A stretch of 63,634 bases of DNA, filler included, from Octopus bimaculoides (GCF_001194135.2; 4 parts of 4 records of this genome joined end to end with filler, not necessarily neighbours in it), one strand, 5' to 3'; positions 1 through 63,634 are shown, counted from the whole stretch's first letter. The notes: a model not told the origin generated them from the letters alone. Numbers and translations: made by a program.

Positions 1-129
1 CTCCTGCAACTGTCTCACTAGAAATAAGGCATCAGTAGTGCTTTTACCTGGCACGAACCCAAACTGCATCTCATCTAAATATATATATATTTATATTTAT
101 ATGTATATGCAAACCATAGAAAGTCAGGT

Positions 130-640
130 AGGTGATTTCTCTAGCCAATGTTTTGTGTGTTGTTTATTAAAACTAGTGTTGAGTGTTTTTGTATGAATAA
201 ATGGTAGAGAATGGTAGTTAAAATGGTTTTTGCAGGAGCTGTCATATATTTTTCAGAGTGGGGTTTGTGAGTAGAGTGGTGATTCAGGGTAGTCTGAATG
301 TGTGTTGTGATTTGGAGAGGGTGATACGTGGATTAAAATGTCAAATATCAGAGTTTCAGGAATGTTAGAGAGTATGCTTTGGAGGGAGATAGGTCTGTAT
401 GATGTAACTTCACAAAAAATTTTGTTGACTTTAAAATTGTTATAATTTTGCCCTGCTTTCAGATTTTGGGAATTTGGCAAAGTTAGGTGTAAGTAGATGT
501 AAACATCAGTTACATGCTGTTGTATGGTGGAATAAATAAATAATGTGTAGTGATTGAAGAGATTGTTTGGTGAAAATACAAGTTGTGTAAGGTATGGCAT
601 TGGAAGTAGAATGTTTGTAGTGACTGTTGATACTATGTAT
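130..640 (-). mobile_element. Degenerate non-LTR retrotransposon reverse-transcriptase fragment (L2/CR1/Jockey-like)
   Basis: ORF 253..600(-) contains TSYRPISLQSILSNIPETLI, matching the LINE pre-RT motif YRPISLL..L.K..E. Flanks are decayed and the clade is not resolvable. Confidence 0.6.
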
Positions 641-671
641 CAGTGGAGTGATGCTGCATGTTATTGAAATC

Positions 672-1255
672 ATCATCATCGTCAACATTTGATGTCTTTT
701 CCATGCTGGCATGGGTTGGATGACTTGACAGGAACTGGCAAGGCCAGGGATTGCACCAGGTTCCATAGTCTGTGTTGGCTTGGTTTCTATGGCTGGATGC
801 CCTTCCTAATACCAACCACTTTACAGTGTTCTGGGTGTTTTTTACATGGCACCAGTACCCACACCAATGCTTTTTACATAGCATCTTGGTTTTAGCTTCT
901 GAATTCTGTTGTGCTAGGTGGGTCTTGTTAAGTACAGCGATGTGCCACATATCTTGGTCCTCTGTTACATCCTTCATAAGGTTCAACGCTTTGAGGTCAG
1001 CCTTCAATACTTCATCCCATGTCTTCCTGGGTTTCCCTCTTCTACAGCTTTCCTCCTCTTTAAGTGATTGGCACTTCTTTATGCAACTGTCCTCATCCAT
1101 CTGCATCACATGACCAAACCAGCATAGTCTCCTCTCTTGCACACTGCATATAATTCCTCTTATGCCAAACTTCTCTCTCACTGACATCACACATCCAGCA
1201 GAACACACTAGCTTCGTTCCTATCCAGCCTTTGCACATTCTCTGCATTCAGAGCC
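672..1255 (-). mobile_element. 5'-truncated RTE-clade LINE (ORF2 C-terminus, 3'UTR and (GAT)n tail)
   Basis: ORF 633..1247(-): VQERRLCWFGHVMQMDEDSCIKKC...RRGKPRKTWDEV, homologous to the C-terminus of the 7910..8833 ORF. Ends in CCAACCCATGCCAGCATGG...GATGATGAT like the other copies. Confidence 0.9.
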
Positions 1256-1771
1256 CATGTCTCATTATCATCCAGCTGTCACAGGGCATATGACAGTACT
1301 GGATTTTCATTGTAAGAAAAAAACTAGTTGAGTATGATCAAATGAATATGCAGTGTAAAGTTGAAAGAAAGGTGAAACTCAAATGAATTTTTAAAAAAAG
1401 AAAGAGCTGGATATAAGCTCCCATCCTCCATCAGACAACAGATGTTTGTTTTCATAACGACATGTAATTTAATGGAGATTTAATCTGCCACATGATAGAT
1501 CTGAAAAAAATCCATAAACTAAATGGAGTAGAGATAGACTGAGGACAACTTGAAGTGAAGTAGCTGGGAGATGGTTTAAGAAAGTCACACTTCCAAAATA
1601 TGATAAAAGAATAAGAAATTATGAGAGAAGTAAGATTCTATATTGCTTTTACTGTTCAGCATATTGTAGCATGGCTAAAACATACATTAAGTTAATGATG
1701 AAGTTCACAGTGACGTATACGTATATACTTTGAAGGCATATATAAATGTAGAGCATTTATATAACAATAGC

Positions 1772-1818
<47 letters not shown>

Positions 1819-1821
<3 letters not shown>

Positions 1822-2030
1822 TTCAGACAAATACATAAAAACACCAGGACTTACAAATATATATAACATACAGAAAATTGCACTACTGGGCACTGCACAC
1901 ATCCTACGCAAAACACTTTCAATACAGTAACCATAAGAGCAGCACAGCAAACCACAGCACATACCCAAGGCACACAGAGCTGCGCTCGGTAGTGAAGTAA
2001 AAGCACGTTATAAAAATAAAACTACTGAAC
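1819..2030 (+). mobile_element. 3' end of an R4/Dong-like (restriction-like endonuclease) non-LTR retrotransposon
   Basis: KTPGLTNIYNIQKIALLGTAHILRKTLSIQ* (stop 1928-1930) matches the R4-clade C-terminal motif IQK..LLGTA.ILRK.L. Short 3'UTR; (AAT)n on both sides (1772-1818, 2031-2049). Confidence 0.7.
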
Positions 2031-2049
2031 AATAATAATAATAATAATA

Positions 2050-2235
2050 GTGATTTCAAATTTTGGCACAAGATCAGCAATTTCAGGGGAGTGGGTAAGT
2101 TGATTATGTCAACCCCAACTGGTACTTATTTTATCAGCCCCGAAAGTATGAAAGGCAAAGTTGACCTCAACGGAATTTGAACTCAGAATGTGAAGATTGC
2201 CTGGTGTGCTAACGATTCAGCCAGCTTGCCACTCG
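2050..2235 (-). mobile_element. tRNA-derived SINE, family C
   Basis: Reverse complement reads GGCAAGCTGGCTGAATCGTTAGCAC...TTCTGAGTTCAAATTCCGTTGAGGTCAACTTTGCCTTTCAT...AAAATAAGTACCAG; same family as 48890-49065 and 59803-60125. Confidence 0.75.
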
Positions 2236-2236
2236 A

Positions 2237-2259
2237 ATAATAACAATAATAATAATAAT

Positions 2260-2304
<45 letters not shown>

Positions 2305-2356
2305 AATAATAATAATAATAATAATGATAATAATAACAATAATAGTAATAACAATA
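2237..2356. repeat. Compound (AAT)n-(AAC)n-(AAT)n microsatellite
   Basis: Directly visible trinucleotide runs. Confidence 0.95.
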
Positions 2357-2884
2357 AATAAATAAATGCATTGATAATAGATAATGGAGTAATAAATGTG
2401 CATAAAGCGATTAATACGTTAAAAAAATAAACAAAATAATGCTGTTGGGAAATTTTGTTGGAATTGACAATGTATAGTGTTTCTCTTGAGTGCTTTAATG
2501 AAATGATTATGGATTGACAAGTATTTGTCCATGAAGGGCATTTAGACATAAAAGCTTACTGTACACCATATGTTATGGACCTCCTTTCTCTAGCGATAAA
2601 TGTAGCCTTGAAATACATCTAACTCATACGTGCATGGAAAAACAGGTGGTTAAATGGGAATGACAATGTTGGTGTTGATTTTGTTGATTGTTTTTGCTGT
2701 AACTCCATAAAATTTACATTAGTATCGTCTTTATTTGCCTTCACTGAACCTCCCCATATTATCTTAATACTTATCATGATTCCATAATGGGACAGGGCAT
2801 TAAGTTTCTCCTCTTATTACATGGTTAGCCTCTGGTCTCAAAATGATGTTCGCTGTAATATTTCTATGCAAAATGAAGAAGACT

Positions 2885-3245
2885 TGTGCATAGTGGCTGT
2901 GTGGTAAGTAGCTTGCTTACCAACCACATGGTTCCGGGTTCAGTCCCATTGCGTGGCACCTTGTGAGTGGATTTGGTAGACGGAAACTGAAAATAAGCCC
3001 ATCGTATATATGTGTATGTATATATATATGTGCGTGCATGTGTGTGTCTGTGTTTGTCTCCCTCAACATCGCTTGGCAACCGATGCTGGTGTGTTTACGT
3101 CCTCGTAACTTAGCAGTTCAGCAAAAGAGACCGATAGAATAAGTACTAGGTTTACAAAGAATAAGTCCTGGGGTTGATTTGCTCGACTGAAAGGCAGTGC
3201 TCCAGCATGGCCACAGTCAAATGACTGAAACAAGTAAAAGAATAA
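2885..3245 (+). mobile_element. tRNA-derived SINE, family A (internal deletion)
   Basis: TAGTGGCTGTGTGGTAAGTAGCTTGC...GGTTCAGTCCC head, GAGTGGATTTGGTAGACGGAAACTGAAA core, central microsatellite, 3' GCTCCAGCATGGCCACAGTCAAATGACTGAAAC; many other copies in the window. Confidence 0.85.
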
Positions 3246-4359
3246 AAGAGTATATGGTTTAGCTGGCTGCTTTGTTTATTCTCCTGCCATGTGGTACTGA
3301 CGTTCTAAATCTTATTATAATCATCATCATCATCATCATCATCATTATCCCAGTCTTTATTATTCTCATTAAATATATTTTCTATGATTGTAAAAAAACT
3401 TTGATAGTTTGTATGAAGCCACAAATAAAACCATACCAAATGTATTGAGTGTTGATGAAGCGTAGAAGAGTATATATAAAAAATATGGTAATTTTTTTTA
3501 TATAAGAGAGAGCAGATGTTTCACCCATATAGGCTGTCCCAAAAGCCTAATTTCATTATTACAGAAGAAAAAAAAAAGCTTACAAAAATGAAAATAAATA
3601 ATAAAATACAAAGTCTCCAGCATTGTGACATTTAGGTCTTTACCTATTTCACCTTCCCTGTAAATCTGTGGCCTGTTAAAAGAAATCAAGTGCAATCTTA
3701 GTGAATATGTGAAATAAATAATCTTCCCTCCAGTATGAAAATGAAGAGAAATCTGGTCCTTCCACTTGTTCATGAAATGTTCTACATATGTATGAGCAGT
3801 TTGACATGTACCCGAAGTGTTCCACATGAGTATGGGATTCACTGCACTGTGCAAAATACTCTCCTTTCTTTTTATACTGTTGTTATTTCTTACAATACAC
3901 TCACTTCCAAACTTGAAGCTTCCCCCGAATCCCTGAATATGTAGTATTTAATGGTTTAATGGTGTAGGCTATCCAGCAGATGTGACCTGATGTTTTTAGT
4001 AACTGCTTGTGTGGGTGTGTATTTTTTGATGTGGCTGTGACTAATATTTCAATGTTTTGTGTAAACCCTTCTCTGTGTTTACTGAAAGCCGTCTCTGCTT
4101 AAAAGCTGTCTAGTGAATAGTGTGTCAAAATAATAAAACAGGCTGTATTTGTAGAGAAACTCTTCATTCTTGTCATCACCCTAAATACTAGCAAATAAAG
4201 AAAGCAATTGAAAAAGCAAGAAATATTTTATGTTCCTTTCACTAAGGGGTAGACACAAATATAAATGACTTATATGACATCTCAGAATGCATATATCTGG
4301 TGAGATTGAAAATAGAATTTCCACTCCGAGAAAGCAATTTATTTTATGATTAACTTCAT

Positions 4360-4510
4360 TATCATCATCATCATCATCATCATCATCTAATGTCCACTTT
4401 CCATGCTGGCATGGATCAGATGGTTTGACTGGAACTGGAAAGCTGGAGAGCTGCACCAAGTTTCCGTCTGATTTAGCATGGTTTCTATGGCTGGATGCCT
4501 TTCCTAACAC
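4360..4510 (-). mobile_element. RTE LINE 3' terminal fragment with (GAT)n tail
   Basis: (CAT)n followed by TTTCCATGCTGGCATGGATCAGATGG...GGCTGGATGCCTTTCCTAAC, the same terminus as 672-830. Confidence 0.8.
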
Positions 4511-4888
4511 CCAGCTTATCTAAATAAAATAATACTTTCTCCTTTTGATAATATGGTAAAATTCTAAATTGTCTTATATTAATTTTATGTTAATTTACTG
4601 TAACTGAAAGCATTTCTGAAAACTTACATTTGAGTTTTTAAGAGTAACTATTATTTTACACCTGGATGTCCTTTCTTACAAATGTCAATACAAGAGCAAA
4701 GTGAAACTGGTGGTACCTGTTCTTTATTAGATAAGATGATGCAGAATCACACATCTTATCTAGAGTGTCAGATGATGACTGCTGGAATGCTTGAACTCCC
4801 TGACTTTTTGTTAGTATTGTATAATACTTTGTATTAGTACTAGTATTGTATACCCTTGGACTCTTTATTACAATGCTGGTATTCTGTC

Positions 4889-5115
4889 TTAACCCTTCAG
4901 CATTCAAATTAATTTATCAAATGTAATGCTTATTATCCACATTTTAAAAAATTGATCTTGTGTTATCTTGTAGCTTCAAGATTTTGAAGATGTGACTGTT
5001 TACTTTTAGAATGACATCGTAGGGTAGGTGTGAGAGTTTGGACCTGGCCATTTTTCAACATAAAACAGGTAGAATGTTTGGGCCAGATAAGATCAGTTAA
5101 ATGCTAAAGGATTAA
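4889..5115. mobile_element. piggyBac-like MITE
   Basis: TTAA-CCCTTCAGCATT (4889-4904) ... AATGCTAAAGGA-TTAA (5100-5115): imperfect TIRs starting CCC, with TTAA target duplication and no ORF. Confidence 0.7.
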
Positions 5116-6947
5116 TTTATATAAAATTTATTTTTCAAGATTATAAATACTAATTTGAAATAGAAAATAGCAACACACACCCACACTGACAAGAACTGTT
5201 CAAAACATGTTATTGTAATGAATATGTTGTTCATTTCATGGGCAGTGGATGGCAGCAACATTAGACCATTGCAATATTTAGTTGTTTCTCTTTACATTCT
5301 GGGTTCAAATTTCACTGAAGTTGGTACAAAATTTAAAAGCAAAATAAAAACTGTTTTTTAAATTAAATAGTTTATGAGGTACAGAAACTGTATGAAATTA
5401 AAGTAGTGGAGAACTTTCCCTGTGCTGTGTTCACTGTTCAAGACACTGGAGATCTAAATCTGTTTCTGGTGGTGCAATACCAGGTTAACTGGAAAATGAT
5501 GTGTTGTTGCAGTAGTCTTCAGTGCAAAGATCAAGTCTTTTTTAAATAAGGATGATATGATATCGTACTCTTGAGAACAGGAGGAGACACATGGGATGAG
5601 AACAGGAGGAGACACATGAGATGGAGAGTCACTGAAGAGGTCATAGGATGTGTGATGGAAGATTTCAGACAAAGGGCACTAAAATAAGAATAATAATAAA
5701 GCTGAAGTGAAAAATGAATATATAGTGCATGTAGTTATTTGGCAGGAAGAAAAAAAAACAGAAAATGACCATCCCCAAATATAACGATATCTGTTCAACA
5801 CATGATTTCACATCAAGAATCTTGTAAAACAAATACATAAATGTAATAATGATATGATAATAATTTCCTGTAATTTAGTGCTAGGTAGTTTTTATAGGGA
5901 GTAGAGTGTATTTAATTCTAAGCTATGATCACAACTTTAATGTATTGGTAGTATATATTTTATTTATTAACACTTTGTAGGTAAATGTCAACTTTGATGT
6001 GACTCGAGCTCAGAACAATCTCAGATTAGTCTCTGGAATTCATAAATTATTCTGTGGCTTTCTATTGGTTCATTCATTACCACAACTCCATAGTGAGTTA
6101 GCAGAAATGATAAGGCACCAGAATAAAAGCAGTACAATATCTAGTCTTATATTTGTGTACTCAAAGTTTAAATCCTCTCAAGATAGATTTTTCAGATAAG
6201 CATCTAAGGATGATAAATTAAATACAAGTAATATAGTTGATAAGAGCCATCAACTATATTCCTTGTCATTTATTTATAAATCAGTGCGGATAAAGAAAGC
6301 TAGCTCACCAGTACAAGGCTTTGGTCAGCCAAGGCTATTGTGGAAGATTATAGCCCTGAGTCTACCAAAGCCTTGTTAGTGGATTTGGAGATGGAAACTG
6401 AAAGAAAGCCATCATATATATGTATGCGATAATTGTAAAGGAGTGTCACTATCATTCAAGTGATGCCATTCATTTCCAGTCTTTTGTGAAAACACATTAG
6501 TGTATATGTTTACATTTATGTACGTTGACTACAACATTAGAGCATTTTAGCTCTTATTTCTAGTAATGTAGGTGTTTCTAACACCGTAATCACATTTAGT
6601 GACTGTTATACTTCCTTTTGGTGACACACTGCAAACTGCTGTTTATATTAATTTTATGTATAAACATTAGCAAATCGCTAAATCATCCATTAATTTGGAT
6701 GATGAAAGCATATATACTAATAGAGAAGTGAGTCTGAAAAGAGCTGAAGTTTGAGCCAGTCTTAACTGATGAGGCAACAGAAATTGCTGAAACTGATGTC
6801 AGTATTAGGAATTCTTGATTGGCATTTTTCAGGTGATTAAGGTTCCTGTTAATGTGTGTGTGTGTATAAAAGCACTCATGCTGGTAGTGGNNNNNNNNNN
6901 NNNNNNNNNNNNNNNNNNNNNNNNNNNNNNNNNNNNNNNNNNNNNNN

Positions 6948-6989
<42 letters not shown>

Positions 6990-7016
6990 CATACATATAT
7001 ATATGTATATATATAG

Positions 7017-7340
7017 TGAAGGCACATGGCTTAGTGGTTAGGGCATTCGGCTCATAAGCGTAAGGTCATGAGTTCAATTCCCGGTGACGTGTTGTGTCCT
7101 TGAACAAGACACTTTATTTCACATTGCTCCAGTTCACTCGGCTGGCAAAAATGGGTAGTACCAGTATTTCAAAGGGCCAGCCTTGTCACACTTTGTGTCA
7201 TGCTGAATCTCCCTGAGAACTACATTAAGGGTACACATGTCTGTGGAGTGCTCAGCCTCTTGCATGTAAAATTTCACGAGCAAGCTGTTCTGTTGATTGT
7301 ATCAGCTGGGACCCTCGTTGTCGTAACTGACAGAGTGCTC
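7017..7340 (+). mobile_element. tRNA-derived SINE, family B
   Basis: A box TGGCTTAGTGG, B box GAGTTCAATTCCC, then TTGTGTCCTTGAACAAGACACTTTATTTCAC core; related copies at 18485-18815, 28570-28790 and 63290-63430. Confidence 0.8.
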
Positions 7341-7392
7341 CTTTTTATATCTATCTAGTCAGGGAGCAGTAGAATATATAGATAGGTATATG

Positions 7393-7513
7393 GGGTTTCA
7401 TGTCCATAAAATGCTCAGCTTTACATCGTTTCTTCAGATCCTAGAATCTGGCCTACAGGTTTTAGGGTCTGAAGAAATGCTGTAAAGCTGAGCGCTTTAT
7501 GGACAGGAAACCC
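7393..7513. repeat. Long imperfect inverted repeat (58-bp arms, 5-nt loop); foldback/MITE-like
   Basis: 7393-7450 is the near reverse complement of 7456-7513; loop GCCTA; weaker outer complementarity at about 7376-7392 and 7533-7553. Confidence 0.85.
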
Positions 7514-7566
7514 AGGGTAACCCCGTACACCGCCCATATCTCTCTATCTATCTATTTACACCCCTA

Positions 7567-7606
<40 letters not shown>

Positions 7607-7637
7607 CTATATGTATATATATGCACACCTAGATGCA

Positions 7638-9349
7638 TATGGATATAAATATATATATGGTTAGTGAGAGCTGTGCAAGCCATGTACAGGAATGCTGTCA
7701 GTAAAGTGAGGGTTGGCAACGAGTACAGTGAAGAATTCTGGGTAGAGGTAGGGGTCCACCAAGGTTCAGTCCTCAGCCCCCTCCTATTTATCATAGTCCT
7801 CTAGGCAATAACAGAGGAATTCAAGACAGGATGCCCCTGGGAGCTCCTCTATGCTGATGATCTTGCTCTAATTGCTGAGTCACTATCAGAACTAGAGAAG
7901 AAGTTTCAGGTGTGGAAGCAAGGATTAGAATCGAAGGGTCTTAGAGTCAACCTAGCTAAAACTAAAGTCCTAATAAGTAGAAAGGCAGACAAGCCACAAA
8001 TCCCTTCAGGTAGATGGCCCTGCTCAATCTGTAGAAAGGGCGTAGGTAGAAACTCTATAAGATATACCCAGTGTAACCTATGGACATATAAGAGGTGCAG
8101 CAATATCAAAGGAAGTCTAACTGGGAAGATAGTTTTTGTATGTGGCAGATGCTCAGGAGCAATAAACACTGAAAATGTGCAGAGAACAACTTCTGCCACA
8201 TTCCAGGCAGAAAAACTAGAAGTAGTTGATAACTTCTGTTACCTAAGTGACCAAGTCAGTAGCCGGGGTGGTTGCTCTGAAAGTGTAGATGCTAGAATAG
8301 CCTGGGCAAAGTTCAGAGAGCTCCTACCTCTGATGGTGACAAAGGGCCTCTCGCTCAGAGTAAAAGGTAGACTGTATGACATGTGTGTACGAACAGNNNN
8401 NNNNNNAAAAGGTAGACTGTATGACATGTGTGTACGAACAGCCATGCTACATGGCAGTGAAACATGGGCTGTAACTGCTGAGGACATGCGTAAGCTTGCA
8501 AGGAACGAAGTTAATATGCTCTGCTGGATGTATAATATCAGTGTGCATACTCAACAGAGTGTAAGTGCCTTGAGAGAAAAGTTGAACTTAAGAAGCATCA
8601 GATGTGGTGTGCAAGAGAGACGACTGCCCTGGTATGGTCATGTGGCGAGAATCGCTGAGGATAGCTGTGTGAAAAAGTGTCACACCCAAGCGAGTGGAAG
8701 AGGTAGGCCCAGGAAGGCCTGGGATGAGGTGGTGAAGTACGACCTTCAAACATTAGGCCTCACCGAGGCAATGACCAGTAACCGAGACCTTTGGAAATAT
8801 GCTGTGCTTGAGAAGACCCGGCAAGCCCAGTGAGACCATAACCCGTGGCCTATGCCAATGGTGTAACCAGCCCACTTATGCGTACCTTTCCTTCTTTGGA
8901 CACTAAACTCTGCTTGCGAAGACCTGTTGAGGCAAGTGAAATCGAGATCAAGTTCGATGACAGCACCGCATGACTGGCATCTATGCTAGTGGAGCACTAA
9001 GGGCACCTTCCGAGTGTGATCGTTGCCAGGGCTGCTAACTGGCTCCCATGCCAGTGGCACATAAAAAGCACCATTTGAGCGTGATTGTTACCAGCGTTGC
9101 CTTACTGGCACTTGTGCTGGTGGCACGTGAAAAACAACATTTGAGCGAGGTTGTTGCCAGTGCTGTTTGACTGGCTCCTGTGCAGGTGGCACGTAAAAAA
9201 CACCATTTGAGCATATCCGTTGCCAATACCGCCTGAATGACCCTCGTGCCAGTGGCATGTAAAAGCACCCACTACACTCTCGGAGTGGTTGGTGTTAGGA
9301 AGTTGGTGTCCAGCTGTAGAAACTCTGCCAGACCAGATTGGAGCCTAGA

Positions 9350-9383
<34 letters not shown>

Positions 9384-9612
9384 CTATATGTATATATATG
9401 CACACCTAGATGCATATGGATATAAATATATATATGGTTAGTGAGAGCTGTGCAAGCCATGTACAGGAATGCTGTCAGTAAGGTGAGGGTTGGCAACAAG
9501 TACAGTGAAGAATTCTGGGTAGAGGTAGGGGTCCACCAAGGTTCAGTCAAACCGTCCAACCCATGCCAGCATGGAAAGCGGATGTTAAACGATGATGATG
9601 ATGATGATGATG
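7638..9612 (+). mobile_element. 5'-truncated RTE-clade LINE: RT core, PHD-like insert, C-terminus, 3'UTR and (GAT)n tail; inactive
   Basis: GVHQGSVLSPLLF (about 7752-7790), premature TAG 7802-7804, YADD 7850-7861, ORF to stop at 8833 (RRLPWYGHV, GRGRPRKAW), 3'UTR with ~66-bp tandem repeats, (GAT)n tail 9591-9612. Confidence 0.95.
9050..9270 (+). repeat. ~66-bp tandem repeat (about 3.5 units) in the RTE 3'UTR
   Basis: Unit GC(C/T/A)(A/G)GTGGCAC(A/G)T(A/G)AAAA..CA.CATTTGAGC recurs at about 9050, 9116, 9181 and 9248; the same units occur in the copy at 11890-12060(-). Confidence 0.8.
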
Positions 9613-9992
9613 TACACTCATACAAATACACGCATGTACACATACACACTCTCACATAGCATGCACACAGATATTGTGAACATGTGAGATAGTGTGTCTA
9701 AAAATTGATAAAGAGAAAGACAGAGAGAGAGAGAGATAAATTAAGGAGTGACTGGTAAGCTGGTATTAATATTTCATCCATATTTATTTTCAATGATGTC
9801 TTTAGAAATCCCAAATTGGAGAGTTCATAAATTAGCTGCTGCTCTAAGATGTAGCATATGGGTTCAAGTGTTCAGGTATGTCTTGGCCCAGTTTTATGTT
9901 TCTTATCACTAAATGAACTGCCATAAACATAATAAATTGTTTTCATTTGGCAAATACAGCTTAGCTCATTCACACACACACTCATGCGCACG

Positions 9993-10029
<37 letters not shown>

Positions 10030-11302
10030 CACTACATATATAGACTCCCTACTTTCCTTATTAGACATTGGTCAAGTGGGTTATGAAGCATAGTATTGAC
10101 TGAAGGGCAAAAGGTTTGTATCTTATATACTAAAGGTGTTAAGTGCCTTGCCATAGGACAGGCACATCATAATTTATATATGCCATTTTCCTAAATTTTT
10201 GCTTTTTTAGCAAGTTATTTGGATATGAAGTAGATAGTGCTGCTTTAGTTAATATGTCATGACATCACAGTTTCTTTTAGTTAATGTTGACTTTATTTGT
10301 TAATAGCACAAAATACACTCAAATGCCAATCACATATGTAGATATAGTATTTAACTATACAAATGCCGATCACATATGTACATATAATAGTTGTACAGTA
10401 TATAATTTGGAGCACCATTCAGTATGCTGAGATGGGGGAGAAAAACCCTTTAGGTTGTCTGGTTTAACTTAGTAAATACATTTGGATCAGTTCCCTATGA
10501 TACACAAACTGTTGTTGAGGGAAGCAGAGAATGCTTTGTCATAGATGTGGCAAAGGCATATGAAAGAAAGACTAAAGATGAGAGCAAAGAATAAATCCTC
10601 AGTGAATAGGAAAACAAGATAATTGCTGTTTGGTGTGGTGCAGTGGTCACATGGCTAATAGAATGAGAAACATGGGTTAAATGAAACTGGACATTGGCAT
10701 TGCTGGAGGGAGTGATCCTGTTGATAGGTGCTGAAATCATTCTGATTTCTGCTCAACAGCTAATGAAGGTAGTGTCTTGTAGTGCAACTGTATGTAAAAT
10801 ATCAAATAATAAATATAGCCAATTACTGAACACATAAGCATATATAACAGTAGAATTTCATTAATCTAGTATTCACCAGTCCAGTAGACTTAAATGCCTA
10901 GCACTTTTTTTGGATTTCACCAAATTTTTGTCACTAGTTGCTGATATCACTACCTCAGTTTACATACAAGTTGAAAAAAGCAGTGGTTAGTACCTAAGTG
11001 TTTTGTATCTGCTGCTTATATATTGCTCATCATCATCATATAACATCTACTTTACCATGCTTGCATGCATCAGAATTTGTTGAGCAGATTTTTCTATATT
11101 TGGATGCTCTTCCTGTCACCAATCCCTACTTGTATCTAAGTGAGGTGATATTTTCCCATAGCTAGACATATTTTTCATGGAAGACTGGAAATGAATTCTG
11201 ACATGTTTATGACACTAAGGCTCATTTACAGCCATCACATAATGTCAGGACAAAGGTAGACACAAACATACACACACACAGATACATACATCTACCTATA
11301 CA

Positions 11303-11600
<298 letters not shown>

Positions 11601-11697
11601 TTTCTGAATATGCCTTCCAGTGGTAATTAGAGTAACAGATTTGGGAAATCTGTGGAAAGAAAGCATGCAACTCTCACATAACATCTGGAAATTGAAA

Positions 11698-12066
11698 TCA
11701 TCATCATCATCATCATCATCATCCTCATCATCATCATTGTTTAACGTCTGCTTTCCATCCTAGCATGGGTTGGACGATTTGACTGAGGACTGGTGAACCA
11801 GATAGCTACACCAGGCTCCAATCTGATTTGGCAGAGTTTCCACAGCTGGATGCCCTTCCTAACGCCAACCACTCCGAGAGTGTAGTGGGTGCTTTTACGT
11901 GCCACCGGCACGAAGGCCAGTCAGGCGGTACTGGCAACGGCCACGCTCAAAATGGTGTATTTTACGTGCCACCTGCACAGGAGCCAGTCCAGCGGCACTG
12001 GCAACGATCTCGCTCAAATGTCTTTACACGTGCCAGGAAGGCGACGCCTGGCACAGGTGCCATCAC
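11698..12066 (-). mobile_element. RTE LINE 3'UTR fragment with (GAT)n tail
   Basis: (CAT)n, then TTTAACGTCTGCTTTCCATCCTAGCATGGGTTGGACG...CCACTCCGAGAGTGTAGTGGGTGCTTTTACGTGCCAC, matching 9240-9612. Confidence 0.9.
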
Positions 12067-12589
12067 GATTTCGCTTTCGCCTTCCTGCAATCTACAGCTG
12101 ATTCTGAAACAAGTAAAGGTTTTGATGTGTAATAAACATGAAAAATATGTCAAAACTTTCAGAACTAGATGCTGTGCTATTTAAGTGGTTTAATATAAAG
12201 GGTTCCAAGAGTACATGGATTTCAGGGCCAGTGGTCACTAAAAATACCATTTACATAAAAGTACGGGTTTTATGGAGAATTGTATGTTTGTAGGTGGATA
12301 GTATAGAAATATTAAAATATGACATGGTGTTTCTAAACTGAATTAGTCTGGTGAAAAGGAGCTGGTAGATATGAAGGGAGCTGAAAAATACAAAAGCGTA
12401 ATTTTGTTGTTTTTCTTTTAAGACAGTGTTACAATACACCAGCATACTTGTTAATCTTGCACTACACAAGTCCAAAGGTTGCTAGAGTAGCGAAACTGTA
12501 CTGAAGTGCAAAATATGGTCGAATGTATATAAATGTATATGTGTGTGTTTGCAAACATATATATAAATACACATACACACTCACACACG

Positions 12590-12809
12590 TACGAGGAGGT
12601 GCTGAAAAGTTCCTGGCTTTAAGGGTATCACAAAAGGCCTGGTTGGAGGTCACCCTTCTGAGTTCTTTTACAGGGCTTAGTAAAACTGAAGGACCACTGC
12701 AATAAGTGTGTGAGTCTGAGGTGAGAATATGTTGAATAAAATCATAATTAACTGATCCTCCTGTATTTTCTTTTACTCAAGGCCAGGAACTTTTCAGCAC
12801 CCCCTCATG
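12590..12809 (+). mobile_element. Non-autonomous mariner (Tc1/mariner) deletion derivative
   Basis: TA + TIR CGAGGAGGTGCTGAAAAGTTCCTGGCTT (12592-12619) and AAGGCCAGGAACTTTTCAGCACCCCCTCA (about 12779-12807); internal KLKDHCNKCVSLR.EYVE* resembles the mariner C-terminal KL..RW.KC....G.YVE motif. Confidence 0.85.
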
Positions 12810-12891
12810 TGTGTGTGTATGTGTGTGTATAGTTGTAGAAGCATGTATATATATATATGTGTGTGTATACATGTGTGTGTATCTATGTGTT

Positions 12892-12930
<39 letters not shown>

Positions 12931-12954
12931 ATGCATTTGTGTGTACTATGTCTT

Positions 12955-13075
12955 CTGCATATAGTAGAAGATACCTTGGGCAAGTGTTTTTTACTATACC
13001 CCTAGGCTGATCAAAAGCTTTTGAGTGGATTTAATAGGAATAGACTGAAAGAAGCCTGTTGTATATAAGTATATA
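12955..13075 (-). mobile_element. SINE family A core fragment
   Basis: Rearranged core: GGGCAAGTGTTTTTTACTATACCCCTAGGCTGATCAAAAGCTTTTGAGTGGATTT...ACTGAAAGAAGCCTGTTGTATAT; strand assignment is uncertain. Confidence 0.5.
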
Positions 13076-13149
13076 CGTGTATTTATTCACATATATATAT
13101 GTGTGTATATATCTATGTATATATGTGTATATATACATATGTTTATATA

Positions 13150-13415
13150 TGACATTTGGTGATATGCCCTGCTTGAGAAGACCTGTCAAGCCAAGTGAAG
13201 TTGTAGCCTGACAGATACTGGTATCACACAACTGGCACCTGTACTGGTGGCACATAAAAGCACCCATTACACTCTCAGATTGGTTGGCGTTAGGAAGGGC
13301 ATCTAGCCATAGAAACCATGCCAAATCAGACTGGAGTCTGGTGCAGCCACTCAGCTTACCTTACAATCCCTAGTCAAACCATCCAACCCATGACAGCATG
13401 GACAACAGATGCTAA
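13150..13415 (+). mobile_element. RTE LINE 3' fragment
   Basis: GCTTGAGAAGACCTGTCAAGCCAAGTG...GGTGGCACATAAAAGCACCC...TAGTCAAACCATCCAACCCATGACAGCATGG. Confidence 0.85.
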
Positions 13416-13452
13416 ATGGTTGTCCCATTTTGTATTATATATATATATATAT

Positions 13453-13552
13453 NNNNNNNNNNNNNNNNNNNNNNNNNNNNNNNNNNNNNNNNNNNNTTAA
13501 TTAATTAANNNNNNNNNNNNNNNNNNNNNNNNNNNNNNNNNNNNNNNNNNNN
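13453..13552. other. Artificial 100-bp scaffold spacer N44-TTAATTAATTAA-N44
   Basis: Identical layout three times (13453-13552, 37460-37559, 61364-61463); TTAATTAATTAA places TAA stops in all six frames. Confidence 0.9.
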
Positions 13553-13650
13553 TGGAATGATCATTACAATTGTTTCGGTGCATCAATATCAACTAGTAAT
13601 TATATACTAGTTGATATTGATGCACCGAAACAATTGTAATGATCATTCCA
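13553..13650. repeat. Perfect palindrome, 45-bp arms with 8-nt spacer, at a contig edge
   Basis: 13553-13597 is the exact reverse complement of 13606-13650. Confidence 0.95.
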
Positions 13651-13886
13651 CGTCTCATATTGAAATTCTTATAGTAATTATATACTATACATCTTATTGC
13701 ATTAATATCATTTAACAATAGCTATGTACATGCACGTTATCGGGAGAGTAGAATCCGAAGCACTGCTAAATCATCTTTAGTTTCTCTCTGTTTTATATCC
13801 ACACCACAATGCTATTTTTGTCATACAGCAACACGGGATTAAAAAGAAATACAGATTAGACAAAATGCCACACACACACACACACA

Positions 13887-13931
<45 letters not shown>

Positions 13932-16444
13932 ATATAAACGCGTGTGTCTTTTGAGTTTCCGAGTGTGTTTGTGTGTGTGGACATTTTGCCAGAATAACTT
14001 ACAAGTTACTTTTCTATAATCATTTGTTGATATTTTAAAGACAATGCATTGTGTCGACGGAAATTGGTTTCCGTTATCTTTACGAAGTCTAAACTAAGTG
14101 AACGTGATAATTTTGTTGTATAAATCTGACAGATATGCCAGATATTTTCTAAACTATTTCTTGTTCCTCCAACAATTCGAGAATTGTATATTTTAAATGC
14201 TGCTTTAATAAATCGGTCATTCACCGGATTTCACAACTCAACAGTTCCATATCATCCCCGAATGTGTGTTTTGTGTCTGATTGTTACTTCGTAAGAAAGA
14301 GTGGGATGGCTTTGTGAGATGGCTTTCTGAAAGTAATTGCATTCACGCTGAATAACAAATCTTCTCAACATTCATGTTTATCTTTGTATTAGGTTTCTGT
14401 TTATTTCTTTTCTTTATCTTATATATGTAAGTAATTTACTTCGTCGCTAAGTACAATTTTCTCATCTTCAGATAAAAGATTACTGTAAAGAAATATCTAG
14501 ATAAAGAAATAATATTTTTTTATTCATACATGATTAAATATTTTGTTCATTTTTAATCATCACTCAACTAAATTCATATTATTTACAACATAAATTAAAT
14601 TACAATATGATTAGAATGTAATCACACTCTTGTAGATAATTTCTTTTGCGTGGAACGAAAAAATCATACTTAAACAAGACAATGAAATACTGCTACAGTT
14701 TAGTCAGTACATTATGTCCGAAAGAAACTACCAATGTGTTTGCTGGTTCTAAAGTAATAATTTAGATCATTTCTAAGATATTTACATTTCTCGCAGTTTC
14801 TGTCAGACCTAGTTTACATCAACTGGCAGGTGCTCATATTCAAACTCGCCCCATCATTGTCACTCGAACTTATTTTATTGAAGGTCAAATTATTTAGCAC
14901 TGTATCATTCATTCTATTCTTGCAAGAAAACGCATGATTTAACAAGGATTTTGTTATTATTACTTGCCTATCAGACAATTTCGTTTTCATCATATTTTCT
15001 TTGTTGACGCGATATACGCTTAGTAAGATAATAATTTCAAGGAGGTTACGATTCACTGATGAGTTTATCTTCTCTCCAAAAAGCGTCTCCTCACTGACAA
15101 GGGATCAGGTAACACTGATCTCTTAAGCTTTTAAATTTATATTAATAACAAAAACAATTTTGAAGTAACCTCCTGTGTTTTTATATTCCGCTTCTTCTAC
15201 TTGCAGTTAGGAATCACAGATAATTTAAAATCAGTTTGAGAACATAGTTTTCAATAATAAGCCATGATTACTTTATACAAATTGAGCTAGTATCTTACTT
15301 GTTTGATAGCCAATATCGTATATTATACGTCTTCATGACTTTCACTAATATTTTCAAATTGATGTTAACAGTATACACATTTGTCTCATACCTGTATAGT
15401 ATTACTCTCAACAAATACCCCTGTAGTTTCAGTATTAAATTCATTCGAACGATATCTGTCTACTCAAGTCCCCGTGAACAGTTACTTTCACAATTATCCT
15501 CGCACTGTGATCGAACTAGAAATTACTCGGCCATATAACAGCATCTTTAAACACATGTCTTCCTGTCAACATAATTATATCCAACTAGTTTATATTATTT
15601 TGTTTTAGCTTATCCAATTACGATTTGTCATTCATTGAAAATAAATAAACGAAGAAAACAGGTAGCTGTCACTAGCTAGCTGCTACCAGATATCTGGTTG
15701 CAGCTAGCTTGTGTCTGATAAATATTTTGTTTGTATCTACTTTGGTATCATTAATTTGGTACGTAAACATCAGTAAAGATATGACAACTAAACTTATGAC
15801 CGTAGTGCTAATAATATTTATCATTGTCTCTGCAAACTTATATTGTTTCATTATTGCAACACTGACGTGGAAACATTGCCGTTCAAAATGAATGTAGAAT
15901 CATTGACAAAATCAATAGGACTTTCTGCCTATTAGAAAAGTGTTACATATTTCACTTAGCGTAAATGAGATAAGAATAAGGAAAATATTATTTCAAAGAT
16001 AAACAGAGACGAAATGTAATATCTGCTTTCAGAATACTGAAAAAATTACTTATTACAAATCGATAAATTTAAGTAGCTCCAAAAATACTTATATCAACGA
16101 TAATAAATAGAAGACGGAAGGAAAACCAAAACAAATGATATGAAATTCTTACAATTAAAGTACCAATATATCTACAACTATAATGTCTTTAATAGAAGTA
16201 TATGCATGTGTGTGTGTGTATGCGTGTATGCGTTTGCGTGTGCGTGTTTTAAGAGAAAACAAACATAAAATAATAAAAAAAGATGTATATAGAGAAATGG
16301 AGACGCTTGATTATTGTCAATGTAGTAACACATGTATATCTGAAAGTAACAATTATTTATAAATATATAAATATAAATGATGTTTGGTTTATTAGGAAAT
16401 AAACTGCAGAATATTTAGTTCTATTCTAAATATGCATGAATATG

Positions 16445-16491
<47 letters not shown>

Positions 16492-18325
16492 NNNNNNNNN
16501 NNNNNNNNNNNNNNNNNNNNNNNNNNNNNNNNNNNNNNNNNNNNNNNNNNNNNNNNNNNNNNNNNNNNNNNNNNNNNNNNNNNNNNNNNNNNNNNNNNNN
16601 NNNNNNNNNNNNNNNNNNNNNNNNNNNNNNNNNNNNNNNNNNNNNNNNNNNNNNNNNNNNNNNNNNNNNNNNNNNNNNNNNNNNNNNNNNNNNNNNNNNN
16701 NNNNNNNNNNNNNNNNNNNNNNNNNNNNNNNNNNNNNNNNTAGTCTCGTATTTCGAGCACAAACAACAACAAAAAACCTCTGCTCACAGTTTCACGTTCC
16801 CTGTTCGTCACTGTCCGACGAACAAGAACATGAAACTCTTAGTAGCCGTTTTTTGGTGATATTTTTGCAGATTTAATAATAAAGCATATTAATCTGACTC
16901 CAGTATTCGAGTTCTATTTTTCCTACCTTGCTTCACATTGATTTGCTTAATCTGGTAGATAGATAGATAGAAAGATATATATATATATATATATAGATAG
17001 ATAGATAGATATATACATACATACATACATACATACATACATACATACATACATACATGCTTGCATACTTACATGTATAGAGACAGGCAGACAGAAATAC
17101 ACACTTATAATTTTTGTGGGTGTAATAGAAGACACGTAATGGACACCTTTACTGGGCTGCAGGCAATTGAGTCTCGGAATGTTTTCCTCGGGAATGTGAC
17201 GTTTCACGGTGCCCCAATCAACTCAAAATGAATGAATAAATAAATAAATAAATAAATAAAAAAGAAATGGTATAACAGCAGACTGTACATATAACAATTG
17301 TCACGTTATTATATACGAAGGAGGACAATGGGAAGACAATGCGTTTCTGTCTGCTTGCAATGACATAGGTATCTATAGCTGTAAGAAAACGCATTGTTAT
17401 TTGCTTGCTCATTTAACGTATCCGAATGACGGCTATGGAATGATATGAATGAATCTGAATGTCTGTGTGTGTGCATGTGTGACTATTGTGTGAGACAGTA
17501 TTTGCGTGTGTGGTAAATAACAAGAATGACTTAGTGATTAAAAGGCTTGAAACCTAAATATTAGTAAAATGAAATCATATATATATTGCAAGTAATTACT
17601 ATATACAAAATGTGTCAACTGTACCGAATGCACGCAGTTGCACATATTCATTAGATCATTACACAATATGCATTTGCCAATCTCATATATTTTGTGTCGA
17701 TGCAGACTTCCACTAAGCTTAATATTTGCGAGGGGTCTCAACAAATTGAACACTCGTATTCTCGTTTAAGCATTACATAAATCTCAATTATTCGATTACT
17801 AATTTAGGTTGAGACATGACAGTATGTCGAGCAAAAATATTAATATATCTTAATTTCCCCAGAACCTAATATATGATTAATTGCAAGTACACGCGCACAT
17901 GGCCCCACACAAATCTACACACGCACTTATCAATATATATATGAATATACATATATATATACACACACATATCTATCTATCTACCTATCTNNNNNNNNNN
18001 NNNNNNNNNNNNNNNNNNNNNNNNNNNNNNNNNNNNNNNNNNNNNNNNNNNNNNNNNNNNNNNNNNNNNNNNNNNNNNNNNNNNNNNNNNNNNNNNNNNN
18101 NNNNNNNNNNNNNNNNNNNNNNNNNNNNNNNNNNNNNNNNNNNNNNNNNNNNNNNNNNNNNNNNNNNNNNNNNNNNNNNNNNNNNNNNNNNNNNNNNNNN
18201 NNNNNNNNNNNNNNNNNNNNNNNNNNNNNNNNNNNNNNNNNNNNNNNNNNNNNNNNNNNNNNNNNNNNNNNNNNNNNNNNNNNNNNNNNNNNNNNNNNNN
18301 NNNNNNNNNNNNNNNNNNNNNNNNN

Positions 18326-18381
<56 letters not shown>

Positions 18382-18442
18382 TATATATATATGTGTATAT
18401 ATGTATACATACATGTACGTATATCTGTATATATACATATAC

Positions 18443-18474
<32 letters not shown>

Positions 18475-18484
18475 TTATGCGTGT

Positions 18485-18815
18485 GACTCTGTTGTTAGAG
18501 TGGCAACCATACGATCATGAGGTTTGGAATTCGATTCCCGGATCAGGTTGCGTGTTGTGTTCTTGAGCAAGACACTTTATCTCACGTTGCTCCTATTCAC
18601 TCAACTGTAGAAATAAGCTTGCTACGTAACTCGTGTCAAGCTGTATCAGCTCATTTGCCTTTCCCTTGGATAACATCGGTGGCGTGGAGAGGGGTGTCTG
18701 GTATGCATTGGCGACTGCATACCAGGTTATGTGTTCGCCGGTGAGGTGACTTTCTGCCCAGATTTGTACCCAGGAGGGGAACCTTGTAGGTACACCCATG
18801 GTATTTCGTGACCGA
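18485..18815 (+). mobile_element. tRNA-derived SINE, family B-related
   Basis: GGAATTCGATTCCCGG B-box-like motif, GTTGTGTTCTTGAGCAAGACACTTTATCTCACGTTGCTCC core, and 3' GGTATTTCGTGACCGACGGAGT end like 7320-7340. Confidence 0.7.
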
Positions 18816-18843
18816 CGGAGTCGTGTTTATATATATAAACATC

Positions 18844-18891
18844 GTCTCCGATGAAGGGATATATAAAATATCCCGGAAACAGATGTAAGGC
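18844..18891 (+). ncRNA. Minimal (Penelope-type) hammerhead-like motif, core variant
   Basis: GUCU-CCGAUGA-A-GGGAUAU[loop]AUAUCCC-G-GAAA-C[AGAU]G-UA-AGGC: stems I, II and III can be drawn, but the core has U4>C. Confidence 0.5.
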
Positions 18892-20504
18892 CTTCTCTTT
18901 ATAAACGTTCTGAAATCTTTCACAGCCTTGGATTTTTATTTTATTCTGTTAACTGTGCATATATATATATATATGGAGAGAGAGAGAGAAAGCACATCCT
19001 AACATTTTTTTTATACCGTTATTGAATCTGGAGGTTTCAAATAGTTATCTATCTGAAATATCTGACCCTCTCATAACTTTATGTATAAAAATAATCATAT
19101 ACAGCATATCATAAAGTATTCCTATGATCTTTAATAATTTAAAGTTTATCAAAGCTTTTTATTATGTCCACAAATATAATATCCACTTACGGATTTCAAC
19201 TCATAATTTTTCTGGAATCGGACTCACCGATTATGTCATGCTGATTATCATTTTGGCGCATTACTTTGTAATTCATAGTAAATTTTGGCAATGCTTTGAG
19301 TAATTGTTGTTTTCATTATAAACCAAAATTTTTCTTGCTGGTTCTTCATGTCAGCATCAATACCTCTAAAGCTTTACCAATTCAGTATGTTCCCCATTAA
19401 ATGTGTAACCCCACTTTTTACAATAATTATTATCTGTTTATATATTTTATCTTCTATGTATTTCATGTTATATGTAACAACTTTCTTTCGGCTTGCATAG
19501 CCCATGAGCTACCTTTAATTCTTTAGCTGTTGAAATCTCCCTCCTGCTCTTCTTTTTCCCAAGTACTTTTGCCTTTTCATAAATACATCTTTATTATCCA
19601 TTTTACACTTTCTGTTGAATCTCATCTCTTTACATAAGTATTGTTTTGCGACGTGTTCCGATATATATGTATTTACGTTGTGCATCCATCTACCACCTGG
19701 CGTCCTTCACTTCTTCTTTATATTCTGTTTTCTGTATATTCTGCATTTACTTCTTTAGCGGAGTTTTAATCAATTCTTTGGCTGTTTATTCACTCTTCGT
19801 TCTGTGTTTACTTATTTCCAGGTATTTAAACCAGATTTATAATAACATTGGTAAACTCACTCGTAGCATAAAGTTTTGTTTTTCATTTTCGCTCACAAAT
19901 TATAATAGACGTACGGTTTCCTTTATGTTTATCATATCCTCGTTGAATCACTAGCAAGATTATGTTCTCTGTCTGAAGTAAAAGAAACTTCTGGCAAATG
20001 AAAATTTCTATGATTACTACACCTGCATATCGATCCTTAAATACTAAATTACGTCTTAATCGGAATACAATACTACTTACAAGCATGCATCGAGCTAGAT
20101 GTAGTGTGAGTCATTTGTGAAATATTACCAATCCATACCTCCCTTTCTGAACCAAGATATGCTACACTTCTCACCTAGAAAATAGGTATCGTTCACATTT
20201 CACGCATGAAATAAGGCTCATACACCGCTCTCATTAACAATAATGTTATAATCTATTCTCACAATATATCAAGCAGAAATGTTCGCTATAAACATATACA
20301 ATATGAAAGATGAGGCATTGTAACGGAACACAAAAGTGTTCGCTCAATTCTGCTGTAATTTAGGGGAGCAGAATAGTCTTTAAAAATAAAGTTTTATATA
20401 TTCTGTTTCATATGTCAATGTGTATGGTTGCATTTCGATGCATACACATTTCTGCCAGCTTATATATGCGTTATAGTGTAGAAAATATGAAGTATTAAGC
20501 TATA

Positions 20505-20935
20505 CGTGCAGGGGTGGCCATAGACGTAGGAGAGGCTGTAGGCGGAGGAGTGGCTGTGTGCTAAGTAGCTTGCATACTAACCACATGGTCCCGGGTTCAG
20601 ACCCACTGCGTGGCACCTGATGCGAGTGTCTTCTAATATAGCCTCGGGCCAACCAAAGCCTTGTGGGTGGATTTGGTAGACGGAAACTGGAAAAAGCCCA
20701 CCGTGTGTATATGTATGTGTGTGTGTGTGTGTTCGTATCCCACCATCGCTCGACAACCAATGTCAGTGTGTTAACGTCCCCGTAACTTATTGGTTCGGCA
20801 AATAAGAGAGCGATAGGATAAGTCTAGTCTTACAAGGAATAAGTCCTGCGGTCGATTTGTTCGACTAAAGGAGGTGCTCCAGCATCGCCTCAGTCAAGTG
20901 ACTGAAACAATTAAACGAATAAACGAATGAAAGAA
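20505..20935 (+). mobile_element. SINE family A, near full length
   Basis: Head GGAGTGGCTGTGTGCTAAGTAGCTTGC...GGTTCAGACCC, core TATAGCCTCGGGCCAACCAAAGCCTTGTGGGTGGATTTGGTAGACGGAAACTG, 3' GCTCCAGCATCGCCTCAGTCAAGTGACTGAAAC. Confidence 0.9.
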
Positions 20936-21305
20936 TTCATTATAAATAAACTTTCGTTGTAAAGATATAAATTTTATTAAAAATTCAAAGCTAGGATCTG
21001 TACAAGGCTTTTTGATTGGACATAACTCGTAAGTCGAGTAGAGTCTTCCGCAATCGGACTATCTTGTTCTATATGGAAACTATTCAATATATATGTTGCA
21101 TTTGGGGAAGGTTCAAAATCACTGAAAGGATGGAATTAAATATATAAATATTAAATACCATTGTACAAGCAATGATTTCAACGTTATTGATGCCGTAATT
21201 GGATGTGCATTAATTTGTGGTCAATTTGTTATATGTGGGTTAATATGAATGGACACAGATTCAATTTGCACATATATGCCCATGCTGGTTGATATATTGA
21301 TTTGA

Positions 21306-21337
<32 letters not shown>

Positions 21338-23815
21338 CTAATATGAATTCATTTAATTTCATGATACAGAGACACCACTTTATTCTTTATAGCAACTACC
21401 CTATAGTTCAGTATCTGAGAACGTTCTTCTGACTGTCTTTTATTCGGTTCGTCTGATGATAACCTAAATGATATATATATATATGTATATATACGTGTAT
21501 GAGAGTGTGTCAGGATACGTGTTTGCTTCTGTGCGTGTGTGCATAAATATATATGCATAAATANNNNNNNNNNNNNNNNNNNNNNNNNNNNNNNNNNNNN
21601 NNNNNNNNNNNNNNNNNNNNNNNNNNNNNNNNNNNNNNNNNNNNNNNNNNNNNNNNNNNNNNNNNNNNNNNNNNNNNNNNNNNNNNNNNNNNNNNNNNNN
21701 NNNNNNNNNNNNNNNNNNNNNNNNNNNNNNNNNNNNNNNNNNNNNNNNNNNNNNNNNNNNNNNNNNNNNNNNNNNNNNNNNNNNNNNNNNNNNNNNNNNN
21801 NNNNNNNNNNNNNNNNNNNNNNNNNNNNNNNNNNNNNNNNNNNNNNNNNNNNNNNNNNNNNNNNNNNNNNNNNNNNNNNNNNNNNNNNNNNNNNNNNNNN
21901 NNNNNNNNNNNNTGGAAGAGCTTAGCCTCAAAACGTTAAAGACTTTTTCACTTCCAGAATGTCATATTAATACATCTGTTTGTTGTCTACACTACGTCTT
22001 TTGTTTCTTTTTTGTGAATTCTCCTTATATATGTATACATAAGTATAAATAAAATAAATGAAACCTTTTAAAGCCTAGCCAGGCTCATGGGCCCGGTTTC
22101 CCGGTTTCAATGGCGTATGTGTTCCCCAGCTGGGTCTGTTCTGACGCAAAGGCTACTGGATACAAATTCTTTTAAGATATCTGGAGTATCTTATGCCACA
22201 TGTTAATTTCTTCCATATGGAGAACATATACTACTTTTTCTTTTTACATTACCGAGATAAACATACATGGGTATTTAATTTATGTATCAGCGTGTATTTC
22301 TCAAAACATGGTGCGCAGGTTGCTGGTTTTAGATTATAGAATCAGGTGAGGATACTGTTTATTGGTATTAATTAATAAAATACTTAGGTCTTATAACATA
22401 CATACGTTCTTCTCCTTAACGATGTCTGATGTGTAATACTTTGTATGTAGCATAAGTATACGTTCCATATTTGTCATAGGAAATGTGTTATATGATGTGT
22501 TCTGTTATTAACCTGTTAATACTTCGCTATATTAAATTAGGAGAATTCGCATAATAATCTAACTACAAGGTAATTTATTATGTCCATTAAAGGAACTGCC
22601 TTGAATAACTTCTACAGCATGTAATAAAGTTACAGATGTATTCCCTAGATAATACTCATATGTATACGTGCATAGCACCTACAACATACGTTCATAAGTC
22701 ATTAGATACGCGAACAATCCGCACTACGACAGCAGTTACCATTTTAAAAGCAACGCCAGTTATTCACTTTCAGAAAATTGTAACCTTTATGGAAAGCCAT
22801 AAATAAATATTAGAATTCTGCAGCAGCAAAATTATACTGGTGTCGATAACAAAGAATATAATCAGCTATGACTTCAACCATATTATCACCGAGCAATCAG
22901 ATGTCACAATGAGAATGAAGGTCTATCGGTAGATTTGAATGCAATTTAATGCAGAATGAAACAATAACATGGACATTAATGGAGTAAGATGAGATGTTAG
23001 GCAATCTCTGACTCAATTTCCCTTCCTGTTTGTTAATTTAACTTGCCGAATGCAAAGGCATTAAGGCAATCATTTTGAAGAAATTAAATAAACATTGGTT
23101 TTATGAGGCTTTTGTATTTGGGGAGCTACAAGAAAATTGCAAATGATGGAAACTTATCAAATTTCTGTAGAAATGCATAGATCTGATAATATGAAGGAAT
23201 ATAATACTTACTACAAGAAACAAAAGTCAGAAGCTGGTTTAAATTAATTCACAATCATTTCTACTCGCAAAACCTGTCTACCTTTGGTCGGCAAATTATT
23301 TTAACGTTATAGGAAAGCTTCAGTGGATTGTGTATGCTACTACCAATGTATTCTTTATTCATCTTTCAACATATGAAAACTAAACGGGCGTAAACATTTA
23401 ACTCAACAACAAAAATTCTACATAGTGCTGAAAATAATTATTAAATTTCAGCCAATCATATTCTTGTAAATTTTAGAAATTAATACCAAACAATTTTATA
23501 TACTTACATCAAACATACTGTTGTACCACTGCAAAGTGAAGATTGCTACAATACATACTTCAGCAAGTGATTCAGAAAATATATATAAAATAAGACCACT
23601 TGGAATTTATGCCATGCAATAACTACGTTGTATTGATTCATGCTATAAATAAGGTGGTTTTTTGAATTACATGAACTAAAAGCCGGAGTGGAATGGGATA
23701 GACAACCTGCATCAATTAGCTATGTAAGCAGGTAGTAATTTAATATTGTACTTATTTCTAGTGCAAGTTTTGAAGAGTGCAGTTAGATTTTAACAGTTAT
23801 TTTTTCGAAGCTATA

Positions 23816-24390
23816 ATGGAAGTTACAAATGAGCAGACTCGGCAATTTTTTCTTTATGATTTTAAGAAAGGTAATAATGCAACGGAATGTGCGAGGATAT
23901 TAATGCAGTATATGGGAACCGGACAATACGCGTAAGACAGTGTCAACGGTGGTTCCAGAAATTTCGAGCTAGTTCCCATCTTAACTGTTGAGAAACTAGC
24001 AGAGAAACTTGGATTTGGTCATTCAACCATTCATCGACAACTGTGTGGTTTAGGAAAAGTCAGCTAATTGGGTCAATGGGGTCCTCACAATCTTTCCGAA
24101 TCTAATCGCGCGCAGAGAGTGAATGTGTGCTCTGTTTTACTGTCACGTCTCACGAATTAACCAGTTTTGGACGGAATAGTGACTGGTGACGAGAAATAGG
24201 TTCTCTATAAAAACGTCAAACGCTGAAGACAGTGGGTAAAGAAAGGAGAAACACCCCCAACCAGGCTAAAAATGTTCTTCACCGGCGTAAGGTGTTGTTA
24301 TCTGCTTTGTGGGATATGAAAAGTTTAATACACTTTGAACTTTTAAACCCAAACCAGAAGATAACAAAGGAGGTTTACTGAAAGCAATTC
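23816..24390 (+). mobile_element. Degenerate mariner transposase (internally deleted, with stops and frameshifts)
   Basis: ATG 23816: MEVTNEQTRQFFLYDFKKGNNATEC..., QCQRWFQKFR (HTH), WGPHNL (WVPHEL motif), IVTGDEK (first catalytic D), KVLLSALWDMKSLIHFELL, ITKEVY. Confidence 0.9.
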
Positions 24391-24659
24391 TGGTTTTAGA
24401 TGGTGATGCGTGTAATAATTACATTAAATATCTTCCCCTCAAAAAATGATGAATTACAAAATTGTCTTTCCTCTAAAGTATAATTTAATGGATTTTAATG
24501 AGTGACATAATTTAGTGCTTAAGAGATGGTTACAATATGTAGAAGATAGCGTGATGAGTAACATTCCAAGTTATGGTGGCTATCTTTATTGCAGAGGGAA
24601 TACAGAATACTACCACATATGCCAACGATTAAGTATGTATTTTAATGAACCTTGGATAA

Positions 24660-24699
<40 letters not shown>

Positions 24700-27600
24700 A
24701 CACACACACACACATACACAGACACCATGCCTTCTGCCTCTCTTTTTATGTTCTTAGTATATAAATGCTTTGTCTTTTGGATATAATGTAAACCAACTGA
24801 TTGGTGGAATATTTGATTGAGGAAATAACAAGCAAGGGACAAACATATGACCTCTTATCTGCAGCCGATTAGTTTGACACTACCATAATGGTTTATTAAT
24901 TTTTTGAGAGTATTTGATGTTCAGACTGTGCTCTGATTCAGCGTTTATCGGGAAAAAAAAAACAAAAACAGATACGGTGGTAAACTTTTCGAGAATTATC
25001 ACGCGTATTTTCCGAGGCTGATCGCCAAACATACTTCTCACGCTTCGAGATAAGTCTTTAGTTGTATGGTTTAAGTAGATCCCACTAAGTAATCTTTCAA
25101 TTTTGTTAATATGTATTTTCCCAATAACTTCTCATTTATGAAAAGGAAATTTGTTACTGGGATACACCGGTTTAAATAAAATGAGCAAAGCAGACAGATA
25201 CTCATTGGTCTATCTAGCGTGAATTCACTTGACATCTAATTGTATTATTAGAATGCGATCTAAGCGACAATTCTACACAATTTTAGTTTATGAAGTTGAA
25301 CTAGATACCACAGATTAGACTAGAAGTAGATTCTGTTAAAATATAAACACATAAAGAAATAGATTGCAGAAAAAAATAAAACAACTCTTTTAAGAAAATT
25401 ACTTCGCAGAATAGTAGTTTTATTTCACTTATTTATTACCGTATTTTAATTCAGTACAAAACAAATTTAGGTCTGTGGTTCAATTGTTAACGAATTAATG
25501 GCTTGTATGTAATTGACAATTGAAGTCCATTACTTGAATTCATTTAGGAAAAAGATCAATCTCACGCAATTCTCCATCCATTGTGTAGCTAAATGTATCA
25601 GATAATCGTAAGAAAAAGAAAATCTCACAATAAGAAGAAAAATGTTCAATGCATACTCAATACATTTTCTCATCCATTAAATAGTAACTGGCAAATATAA
25701 AACAAAAAGAAAACGCAATCGCCGAAATAGATAACAATCGAAAGCATTTCCTTATTAATTTCAACGCTTCCTCGATTTTCTTCATTGAATGATGTAAACA
25801 CATGCTTGAAAGATCGTGTTAAATAGTACATTCCTCTTTTAGTTTAATTTAGATTCATGCGATATCACTTTCACTGACAGTATGCTAGGGTAACAGTCAT
25901 CACCATAACCGACATTATCATCATAGTTATCATTTGCTTCATCTGATTTAACTCATCATCATCATCATTATCATCGTTAACATAATTGAAATCGCTAAAA
26001 GTGCTACGTTAACCCGTACAACTAACACGCTAACTAACCCTTCAGTGAGAACCTTGTTTAAACAGATAATTTTAATATCACAAGTGTTTAATTGAAGCAT
26101 GACACAGAATCATAAAACGGTACATTACTTAATCATACACTGTTTCTCAACATTATATAGTATATGTAACAGCAATACGTCCAGCTGACACAATTAGTAC
26201 AAATACGAACAATAAAGTTACGCTTTACATTGACTTCAGATAAAATTATATCGTAAAACCTATTTTACGAAAGAAATATTCACCAACGATACACCTCAAC
26301 ATTCGAAATAATGCTATCTACTATTTTATCGACTTAATTGGGTGGATTTGGTTCACTAATAAATGGCAAATGATGAAACTTTTGACAAAAATATTCACTT
26401 GGTTTTTCGCCTAGTGGCTGTGTACAAGGGCATGGATTGGTCAACTGGCTTGTGAAACTAATTGGAAAGAAAAAATATATATATATACTTTTGAAATCCA
26501 CGGATAATCCCTATCAGAAATAGAGAGTGACATACACAAAGTTCTCAGAAATTAGTAACTTAAATATTTTTGTTAACTTATTTACTTTATCAAAAGCAAT
26601 TTCAAAAAACAACATATTTGTGCTTTAGTAAGAATGTGAGGTTGTCCATCGCTCATTGAAACAACGTACGGAAGAGAAACATATAGGAAATATCGAGAGA
26701 TATCCTTTCGATCGAGGAAGAAATATTATACTTGAGGACGAAATACTGAGCCAAAGTACATGATTAAGTAGTTACAGACACAACTGTAAAATTAGATACT
26801 TATGTCTCAGTGGTTAAGAGCGGGAAATAAAATAGTTCTTTGAATTCCTTTGAATTTATGTGGGTCTGTAGCTTCTCGAAATATACGCATTCAAAATTAG
26901 ATGGTTGGTTAGCTGAGGGATAAAGAGTAATGAAATGTGGCAGGGAATTTATAAATCCTAATCAATCCAAACGCCACAAGGCATACGAGTCCATATACCT
27001 TTAAAAGGTGCCGGAACAAACTAGAAGTGTGACAGTTTATAGGACAATAAAATGACTAGTATGTATGACATAGTAAAAGGTTCTTCAAAGCTACATGTTT
27101 TCAAGAACTGGGAAGGACATGAGGGAAAATTGAAAGTAGTGTGGTGCATTTCATGGGCCAACTAGGTTAGCACGCTCTAGATTCTAGAGTACTGTTAGTC
27201 AGTGTTCAGGAAATGCTGGAGGAGTCATCTCCTGCTCCTGTTTAGGCAACAATTGAAATGTGACAGGTTTTTCATCCGTACCACCCATAAATACCACACC
27301 TTCATTATATAAGTAGCCGGAGCTACAAGAGAACTAAGAATAAAAGAAAACAACGTAGAATATACTTTACTAGAAAATGCATGTATGCTTAGAATAGAAG
27401 AGTAAGCAAATACAGTTCAGTGAAAAGAATGAAGATGGTCCTATAATGGCCAGGCAAACGCCATAGTTCTCTGTGTAGTACGACCGAAAAAAAGAAGTCG
27501 CAGGGAGATATGCATAGTATTTCGGCTCGTAGATTTCGGAGCGAGATATTTTCGGAAGACTCCTTTAAATATGCAAAAGAGATATGAAAGAAATTCCTTG

Positions 27601-28569
27601 GAGTATTTCTAATCAGCCCAACTCAAAATATATTCGTGGAGCATTTAATTGCTGTACATTAGCTATATTCTACTGTTTGCTTAGATTAACATTCTTCGGG
27701 ATACATTCATACCTTTGAGTTGGGTAAAATAAAAACCAGCCAATTCCACTGATTGAGTAAATTAACCAAATCTCAAGCCAAACTTTGAAGCCTTGCGCCA
27801 ACAATTAGATATTATTAGCTATTATATTGAAAAGCGATATTTGGCAAGGTCAATTGGAAAATTAAATGTATAAGTCAAAATTTATGTCAGTGTTTATATA
27901 CCGATCTATATTCTAATGTTTTATATACTTTGATTTATTGTGAGCAATAAATAAGCTATTACATCTTTTTAGTACTTGGCGCACACTTTATTACAATCAT
28001 TAGCAAAATATATTGCTTAAAATTAGCCCAGTTCTTTGTACGTTTTATGAAGTTAATTCTGCGAAACAAAGACTGTATATATTTCAAACAATTGAAAGTA
28101 ATAAAATTGCGTTTCTCTCAAAATATTTTGTTTAATTCTTATCCAAAATTTGTAAGATGATTGAAGATAATTGATATGAAGTTATTGTTGTATATCCTTT
28201 CAAATACACCATAGTATTATTTAAGACAGCCATACCGATATCATCTCATTGCAGAATTTTTCTATTTAACGCGACAAAATATTTGTCATATTTTCTCCTT
28301 TACAGAGGAATGTATCTGTATTCACTGAGACATCAGCTCCAATATTGAAAAAAAGGGACAGACGGTTTTGCTTAAATTTGAAATAAAGACACTGACGTCT
28401 CCGGGGTTAAAAGTTAGTAGTTAGAGATTTCTAATAGAGAAAATTTCGAACAGAGAAGCATTATACGGTGCGACGTACAGAGCGAATACAATATACTGCT
28501 GAGAATTTAAAAGTGTATGTTTGCGTATGACTAAAAAGGATAAAGTTACTTCCTGAATCATATAGACTC

Positions 28570-28790
28570 TTAGAGCTGGTTGTTCTAATTTTCTAGGGTT
28601 AGACGGGACTCCCGGCTGCTCTGGTGCATGGCTACTCATTTTTGCCCGCTGAGTAGACTGGATTGACATGGAGTGTGAGTGAAATAGAGTGTTTTGCTCA
28701 AGAGCATAATGCATTGCCCAATTCAAGAATCGAAACGATGATCTTACAATTAGGATCCCAACATGCTAACCACTAAACTACACACCTCCA
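28570..28790 (-). mobile_element. SINE family B-related, decayed
   Basis: ACTCATTTTTGCCCGCTGAGTAGACTGG...GTGTTTTGCTCAAGAGCATAATGC...CTAACCACTAAAC is the reverse complement of the family B head and core. Confidence 0.65.
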
Positions 28791-29590
28791 CGGGGGAAAT
28801 TAAGGAAAAGGAAAATAACTTTTGTGATGTCCTGTGAATTCTGTACACGATTCTAAGTGTTCCTTTACAATTCCAAATCCTGTTCTGGGTGCATATTAAT
28901 GTATATGTAACCTGTATATCACGCTAACTCGTGACTTAACTGATTATTATCTTTTCCTTCTCTCTCTTATAGTTACAGACATGTAGTTATATATTTATGC
29001 CGCTCCCATTCTCTCTTTCTCCCTCCCCCCTCTCTCTCTCTCTCTTTGTATATATATATATATATGTGTGTGACGCATTTATTTGTATATAAACTTCTAC
29101 GGTCACAAATACACGATTATGCATTAAGTTATTGAGCTACTCAATTACATGTAGCGCAATACATTCTCTGTCTACTGAACACGTTCAATAATACCTGGAA
29201 AGGTCATTGGCTAGAAAGTTACGCATAGAATAAACATGGTGAAACAGTTGCTATACACAGCCGAATCCCCGAAAAATTAGATTCTCTTTCTTCTGATAGA
29301 AAGGAAAAGCTAAATAAAAATAAAATCAGAGAAATTACGAGGTTATTCCATACCATGTACAGGCGCATGGATGATCTGGAATCTGTACCGGTCAATGAGT
29401 GCAGAGTAATTCTGACCCCATAGCAACAGGTTAGTGGTCACCTCAACGATCCTTCTTTTAGTCACAATCTAGCAGCGCCAGCCTTGGCTTTTCCAACTGA
29501 CCTCATTCCAACCATTCCTATTGTAGCAAGACTGAATCCGCTGCAACAGACTACTAAGGTGAGAATCTGCATCAGTCATAACGACAGGCG

Positions 29591-29640
<50 letters not shown>

Positions 29641-31606
29641 GACTACTACTGCTGCTGCTGCTGCTGCTACATGAACAGCACTGATAAAAGATTCTCTCTC
29701 TCATACGTTCCATAGCAAATTACGTATATGGCCCACTTCCACTTGAAAAAAAAAAACCTGCCGACGGCATTTTCAAGGCATTGCATCTGAAAATTTGGTT
29801 TCAGCGGCAGCAACAACAAATGTTACTACCTCTTTTCTCATCCTCCCTTATGCCCTAGATGTATAAAGAACCCCTTCACTGCAAATACTGTCCTAGATAC
29901 AGGGTCTGTAGGCCGGACCTTAATAAGGTTGCAGAAAAAGTAACAGGTTTGCCTTCTTCCACTCTAAACTTTGTCACAATTCTCTGACTGTAAGTATATA
30001 CCCGAAACTGGTGATTTGAAAGACAACAAATAAATGATAGACAAACAGCAAAGAAAAGAAGATGCAGCCACCCCTCACCTCCAAGCATGGACCATAAAAT
30101 AATTTCAGCCATTGAGGAAAACTTCAACAACAAGCAAAATAAGCAAGCACGACGTATCACCGGTTCAATTGATTAATCAAAGAGAAATTTATTTTTCACT
30201 GACCTACCCGGAAAATTTGAAAGCGGACCTGTGCCTGTAGATTCAATAGTCTGTCAGCAGTCAGTTGTTAAAAAATCTTGGACCCCCATACACACTATCA
30301 ACCAGAATATCACTCCTCTCAATTAATCCTGTACATAAACAGCCTACAGTGAATAAAACAAAATGCGTAAATCAAGGTTTTTGACAAAAATCATCGAGAC
30401 TTCGTTTCGACATTCTTACGAGAATGTACGATGCATAAACCGTCATTCATAATGGAGAGTTTCATATATTGAGAGTTGGTTTGCTGCAATAACCCACTGT
30501 ATTTTTTCCTTATCGTAACGATAAACCACCTAAACAACACTGACATGTATGCTGAGCTGCTGTAAAAGAAAATTTCACTACCATCTGTGCCGAAATAAAA
30601 AGAAAAACAGCCATTTTTCTTTCATGATGTCTTTGCCGTGGATGCCAATAATATGATTCGCTATGGCTACTATGAATGCATGACAACAGTGTTAATAGTG
30701 TAACAATTGTTCGTCTCTATAGGCGTCTCCGGATCGTCTGCAGTGCTTTTAAGAATGCCTCAACAAAGTCTAGTTCTTTCTCTCAAAGCATAACTCTGCG
30801 AACGTTAATGACAGGTGATTTTAACTCTCCTTATTTATACTAGTCTAAAAATACCATGAAACTAGATAGCAGCATCTCAACTCCAGACAAAGCTATCTAG
30901 TTTAATGGATAAATTTTTCTATCCCGAATTGTGCTTCAGCCCCCCCCAAAAAAGAGAACAAAAATATTTTGGAAATGATATTAAAAAACGACTATATATT
31001 CATCCATAACATATCGGTTAGCCAAAACTGAACTAGAGACTCCACCTCCCGTGCAAGCATTCGATAACATTAATCTTCACAAATAGACCGGGGTGCAATT
31101 AGATAAGGTCTGTCGATTTTTAGCTGCTTCTTCACTCACGCTTTCTCTGATACTGAAGCAACGTAGCAAAAACTCACAAGCACAAAGAGAAGCAAGCACT
31201 GGAGAAAGAATGACAAAACACCCACAGGTAACTCAAAAGACTCAGTAAAAGAACAAAAACAAAACAAAAAAACAAATTAAGCAAAACTAATTAAAATGCT
31301 ACCACCGACAGACAGCATCGACAACGAACAGTAATAAGAAGGCTTGAATTTGGAAAATATCGTCTGCAGAGCAGAACAGCATGAAACGTATGTGAACAAC
31401 CAAAGGGTTGCAGAGGAAAATTAGTTTATAAAATATATCTAACAGCGTCCAAAAGTGTTAAAGGTTCCATTCATTTGCCAACAATCATAGGACCGCTGTC
31501 GTATGATAACTTTTATCTGTGGTCCATTGATGAATGACGGTAAACTCATAGACTCTGGTAAAGCGAATGCGTTGAAAGAAGCACATTATCTTCTCTCGGG
31601 AGAACA

Positions 31607-31720
31607 ACTCACGGTATGAGGCTTAGGAATAATTTCCATTATTTACATTATTAATATTTGACGGATATTTCTCGTCATCTTGTTTGTTGTTAACACAACG
31701 TTTCGGCTGATATATATTTA
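31607..31720 (-). mobile_element. 3' half of the hammerhead-bearing SINE (family D), inverted relative to the next copy
   Basis: Reverse complement TATCAGCCGAAACGTTGTGTTAACAACAAACAAGATGAC...ATATCCGTCAAAT matches 31916-31975; lacks CTGATGA. Confidence 0.8.
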
Positions 31721-31752
31721 TAAGCCCTAAAATTCAGTCCATAATTGCCCAC

Positions 31753-32012
31753 GGGCATATGGCGTAGAGGTTAAGAGCGCGGGTTACTAACCCCAACATT
31801 CCGAGTTCAATTCCAGGCACTGATCTGAATAATAATAATAACATCGAACAATACCTTAGGAATGGGAACCCAGGTTCCCAAATTCCCCAATTCATCTGAT
31901 GAAGGCTGGAGGGTATATCAGCCGAAACGTTGTGTTAACAACAAACACGATGAGAACAACTATCCGTCAAATGTAAATAATGTACGTAATTCCTCGTCTC
32001 TTAAATATAGAA
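31753..32012 (+). mobile_element. tRNA-head SINE (family D) containing a minimal hammerhead ribozyme fold
   Basis: A box TGGCGTAGAGG 31760-31770, B box GAGTTCAATTCC 31803-31814; CTGATGA 31896-31902, stem GGCTG/CAGCC, GAAA 31924-31927. Confidence 0.75.
31891..31936 (+). ncRNA. Type I minimal hammerhead ribozyme-like motif (PLE-type, loopless palindromic stem III)
   Basis: CAU-CUGAUGA-A-GGCUG[10 nt]CAGCC-GAAA-CG-UU-GUG: intact CUGAUGA/GAAA core, ACGU palindrome at stem III, GUU triplet; stem I is only 3 bp in this copy. Confidence 0.6.
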
Positions 32013-35000
32013 ATGTATTAGGAATATTGTTGATAAAACAAAATGTCTCGTAGAAAATGATCTTCTAGATCTTCCGGATTTCCCGGTCAAGAGAACCAGA
32101 GAGTTATCACTAATCATGGCATGATGATTATGAGCACCGCGTTAAAATATTGAAACTTGATTCTCTCCAACGTGGCTCTGGGAGTTATATCATTTGCATA
32201 ATATACTATCAACATTGCCCAAGCAATCTATATATCAAATTCAGAACTCACCCAAGGCTGAAGTCCCGTGTAGTATACCTCTGACAATTCAGATTCACAA
32301 TACAGAAGCCATGGCAACACAGCTGCCTCAACAACCCAAAATATAAGAATCTATCAAAAAGAATCAATGAATGCAACGATTCCATCACTTTTAAACGACA
32401 GCAGAAAAATTGCTTCAAGAGATGCCAGGCAAGTCACTGATACTCGGATAAAACTCAATGAACGATTCCCTACTTGAATAGGCCCTTATTCTACTGAAAT
32501 ATATTTAATTTTGTGAACTGGGTGTCGTCACATATATGCTTCATACATTTAATGTTTAATACTATGCGAAACACTCAACTGACGGTTCTAAAAGGAATAG
32601 CTGAACTTCGTTGAAAATGTCAAGCAAAAGGCGTCCTGGGGATTGTTAGTATTTTTCTATTTCATAGTATATACATTAATACAGAGAAATATATACACAT
32701 ATCATTTCAAAATATATATATATAATTAAGAGAAAAAATATATAAAGAATTATCGTCAGTAATATGTTTGTAAATTTACAGCATAATTTTAAAAATAGCG
32801 TGGTAAAAAAAATTAAGTGTAAATTGCCTAATGCATCAATTAGACGACGTCTTGCGAATTAGGTCTAACACACATTTGGCTAAAAATCATTATAAACTTG
32901 TGTGTCTCCGCCTACATAAATTACTATGTGATATTGTAAATTATTAACGAATTCGTTTTTGTGTTGTCTCTTATGAAATCAACTCTTTTGTATACAATAA
33001 GTGAAAGTATATGGAGAAAATCTAACAGCTGCGTGTGTTTGTATGTAAACATGTGTGTATGTATGTATATATATATATATATATATATATAATTTCACAC
33101 ATATGCACAAATATATTTTCGGAGCAAAAGAGACAGGCAGTGATATATACATATGAAATATTAAAATTCAGCATTTAAAAAATAAGACAAAATAATTATA
33201 TATACATATATTTTTATTCTTTGAATATTTATGCTGGTTTGTATTTATCTGTGAAAAACTAATGAGAAAAATATTGAAAATATTTTGAAATAATTAAGAT
33301 TGAATATAAATCCCAAAATATACGTCATACAACAATGAACGTACAATGACAGGAGACATTTATGGACCCAAGAAAAACAAATCATTTGTTAAAATTAATG
33401 CTTTGAGAATTATTTGGGTATATGTATATGTATATGTATGTATGTATGTGTGTGTGTGTGTGTGCATGTAGGTGTGGCGACATAGTAATTTATATTGAAG
33501 CACAGGAAAAAATTATGATTATCGCAATTGTTAATATGCTAAGTATGAATTATTTAAACAACAGTTATACTTAAATTCCCGGAATATAACGCACTGAAGA
33601 CTATAAAAATATAAAACAAAAATGGCGAATTTAATATATACAATATTTTGTAGATAAGAAACGATTGATTTGTTTTTATATTATTTAAATATTATCTTCT
33701 CGGTACAAATCGGGCATGTGGAAAGAAGTATAGGAATGGGTATATTTTTCACTGTTTCAGTTCAGTTTAAATTTAATCTTTAGTACAGCAAATCTATTCA
33801 AGTTAAAATGGCAGACTTTCATTGACACATTCATTACAGCAGACCAGTGAATCCTGCTGAGAGAGATTCAAATATTTTCTAAAGAAAATTTAAATGACAA
33901 CAATGATCTTCCTTTATACGATCGACATTGTTATATGAAGTCAATAAAAATATATTTATATAACAGCAAGTATAAAGCCTATATTGATCTTGTACATCTC
34001 CAGTGTATTCAAATGGCATAGACCTATGTGTATTTGACTATATGTATGTGAGTATGCGTATGTATATGTAAGTGTATATATATATATTTTTATTTTATCT
34101 AGTTTCAGCTCATGAGCTGTGGCCATGCTGGGGCACCGCCATATATATATATATGTATGTGTGTGTGAGTGTGTGTGTGTGTGTGTGTGTATGTATANNN
34201 NNNNNNNNNNNNNNNNNNNNNNNNNNNNNNNNNNNNNNNNNNNNNNNNNNNNNNNNNNNNNNNNNNNNNNNNNNNNNNNNNNNNNNNNNNNNNNNNNNNN
34301 NNNNNNNNNNNNNNNNNNNNNNNNNNNNNNNNNNNNNNNNNNNNNNNNNNNNNNNNNNNNNNNNNNNNNNNNNNNNNNNNNNNNNNNNNNNNNNNNNNNN
34401 NNNNNNNNNNNNNNNNNNNNNNNNNNNNNNNNNNNNNNNNNNNNNNNNNNNNNNNNNNNNNNNNNNNNNNNNNNNNNNNNNNNNNNNNNNNNNNNNNNNN
34501 NNNNNNNNNNNNNNNNNNNNNNNNNNNNNNNNNNNNNNNNNNNNNNNNNNNNNNNNNNNNNNNNNNNNNNNNNNNNNNNNNNNNNNNNNNNNNNNNNNNN
34601 NNNNNNNNNNNNNNNNNNNNNNNNNNNNNNNNNNNNNNNNNNNNNNNNNNNNNNNNNNNNNNNNNNNNNNNNNNNNNNNNNNNNNNNNNNNNNNNNNNNN
34701 NNNNNNNNNNNNNNNNNNNNNNNNNNNNNNNNNNNNNNNNNNNNNNNNNNNNNNNNNNNNNNNNNNNNNNNNNNNNNNNNNNNNNNNNNNNNNNNNNNNN
34801 NNNNNNNNNNNNNNNNNNNNNNNNNNNNNNNNNNNNNNNNNNNNNNNNNNNNNNNNNNNNNNNNNNNNNNNNNNNNNNNNNNNNNNNNNNNNNNNNNNNN
34901 NNNNNNNNNNNNNNNNNNNNNNNNNNNNNNNNNNNNNNNNNNNNNNNNNNNNNNNNNNNNNNNNNNNNNNNNNNNNNNNNNNNNNNNNNNNNNNNNNNNN

Positions 35001-35194
35001 NNNNNNNNNNNNNNNNNNNNNNNNNNNNNNNNNNNNNNNNNNNNNNNNNNNNNNNNNNNNNNNNNNNNNNNNNNNNNNNNNNNNNNNNNNNNNNNNNNNN
35101 NNNNNNNNNNNNNNNNNNNNNNNNNNNNNNNNNNNNNNNNNNNNNNNNNNNNNNNNNNNNNNNNNNNNNNNNNNNNNNNNNNNNNNNNNNNNNN

Positions 35195-35237
<43 letters not shown>

Positions 35238-36914
35238 TACATATGTATATAGACATATATATATGTATAAATGTATAGATGCCAGTAAAGAAGTGTTCTG
35301 ACTCTCTGTTATTTCAGTTCGTAACCCGCGGAGATAAAATTGCAAGACCGATACCTTGCACTTATTCGTTCTTTGTGTCTAAGCTGTGTTCACAAACATC
35401 CCAACATTTTCGTATGGCATATGAGGTGTAAATCCCGATTTTCCGCAACAAGTAAAGTTTTGTCATTCGTTACTGCGATGATTTCATTCATTCTCATTGG
35501 ATGTTACATGTTTACAAATCGTTTTCCATAATTTAGATTATATTAGATTACACTGTAAATTAGTTATACGCCAAGACGTAAGAAGTACCATTAGTATGAA
35601 ACAACAAAGAATGTCTCTAAGTAAGCAAAACGTTGTGCTCGGCTCGCGTCAAAGAAGAAAATAAATATATCTCGAACATCATGGAAATAAGAGTAAAACA
35701 TTTTGAAACTAGAAATTGTGGTCTCGAAACTTACTATTGAAGTTATTGATTAAGTGTTGCAAATCATTGATATACTCGATAAGAAATGATTCTCAATATT
35801 TACTCATATCTTCAATAAAGTAAATAATAGAACGAACAAACGGAACCAGCTGGAAATTACGAATATGTTTCCCAACTGTGAGGATGTAATTATTTTTAAC
35901 TTACGCCCTTTAAATATATATCACAGTTTGTGTTCCAGGATAATTAAATCGCTGCGTTAGGAAATCATTGAGACAGCTGCTGATATTTCATTCAAAACGT
36001 CAGATGAGTTTCATTGTAGAAAAATGAAAGGTATTTCCTCTTTGCAAAAAGAGAGTGTTGTTTGAAACAGCACTTACTTTCGTTCATGCGTTTTTTTTAT
36101 TTGCAGTATGTAAGCAACTCTTGAAAATATAATAATTTGCTGATGCAGCAAATTCCTACTTAGGTAGAATTTACGCGTACATACATATCCGAAACTCAGA
36201 TTTTGTCTTCTTGACAATGATATATCGTTTTCTAAATGTATTGCAAGTGTCATTGTGTAATAAAGAAGTTTTATATTGGCTAGAATAGTTACAATCATTT
36301 TATAAACACCTGCTCACGGACTATCTATTCGAAGATAACATTGCTATGAGTTATAACAAACTCATTTAGCAACTATACAAGTCAAACCGTACATTTAAAA
36401 TAATTATATATAATACGTTTTCTTTAATATTTTCTCGTGTTCAAGTGTGTGTGTGTGTGTGTGTGTGTGTGAGTGTGTGGGCATATATATCATTCTTATT
36501 AAAACCATTACCTGCCTTGAAAGAATCAATCACGTTGACTCGTGGTGCATATAAAAACACTCGTAATTATATCGTTAGCAGACAGGGATCGTCTACCACG
36601 ATACATCGATCTTTATTTTCTTATTTTCCTTATCAAGTTTATGATTAAGTACACGCTCTACAAATGTTTCCCTCTTCTTTCACCATATTTCTCCTACTTA
36701 TCTCCTCCTTCTCTCTACTATTCACAAGAGCGGAGGGTCTACAAATTTGTGATGCGAAATACCCACACCCGCCCATCACTTGTACCTGATGTGAGTAATT
36801 GGCCTTATCTCCCTTTCTATTGCTGTGATTGTACTCCCAATCTTGGCCAACTAGTTTATATATAAGAAAATACAACGTCACTGAAACACAAGTAACCAAG
36901 TCATTGTGGCAATT

Positions 36915-37035
36915 ATTTCAATATTGGTTTCAAATTTTGGCACAAGGCCAGCAATTTATGGGCGAGGGTTATGTCGATTACATCGACCCCAAACCTCATC
37001 TGGTACTTATTTTTTCGAATCTGAAATTTCATCCG
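36915..37035 (-). mobile_element. SINE family C, 3' fragment
   Basis: TTTCAAATTTTGGCACAAGGCCAGCAATTT...TCGATTACATCGACCCC...CTGGTACTTATTTT matches 2055-2140. Confidence 0.65.
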
Positions 37036-37459
37036 GCAAGCAGCCTACGGTTAAGCAGCACATGCCCGGTTGTCATCCAGAGACTGCTCACACGTAAAGT
37101 TAAAGGCAGTGAAAAAGACGATTGGGACAAGTTGATATATTGAAAAGGGAATTACAAAAGCTGGACGAGAGATCTCCAGCGGTTCCCGCCTGGATACTTT
37201 ATCCCTATCAATTTTTTACACACAATAAAAGTTCCTAATCTATCTTTTAAGTATTTTTTTTGTTTTGACGTTTGGAATTACGTTTAGTACCACTTCATCT
37301 TTCTTTGGTAACGTCGGTGTAGAATAGCTCGAGACATAAATTAAGCGAAAGTCACAATTCTACGAAATTTCGTAAAAAACACAGAAAAGTTAGAATATAG
37401 TTTGTAGGTTGAACGTCATATTTCATCTTTTTTTTTCTCAATCTTAAACATTAACTGCT

Positions 37460-37559
37460 NNNNNNNNNNNNNNNNNNNNNNNNNNNNNNNNNNNNNNNNN
37501 NNNTTAATTAATTAANNNNNNNNNNNNNNNNNNNNNNNNNNNNNNNNNNNNNNNNNNNN
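37460..37559. other. Artificial scaffold spacer N44-TTAATTAATTAA-N44
   Basis: Same layout as 13453-13552. Confidence 0.9.
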
Positions 37560-37594
<35 letters not shown>

Positions 37595-38386
37595 AGCAAC
37601 AACACATTTTAACACTATACATGTGTTCAACATATATGTGTGTATGTAGATATTCATGTGTGTATGTGTGTGTGTATATATGTATATATACACACACACT
37701 CATACATACACACCTTACTTACGTAGCTTTAAAACTTCCCGGAATATTTATTCACCCCAACAAAACCGGGTGGGAATGAGATGCCGTTAGAAGCCACGAA
37801 GTGGCTGGTCACCTGTACACACACACACACACACGATATCTGGCATTGCACTTGTCTCTTCCTTCTTCCACACCGTTACCTCCGCTTTCGTTTGTCTTCT
37901 TCCTTTTCTTCTTTCTTCTCCTCCCCTTCCTCCTCCTTTCACTCTTGGCCAGCACTTGAAGAACCAGTTAAACTTCGGTGTCCTGTGTGGTGGAATCTAC
38001 CTCGCCACCATCACCACCTCTACCACAATCACCGTTGACACTACGCCGCGCCTCCACCGTCACCGTCTACGTCACTCCTTCCATGACCCCACACCCCCAC
38101 CAACGCTGCCTTTCACACCCAACACCTCTCGTCCACCCGTTTCTCCTCCAGACGATCTCCATTACCAGCCATCAATGCCTTTAGGTAACCCGATAGCTTA
38201 TCTGAAGTGAAGAGGAGGCTAACATCAATGCCAACGCTCGCTGTTTCCTTTCACATGTGGTATGAGTTGGGGGCCAAAGAAGAAAGATGGGCGACGCAGC
38301 AGCGTTGGGGGTTAGATACTTCCTACTTAATAGCAGCAGCAACAGTAGTAGTGGTGGTGGTGGTGGTGGTGGTGGTAGTAGTAGTG

Positions 38387-38427
<41 letters not shown>

Positions 38428-38619
38428 TTATTGCAGTTGTTGCTGATGTTGGTAGTAAGGGATGACGGTTTTAGATGGTGGTGATTGCCCACCGTGGAAG
38501 GGATTCTGACGGTTATAGATGTAGTTGTGGCTCTTGATAAAGCTGCGGCTGTTATTGTTATTATTGTTGCCGTCGTATATATGTATATGTATATGTGTGT
38601 GCGCGCGCGCGCGTGTTTG

Positions 38620-38820
38620 TGTGTCTGTGTTTGTCCCCCTAGCATTGCTTGACAACCGATGCTGGTGTGTTTATGGTCCCCGACACCTAGCGGTTCGGCA
38701 AAATAAACCGATAGACTAAGTACTAGGCTTACAAAGAATAAGTCTCGGGGTCGATTTGCTCGACTAAAGGCGGTGCTCCAGCATGGCCGCAGTCAAATGA
38801 CTGAAAACAAGTAAAAGAGA
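38620..38820 (+). mobile_element. SINE family A, 3' half
   Basis: GCTTGACAACCGATGCTGGTGTGTTT...GCGGTTCGGCAAAA...GGCGGTGCTCCAGCATGGCCGCAGTCAAATGACTGAAA. Confidence 0.9.
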
Positions 38821-39599
38821 ATCCATTATTGGACCTTCATCAGGGAAAAATAAATTTCTAAAAAGGCTCACATGTACTGCGTTTTTAGATATCTATCTAT
38901 CTATCTNNNNNNNNNNNNNNNNNNNNNNNNNNNNNNNNNNNNNNNNNNNNNNNNNNNNNNNNNNNNNNNNNNNNNNNNNNNNTATATATATATATATATA
39001 TATATGTATATGTATGTATATACACACACACACATATATATATGTATGCTCAGATGTACGCATGTATGCGTGTATATATTTGTAGTTATGTATTTATATG
39101 TATACTTGTATACGTATGAATATGTGTGTGTACTTATGCATTCACGTCAACAGTAGATAATTTCAAGTTTTTAGTATCAGATTGAGGACGAAGTTGAACC
39201 TGTTTCTACGTGGATCACTGCACACCACGGCCACAGCGCAATAAATTTCACTAACATTTTCTTAAATCGAGAAATAATTTCAGTCTTGCGTTCCTGCTGT
39301 TTTTCAAGAGTATACATGCAAACACCCCACTCACACACACAAACACACACACTCACACACACAAGCACATATACATGCATACATATACACGCGAAACACA
39401 CATATATTGTGTATTAAACGGAAGACATCAACAGACCACTATAACGCTGGAGACTGGCTGCTCTCCTGTAACAAAGGTTTTTGGTAATAATGGCCGCCCA
39501 AGTAGTTAAAGAGAATACCCATTATCCTTTTTAAATACTTGTACCAAATCATCATCACCACCAATATAATAATTATTATTTTTATTATTTTATTATTAC

Positions 39600-39650
<51 letters not shown>

Positions 39651-39818
39651 GAAGAGACACGTCAAAATGTTACAGCTTATGATATATATTTGTTTGGGTG
39701 CGTGTGTGTGTGTGTATGTGTGTATGTGTGCACGCGTTTGCGTGTGTATGTACATACATACAAATATATGTATGTATGTATATATATATGTATATATATA
39801 TATATATGTATATATGTG

Positions 39819-39854
<36 letters not shown>

Positions 39855-40971
39855 AGTGTGTTTCTTTTTATATTACGATGGAAATATTTACATAAAAACT
39901 TTGAAGTACAACGAAATGGTGACGTTGTAATGGCGTTGTCTCTTAGAGTGATATTGTTATTCATCCTTTGTTGTTAATGTCTGACGTCTGACGAATGAAT
40001 GGAATTGGTGCAGTGAGGTGAGATGCTACTTAAAGAGAAGAGAGTGATTACGTTTCTTGGAGGCACGGATTTAAAAAAATTTATTTATTTATTTAGTTAA
40101 CTATTTTCGTTTTTGGCTCGTGACTAGTTTTGGTCGCTGCCAAGACACTTAACTCAATTCTTTTGTGTCTTTACCCTAATTGAGAAATCATAGTGTTTGA
40201 CAACAACTTCCAAACTGTAAAACTAACCATTTTGTATCTACTTTGGATTGTTAATGCTCAAAAACGAACCAAAGTATTCAAGAACGAACAGAAGAAACAA
40301 GATATTTTTTTTTTCTTTTAAGAACTCGAAAAAATAAAGATTAAGACGAAATTCTAAACATACAAAATACATCCGTCTAACAGCTGTTTTCATCGTTTCG
40401 GCTTCAATAGATTTCACCCTTAAATACTTGTCTATCTCTTGATAGAGATCTTGTAATTTGCAAGAAACCATTTAGATAGACCTTTACCATCTGAGAAGCA
40501 TGATAATTATAGACGCCATCTTGTTAGGTATATTAACGATGGAGATATCTTGTTGTCAGTCAATAAACATAAAAAACCTTTTAATTGNNNNNNNNNNNNN
40601 NNNNNNNNNNNNNNNNNNNNNNNNNNNNNNNNNNNNNNNNNNNNNNNNNNNNNNNNNNNNNNNNNNNNNNNNNNNNNNNNNNNNNNNNNNNNNNNNNNNN
40701 NNNNNNNNNNNNNNNNNNNNNNNNNNNNNNNNNNNNNNNNNNNNNNNNNNNNNNNNNNNNNNNNNNNNNNNNNNNNNNNNNNNNNNNNNNNNNNNNNNNN
40801 NNNNNNNNNNNNNNNNNNNNNNNNNNNNNNNNNNNNNNNNNNNNNNNNNNNNNNNNNNNNNNNNNNNNNNNNNNNNNNNNNNNNNNNNNNNNNNNNNNNN
40901 NNNNNNNNNNNNNNNNNNNNNNNNNNNNNNNNNNNNNNNNNNNNNNNNNNNNTGTTCTTCTTCTTCTTCTT

Positions 40972-41263
<292 letters not shown>

Positions 41264-41286
41264 TGTATGTGTGTGCGCGTGCATGC

Positions 41287-41318
<32 letters not shown>

Positions 41319-41707
41319 AAATGTATACATGTAAACATGTTTCGGAATCAAACCCAAAACCACGTGTTTGTTACGCAACCACCTGTCTCAACCACACAGC
41401 CATATAAACATAATACGTCATAACTTAGAATTTTTGCAGATCTTCAGAGGTTCTAGTAGTGTTTACATGTGTAACGGAAATAATACTTTATTAACTTACG
41501 AAGATGCTAATGGCTACAAACCAAAGACCAAAGATAGCCGTCAAGTTCAATTCTACATAAAAAAAAAAAAATTATTAATTAAAAGATGCAGTGATATGTC
41601 ATATATTTTTTAGATATATTCTTTCTATTATATATTAAGTTCGTTGCTTACGGAGTTCTGACTGGGACTTTCTTGTAAAGAAACAAATGTCCGACAAACG
41701 TCCAACA

Positions 41708-41709
<2 letters not shown>

Positions 41710-41772
<63 letters not shown>

Positions 41773-41811
41773 GTTATTATCATCATCATCATCATCATCA
41801 TTATTATTATT
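41710..41811. repeat. (ATT)n/(ATC)n microsatellite abutting the homeobox-exon splice acceptor
   Basis: ...ATTATTATTATTACAG|TAATG; AG at 41814-41815. Confidence 0.95.
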
Positions 41812-41815
41812 ACAG

Positions 41816-42150
41816 TAATGGAAGAAGACAGCAGTAAAAACAAGGCATGCAAGAAGGGTTTGAACTTAAAATCTGAAAATAACATTCTGGAATTAAAACC
41901 TTCGTCTCTAAGCAAAGTGTTGGAATTTGGCCAGCATCGGTCTGAGACTCCGGAAGGTCTAAACTTGACGGACAATCTGAAGGCAGCCGAAAGGTGTGAG
42001 CTGAAGAGGAAGAAGAGGCGCAACCGGACAACATTTACCAGTTTTCAGCTGGATGAATTAGAAAGAATTTTTCAGAAGACTCATTATCCGGATGTCTATG
42101 CTCGGGAGCAGTTGGCCCTGCGTTGTGATCTTACTGAAGCGCGGGTTCAG
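41816..42150 (+). CDS. Alx: Internal exon of an Alx-family (Cart1/Alx4-like) paired-class homeobox gene; encodes 65 aa of linker plus homeodomain residues 1-46
   Basis: [49 protein letters not shown] closely resembles, as recalled, vertebrate ALX4 ([47 protein letters not shown]) and echinoderm Alx1 (...[15 protein letters not shown]), and differs from Arx (QRRYR, VFTREEL). Acceptor TACAG| (phase 1); donor CAG|GTGAGT at 42151 (phase 0) is the conserved PRD-class intron between residues 46 and 47. Confidence 0.92.
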
Positions 42151-42324
42151 GTGAGTGTGAAATATTGTCATTAAGGGCAAACTGATTGATTGGGCAGGTG
42201 GGTGTTTGGCCAGTGAAGGGTTGGGGTAGGGTATGAGTGAATGTGTGGATGTGTATGAGTTGGTGCGTGTGTGTATGAGAGTTCATGTGTGTGTGTGCGC
42301 GCGCGCTTGTGTGTTCTTTCATTT

Positions 42325-42450
42325 TCCGTTTACAAAATCCTCTCACAAGGCTTCAATCAGAGACTGCAGTAGAAGACACTTCTCCAAGGTGCCATTTAGT
42401 GGAACTGAACCCGAAGCCATGTGGTTAGGAAGCAAAGATCTTACCGTACA
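42325..42450 (-). mobile_element. SINE family A, 5' half
   Basis: TTTCCGTTTACAAAATCCTCTCACAAGGCTT...GAAGACACTT.TCCAAGGTGCC...CATGTGGTTAGGAAGCAAG. Confidence 0.75.
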
Positions 42451-42476
42451 GCCATGCCTCATATATATAAACGTTG

Positions 42477-42510
<34 letters not shown>

Positions 42511-42665
42511 TGTATGTATGTATGTCTTGGAACCACAAACGAGAGAAATGGTATTTGACACGATTAGTAGAGCTTATTTGTTTAAAAACTGAAGACTTTC
42601 GGCAATGTACTCGGAGTTCGTCGCCACGTGCGATTGTTTTGAGCGACAGTAATGCGTACGCACTC

Positions 42666-42698
<33 letters not shown>

Positions 42699-43483
42699 TG
42701 TGGGGGCGCACGTGTGTATGTGTGTATGTGTATTATACATGTATGTGTATAGTATAAACTCCATATTGCGTAATACAAAACCAGAGTGCGTGCAATATAT
42801 ACACTCTGATATATTTCCATTTCTTTACGCAGAAAGGATTTAAAATAAATTAGTTTTAATTAGATTCGCTGTTAAACTCTTAAAATAAATCCCATTCTAT
42901 TTAATTGTGTGTGTGTGTGTATATATGTGTGCATGTGTGTGTGTGTAGCATTTATATACATTGTGTATGCCAAAAATATATATATGAAAAAAAAAGAATC
43001 CAGCAAACAGAAGGGCTGTTTTTGGATTTGAAACCTGATACCTAGTGACGTTGTGACAGAAGGAAAGGTTCTATAAATGGTGTGAAACCGAAGAAATTCG
43101 AGATAATCAGTGTCGAATGCCTGCATGGTGATATATANNNNNNNNNNNNNNNNNNNNNNNNNNNNNNNNNNNNNNNNNNNNNNNNNNNNNNNNNNNNNNN
43201 NNNNNNNNNNNNNNNNNNNNNNNNNNNNNNNNNNNNNNNNNNNNNNNNNNNNNNNNNNNNNNNNNNNNNNNNNNNNNNNNNNNNNNNNNNNNNNNNNNNN
43301 NNNNNNNNNNNNATATACATATATATGTGTGTTTGTGTGCAAATATATCCACCGTCATCCTTATGTACAAAAATATCAAAAGTAGTATAAAAAACATTAT
43401 AGTATATGTGTAATTAGAAAAATTAAATTAAATATCCGATTATTTAATTAATTAGATGTTATATACATTCTAGAAGTTGGTGC

Positions 43484-43524
<41 letters not shown>

Positions 43525-43724
43525 GCACACACATACACATACTAATCTTCAGATATGTGTGTAAGCGTGCGTGTGTAAGGAGAGATAGATAGAAAGAGAG
43601 GGGGTTAGAGAGAAAAGACGATGCGTGTGTGTGTAACAGTGTGGAAAGGAAGAGAGAAATTGTCTGTGTTTGTGTTAGTGGCGGGGGAGGGGGCGTTAGA
43701 AAGAGAAAAGATAGGCGAAATGAC

Positions 43725-44059
43725 TGTTGCGGCTGCTGTTGTTGTTGTGTAGACGCTCAACGACATGGCGCGAATGACAGATCCATCTTGCTTGTTACAA
43801 TTTGTCTCGAAGTAGCTAATGACCGACCATACTTTACAATGTAGCATGCAGTGATGAATTGTGTGGGGCGTAGTATGACGTTATTCTGGGAATATTGCTG
43901 CCTGTTCATTGTCCAGATCCTGGCGGTATTTACAGTGATGATGGTAAAAAGAGAACTTAGAGCTTCACGGTTGCGGTTCCTTTGCGTTTATTGTTGGTTA
44001 AGAGCATCTCTACATCCCATCACATTGTTTGAAGCTAGTTAGGCTTATTGATGTAGCTA

Positions 44060-44151
<92 letters not shown>

Positions 44152-45260
44152 ATGAGTTAGAGAAATAATGTATTTAGAATAGTAGAGTAGTTCTTTGTGG
44201 GCGTTGTACACGTTTAGTAGCTTTTCATATCCTAACAGGGTCCCTGTGTATCACAGCTTGTTGCCGCAACAAACTGTGTCTTTCACATCTCCAGTTGGTC
44301 TTTCAGTTTTCCTATCTTTGTTTCGTAGTGTAAATGTTCTGAAGATGTGTTCTCTGTATAACTTGTGTATAACTTATGTGGTCTGTTTACCACCTGTTAA
44401 AATACGTAGAGTGTGTGTTTGTTGTTTATTGTGGCTTGCTGAGGAGAAATTTGGGGTCCTGATAGAAGAGGCATAGTCCATGATAGATCTAACATATTGT
44501 TTGTCCACCCATGTCGATGTGCTTTCTTCTGTTGGCCGAATGTGATGCCCTTCAGTGCTCTAAGTAAGTTTGTGCATCGTTTTGCCTTCCTTACTATGTC
44601 TTCTATGAATGAGGCGAATGTCATGCAGAAATTCTATATAACTCCTAGTGTTTTCGCTTTCTGTTTAGTTAAGTTAATATTGTGGTATGTTAAGTTATTA
44701 CTGTAATATGTTTATATTAAGTGGTATGTTTGCATTTGATATTGTCTGGTGTTGCTGGCAAAAAGAGAGACAGTGTATTTAATTGGTAAGTCTGTTGTTG
44801 TGGAACCAGGTTTCCAACTAATTGAAGTAGAATTGGGAGAGCTACGCAGCAGTGTGTCTAGAGAATATGAATGCCTTATCATTTCTGTATGTAATTGTCT
44901 GTATTTCTCAGAAATGAATAAAATCATTTATCCACCGTCTTAAGGGGTATTTTTTACCTGATTTTCTAAAGCCGTCTTCAGAACCATGTTCCTGCATTTC
45001 AAATTTCTTGTATTTCTAAGAAATACCAACTCATTCGACGCTTTAGTGTTTGTAACTGTCTATGTTTTATGGCGGTGTGGATTATTCAGATATAGGAAAA
45101 TGCAGGCGACAAGATGGATTCCTGTAGTAGTTCATTCGGCAGAATTGCAGTTTCTGGGGTCGACAGTCTTATACACTCTACATAATTAACGGAGAGACAC
45201 TTTGTTTTCAGCATTTTATGTTGTCTTTTGAAGTGGAATTGTGTATGTTTGAATGTGTGA
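43725..45260 (-). mobile_element. Decayed I/Jockey-group LINE (RT C-terminal half to (ACA)n tail), split by (GT)n at 44062-44148
   Basis: TLGVI*NFCMTFASFIEDIVRKAKRCTNLLRALKGITFGQQK (about 44655-44525) matches the LGV.FD..LTF..HI..I..KA......L..L.G..WG..KE motif; DGFRKS near 44970; reverse-complement 3' end TCTACACAACAACAACAGC near 43740. Confidence 0.7.
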
Positions 45261-45319
45261 ATAATAGCGAACAGAGTCGAAAACTTAATTGAAGTTTCCG
45301 TATATATATATATATATGC

Positions 45320-45357
<38 letters not shown>

Positions 45358-46318
45358 NNNNNNNNNNNNNNNNNNNNNNNNNNNNNNNNNNNNNNNNNNN
45401 NNNNNNNNNNNNNNNNNNNNNNNNNNNNNNNNNNNNNNNNNNNNNNNNNNNNNNNNNNNNNNNNNNNNNNNNNNNNNNNNNNNNNNNNNNNNNNNNNNNN
45501 NNNNNNNNNNNNNNNNNNNNNNNNNNNNNNNNNNNNNNNNNNNNNNNNNNNNNNNNNNNNNNNNNNNNNNNNNNNNNNNNNNNNNNNNNNNNNNNNNNNN
45601 NNNNNNNNNNNNNNNNNNNNNNNNNNNNNNNNNNNNNNNNNNNNNNNNNNNNNNNNNNNNNNNNNNNNNNNNNNNNNNNNNNNNNNNNNNNNNNNNNNNN
45701 NNNNNNNNNNNNNNNNNNNNNNNNNNNNNNNNNNNNNNNNNNNNNNNNNNNNNNNNNNNNNNNNNNNNNNNNNNNNNNNNNNNNNNNNNNNNNNNNNNNN
45801 NNNNNNNNNNNNNNNNNNNNNNNNNNNNNNNNNNNNNNNNNNNNNNNNNNNNNNNNNNNNNNNNNNNNNNNNNNNNNNNNNNNNNNNNNNNNNNNNNNNN
45901 NNNNNNNNNNNNNNNNNNNNNTATATATATATATATATATTTGAATAGTTGTGCAGGATTGTGTTTATATAACCTCGCAATTGCGGAAGTCTGTTTGAAA
46001 CCTCTATAGTTAAAGGTAGTTCAGAGGTCAGATGCGTTTTTTCCACATAAGTGCATATTGTAAGACTTATATATGAGAATGTAGACACATGTCAAGCAAT
46101 ATATAAATATATAGCTTGACATATGTATGGTGTATAACATTTCTTATACATGCATAGATAGATAAATACAAACATACATGCATACATACATAAATACGTA
46201 CATATATTACATACAAAAACAATAAATATCCAAACATATATACATACATACATCCATTCCTACACGAATATGTATATATGTACTAACATTTTTATATATA
46301 TGCTTAAATACATAAGCA

Positions 46319-46367
<49 letters not shown>

Positions 46368-47255
46368 NNNNNNNNNNNNNNNNNNNNNNNNNNNNNNNNN
46401 NNNNNNNNNNNNNNNNNNNNNNNNNNNNNNNNNNNNNNNNNNNNNNNNNNNNNNNNNNNNNNNNNNNNNNNNNNNNNNNNNNNNNNNNNNNNNNNNNNNN
46501 NNNNNNNNNNNNNNNNNNNNNNNNNNNNNNNNNNNNNNNNNNNNNNNNNNNNNNNNNNNNNNNNNNNNNNNNNNNNNNNNNNNNNNNNNNNNNNNNNNNN
46601 NNNNNNNNNNNNNNNNNNNNNNNNNNNNNNNNNNNNNNNNNNNNNNNNNNNNNNNNNNNNNNNNNNNNNNNNNNNNNNNNNNNNNNNNNNNNNNNNNNNN
46701 NNNNNNNNNNNNNNNNNNNNNNNNNNNNNNNNNNNNNNNNNNNNNNNNNNNNNNNNNNNNNNNNNNNNNNNNNNNNNNNNNNNNNNNNNNNNNNNNNNNN
46801 NNNNNNNNNNNNNNNNNNNNNNNNNNNNNNNNNNNNNNNNNNNNNNNNNNNNNNNNNNNNNNNNNNNNNNNNNNNNNNNNNNNNNNNNNNNNNNNNNNNN
46901 NNNNNNNNNNNNNNNNNNNNNNNNNNNNNNNNNNNNNNNNNNNNNNNNNNNNNNNNNNNNNNNNNNNNNNNNNNNNNNNNNNNNNNNNNNNNNNNNNNNN
47001 NNNNNNNNNNNNNNNNNNNNNNNNNNNNNNNNNNNNNNNNNNNNNNNNNNNNNNNNNNNNNNNNNNNNNNNNNNNNNNNNNNNNNNNNNNNNNNNNNNNN
47101 NNNNNNNNNNNNNNNNNNNNNNNNNNNNNNNNNNNNNNNNNNNNNNNNNNNNNNNNNNNNNNNNNNNNNNNNNNNNNNNNNNNNNNNNNNNNNNNNNNNN
47201 NNNNNNNNNNNNNNNNNNNNNNNNNNNNNNNNNNNNNNNNNNNNNNNNNNATGTG

Positions 47256-47299
<44 letters not shown>

Positions 47300-47394
47300 T
47301 ACATGTATATATATACATGTATATATACATATATACATGTATATATATATGTATATATACATATATACATATATATATGTATATATACACACAC

Positions 47395-47770
47395 ATATTC
47401 TTTTATTTGTTTCAGTCACTTGACTGTGGCCATGCTGGAGCACCGCCTTTTAGTCGAGCAAAACGACCCCAGGACTTATTCTTTGTAAGCCTAGTACTTA
47501 TTTTATCGGATCTTTTTTGCCGAACCGCTAGGTTATACGGTGGCGGAAACACACCTGCATCGCTTGTCAAGCGATGGTTGGGAAGGACAAACACAGACAC
47601 ACATATACGACGGGTTTCTTTCAGTTTCCGTCTACTAAATGCACAGACAAGGCTTTGGTCGGCCCGCGGCTATAGTAGAAGACACTTGCCCAAGGTGCCA
47701 CTGAACCCAGAACCATGTGGTTGGTAATACGGTTGGTAAGCAAGCTACTTACCATAGAGCTACTCCTGCA
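47395..47770 (-). mobile_element. SINE family A, near full length
   Basis: TTTCAGTCACTTGACTGTGGCCATGCTGGAGCACCGCC ... GGCTATAGTAGAAGACACTTGCCCAAGGTGCC ... CATGTGGTTGGTAAGCAAGCTACTTACC. Confidence 0.9.
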
Positions 47771-48408
47771 CCTATATACATTTATACATACACACTCACA
47801 CACATACATATGCATAAATATATATGCATATATATATGTGTGTGCGTATTCATATACATATATATATATGTATGGACGTGTGTATTTGCATGTGTATCTT
47901 TGTGTCTGTGTGTATATGCATAGTATATATATATCTGATATATATGTGTGCGTGTGTGTGTGTAGTGATTTGTTTGTTTGTTAGTAGTCCAGTGTATGTT
48001 CTTTGACATGATACAACGCAACAAACCATAATGGATGAATAAAGAACTGAGTTGGTTCTTCAGGTTTGTTTCTGTTTGAGGAAGCGGGAACGTCAGAGTC
48101 ACGTGTTATTTAACCTCGCCTGGCTGTGCAACATGGCGTGCTGAGTGTGGCTTTTAAATTATTGCTCTTTATTGTGGAAGATATTTCCCAAAGCAGACGA
48201 CCGAAAATTACTGATAAAATAGATAATATCTTCACACATACGTGTGTCTTCATGTCTTCATTAAAATTCTGACAACTACCATTTATCGTCTTACCTTTCC
48301 ATTGTTGTCTAATTTTCCTTCAATGTTTATTTCGTTGCTTTTTAATATTTCTGTAATTAAATGTAGAAAGATGTTACAAACATGTATTCATGTCAAAAAT
48401 GTAATATC

Positions 48409-48472
<64 letters not shown>

Positions 48473-48889
48473 TCATACACACACACACACACACACACAC
48501 ATAGTGCGCGCGCGCACTTTGTATTGAAACACGAGCGTGGTTTTTCGTTTCTATGAAGTCTCTTACAGTAGTTTAAAAACGATAATATTCCAAGGTTTAT
48601 AATCTTAGACCTTCACCGTCTCATCTTCAGAATGAAACGATATTGGTATGTATTGCTACCTCTCATCTTTCATGGTCTCATCCTCAAGATGCATTGATAT
48701 TGATGTGTTTTGCTCCCTCTTTAACATAGGCAAGGCCAAGAACACTGATGAAGCGTGGATTGATCTCTACATCCTCATTAGTCAGGTGTTTATATTTGTT
48801 TGCGTCTCCTGTATCTTAACCGCACATTTAAACAAGCACATTGCTGTATTATGAAAAATACTTCCATTATTAAACGTTTATAAGGCAAT

Positions 48890-49065
48890 AAGATGGCTGA
48901 ATCGTTACTGCCCCGGACAAAATGCTCAGCGGCATTTTGTCTGTTTTTATGTTCTGAGTTCAAAAACCACCGAGGTCGCCTTTGCCTTTCATCCTTTCGG
49001 TGTCAGCTACTCCACTCCGCGAATTTGCTAGTCTGGTGCCAAATTTTGAAACCATTATTAAACAT
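48890..49065 (+). mobile_element. SINE family C
   Basis: TGGCTGAATCGTTACTGCCCCGGACAAAATGCTCAGCGGCATTTTGTCTG...GTTCTGAGTTCAAA...GAGGTCGCCTTTGCCTTTCATCCTTTCGG. Confidence 0.75.
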
Positions 49066-49546
49066 TTATTTTGAGAACTCTGAAAAATTGCTTTCTCTTG
49101 TTATTGCTTTGTGAGGGAAGCGCAGACTTTCGTAACCGTATGGCGAACCTCACAGTGACTTATAAATTCCCCTGCGAACGTACAAATTTAAAATTTTCCT
49201 ACTCCAAAGGGATTTCTGTGTCATATCCTACAACAACCCATCCGCCATTCTATTATTTTAACTCCTTTGTGTTGTAATAAAACAGTGAAAACATACATTA
49301 TTAAAATAACATTTATGTTTACTAAGATGTTTATATTCGTACACAAGTTCAAAGTTATGTCTTTGTGTCCAGCCTGACTACAAGAGTTTTCATATATACA
49401 CCATGAACGTCTGATTATGCGTGTGTGTGTGTGTGTGTGTGTGTGTNNNNNNNNNNNNNNNNNNNNNNNNNNNNNNNNNNNNNNNNNNNNNNNNNNNNNN
49501 NNNNNNNNNNNNNNNNNNNNNNNNNNNNNNNNNNNNNNNNNNNNNN

Positions 49547-49589
<43 letters not shown>

Positions 49590-49934
49590 ATGCACACACA
49601 CACACACAGACACATTCATATATACACTCACAATAAGGTCCATTATTTTGATGCATAGACTGAGATTGAAGTGTAAAACAATTAAGGTTGGTGTGTATAT
49701 AAGTAAAGTTGGTGTATATACAACTAAAATGGTATATATATACAACCTAGCTTGACGTGTACAGAATAACGTTGCTGCGTGTAGAATTAAATGTTGAGGT
49801 GTGTTTGTGCGTATCGTATTCCCTACACAAATCCCCATGTGTGTAGAAAATTTTTTGCGAGTGTATAACCCAGTTTGATGTCTTCCACCAGCCCCATAAT
49901 GACGCGTGTATAATTAAAATAATGAAGCACTTAC

Positions 49935-50259
49935 CTTTGTTATTGTGTATATATGTAACTTTGGTGTTTCCCAAAATTTCATCAATTGAATGCTGGTTGT
50001 TGTTCGTGGTCACTCTCTGCGGCCCTTCGATTAAAGATCGATGAAGAAAGGTACTGGTGCAACTTAAACTGTCTCTGGCAGCCTGATTCCTTTCGTTGGC
50101 ACCTGTAACTATACCGTTTAAGGGCAGCAATGACATCCCTGTTGTGCCTTGCAGACTCACTTTCTCTTCCGCCGGATCCAAACATTGGAAGAAATAATTA
50201 TCGCAATAGACTTCTCTCTCTGCCTTGATATAGGCTGATGAAACGCCAGCCATCCTCAT
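49935..50259 (-). CDS. Putative first coding exon (108 codons + 1 nt) of a homeobox-type transcription factor with an eh1/octapeptide motif; candidate Alx exon 1
   Basis: ATG at 50259 (CCACCAATGAGGATGG), complex non-repetitive peptide MRMAGVSSAY...NNNQHSIDEILGNTKVTYIHNNK, and a consensus donor AAAG|GTAAGT at 49934 (phase 1). HSIDEILG resembles the Pax3/7 (HSIDGILG) and Rx (HSIEAILG) octapeptides. Confidence 0.75.
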
Positions 50260-50771
50260 TGGTGGTGGTCGAGGGTTTCAGGGGGTGGGGGGAGAGGAGG
50301 ACGGAGTGGAAATAGTAATAGGAGTAGTGATAGTGGTAGTAGTAGTAGTAGAAGTGGGGTAGGGCCGGGAGAACAGGAAGAGGGGTGAGGGGAAAAGTCG
50401 GGAGAAGGGGTGGTGTATTGTCTGGTTCCCTATTTGGGACCCACTTGTCTCGTTTTTTATCTTTTTTTTGAAGATTCTTTTAGAATTGCTGTCTCATATT
50501 GTTGTTGTTGTTGTTAGTGGTGGTGTTGGTGGCGGTGGTGGTATCACTGTTTATCAATGTTGTTGCTACTGATGATGATGATGATGGTGATGAAAACGAG
50601 GTAAATGAGGAGAATGGGAAAGATGAAGAGGATGCGGAGGGTGGGGGCGGGAATCTTTGTGGAAATAATGTTGTATAATGAAGAATCGGTGAAAATGGNN
50701 NNNNNNNNNNNNNNNNNNNNNNNNNNNNNNNNNNNNNNNNNNNNNNNNNNNNNNNNNNNNNNNNNNNNNNN

Positions 50772-50818
<47 letters not shown>

Positions 50819-51475
50819 GTATGTATTTATATATATGCGCCCATGTGTGTTGGTATGTATGAGTATATATATATGTATATATATAAATGTGTATATATAT
50901 TGCTAATGTCTGTTTTTATGCTTAGCTATAATATAAAGCAATTTTTACATTAATCTAATTAATCTCTATACGTTTGTAGAGTACAAGTTTATTGTTAAAC
51001 AAGAATATTGTTGACAGGGACTTCGAAGTTTCGGCCAGTTAAGCCATATATGTGTGTGTGTGTGTGTATGAATACGTATATGTATATGTGTATATACATA
51101 TGTCTGTGCATGTGTGTATGTGTGTGTGTGTATGCGCGTATGTATGCGCAGAATACAAAATTTTGTTTACAAACTTGCTTACAAACAAAAGAGTACTCAA
51201 TACCTGATGCAGAGTTTATATTTAGTAGAAACCTATATGTCGTGGGTGTTAACGCGTGTATATTTGAAAATATACATTTTATTTACAAACGATACGTTGG
51301 ACACATAATACTTGATGTACAAGTTTGTATTTATTACAAGTCGGACGATGATATACATATATGTAAATATATAGATGTGTGATGTGTGTATATATATTTT
51401 AATGCCGGGTTTTAAGTGTTTCTATGTGTGTTTAAGGACTTTCCCATCCGTGTCAATTATTAACGTGGCGGTTGG

Positions 51476-51523
<48 letters not shown>

Positions 51524-51722
51524 TCTTCTTCTTTCCAGTTAATAAATTGTGTCGCCTCTATACATATTGTCCTGAAGACAACTGGAATGTTTCACAATAA
51601 AATATATAACAATGCAGAAGAACCTTCCAAGGCTGGCCTTCACTTAAACCTGATGCCGTGTTTTTTATTCCTTTCCTCCATTCCTTGTTTGGTTATTCCT
51701 GGTAAATTCCGTTTTCTTGTTG

Positions 51723-51793
<71 letters not shown>

Positions 51794-52094
51794 CTGTGAC
51801 GTCGTTCTTCAGCATTTGACTTTCGTCTTCAAACAAATTTAGCTTTTATATCGAAGACAACATGCTGCTAAATATATAACGCATATACACTTGCATATTT
51901 ATATATGAATATATATTTATATAATGTATATGTGTGTGTATGTATGTATATATGTATGTATATGTATATGTTTGTTCAACTGCAGGTGTATTTCCAGCTT
52001 CCCAAAATTTTAACAAGTAGTCGAAGAATTCTTTTGACCCAATATAATCGCTCCTATAACTATTTAAACAGGCACACACATACACACACACACA

Positions 52095-52131
<37 letters not shown>

Positions 52132-52223
52132 NNNNNNNNNNNNNNNNNNNNNNNNNNNNNNNNNNNNNNNNNNNNNNNNNNNNNNNNNNNNNNNNNNNNN
52201 NNNNNNNNNNNNNNNNNNNNNNN

Positions 52224-52351
52224 AGTTGTATTTCTTTCGCTATTTATTTACATATATACATATATATATGTGTGTGTTTGTGTGTGTGTGTATATATATA
52301 TTCAATTCAACCGTGTGGTGTGCATAAATAAATAGCGAAAGAAATACAACT
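52224..52351. repeat. 27-bp perfect inverted repeat starting at a contig edge
   Basis: 52224-52250 is the reverse complement of 52325-52351, separated by a microsatellite-rich spacer. Confidence 0.85.
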
Positions 52352-52865
52352 TATTGCTGAAAAATATAAATACCCGTTTTAGACTGCAACAAGTAAAATT
52401 TCTGATGACATTTACGTCTCTCGTTATATTTTCATTGTTAAAAATTAACCATCTGTTGATTGTTTTCTGGCTAAAGTTTTCGTCAAGCTAAAAACAAAAA
52501 AATAATCGTTGCATTTGAATAAAATAACAAAATATAAGGAAAAGACAAATTTGTCTACCCCTCCTCCCCCTCCGTTTCTTGAGGAACCTGATCTGTGTTC
52601 GCTTGTTTTGATTTGCCAGTTTCGCTGCTGCCCCACTTTCTCTTGGAGAAACTATTCAGACCAAACTGAAAATGTGATTGGCAGATAGTTTCTTCAAATA
52701 GGAATCTTGCTTTTTTTGGTTTTAGCTGCTTGTCAAAAGTTACCCCTATTAACCACGGGTCAGACGGCACGTGCGCTCTCAAATACGAAGGGCGATTCTA
52801 ATGTGGGTTTATGAGTGTGTATGTAACTATATATGCATACACATACGCACACACACACACACACG

Positions 52866-52910
<45 letters not shown>

Positions 52911-52914
52911 ACAT

Positions 52915-53070
52915 TTTATTCTTTTATTTGTTTCAGTCATTTGACTGCGGCCATGCTGGAGCACCGCCTTTAGTCGAACAAATCTGACCCCAGGACTTAT
53001 TATTTGTAAGCCTGGTACTTATTCTATTGGTCTCTTTTGCTGAACCGCTAAGTTACGGGGACGTAAACAC
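52915..53070 (-). mobile_element. SINE family A, 3' half (runs into gap)
   Basis: TTTCAGTCATTTGACTGCGGCCATGCTGGAGCACCGCC...CCGCTAAGTTACGGGGACGTAAACAC. Confidence 0.9.
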
Positions 53071-53195
53071 NNNNNNNNNNNNNNNNNNNNNNNNNNNNNN
53101 NNNNNNNNNNNNNNNNNNNNNNNNNNNNNNNNNNNNNNNNNNNNNNNNNNNNNNNNNNNNNNNNNNNNNNNNNNNNNNNNNNNNNNNNNNNNNNN

Positions 53196-53227
<32 letters not shown>

Positions 53228-53231
<4 letters not shown>

Positions 53232-53510
53232 GCGTGGCTGTATAGGCACAGGAGTGGCTCTGTGGTAAGTAGCATGCTTCCCAGCCACATGGTTCCAAGT
53301 TCAGTTCCACTGCGTGACACCTTGGGCAAGTGTCTTCTACTATAGCCTACGGCTGACCAAAGCCCTGTGATTTGATAGACGGATTTGGTGTGTGTGTATA
53401 TGTGTGTGTCTGTCTGTATTTGTCCCCCTCCATCCTCGCTTGACAATCGATGCTGGTGGCTTTATGCCCTCCCCCCGTAACTTAGCGGTTCGGCAAAATA
53501 GCCCGATACA
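53228..53510 (+). mobile_element. SINE family A, 3'-truncated
   Basis: GGAGTGGCTCTGTGGTAAGTAGCATGC...CCTTGGGCAAGTGTCTTCTACTATAGCC...CCCCGTAACTTAGCGGTTCGGCAAAA. Confidence 0.85.
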
Positions 53511-53978
53511 TCTTCTTTCTGCAAGATGTAAAACGTGCAGAATTTAGAATCTGAGTTGTAACTCTTTGCCCTATTTAATATGTCAATATATGTCCTAGAT
53601 GATGGATAATTGTGTTTTAGTCATTTAAGTCCCAAATGTAGTTAACTGGTCTTGTTTGACCATTTTTATCGGGGTTTCTAAACGTGGGTAATTGTTGAAC
53701 ACAGTGAAGTTTAAATTCATCTGTAATGAAACATGTGTAATGGGTATATGAGAAACGAGCGGTATCTAGTACTGATGAGAGCATAAAGACCTCGAAATGT
53801 GTATGTTGTTCAATAGCAGGCGCTACGACACTACCTTGGTGTTTTACACGTTTTGCCTAAAATGAGAATTATTTATCCATGGCAACCACAGTGAAAATGA
53901 TCGTTTACAGGTCAAATATATTCCAAACTTACTGATCGAAAGATTTGTTTCCCAACAGTGCTTCGCGCACCAACCGTG

Positions 53979-54073
<95 letters not shown>

Positions 54074-54214
54074 GTCTATTCAAATATATGTACACATATA
54101 TAATATGCATGTAATATATATATAATATATAACAGATATATAACATATAACATATAATATATAACATATGATATATAATAGATATATATGTAATAGATAT
54201 ATAATATATTTTAT

Positions 54215-54544
54215 TTTATTCTTTTATTTGTTTCAGTCATTTGACTGTGGCCATGCTGGAGCACCGTCATTAGTTGAGCAAATCGATCCCAGGGTTTATT
54301 TTTTGTAAGCCTAGTACTTATTCCATTGGCCTCTTTTGCCGAACCGCTAAGTTACGGGGGACATAAACACACCAGCATCGGTTGTCAAGCGATGTTAGCG
54401 GGACAAACACAGACGCACAAACATATGCGCGCGCACACACACACACACACACACATAGATACATATACATATACGACGGGCTTCTTTCAGTTTTCGTCTA
54501 CCAAATCCACTCACAGGGCTTTGGTTGCCCCGAGACTATAGTAG
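54215..54544 (-). mobile_element. SINE family A (runs into gap)
   Basis: TTTCAGTCATTTGACTGTGGCCATGCTGGAGCACC...ACGACGGGCTTCTTTCAGTTT...CCAAATCCACTCACAGGGCTTTGG. Confidence 0.9.
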
Positions 54545-54769
54545 NNNNNNNNNNNNNNNNNNNNNNNNNNNNNNNNNNNNNNNNNNNNNNNNNNNNNNNN
54601 NNNNNNNNNNNNNNNNNNNNNNNNNNNNNNNNNNNNNNNNNNNNNNNNNNNNNNNNNNNNNNNNNNNNNNNNNNNNNNNNNNNNNNNNNNNNNNNNNNNN
54701 NNNNNNNNNNNNNNNNNNNNNNNNNNNNNNNNNNNNNNNNNNNNNNNNNNNNNNNNNNNNNNNNNNNNN

Positions 54770-54810
<41 letters not shown>

Positions 54811-56349
54811 TTATATATATATATATAATATATATATAATATATATATACTTATATATATAATGTATATATAATATATATGTATATATATATATATATCT
54901 ATATGTACATACATATATACATTTATGTGTGTGTATGTATATATATGTATGTATATGTATATATACATACATACACATACACACACATACACACACATAA
55001 GAGAAAGAGAGAAAGAAACAAATGAAAAGATCTGATGCGGAGTGAATGTGGAGATGTATGTAAAGGGTAATAATTAAACAAACATACAAAAGACATTTCT
55101 GTATTATTTGAAAGTTTGGTGAAATGGGCGGAGCTTCTCCAAGAAAGTGGGCGTGTCAAAGAACCATTCTTTGATATGAAGACATTGTTTAGTGGATATT
55201 TAAGCGAAATTACGAAACCTATGTGAATTCTTTAGGGATTTCATATCCTTACTCCAACACTACACAAAAGTTTCGGTCACTCCTTAAGGAATCGCAGAAC
55301 ATTAATGAACTTTGAGGTTCTTGTTAAATTTCTTCAAACCACGTGATTTTTTTCAAATATTCAACAGATTATTTTGAAAAAAAAAAAAACGTGGTTTTGA
55401 TCTTGTTTGGCTGATGACGCAACTTGCAATCATTTTGCTTAAAAATTAATAATAAATGTTAGAAATATTTAAAATTATACAATTTTAACCAACAGGAAGC
55501 CTCGATTGCTTGATATGTCGGAAGTCGTGACTGGTTGACCCTATGGGAATAGCGCACAAGTTACCTTTATGTGGTCTCGGCCAGCTAGAAATAACAGACA
55601 AATCTTCTTTAAACTACGCCATAAGGTCTAAATTGGGAACGGTACCTTGTTTCGCTTATCGATCTCACAACCCGTAATACACTTACTGGACCTCGCAGAT
55701 CGATGTCAAATGTATTTTCTCTTTTCTTATAAGAAAATTATTTTACAAGGTTTGTTGGTGGAGAAAAAATATCATCAATGCCATAATCATCATCAGCATC
55801 GTCATCAACAACACTGCACTTCATACAATAACAGCATTGGTAAGTAACTCTTTCTCCAAAACCACCACCACCACCACCTGAAACATTTACCTGATGTCTG
55901 TATGTATGTGTTCGCGTCTGGTGATCTTTTTTTCCGCCATAAATCCCGTTCTCTACATCAATTTGAAAGGTATTTGTAGGAAATTCCACTTGGAAAATCC
56001 ATTTTGCTGAACTTTAGGGAGAGATGCTGCTTTTAATAGTGTACGGCAATCGTCAGGGTTTAAGTTTCAACTCTTAAAGAAAAATAATGCAAATAATGTA
56101 AACGGTTGAGGTAACCTCTCAAAATAAGCTTTTTCGCTTTTGAATTTTCAAGATAAACTTGTTATTTTTAAATAAATGTTAAACGACCCTTCCTGCTTTT
56201 AAATTCTCATTTCAGCAATTAACGATGCAGTTTCAAATTTAAACGACCTTTCTGAATTTTCATTTCAGCAATTACCGAAAAGGACTTCTGTACATACTGT
56301 TCCTTCATCTACCATATTTAATTAATGACGCAATTTCAAGTTTCTAAGT

Positions 56350-56465
56350 TTTACGGCAAAAGGCTCTTGCAGAGAAATATCTGTACAGCGAATCGTCTTA
56401 CGGCGAATAACCCTACGGCCAATTGCCCTACGGTTAATTTGTTTACAGCAAATTGTCCGGTCACC
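56350..56465. repeat. Degenerate ~15-bp tandem repeat (TACGGCNAA core), likely a transposon subterminal array
   Basis: TTTACGGCAAAAGG, CTGTACAGCGAATCG, CTTACGGCGAATAAC, CCTACGGCCAATTGC, CCTACGGTTAATTTG, TTTACAGCAAATTGT. Confidence 0.7.
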
Positions 56466-57949
56466 AATGGATAAGTCTTTGGCGTTTTGAGCCTATGCTC
56501 TTCGATAGAAAAGGATGAGAGGAAAAAAATGGAGAGAGAAAAATATGTGTAGGGATTAACGGTTTAACGTGATGAAATATGATGATAAAATAAATACCAG
56601 TTGATCACCAGGGGTCGATGTAATCGATTTTAGCCACTCGCCCGAAATTGTTGGCATTGTGTCAAAACTGTGAAACCCGTATTTAATATCTGTTCCATTC
56701 GGATTATCTTTTGTTGTTTCTTGCAGTGGAAGGCTTTGGTCGCCGACTGCAAGAATGAAACCGTTTAAGTTCTGAGTTCAAATCTTGATGGAATCCATGT
56801 TTCTCTTTTAAAACAGTGGATTGGCAAAAACGTTAGTGCGTCGGACTAAATTCCAATTTTGCTGAGGTCAACTTTACCTTTTATTCTTCTGGGGTCGATA
56901 AAATAAAGTTCCAGTGAAGTACTGGGATCGAATGCTATAATGAATACTTCCTCGATTTGAGAAAAAGATTGAACAAACTTATAATAAAGGACGTTCCAGC
57001 TGTAACTATTCCCTTGTTTTCCAATATATAGGACTCTATTTCCGAATATATATCTCCTCCATTTTCAAGACAGTAAAATGTGAGAGTTTTAGAGAGATTT
57101 GGCTGTTATTTCCTGCAAGTCTAAAGTTCATATAGGGGATCATTTGTTCAACTCGTCCACCCTGCAATAATTGATGGTGGTGGTGACGGCAGCAGCAGGG
57201 GTACATAAAGGCCAAGACTCCTCCTCCTCCTCTCCCTTTCCTATCTCCTTACCTCTCCCTTCTCCCCTCTCCTTTTCTGACACTAACACAACAATAATTC
57301 TGCCTGGGTGATTACTATATTCTATTAAGGATTAATCTCTAACTGTAATTATTTTAATTTTCAGGCTTTAAATTAATATTAATTAACCCTGTTATATAAT
57401 TCATTAGCTGGATCATTTACATAAACATTCTAACACAGCCTCTCTTGCCCACCCCCACTACCACTCCAACAGATGTAGCTGCTTCCATTTCAAAGTCAAA
57501 CGTCATAAGTTAAGGTTAATTAATTCATTGGTTCTTTCTCAAAATCTTATTTTCGATATTTAATCGAAAATAATTGGTTTCCTGATTTGTCTAAAGAAAC
57601 GTTCGCCCATTTTCTTCCCTCGTTTTTTCTTTTACTCAACTCAATTCTTCCAGGCTTGCCTGATTTCTTTATTATATTCTACATGTGAAATATATCCCAT
57701 ATGGCTGCTTACAGGTTTCCAAAAACCTTACAAGAGTGAAAAAATGGAGTGTTTGTAAATCGGGGCAGAACAAAATATTACAAGGGAATTCGTTTGAACA
57801 TTATCGATTCTCTCGCTGATATTTACACACATACATTCATAAGCGTACACGCACGCTCGTGCACGCTCGCACTCACATAACCACACAACACACACACATT
57901 CAGTGAGGTGGTGATCTTTATTTGGTAGATTAGTCCTGTCGAAGTATAT

Positions 57950-58610
57950 TCTTATAGTTAAACAGTTTAAATTTTTTCTTGTGATGACATTTGGACATAA
58001 ACTCGGAATTCCTATTTAGAATGTATGTTATTTTATTTCTCATTCGGAGTTTTTTCTTAAAACAGGTATTACAGGCAAAAATATACCACAATATTTTGAA
58101 TTTAATGTTTCCATTTCATATACCGAACATTGCTCGATAGTACTGATATGTTGTTCTTGTTTGGATTTGTAGTTCTCATAACGGTTCTTAAAAGGTCTCT
58201 CACTCATTCTTCTGTATGACTTATCTTTTCTAAGCCTTGATCAATAGACATCACATCTGATTGTTATAACGGTCTCTTCAGGAATGCATTTGCGGAGATC
58301 GAAACATAATTCGGCGATTTAACAGTAACGTATTTGGGTGTCTCGGAGATTAACTTCTCTATTGCTAATGGAGGATTGTTGATTACAGTACAGTTGTTGT
58401 GAGGCAAGATGTCTGCTGGATTCATGATTAGTAACTAGAGGATACGATAGTATCACCAACTTTAGAAAAACAATTGTCGCTCACCTTAAAGATTTTAATG
58501 GCTTAAAAGTTTGTGGAGATTGTTATATTCGGGGAAATGCTTTGAAATTAAATTCGAAAAGTTTTAGCTATAATGGAATTCATACTCAGGCAAGTAGGAG
58601 CGTTAACCCT
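57950..58610 (-). mobile_element. Penelope-like element remnant (linker and GIY-YIG endonuclease region)
   Basis: Reverse-strand peptides NLISKHFPEYNNLHKLL (about 58555-58505), ERPFKNRYENYKS (about 58200-58165), and ILNRNSEL / SKCHHKKKFKL (about 58020-57965) match PLE motifs LI.KHFP...LHK, FK.RY.NH and LN.R.E..SKC.H..K..L. Confidence 0.8.
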
Positions 58611-59802
58611 GGTCATATTTTAGGTGTTTAATTGTATTAAGTTTTTATGAATTTTTAAAATTTTATAATTTTTTAATTTTTAAAATCTTTTAAATTTTGT
58701 AAAAATATATTAGGAAGTTATATATATATATATATATATTTTATAGTTTCAGCTTAGAGCTGCGGCCATGCTGATGCACCGCCGTGCAGGATCCGTTAGT
58801 AATAATAATAAAAAGAAAAATAGCCTGAGGATGCAGTGGCGGATTTTTGTATTAGGTATANNNNNNNNNNNNNNNNNNNNNNNNNNNNNNNNNNNNNNNN
58901 NNNNNNNNNNNNNNNNNNNNNNNNNNNNNNNNNNNNNNNNNNNNNNNNNNNNNNNNNNNNNNNNNNNNNNNNNNNNNNNNNNNNNNNNNNNNNNNNNNNN
59001 NNNNNNNNNNNNNNNNNNNNNNNNNNNNNNNNNNNNNNNNNNNNNNNNNNNNNNNNNNNNNNNNNNNNNNNNNNNNNNNNNNNNNNNNNNNNNNNNNNNN
59101 NNNNNNNNNNNNNNNNNNNNNNNNNNNNNNNNNNNNNNNNNNNNNNNNNNNNNNNNNNNNNNNNNNNNNNNNNNNNNNNNNNNNNNNNNNNNNNNNNNNN
59201 TATATATATATATACATGCATATACACAGCCACCCCTTCGCTAATATGTGTGTTTTTCTCTATGTGTGTATTTGTTTTGTATTGTGCTTGTCCCACCACC
59301 ATCACCGCTTGACCTCTGGTGTTGGTTTGTTTATGTCACTCTGAGTAATCGGTTCGGCAAAAAAATACAGCCCAATGACTGTAACAAGGGGAAAAAAAAA
59401 CAATATGAAAAATAAATGATGCCATCACGCACGTCAAACCAATCCAAACCACCACTCTTTCAATCCTAACCGATTGAATTAATTAACGAAGCAATTATCT
59501 AATCGGTTAATATAGATTTAATGCAATAATTTAATGTTAATCTAATAATTTTAATAGTAATGACGTAATCTTAGCTGGAGCAACATCAAACATTCCGCTT
59601 ATTTGAGCGTTCATCAGGGATTTAAATTAACCTAGTACTTAATGAGGTTAATATTTTACCGACCCCCAGATATAAACGAAGGCAAAAATCTACCACAGCG
59701 CGATTTGAACTTTGCTCAGATCGTTACCAAAATATCTCCAAAATGTCTTTTGTCCGACACTTTGGTACTTGACAAGATTAATATTTTATCGACCTGCTCT
59801 GA

Positions 59803-60125
59803 AACGGCGAGCTGGCAGAATGGTTAACACGCCGGGCGAAATGCCGCTGAGCATTTCGCCCGTCTTTACGTTCCGAGTTCAAATTCCGTGGAGGTTGATT
59901 TTGCCTTTCTTCCTTTTAGGAAGTACCAGTTGAGTACTGGGGTCAATATAATCGACTTATCCCCATTTATTCATCCTCCTTAGGCGGTGAGCTGGCAGAA
60001 TCCTTAACACGCCGGGCAAAATGCTAAGCGGCGTTTCGTCCGTCTTTACGTTCTGAGTTCACATTCCGCCAAGATCAATTTTATCTTTCCTTCTTTCAGG
60101 GGTCGATAAAATAAGTACCAATGAG
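59803..60125 (+). mobile_element. Two tandem SINE family C copies
   Basis: GGCGAGCTGGCAGAATGGTTAACACGCCGGGCGAAATGC...GTTCCGAGTTCAAATTCC at 59805, and GGCGGTGAGCTGGCAGAATCC... at 59983. Confidence 0.85.
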
Positions 60126-60439
60126 TCACTCCATTCAACAGCTTTCTCTCTTGGTTCTTCGTTCCAGGTGTTCGGATCAGGCNNNNNNNNNNACTGGGGT
60201 CAATATAATCGACTTATCCCCATTTATTCATCCTCCTTAGGCGGTGAGCTGGCAGAATCCTTAACACGCCGGGCAAAATGCTAAGCGGCGTTTCGTCCGT
60301 CTTTACGTTCTGAGTTCACATTCCGCCAAGATCAATTTTATCTTTCCTTCTTTCAGGGGTCGATAAAATAAGTACCAATGAGTCACTCCATTCAACAGCT
60401 TTCTCTCTTGGTTCTTCGTTCCAGGTGTTCGGATCAGGC
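59936..60439. other. Assembly duplication: 247 bp repeated across a 10-N gap
   Basis: 59936-60182 appears identical to 60193-60439, with N at 60183-60192; the same pattern (35 bp) occurs across 8397-8406. Confidence 0.85.
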
Positions 60440-60874
60440 CTTTAGCCGGAGAACAACTTCTTTCCTCTCTGCACCACCCACCCGTGCTGGAGGTCCTGAA
60501 AAAGATCATAGATTTGTGACCCTCACGTTACTAAACAATGGAACAATAACATTCTCGTTGCTCGTCAAATACTTCCACTCAGCCCCAATCTTTGAAATAT
60601 CATTCATCAACTGACTCCACCCCCAGTAACCTCGCAGATCATTTATGTTGAAACAACTGAGATTTTTAATTTTATTTTCTATAATTAACAAGTTCAAAGG
60701 AAAGCTAAATGTGGGGGGTAATAATGCATTTACGAAAATGTAGTTAATATATAATTAAAAAGGGAATTAATACAATCAAAGACTGTTTATGTATGCAATT
60801 ATATTTATAATCTATCAGAAAATCAGCGGGGGAATTTATTGGCGAAAAGAAACGCAGATGTGGATGGTATTTCA

Positions 60875-60985
60875 AACTTGTGTCTCCATCTAACTTTAGT
60901 CTTCTGTTTACATCTATCTTCAGTCTTCTCTCTGCATCAAACTTTAGTCGTGTATCTTCATCTAACTCTAGTCTTGTGTTTACAT
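60875..60985 (-). repeat. Degenerate 24-bp tandem repeat (about 4.5 units) with an open minus-strand frame
   Basis: Translates as VNTRLELD-EDTRLKFD-AERRLKID-VNRRLKLD-GDTSLK within ORF 60744..61019(-). Confidence 0.7.
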
Positions 60986-61307
60986 ATAGCTTTACTAGAT
61001 TATAATAGAAAATAAACAACTTACGCTAAGTGCCGCCAGGTGAGACCGAACCCAGTTACGTACCAAGTGGAGAACCTCTACTCACCTAGTCATTAAACTT
61101 GCTAGAAATAGCAATCAAATTTCCTTTCCTCAGTAAGAGTTATTGTGTGTCCTTTTCCCCGTCTGACTAACGCCTTCGCTCGGTTGTCCTGCTCTCCCTG
61201 GGGTTAGGTTAACCTATTGCGATTTCAGGCACAGCAATAGACTGGACTGAAACAGTCTGTTACCATGACAATGTCACAGTACTGCTCTTAATTAAACACC
61301 TGCTTTA

Positions 61308-61363
<56 letters not shown>

Positions 61364-61463
61364 NNNNNNNNNNNNNNNNNNNNNNNNNNNNNNNNNNNNN
61401 NNNNNNNTTAATTAATTAANNNNNNNNNNNNNNNNNNNNNNNNNNNNNNNNNNNNNNNNNNNN
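61364..61463. other. Artificial scaffold spacer N44-TTAATTAATTAA-N44
   Basis: Same layout as 13453-13552. Confidence 0.9.
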
Positions 61464-61904
61464 CATACATACATACGTAAAACACACATAATTACATCGT
61501 GTTTTAGGTCTACACGATATGAATACGTGTGTATGGATGTATACATTATATCTACCAGTAAGTCTACACATTTGCGTATAATCCTTCCCACACGTGTTTC
61601 TTACATCTAATTAGTAATGTCTCAAACACGGCATTCATTTCGCTAATAAATCGTTCTCTTTAAATCTTCGTTCATTGATTATTTTCGATAATGAAGAGAA
61701 GATTGATCCTTGGAATAACCAAGAACAGAAGAACAAAAAAATTACAAATATTTTCTGCTGCAATTAATTGACACTCAACAAAAATCACTACATATACGAC
61801 AGATTGATATTAATTGGTTGAATTCATAAATAAATTATAAATACGCAGAGGAATGTAACTTAGTGATGTTGATGTTGGGGCGGGGGAGTTCACAAAATAT
61901 ATAT

Positions 61905-61955
<51 letters not shown>

Positions 61956-62873
61956 NNNNNNNNNNNNNNNNNNNNNNNNNNNNNNNNNNNNNNNNNNNNN
62001 NNNNNNNNNNNNNNNNNNNNNNNNNNNNNNNNNNNNNNNNNNNNNNNNNNNNNNNNNNNNNNNNNNNNNNNNNNNNNNNNNNNNNNNNNNNNNNNNNNNN
62101 NNNNNNNNNNNNNNNNNNNNNNNNNNNNNNNNNNNNNNNNNNNNNNNNNNNNNNNNNNNNNNNNNNNNNNNNNNNNNNNNNNNNNNNNNNNNNNNNNNNN
62201 NNNNNNNNNNNNNNNNNNNNNNNNNNNNNNNNNNNNNNNNNNNNNNNNNNNNNNNNNNNNNNNNNNNNNNNNNNNNNNNNNNNNNNNNNNNNNNNNNNNN
62301 NNNNNNNNNNNNNNNNNNNNNNNNNNNNNNNNNNNNNNNNNNNNNNNNNNNNNNNNNNNNNNNNNNNNNNNNNNNNNNNNNNNNNNNNNNNNNNNNNNNN
62401 NNNNNNNNNNNNNNNNNNNNNNNNNNNNNNNNNNNNNNNNNNNNNNNNNNNNNNNNNNNNNNNNNNNNNNNNNNNNNNNNNNNNNNNNNNNNNNNNNNNN
62501 NNNNNNNNNNNNNNNNNNNNNNNNNNNNNNNNNNNNNNNNNNNNNNNNNNNNNNNNNNNNNNNNNNNNNNNNNNNNNNNNNNNNNNNNNNNNNNNNNNNN
62601 NNNNNNNNNNNNNNNNNNNNNNNNNNNNNNNNNNNNNNNNNNNNNNNNNNNNNNNNNNNNNNNNNNNNNNNNNNNNNNNNNNNNNNNNNNNNNNNNNNNN
62701 NNNNNNNNNNNNNNNNNNNNNNNNNNNNNNNNNNNNNNNNNNNNNNNNNNNNNNNNNNNNNNNNNNNNNNNNNNNNNNNNNNNNNNNNNNNNNNNNNNNN
62801 NNNNNNNNNNNNNNNNNNNNNCATATACACGCATACACATGCATACATTATTCATACAAATATATGCATTTAT

Positions 62874-62918
<45 letters not shown>

Positions 62919-62961
62919 CGGACAGACAGATAGATAGGGAGAGAGAGAGAGGTACACACAG

Positions 62962-63004
<43 letters not shown>

Positions 63005-63289
63005 CACATATATATATATACATACACTTGTGTCTATAAATACGTATATATATATGTAAATACATACATACATACATATATACACACACATACGTACATG
63101 CACACCTGTGTGTGTGTGTGCGTGCGTGTGTAAACACACGTATGTTGTGCACTCTCCTGTCATAGTGGATGATAGATGAGCGTTGGGTAGAGTCTTGTTG
63201 GACAACCTGCACAAATAGTTTGTTTGTAGATGGAGCAAATGTTTGTGTTGCCCATCCACTCACTCCCACCTACCGAATGGACGTTGCCC

Positions 63290-63430
63290 GAACAGGTGCA
63301 CCATGTGCCGCACGTCAGGTGTCGAAGTGGATCGCAGAGCAACGTGAAATGAAGTGCTTTGCTCAAGAACACTACACAACGCCCAACCCAAAATTTGAAA
63401 CCACGATCGCAAGATCGTGACTGTAACACC
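63290..63430 (-). mobile_element. SINE family B-related head and core
   Basis: GAGCAACGTGAAATGAAGTGCTTTGCTCAAGAACAC...TTTGAAACCACGATC is the reverse complement of the core at 18545-18590. Confidence 0.65.
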
Positions 63431-63634
63431 CTAATCATTTTTTAAATAGAACTTTTCCTTTTTTTCAGTCATTACACTGCGGCCATGCTGCAGCACAAAT
63501 CTGAAGTTTTTTTTTTTGTTCTAATGGATTTCCTGGCTAGACAGCGTTTTGTGCGTGTTGGGTGGCAAGATTTGAAATTTAGGAACTGGTGTGTGTCTGA
63601 GCTTTTCTAATTAATATCAGTTGTGATTATGGTG

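Follow-up and report, generated by a model that had tools for sequence, protein, structure and literature searches.

An Alx homeobox exon facing its own first exon on an Octopus bimaculoides scaffold, very probably through a contig placed backwards

Alx (aristaless-like) genes are paired-class homeobox genes of the Q50 paired-like type, represented by ALX1, ALX3 and ALX4 in vertebrates and by 'ALX homeobox protein 1-like / aristaless-like 4' in lophotrochozoans. They have an intron in the homeobox after homeodomain residue 46, and lophotrochozoan ALX-like proteins (mollusc, brachiopod and annelid) have a 13-residue motif in common. Those of Haliotis, Lingula and Lineus combine an N-terminal YIKxE motif with the octapeptide NQHSIDEILG. 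In cephalopods, the ALX4 model of the cuttlefish Acanthosepion/Sepia pharaonis (CAE1325104.1) and two cuttlefish-type orthologues (P0001 and P0122) have a phase-1 junction at the residues K-V-M and the same exon-2 boundaries. All of these features recur in the window, by which we mean the whole 63,634-nucleotide stretch of Octopus bimaculoides DNA that was analysed (parts of four records joined end to end with filler). However, the 23.8-kb piece of the window that carries the gene differs from known Alx genes in holding exons 1 and 2 only, with helix 3 (residue 50) and the C-terminus missing, and the two exons face each other on the scaffold. Unlike the window, decapodiform relatives also carry insertions of poly-G, poly-N and poly-S, and a 34-aa cassette exon is used alternatively there. 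A literature search for octopod Alx or for this locus found no paper.

Both exons (Table 1) proved to be phase-matched, on opposite strands and bounded by clean splice sites, as the first-pass annotation had read them. Exon 2 follows the acceptor ...ttattattacag| and opens as cag|TA in phase 1, so that TA precedes the first full codon; its frame 3 is open for 111 aa (MEEDSS...) and runs to a phase-0 donor, ...TEARVQ|gtgagt. The Pfam Homeodomain profile (PF00046) matches it with 2.7e-14 over profile positions 1-45 of 57, a partial match because the exon stops at homeodomain residue 46, and this homeodomain is 92% identical to that of Haliotis over 50 aa. The 3' end of exon 1, AACAAAG|gtaagt, is of phase 1 by translation, leaving a single G, and the product contains the N-terminal motif as YIKAE and the octapeptide as NQHSIDEILGN. 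A second ATG lies at 50253 in the context AGGATGG; in alignments it falls on Met1 of the relatives and is, judged from this, a likelier start codon than the first ATG. When the P0001 protein was compared with the piece by tblastn, exon 2 was recovered with an E value of 7e-38 and exon 1 with 5e-15, so the pair is not a chance resemblance. Two cuttlefish ORFs of exon 1, P0123 and P0125, stop at this donor as well (...HK|GK). An exon-1-only query in a word-index search with two-sequence alignment gave no match, and the sole exon-1 match of an exhaustive representative search, a bacterial repeat protein (P0121), was taken as chance.

Table 1. Coordinates of the two Alx exons, their contigs and the sequence between them, counted from the first letter of the window.
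Feature	Position	Strand	Remarks
Alx coding exon 1	50259-49935	-	108 aa open from first ATG; GTAAGT donor
Alx coding exon 2	41816-42150	+	335 nt; linker and homeodomain residues 1-46
Contig with exon 1	49547-50698		1152 bp
Contig with exon 2	40953-43137		2185 bp; N-gaps 40588-40952 and 43138-43312 at its ends
Inter-exon sequence	42151-49934		presumed intron 1 and part of the putatively misoriented contig

Joining the exons completes a valine codon (G+TA = GTA) and gives 660 nt that are open for 220 aa, an earlier claim that translation confirmed. The predicted joined peptide reads HNNK-V-MEEDSS across the splice AAAG|TAATGG, and the full predicted transcript junction is ...AACAAAG|TAATGGAAGAA..., or in a longer form ...ATACACAATAACAAAG|TAATGGAAGAAGACAG... 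P0001, a cuttlefish-type transcript with a 355-aa ORF on an intronless Logan contig of 1487 nt, covers 99% of this peptide (E 5.7e-52; BLASTP 2e-62). Identity of the window to cuttlefish ALX4/P0001 is 53% overall, with near-identity within the homeodomain. The alignment passes unbroken through the junction (HNNKVMEEDSS in the window, HYHKVMEDTNS in P0001) with the same K-V-M codon, and the P0001 cDNA reads ...AAAG|TAATGGAAGA at this point, or at greater length CATAAAG|TAATGGAAGAT. A gapless genomic contig from a second related species (L001), with 83.6% nucleotide identity to the P0001 cDNA over exon 2, has ctag|TAATGG and ACAG|gtaaga exactly at the predicted exon-2 borders. The exon-1 and exon-2 segments are also linked in the isoform P0122, there by way of the 34-aa cassette. 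Since P0001 spans 99% of the joined peptide with the same K-V-M junction, transcript linkage in the relative indicates that exons 1 and 2 are parts of a single Alx gene.

By its protein matches, this gene is to be classed as an ordinary Alx/aristaless-like paired-class orthologue, closer to Alx than to aristaless, PHOX2B or Paired. The best PDB match of exon 2 is the human ALX4 homeodomain (85 bits, 2.2e-23), while Drosophila aristaless, Paired and PHOX2B chains score 68, 67 and 65 bits, respectively. Named matches covering 60-71% of the query are mostly ALX1/ALX4-like proteins from Lingula, Mytilus, Crassostrea, Owenia and Tubulanus, except for one aristaless and one Rx1-like protein, and several of the named matches also carry the octapeptide. 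The ORF cluster of exon 2 contains 'ALX4 [Acanthosepion pharaonis]'; the public contig index has no entry for either of the window's two ORFs, and exact-match DNA scans for strings of exon 1 and exon 2 returned 0 matches among metagenome contigs. In P0001 the homeodomain is complete (Pfam 1e-24) and helix 3 reads VWFQNRRAKWRKRE, which gives Q50; the corresponding exon 3 is absent from the piece, where neither exon 3 (WFQNRRAK) nor the 34-aa cuttlefish cassette exon was found on either strand. The OAR motif is present in the Haliotis and Lingula ALX-like proteins, and none was detected in the cuttlefish-type orthologues P0001 and P0122 at E <= 0.01; cephalopod Alx may thus do without this hallmark. 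An OAR-like motif was likewise not found on either strand of the piece, where C-terminal exons are not expected.

Very probably, the opposed exons belong to one minus-strand Alx gene in which the scaffolder has reversed the contig with exon 2, or a slightly larger gap-bounded block around it. The first-pass annotation had already proposed one minus-strand gene with a flipped block; its single-gene part is borne out by the related cephalopod's transcript, which joins both exons at the identical codon, and we infer that the reversal arose in the assembly and not through a real inversion. The piece consists of 13 contigs with a median of 1349 bp. Neither exon reaches an N-gap (exon 2 lies 863 bp and 987 bp from the ends of its contig, exon 1 388 bp and 439 bp), no sequenced base crosses either putative breakpoint, and both candidate junctions are runs of N. 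Along the minus strand the exons already follow each other in the correct order; exon 2 is wrong in its orientation alone. An artefact is suggested by this combination of right order and wrong orientation, by the position of exon 2 on a small contig gapped at both ends, and by the intactness of both exons, with open frames, canonical splice sites and a conserved homeodomain, which is not expected from an old gene-breaking inversion. It is also suggested by a second flaw in the same piece: 59936-60182 and 60193-60439 are 100% identical over 247 bp across a 10-N gap, which proves them to be overlapping contig ends left unmerged, an assembly artefact. In the animal's genome, both exons would most probably lie on the same strand and be spliced as predicted above, with exon 3 (VWFQNRRAK...) beyond the piece or inside a gap. 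Reversing the exon-2 contig would be the smallest change that restores a collinear minus-strand gene; flipped in place, exon 2 would come to about 42274-41940 (-) and leave an intron 1 of about 7.7 kb, in which 1722 positions are estimated N.

The extent of the reversed unit had first been drawn wider, as a block from 37560 with strand-symmetric (AT)n at both ends. That a block around exon 2 can be flipped stands, but 37560 is merely the edge of the piece, and since further gaps (38907-38982 and 40588-40952) lie to the left of exon 2, the exon-2 contig itself is the smallest flippable unit. The symmetry of the ends did not hold, as the left end of this contig is (TTC)n(TTA)n, for which no partner was found in any arrangement. 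The argument from symmetric (AT)n would in any case add little, because scaffolders orient by read pairs and not by the sequence of contig ends, and a smaller flippable unit exists. By contrast, the (GT)n on either side of the gap 49447-49546 (100 N) was confirmed; its polarity does not change across the gap, in support of the present orientation of the exon-1 contig relative to contig 47251-49446. Microsatellite continuity is informative at this gap only, the AT-type repeats elsewhere being strand-symmetric. Four gaps lie between the exons (43138-43312, 45358-45921, 46368-47250 and 49447-49546; 1722 N in total). The rest of this stretch includes SINE-like repeats, microsatellites and one decayed fragment of LINE type, and no further Alx exon was found there on either strand. 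The apparent intron 1 is much shorter than in a decapodiform relative, where it measures at least about 43 kb if the exons are single-copy there, so the exon-2 contig may be misplaced besides being misoriented. Other orientation markers were silent: in a search for conserved non-coding elements between the window and L001 only exon 2 aligned, without an orientation signal, and no such signal came from strand-composition skew per contig, a powerless test because the relative's introns used as calibration show no consistent skew. SINE-like copies are complete or 5'-truncated inside contigs, and no SINE or LINE copy split across gaps ties the exon-2 contig to a neighbour.

The assembly as it stands does show opposite strands, and a real inversion of a few kb carrying exon 2, either polymorphic and possibly heterozygous in the sequenced individual or present in the species, would explain this directly; the inverted allele would then be broken or cut down to an octapeptide-only product. 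AT-type repeat occurs where the exon-2 contig ends on the right (..GATATATA) and again where its right-hand neighbour begins (ATATACATATAT..). It agrees with the present join across 43138-43312, yet it fits this orientation only weakly, and AT repeats flank most gaps in the piece. Against an inversion, both breakpoints would have to fall within unsequenced gaps and the window holds no junction sequence. Exon 2 has suffered no damage, its conservation is high and its splice sites are good, which makes a fixed or old inversion unlikely, and Alx was kept across the lophotrochozoan lineages sampled in our search. An inversion of kb scale that isolates exactly one exon is a priori far rarer than a 2-kb contig turned the wrong way in a scaffold built from short reads, and this scaffold is known to contain the unmerged overlap. 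We therefore regard a real inversion as unlikely. The broader proposition that the orientation is real and Alx is either inactivated or in need of joining opposite-strand transcripts by trans-splicing is, in our estimate, distinctly improbable. Trans-splicing of pre-mRNAs from opposite strands is known from Drosophila mod(mdg4), and expression of an Alx gene in its present arrangement by trans-splicing of two such pre-mRNAs would be compatible with the matching phase and intact splice sites on opposite strands, the only points in its favour. However, no evidence of such Alx trans-splicing turned up in any animal, and on neither of the decapodiform relative's two contigs does the partner exon occur, in whatever orientation, within 10 kb; as exons 1 and 2 are on different contigs there, that case lends no support. 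An assembly error is the simpler account of everything, and we consider active trans-splicing here vanishingly improbable.

Two further readings take the exons as belonging to different genes or copies. There might be a pair of Alx paralogues in convergent orientation, or exon 2 might have been duplicated in inverted form, with the partner exons (a minus-strand exon 2 and a plus-strand exon 1) in the gaps or outside the piece, and the N-gaps of 365-883 nominally could hide a 0.33-kb exon. We hold this to be very unlikely, as there is no second copy of exon 1 or 2 on either strand and no second Alx paralogue among the cephalopod matches; moreover, the gaps are flanked by microsatellites, hence probably filled by repeats, and the relative's introns exceed 10 kb. 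The other reading, which goes back to the first-pass annotation, is that of two PRD-class genes in which the minus-strand exon is Rx/Arx/Hbn-like and the plus-strand exon belongs to a nested or adjacent antisense Alx. The exons do lie on opposite strands, and the octapeptide HSIDEILGNTK presumably resembles that of Rx-type proteins, which counts for such a pair. On the other hand, a single ORF of P0001 contains the homologues of both exons, joined as predicted here, and its isoform links them too, through the cassette. The OAR-bearing ALX-like proteins of Haliotis and Lingula share the N-terminal motif and an octapeptide (NQHSIDDILGN and NTHSIDEILGN, respectively). The octapeptide exon is exon 1 of Alx by homology to P0001, and not of Rx, Arx or Hbn; a second PRD-class gene is thus refuted, and we see scarcely any chance for it.

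A contig placed backwards, our preferred reading, matters mainly for quality control, as the gene itself is a biologically ordinary Alx orthologue and an inversion would be noteworthy only if real. Gene predictors are unable to link exons across strands, so Alx would be missing, truncated or split in this assembly, and a gene-family census could wrongly score it as lost or broken in Octopus bimaculoides. From the exon positions and the splice junction, which was verified, the gene model can be repaired as soon as the orientation has been checked. Of minor evo-devo interest are the conservation of the octapeptide across lophotrochozoan Alx and the apparent absence of OAR in the cuttlefish-type orthologue. 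Compared with known misorientation errors, the present putative one is deduced from the assembly sequence. It looks like the contig misorientations of short-read mate-pair assemblies, being a small contig with N-gaps on both sides and microsatellites at its ends, which sits in the right position and in the wrong orientation.

The piece holds a single Alx gene whose head-to-head exons are most probably the product of a scaffolding misorientation. Exon 1, the octapeptide-bearing first coding exon, is a 108-codon open stretch that starts with an ATG and ends ...CACAATAACAAAG/gtaagt. Exon 2, the homeobox exon, is a 111-codon open stretch with a long (ATT)n/(ATC)n tract and ...ttacag/ before it and /gtgagt after it. 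The Pfam Homeodomain match on exon 2 (2.7e-14, profile positions 1-45) is cut by the exon end. The G left over at the end of exon 1 and the TA at the start of exon 2 form a Val codon, and the joined exons (660 nt) are open for 220 aa. They are joined purely by splicing, and the frame never spans unread letters; exon 1 lies 388 and 439 bp and exon 2 863 and 987 bp from its contig ends, without contact to a gap. On re-examination, the coordinates, splice motifs and phases in the first-pass annotation matched exactly for both exons. The Met1 of related proteins aligns with the second ATG of the window (50253, context AGGATGG), which is probably the true Alx start codon. Directly upstream of the exon-1 ATG, in the presumed 5' UTR or promoter, lies a tract strongly enriched in C and T (CCTCCTCTCCCCCCACCCCC, (ACT)n); the cuttlefish-type transcript has nothing similar in its 406-nt 5' UTR.

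A search of a large protein collection with the joined peptide returned a clear best match, a 355-aa cuttlefish-type Alx orthologue (P0001; 99% query coverage, 53% identity, E 5.7e-52). The pairwise alignment (E 2e-62) is unbroken through the junction, which reads ...NCNQHSIDDILGNTKVTHTHYHK-V-MEDTNSKLKMCK... on the side of the relative. The Logan contig that encodes P0001 as its sole ORF (L002, 1487 nt; run SRR23936168) is intronless and thus a transcript, with CATAAAG/TAATGGAAGAT at the junction. In a second related species, a gap-free genomic contig (L001, ENA ERZ21867824 ctg111151l; 83.6% identity to the L002 cDNA over exon 2) has the exon-2 acceptor (...tttctag/TAATGGAAGAT) and donor (AGAGTACAG/gtaaga) at the positions predicted in the window. 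Two exon-1 ORFs of relatives (P0123 and P0125) end two codons beyond ...HYHK, as GK and then a stop, which corresponds to the same GTAAG donor as in exon 1 of the window. Judged by these comparisons, both exons belong to one gene. In the cluster with exon-2 ORFs, the entry "ALX4 [Acanthosepion pharaonis]" shows that cuttlefish are among the relatives, and the group is taken to be decapodiform; the window stands well apart from them, at 62% identity for exon 2 and 41-44% for exon 1, a distance that would suit an octopod. The last 2.4 kb of L001 (~18000-20423) show extreme strand skew (TA skew +0.55 to +0.65, GC skew -0.41 to -0.46) and are probably a long pyrimidine-rich simple repeat.

Among solved structures, the human ALX4 homeodomain was the best match (85 bits, 2.2e-23); Drosophila aristaless (68 bits), Paired (67) and PHOX2B (65) scored lower. 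Named matches at 60-71% query coverage were mostly ALX1-like or aristaless-like-4 proteins from Lingula, Mytilus, Crassostrea, Owenia and Tubulanus; one Saccoglossus match carries the name "aristaless" and one Haliotis match "Rx1-like". The octapeptide of exon 1 is Rx-like, but an N-terminal M-T-T-A..YIK.E motif and octapeptide are shared by Alx-like proteins of Haliotis, Lingula and Lineus, which rules out an Rx-type identity and makes this Alx exon 1. In P0001 its homologue is joined to that of the homeobox exon, which refutes the proposal of a second PRD-class gene.

The usable piece (37560-61363; 23,804 positions, G+C 36%) contains 12 internal N-runs, which leave 13 contigs with lengths of 446-4091 bp (median 1349 bp), and four gaps totalling 1722 N separate the two exons. 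One has (GT)n of the same polarity on both flanks, reasonable evidence for continuity there and in agreement with the first-pass annotation; the flanks of the other three carry, on one side or both, AT-type repeats, which are strand-symmetric and hence uninformative for orientation. A flippable block starting at 37560 with (AT)n at each end, also suggested earlier, needs correction: this position is just the edge of the piece, and the exon-2 contig begins not with (AT)n but with (TTC)n(TTA)n, which forms the tail of a SINE-like element. Given the two gaps to the left of exon 2, this 2185-bp contig is the smallest turnable unit.

Coordinates of exons, contigs, gaps and repeats in the piece
Feature	Position	Strand	Remark
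Exon 1	50259-49935	-	
Exon 2	41816-42150	+	
C/T-rich tract	50260-50420	-	
Exon-2 contig	40953-43137		
Gap left of exon 2	38907-38982		
Gap left of exon 2	40588-40952		
Gap right of exon-2 contig	43138-43312		AT-type flanks
Gap between exons	49447-49546		(GT)n flanks
SINE-like copy	38575-38818	-	
SINE-like copy	41082-41217	-	
SINE-like copy	42314-42507	+	
SINE-like copy	47385-47776	+	
SINE-like copy	53241-53508	-	
SINE-like copy	52905-53070	+	cut by gap
SINE-like copy	54213-54544	+	cut by gap
Non-LTR retrotransposon-like fragment	~44350-44930	-	decayed; by eye only: ...RKAKRCTNLLRALKGITFGQQKK..., ...YVRSIMDYASSI...
Identical 247-bp end	59936-60182		closes contig 59201-60182
10 N	60183-60192		
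Identical 247-bp end	60193-60439		opens contig 60193-61363
Diverged direct repeats	59805-59920, 59985-60100, 60242-60357		~78% identity, spacing ~180 bp

Direct evidence of a scaffolding and gap-closing error in the piece comes from two 100% identical 247-bp contig ends, which are overlapping ends never merged by the assembler and form a false tandem duplication. The diverged direct repeats nearby, which resemble a true short tandem or satellite-like repeat, are probably the cause of the failed merging. The seven SINE-like copies share 70-90% identity and frequently have microsatellite tails; several contig ends lie inside or adjoin copies, the exon-2 contig holds two of the seven, and ARAGORN found no tRNA-like head in them. 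The retrotransposon-like fragment resembles the region downstream of a reverse-transcriptase domain and carries frameshifts and stops.

Read along the minus strand, the exons already stand in the right order (exon 1 at ~50.2 kb, exon 2 at ~42 kb) and the sole fault is how exon 2 is oriented, the signature of a contig rightly placed but turned; the 2.2-kb contig would thus have been turned around during scaffolding. Small-contig misorientation is a common error in read-pair scaffolding; natural few-kb inversions that set apart just one exon of a conserved developmental gene are rare. A real, recent inversion carrying exon 2 is improbable; its breakpoints would fall in the gaps at each contig end, where there is no sequenced base. 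The AT-type repeats on both sides of 43138-43312 fit the present join, but weakly, as such repeats lie beside most gaps here. Both exons are intact with canonical splice sites, and the homeodomain shares 92% identity with its Haliotis counterpart over 50 aa, which speaks against an inversion that is old or fixed and breaks the gene; any more exotic reading has negligible probability. No orientation signal came from conserved non-coding sequence, from strand-composition skew or from repeats split across gaps, the public contig index had no record of the window ORFs, and exact DNA scans of metagenome contigs with exon-1 and exon-2 strings gave no matches.

Neither a WFQNRRAK-type exon 3, nor an OAR motif, nor a homologue of the cuttlefish cassette exon was found on either strand of the whole piece. 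In a relative, exons 1 and 2 are on separate long-read contigs of one sample, 21.0 kb before the contig end and 21.9 kb after the contig start, respectively; provided that neither exon has a second copy there, intron 1 would span at least ~43 kb. With such a long intron, neighbouring exons are expected to be absent from a 24-kb piece, and their absence does not inform gene direction. The apparent intron 1 in the window (~7.7 kb) is short in comparison, a weak point against an assembly artefact, and the exon-2 contig may be misplaced in addition to turned.

The main value of misorientation as the preferred reading is a warning that the assembly will yield a broken Alx gene model. P0127 (ALX4 [Acanthosepion pharaonis], CAE1325104.1) continues past ...TEARVQ with ~300 aa of low-complexity F/S/L-rich sequence, not VWFQNRRAK, and seems to run on into the intron, so that Alx would be mis-modelled in another cephalopod annotation also. 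The Alx gene in the piece is an ordinary orthologue. Cuttlefish-type Alx has an alternative first exon (P0124, P0127) and, in isoform P0122, an alternative 34-aa cassette exon between the homologues of exons 1 and 2 that keeps phase 1. This cuttlefish-type orthologue (P0001, P0122) is without a Pfam OAR motif, whereas the ALX-like proteins of Haliotis and Lingula, the two checked among those of Haliotis, Lingula and Lineus, have one.
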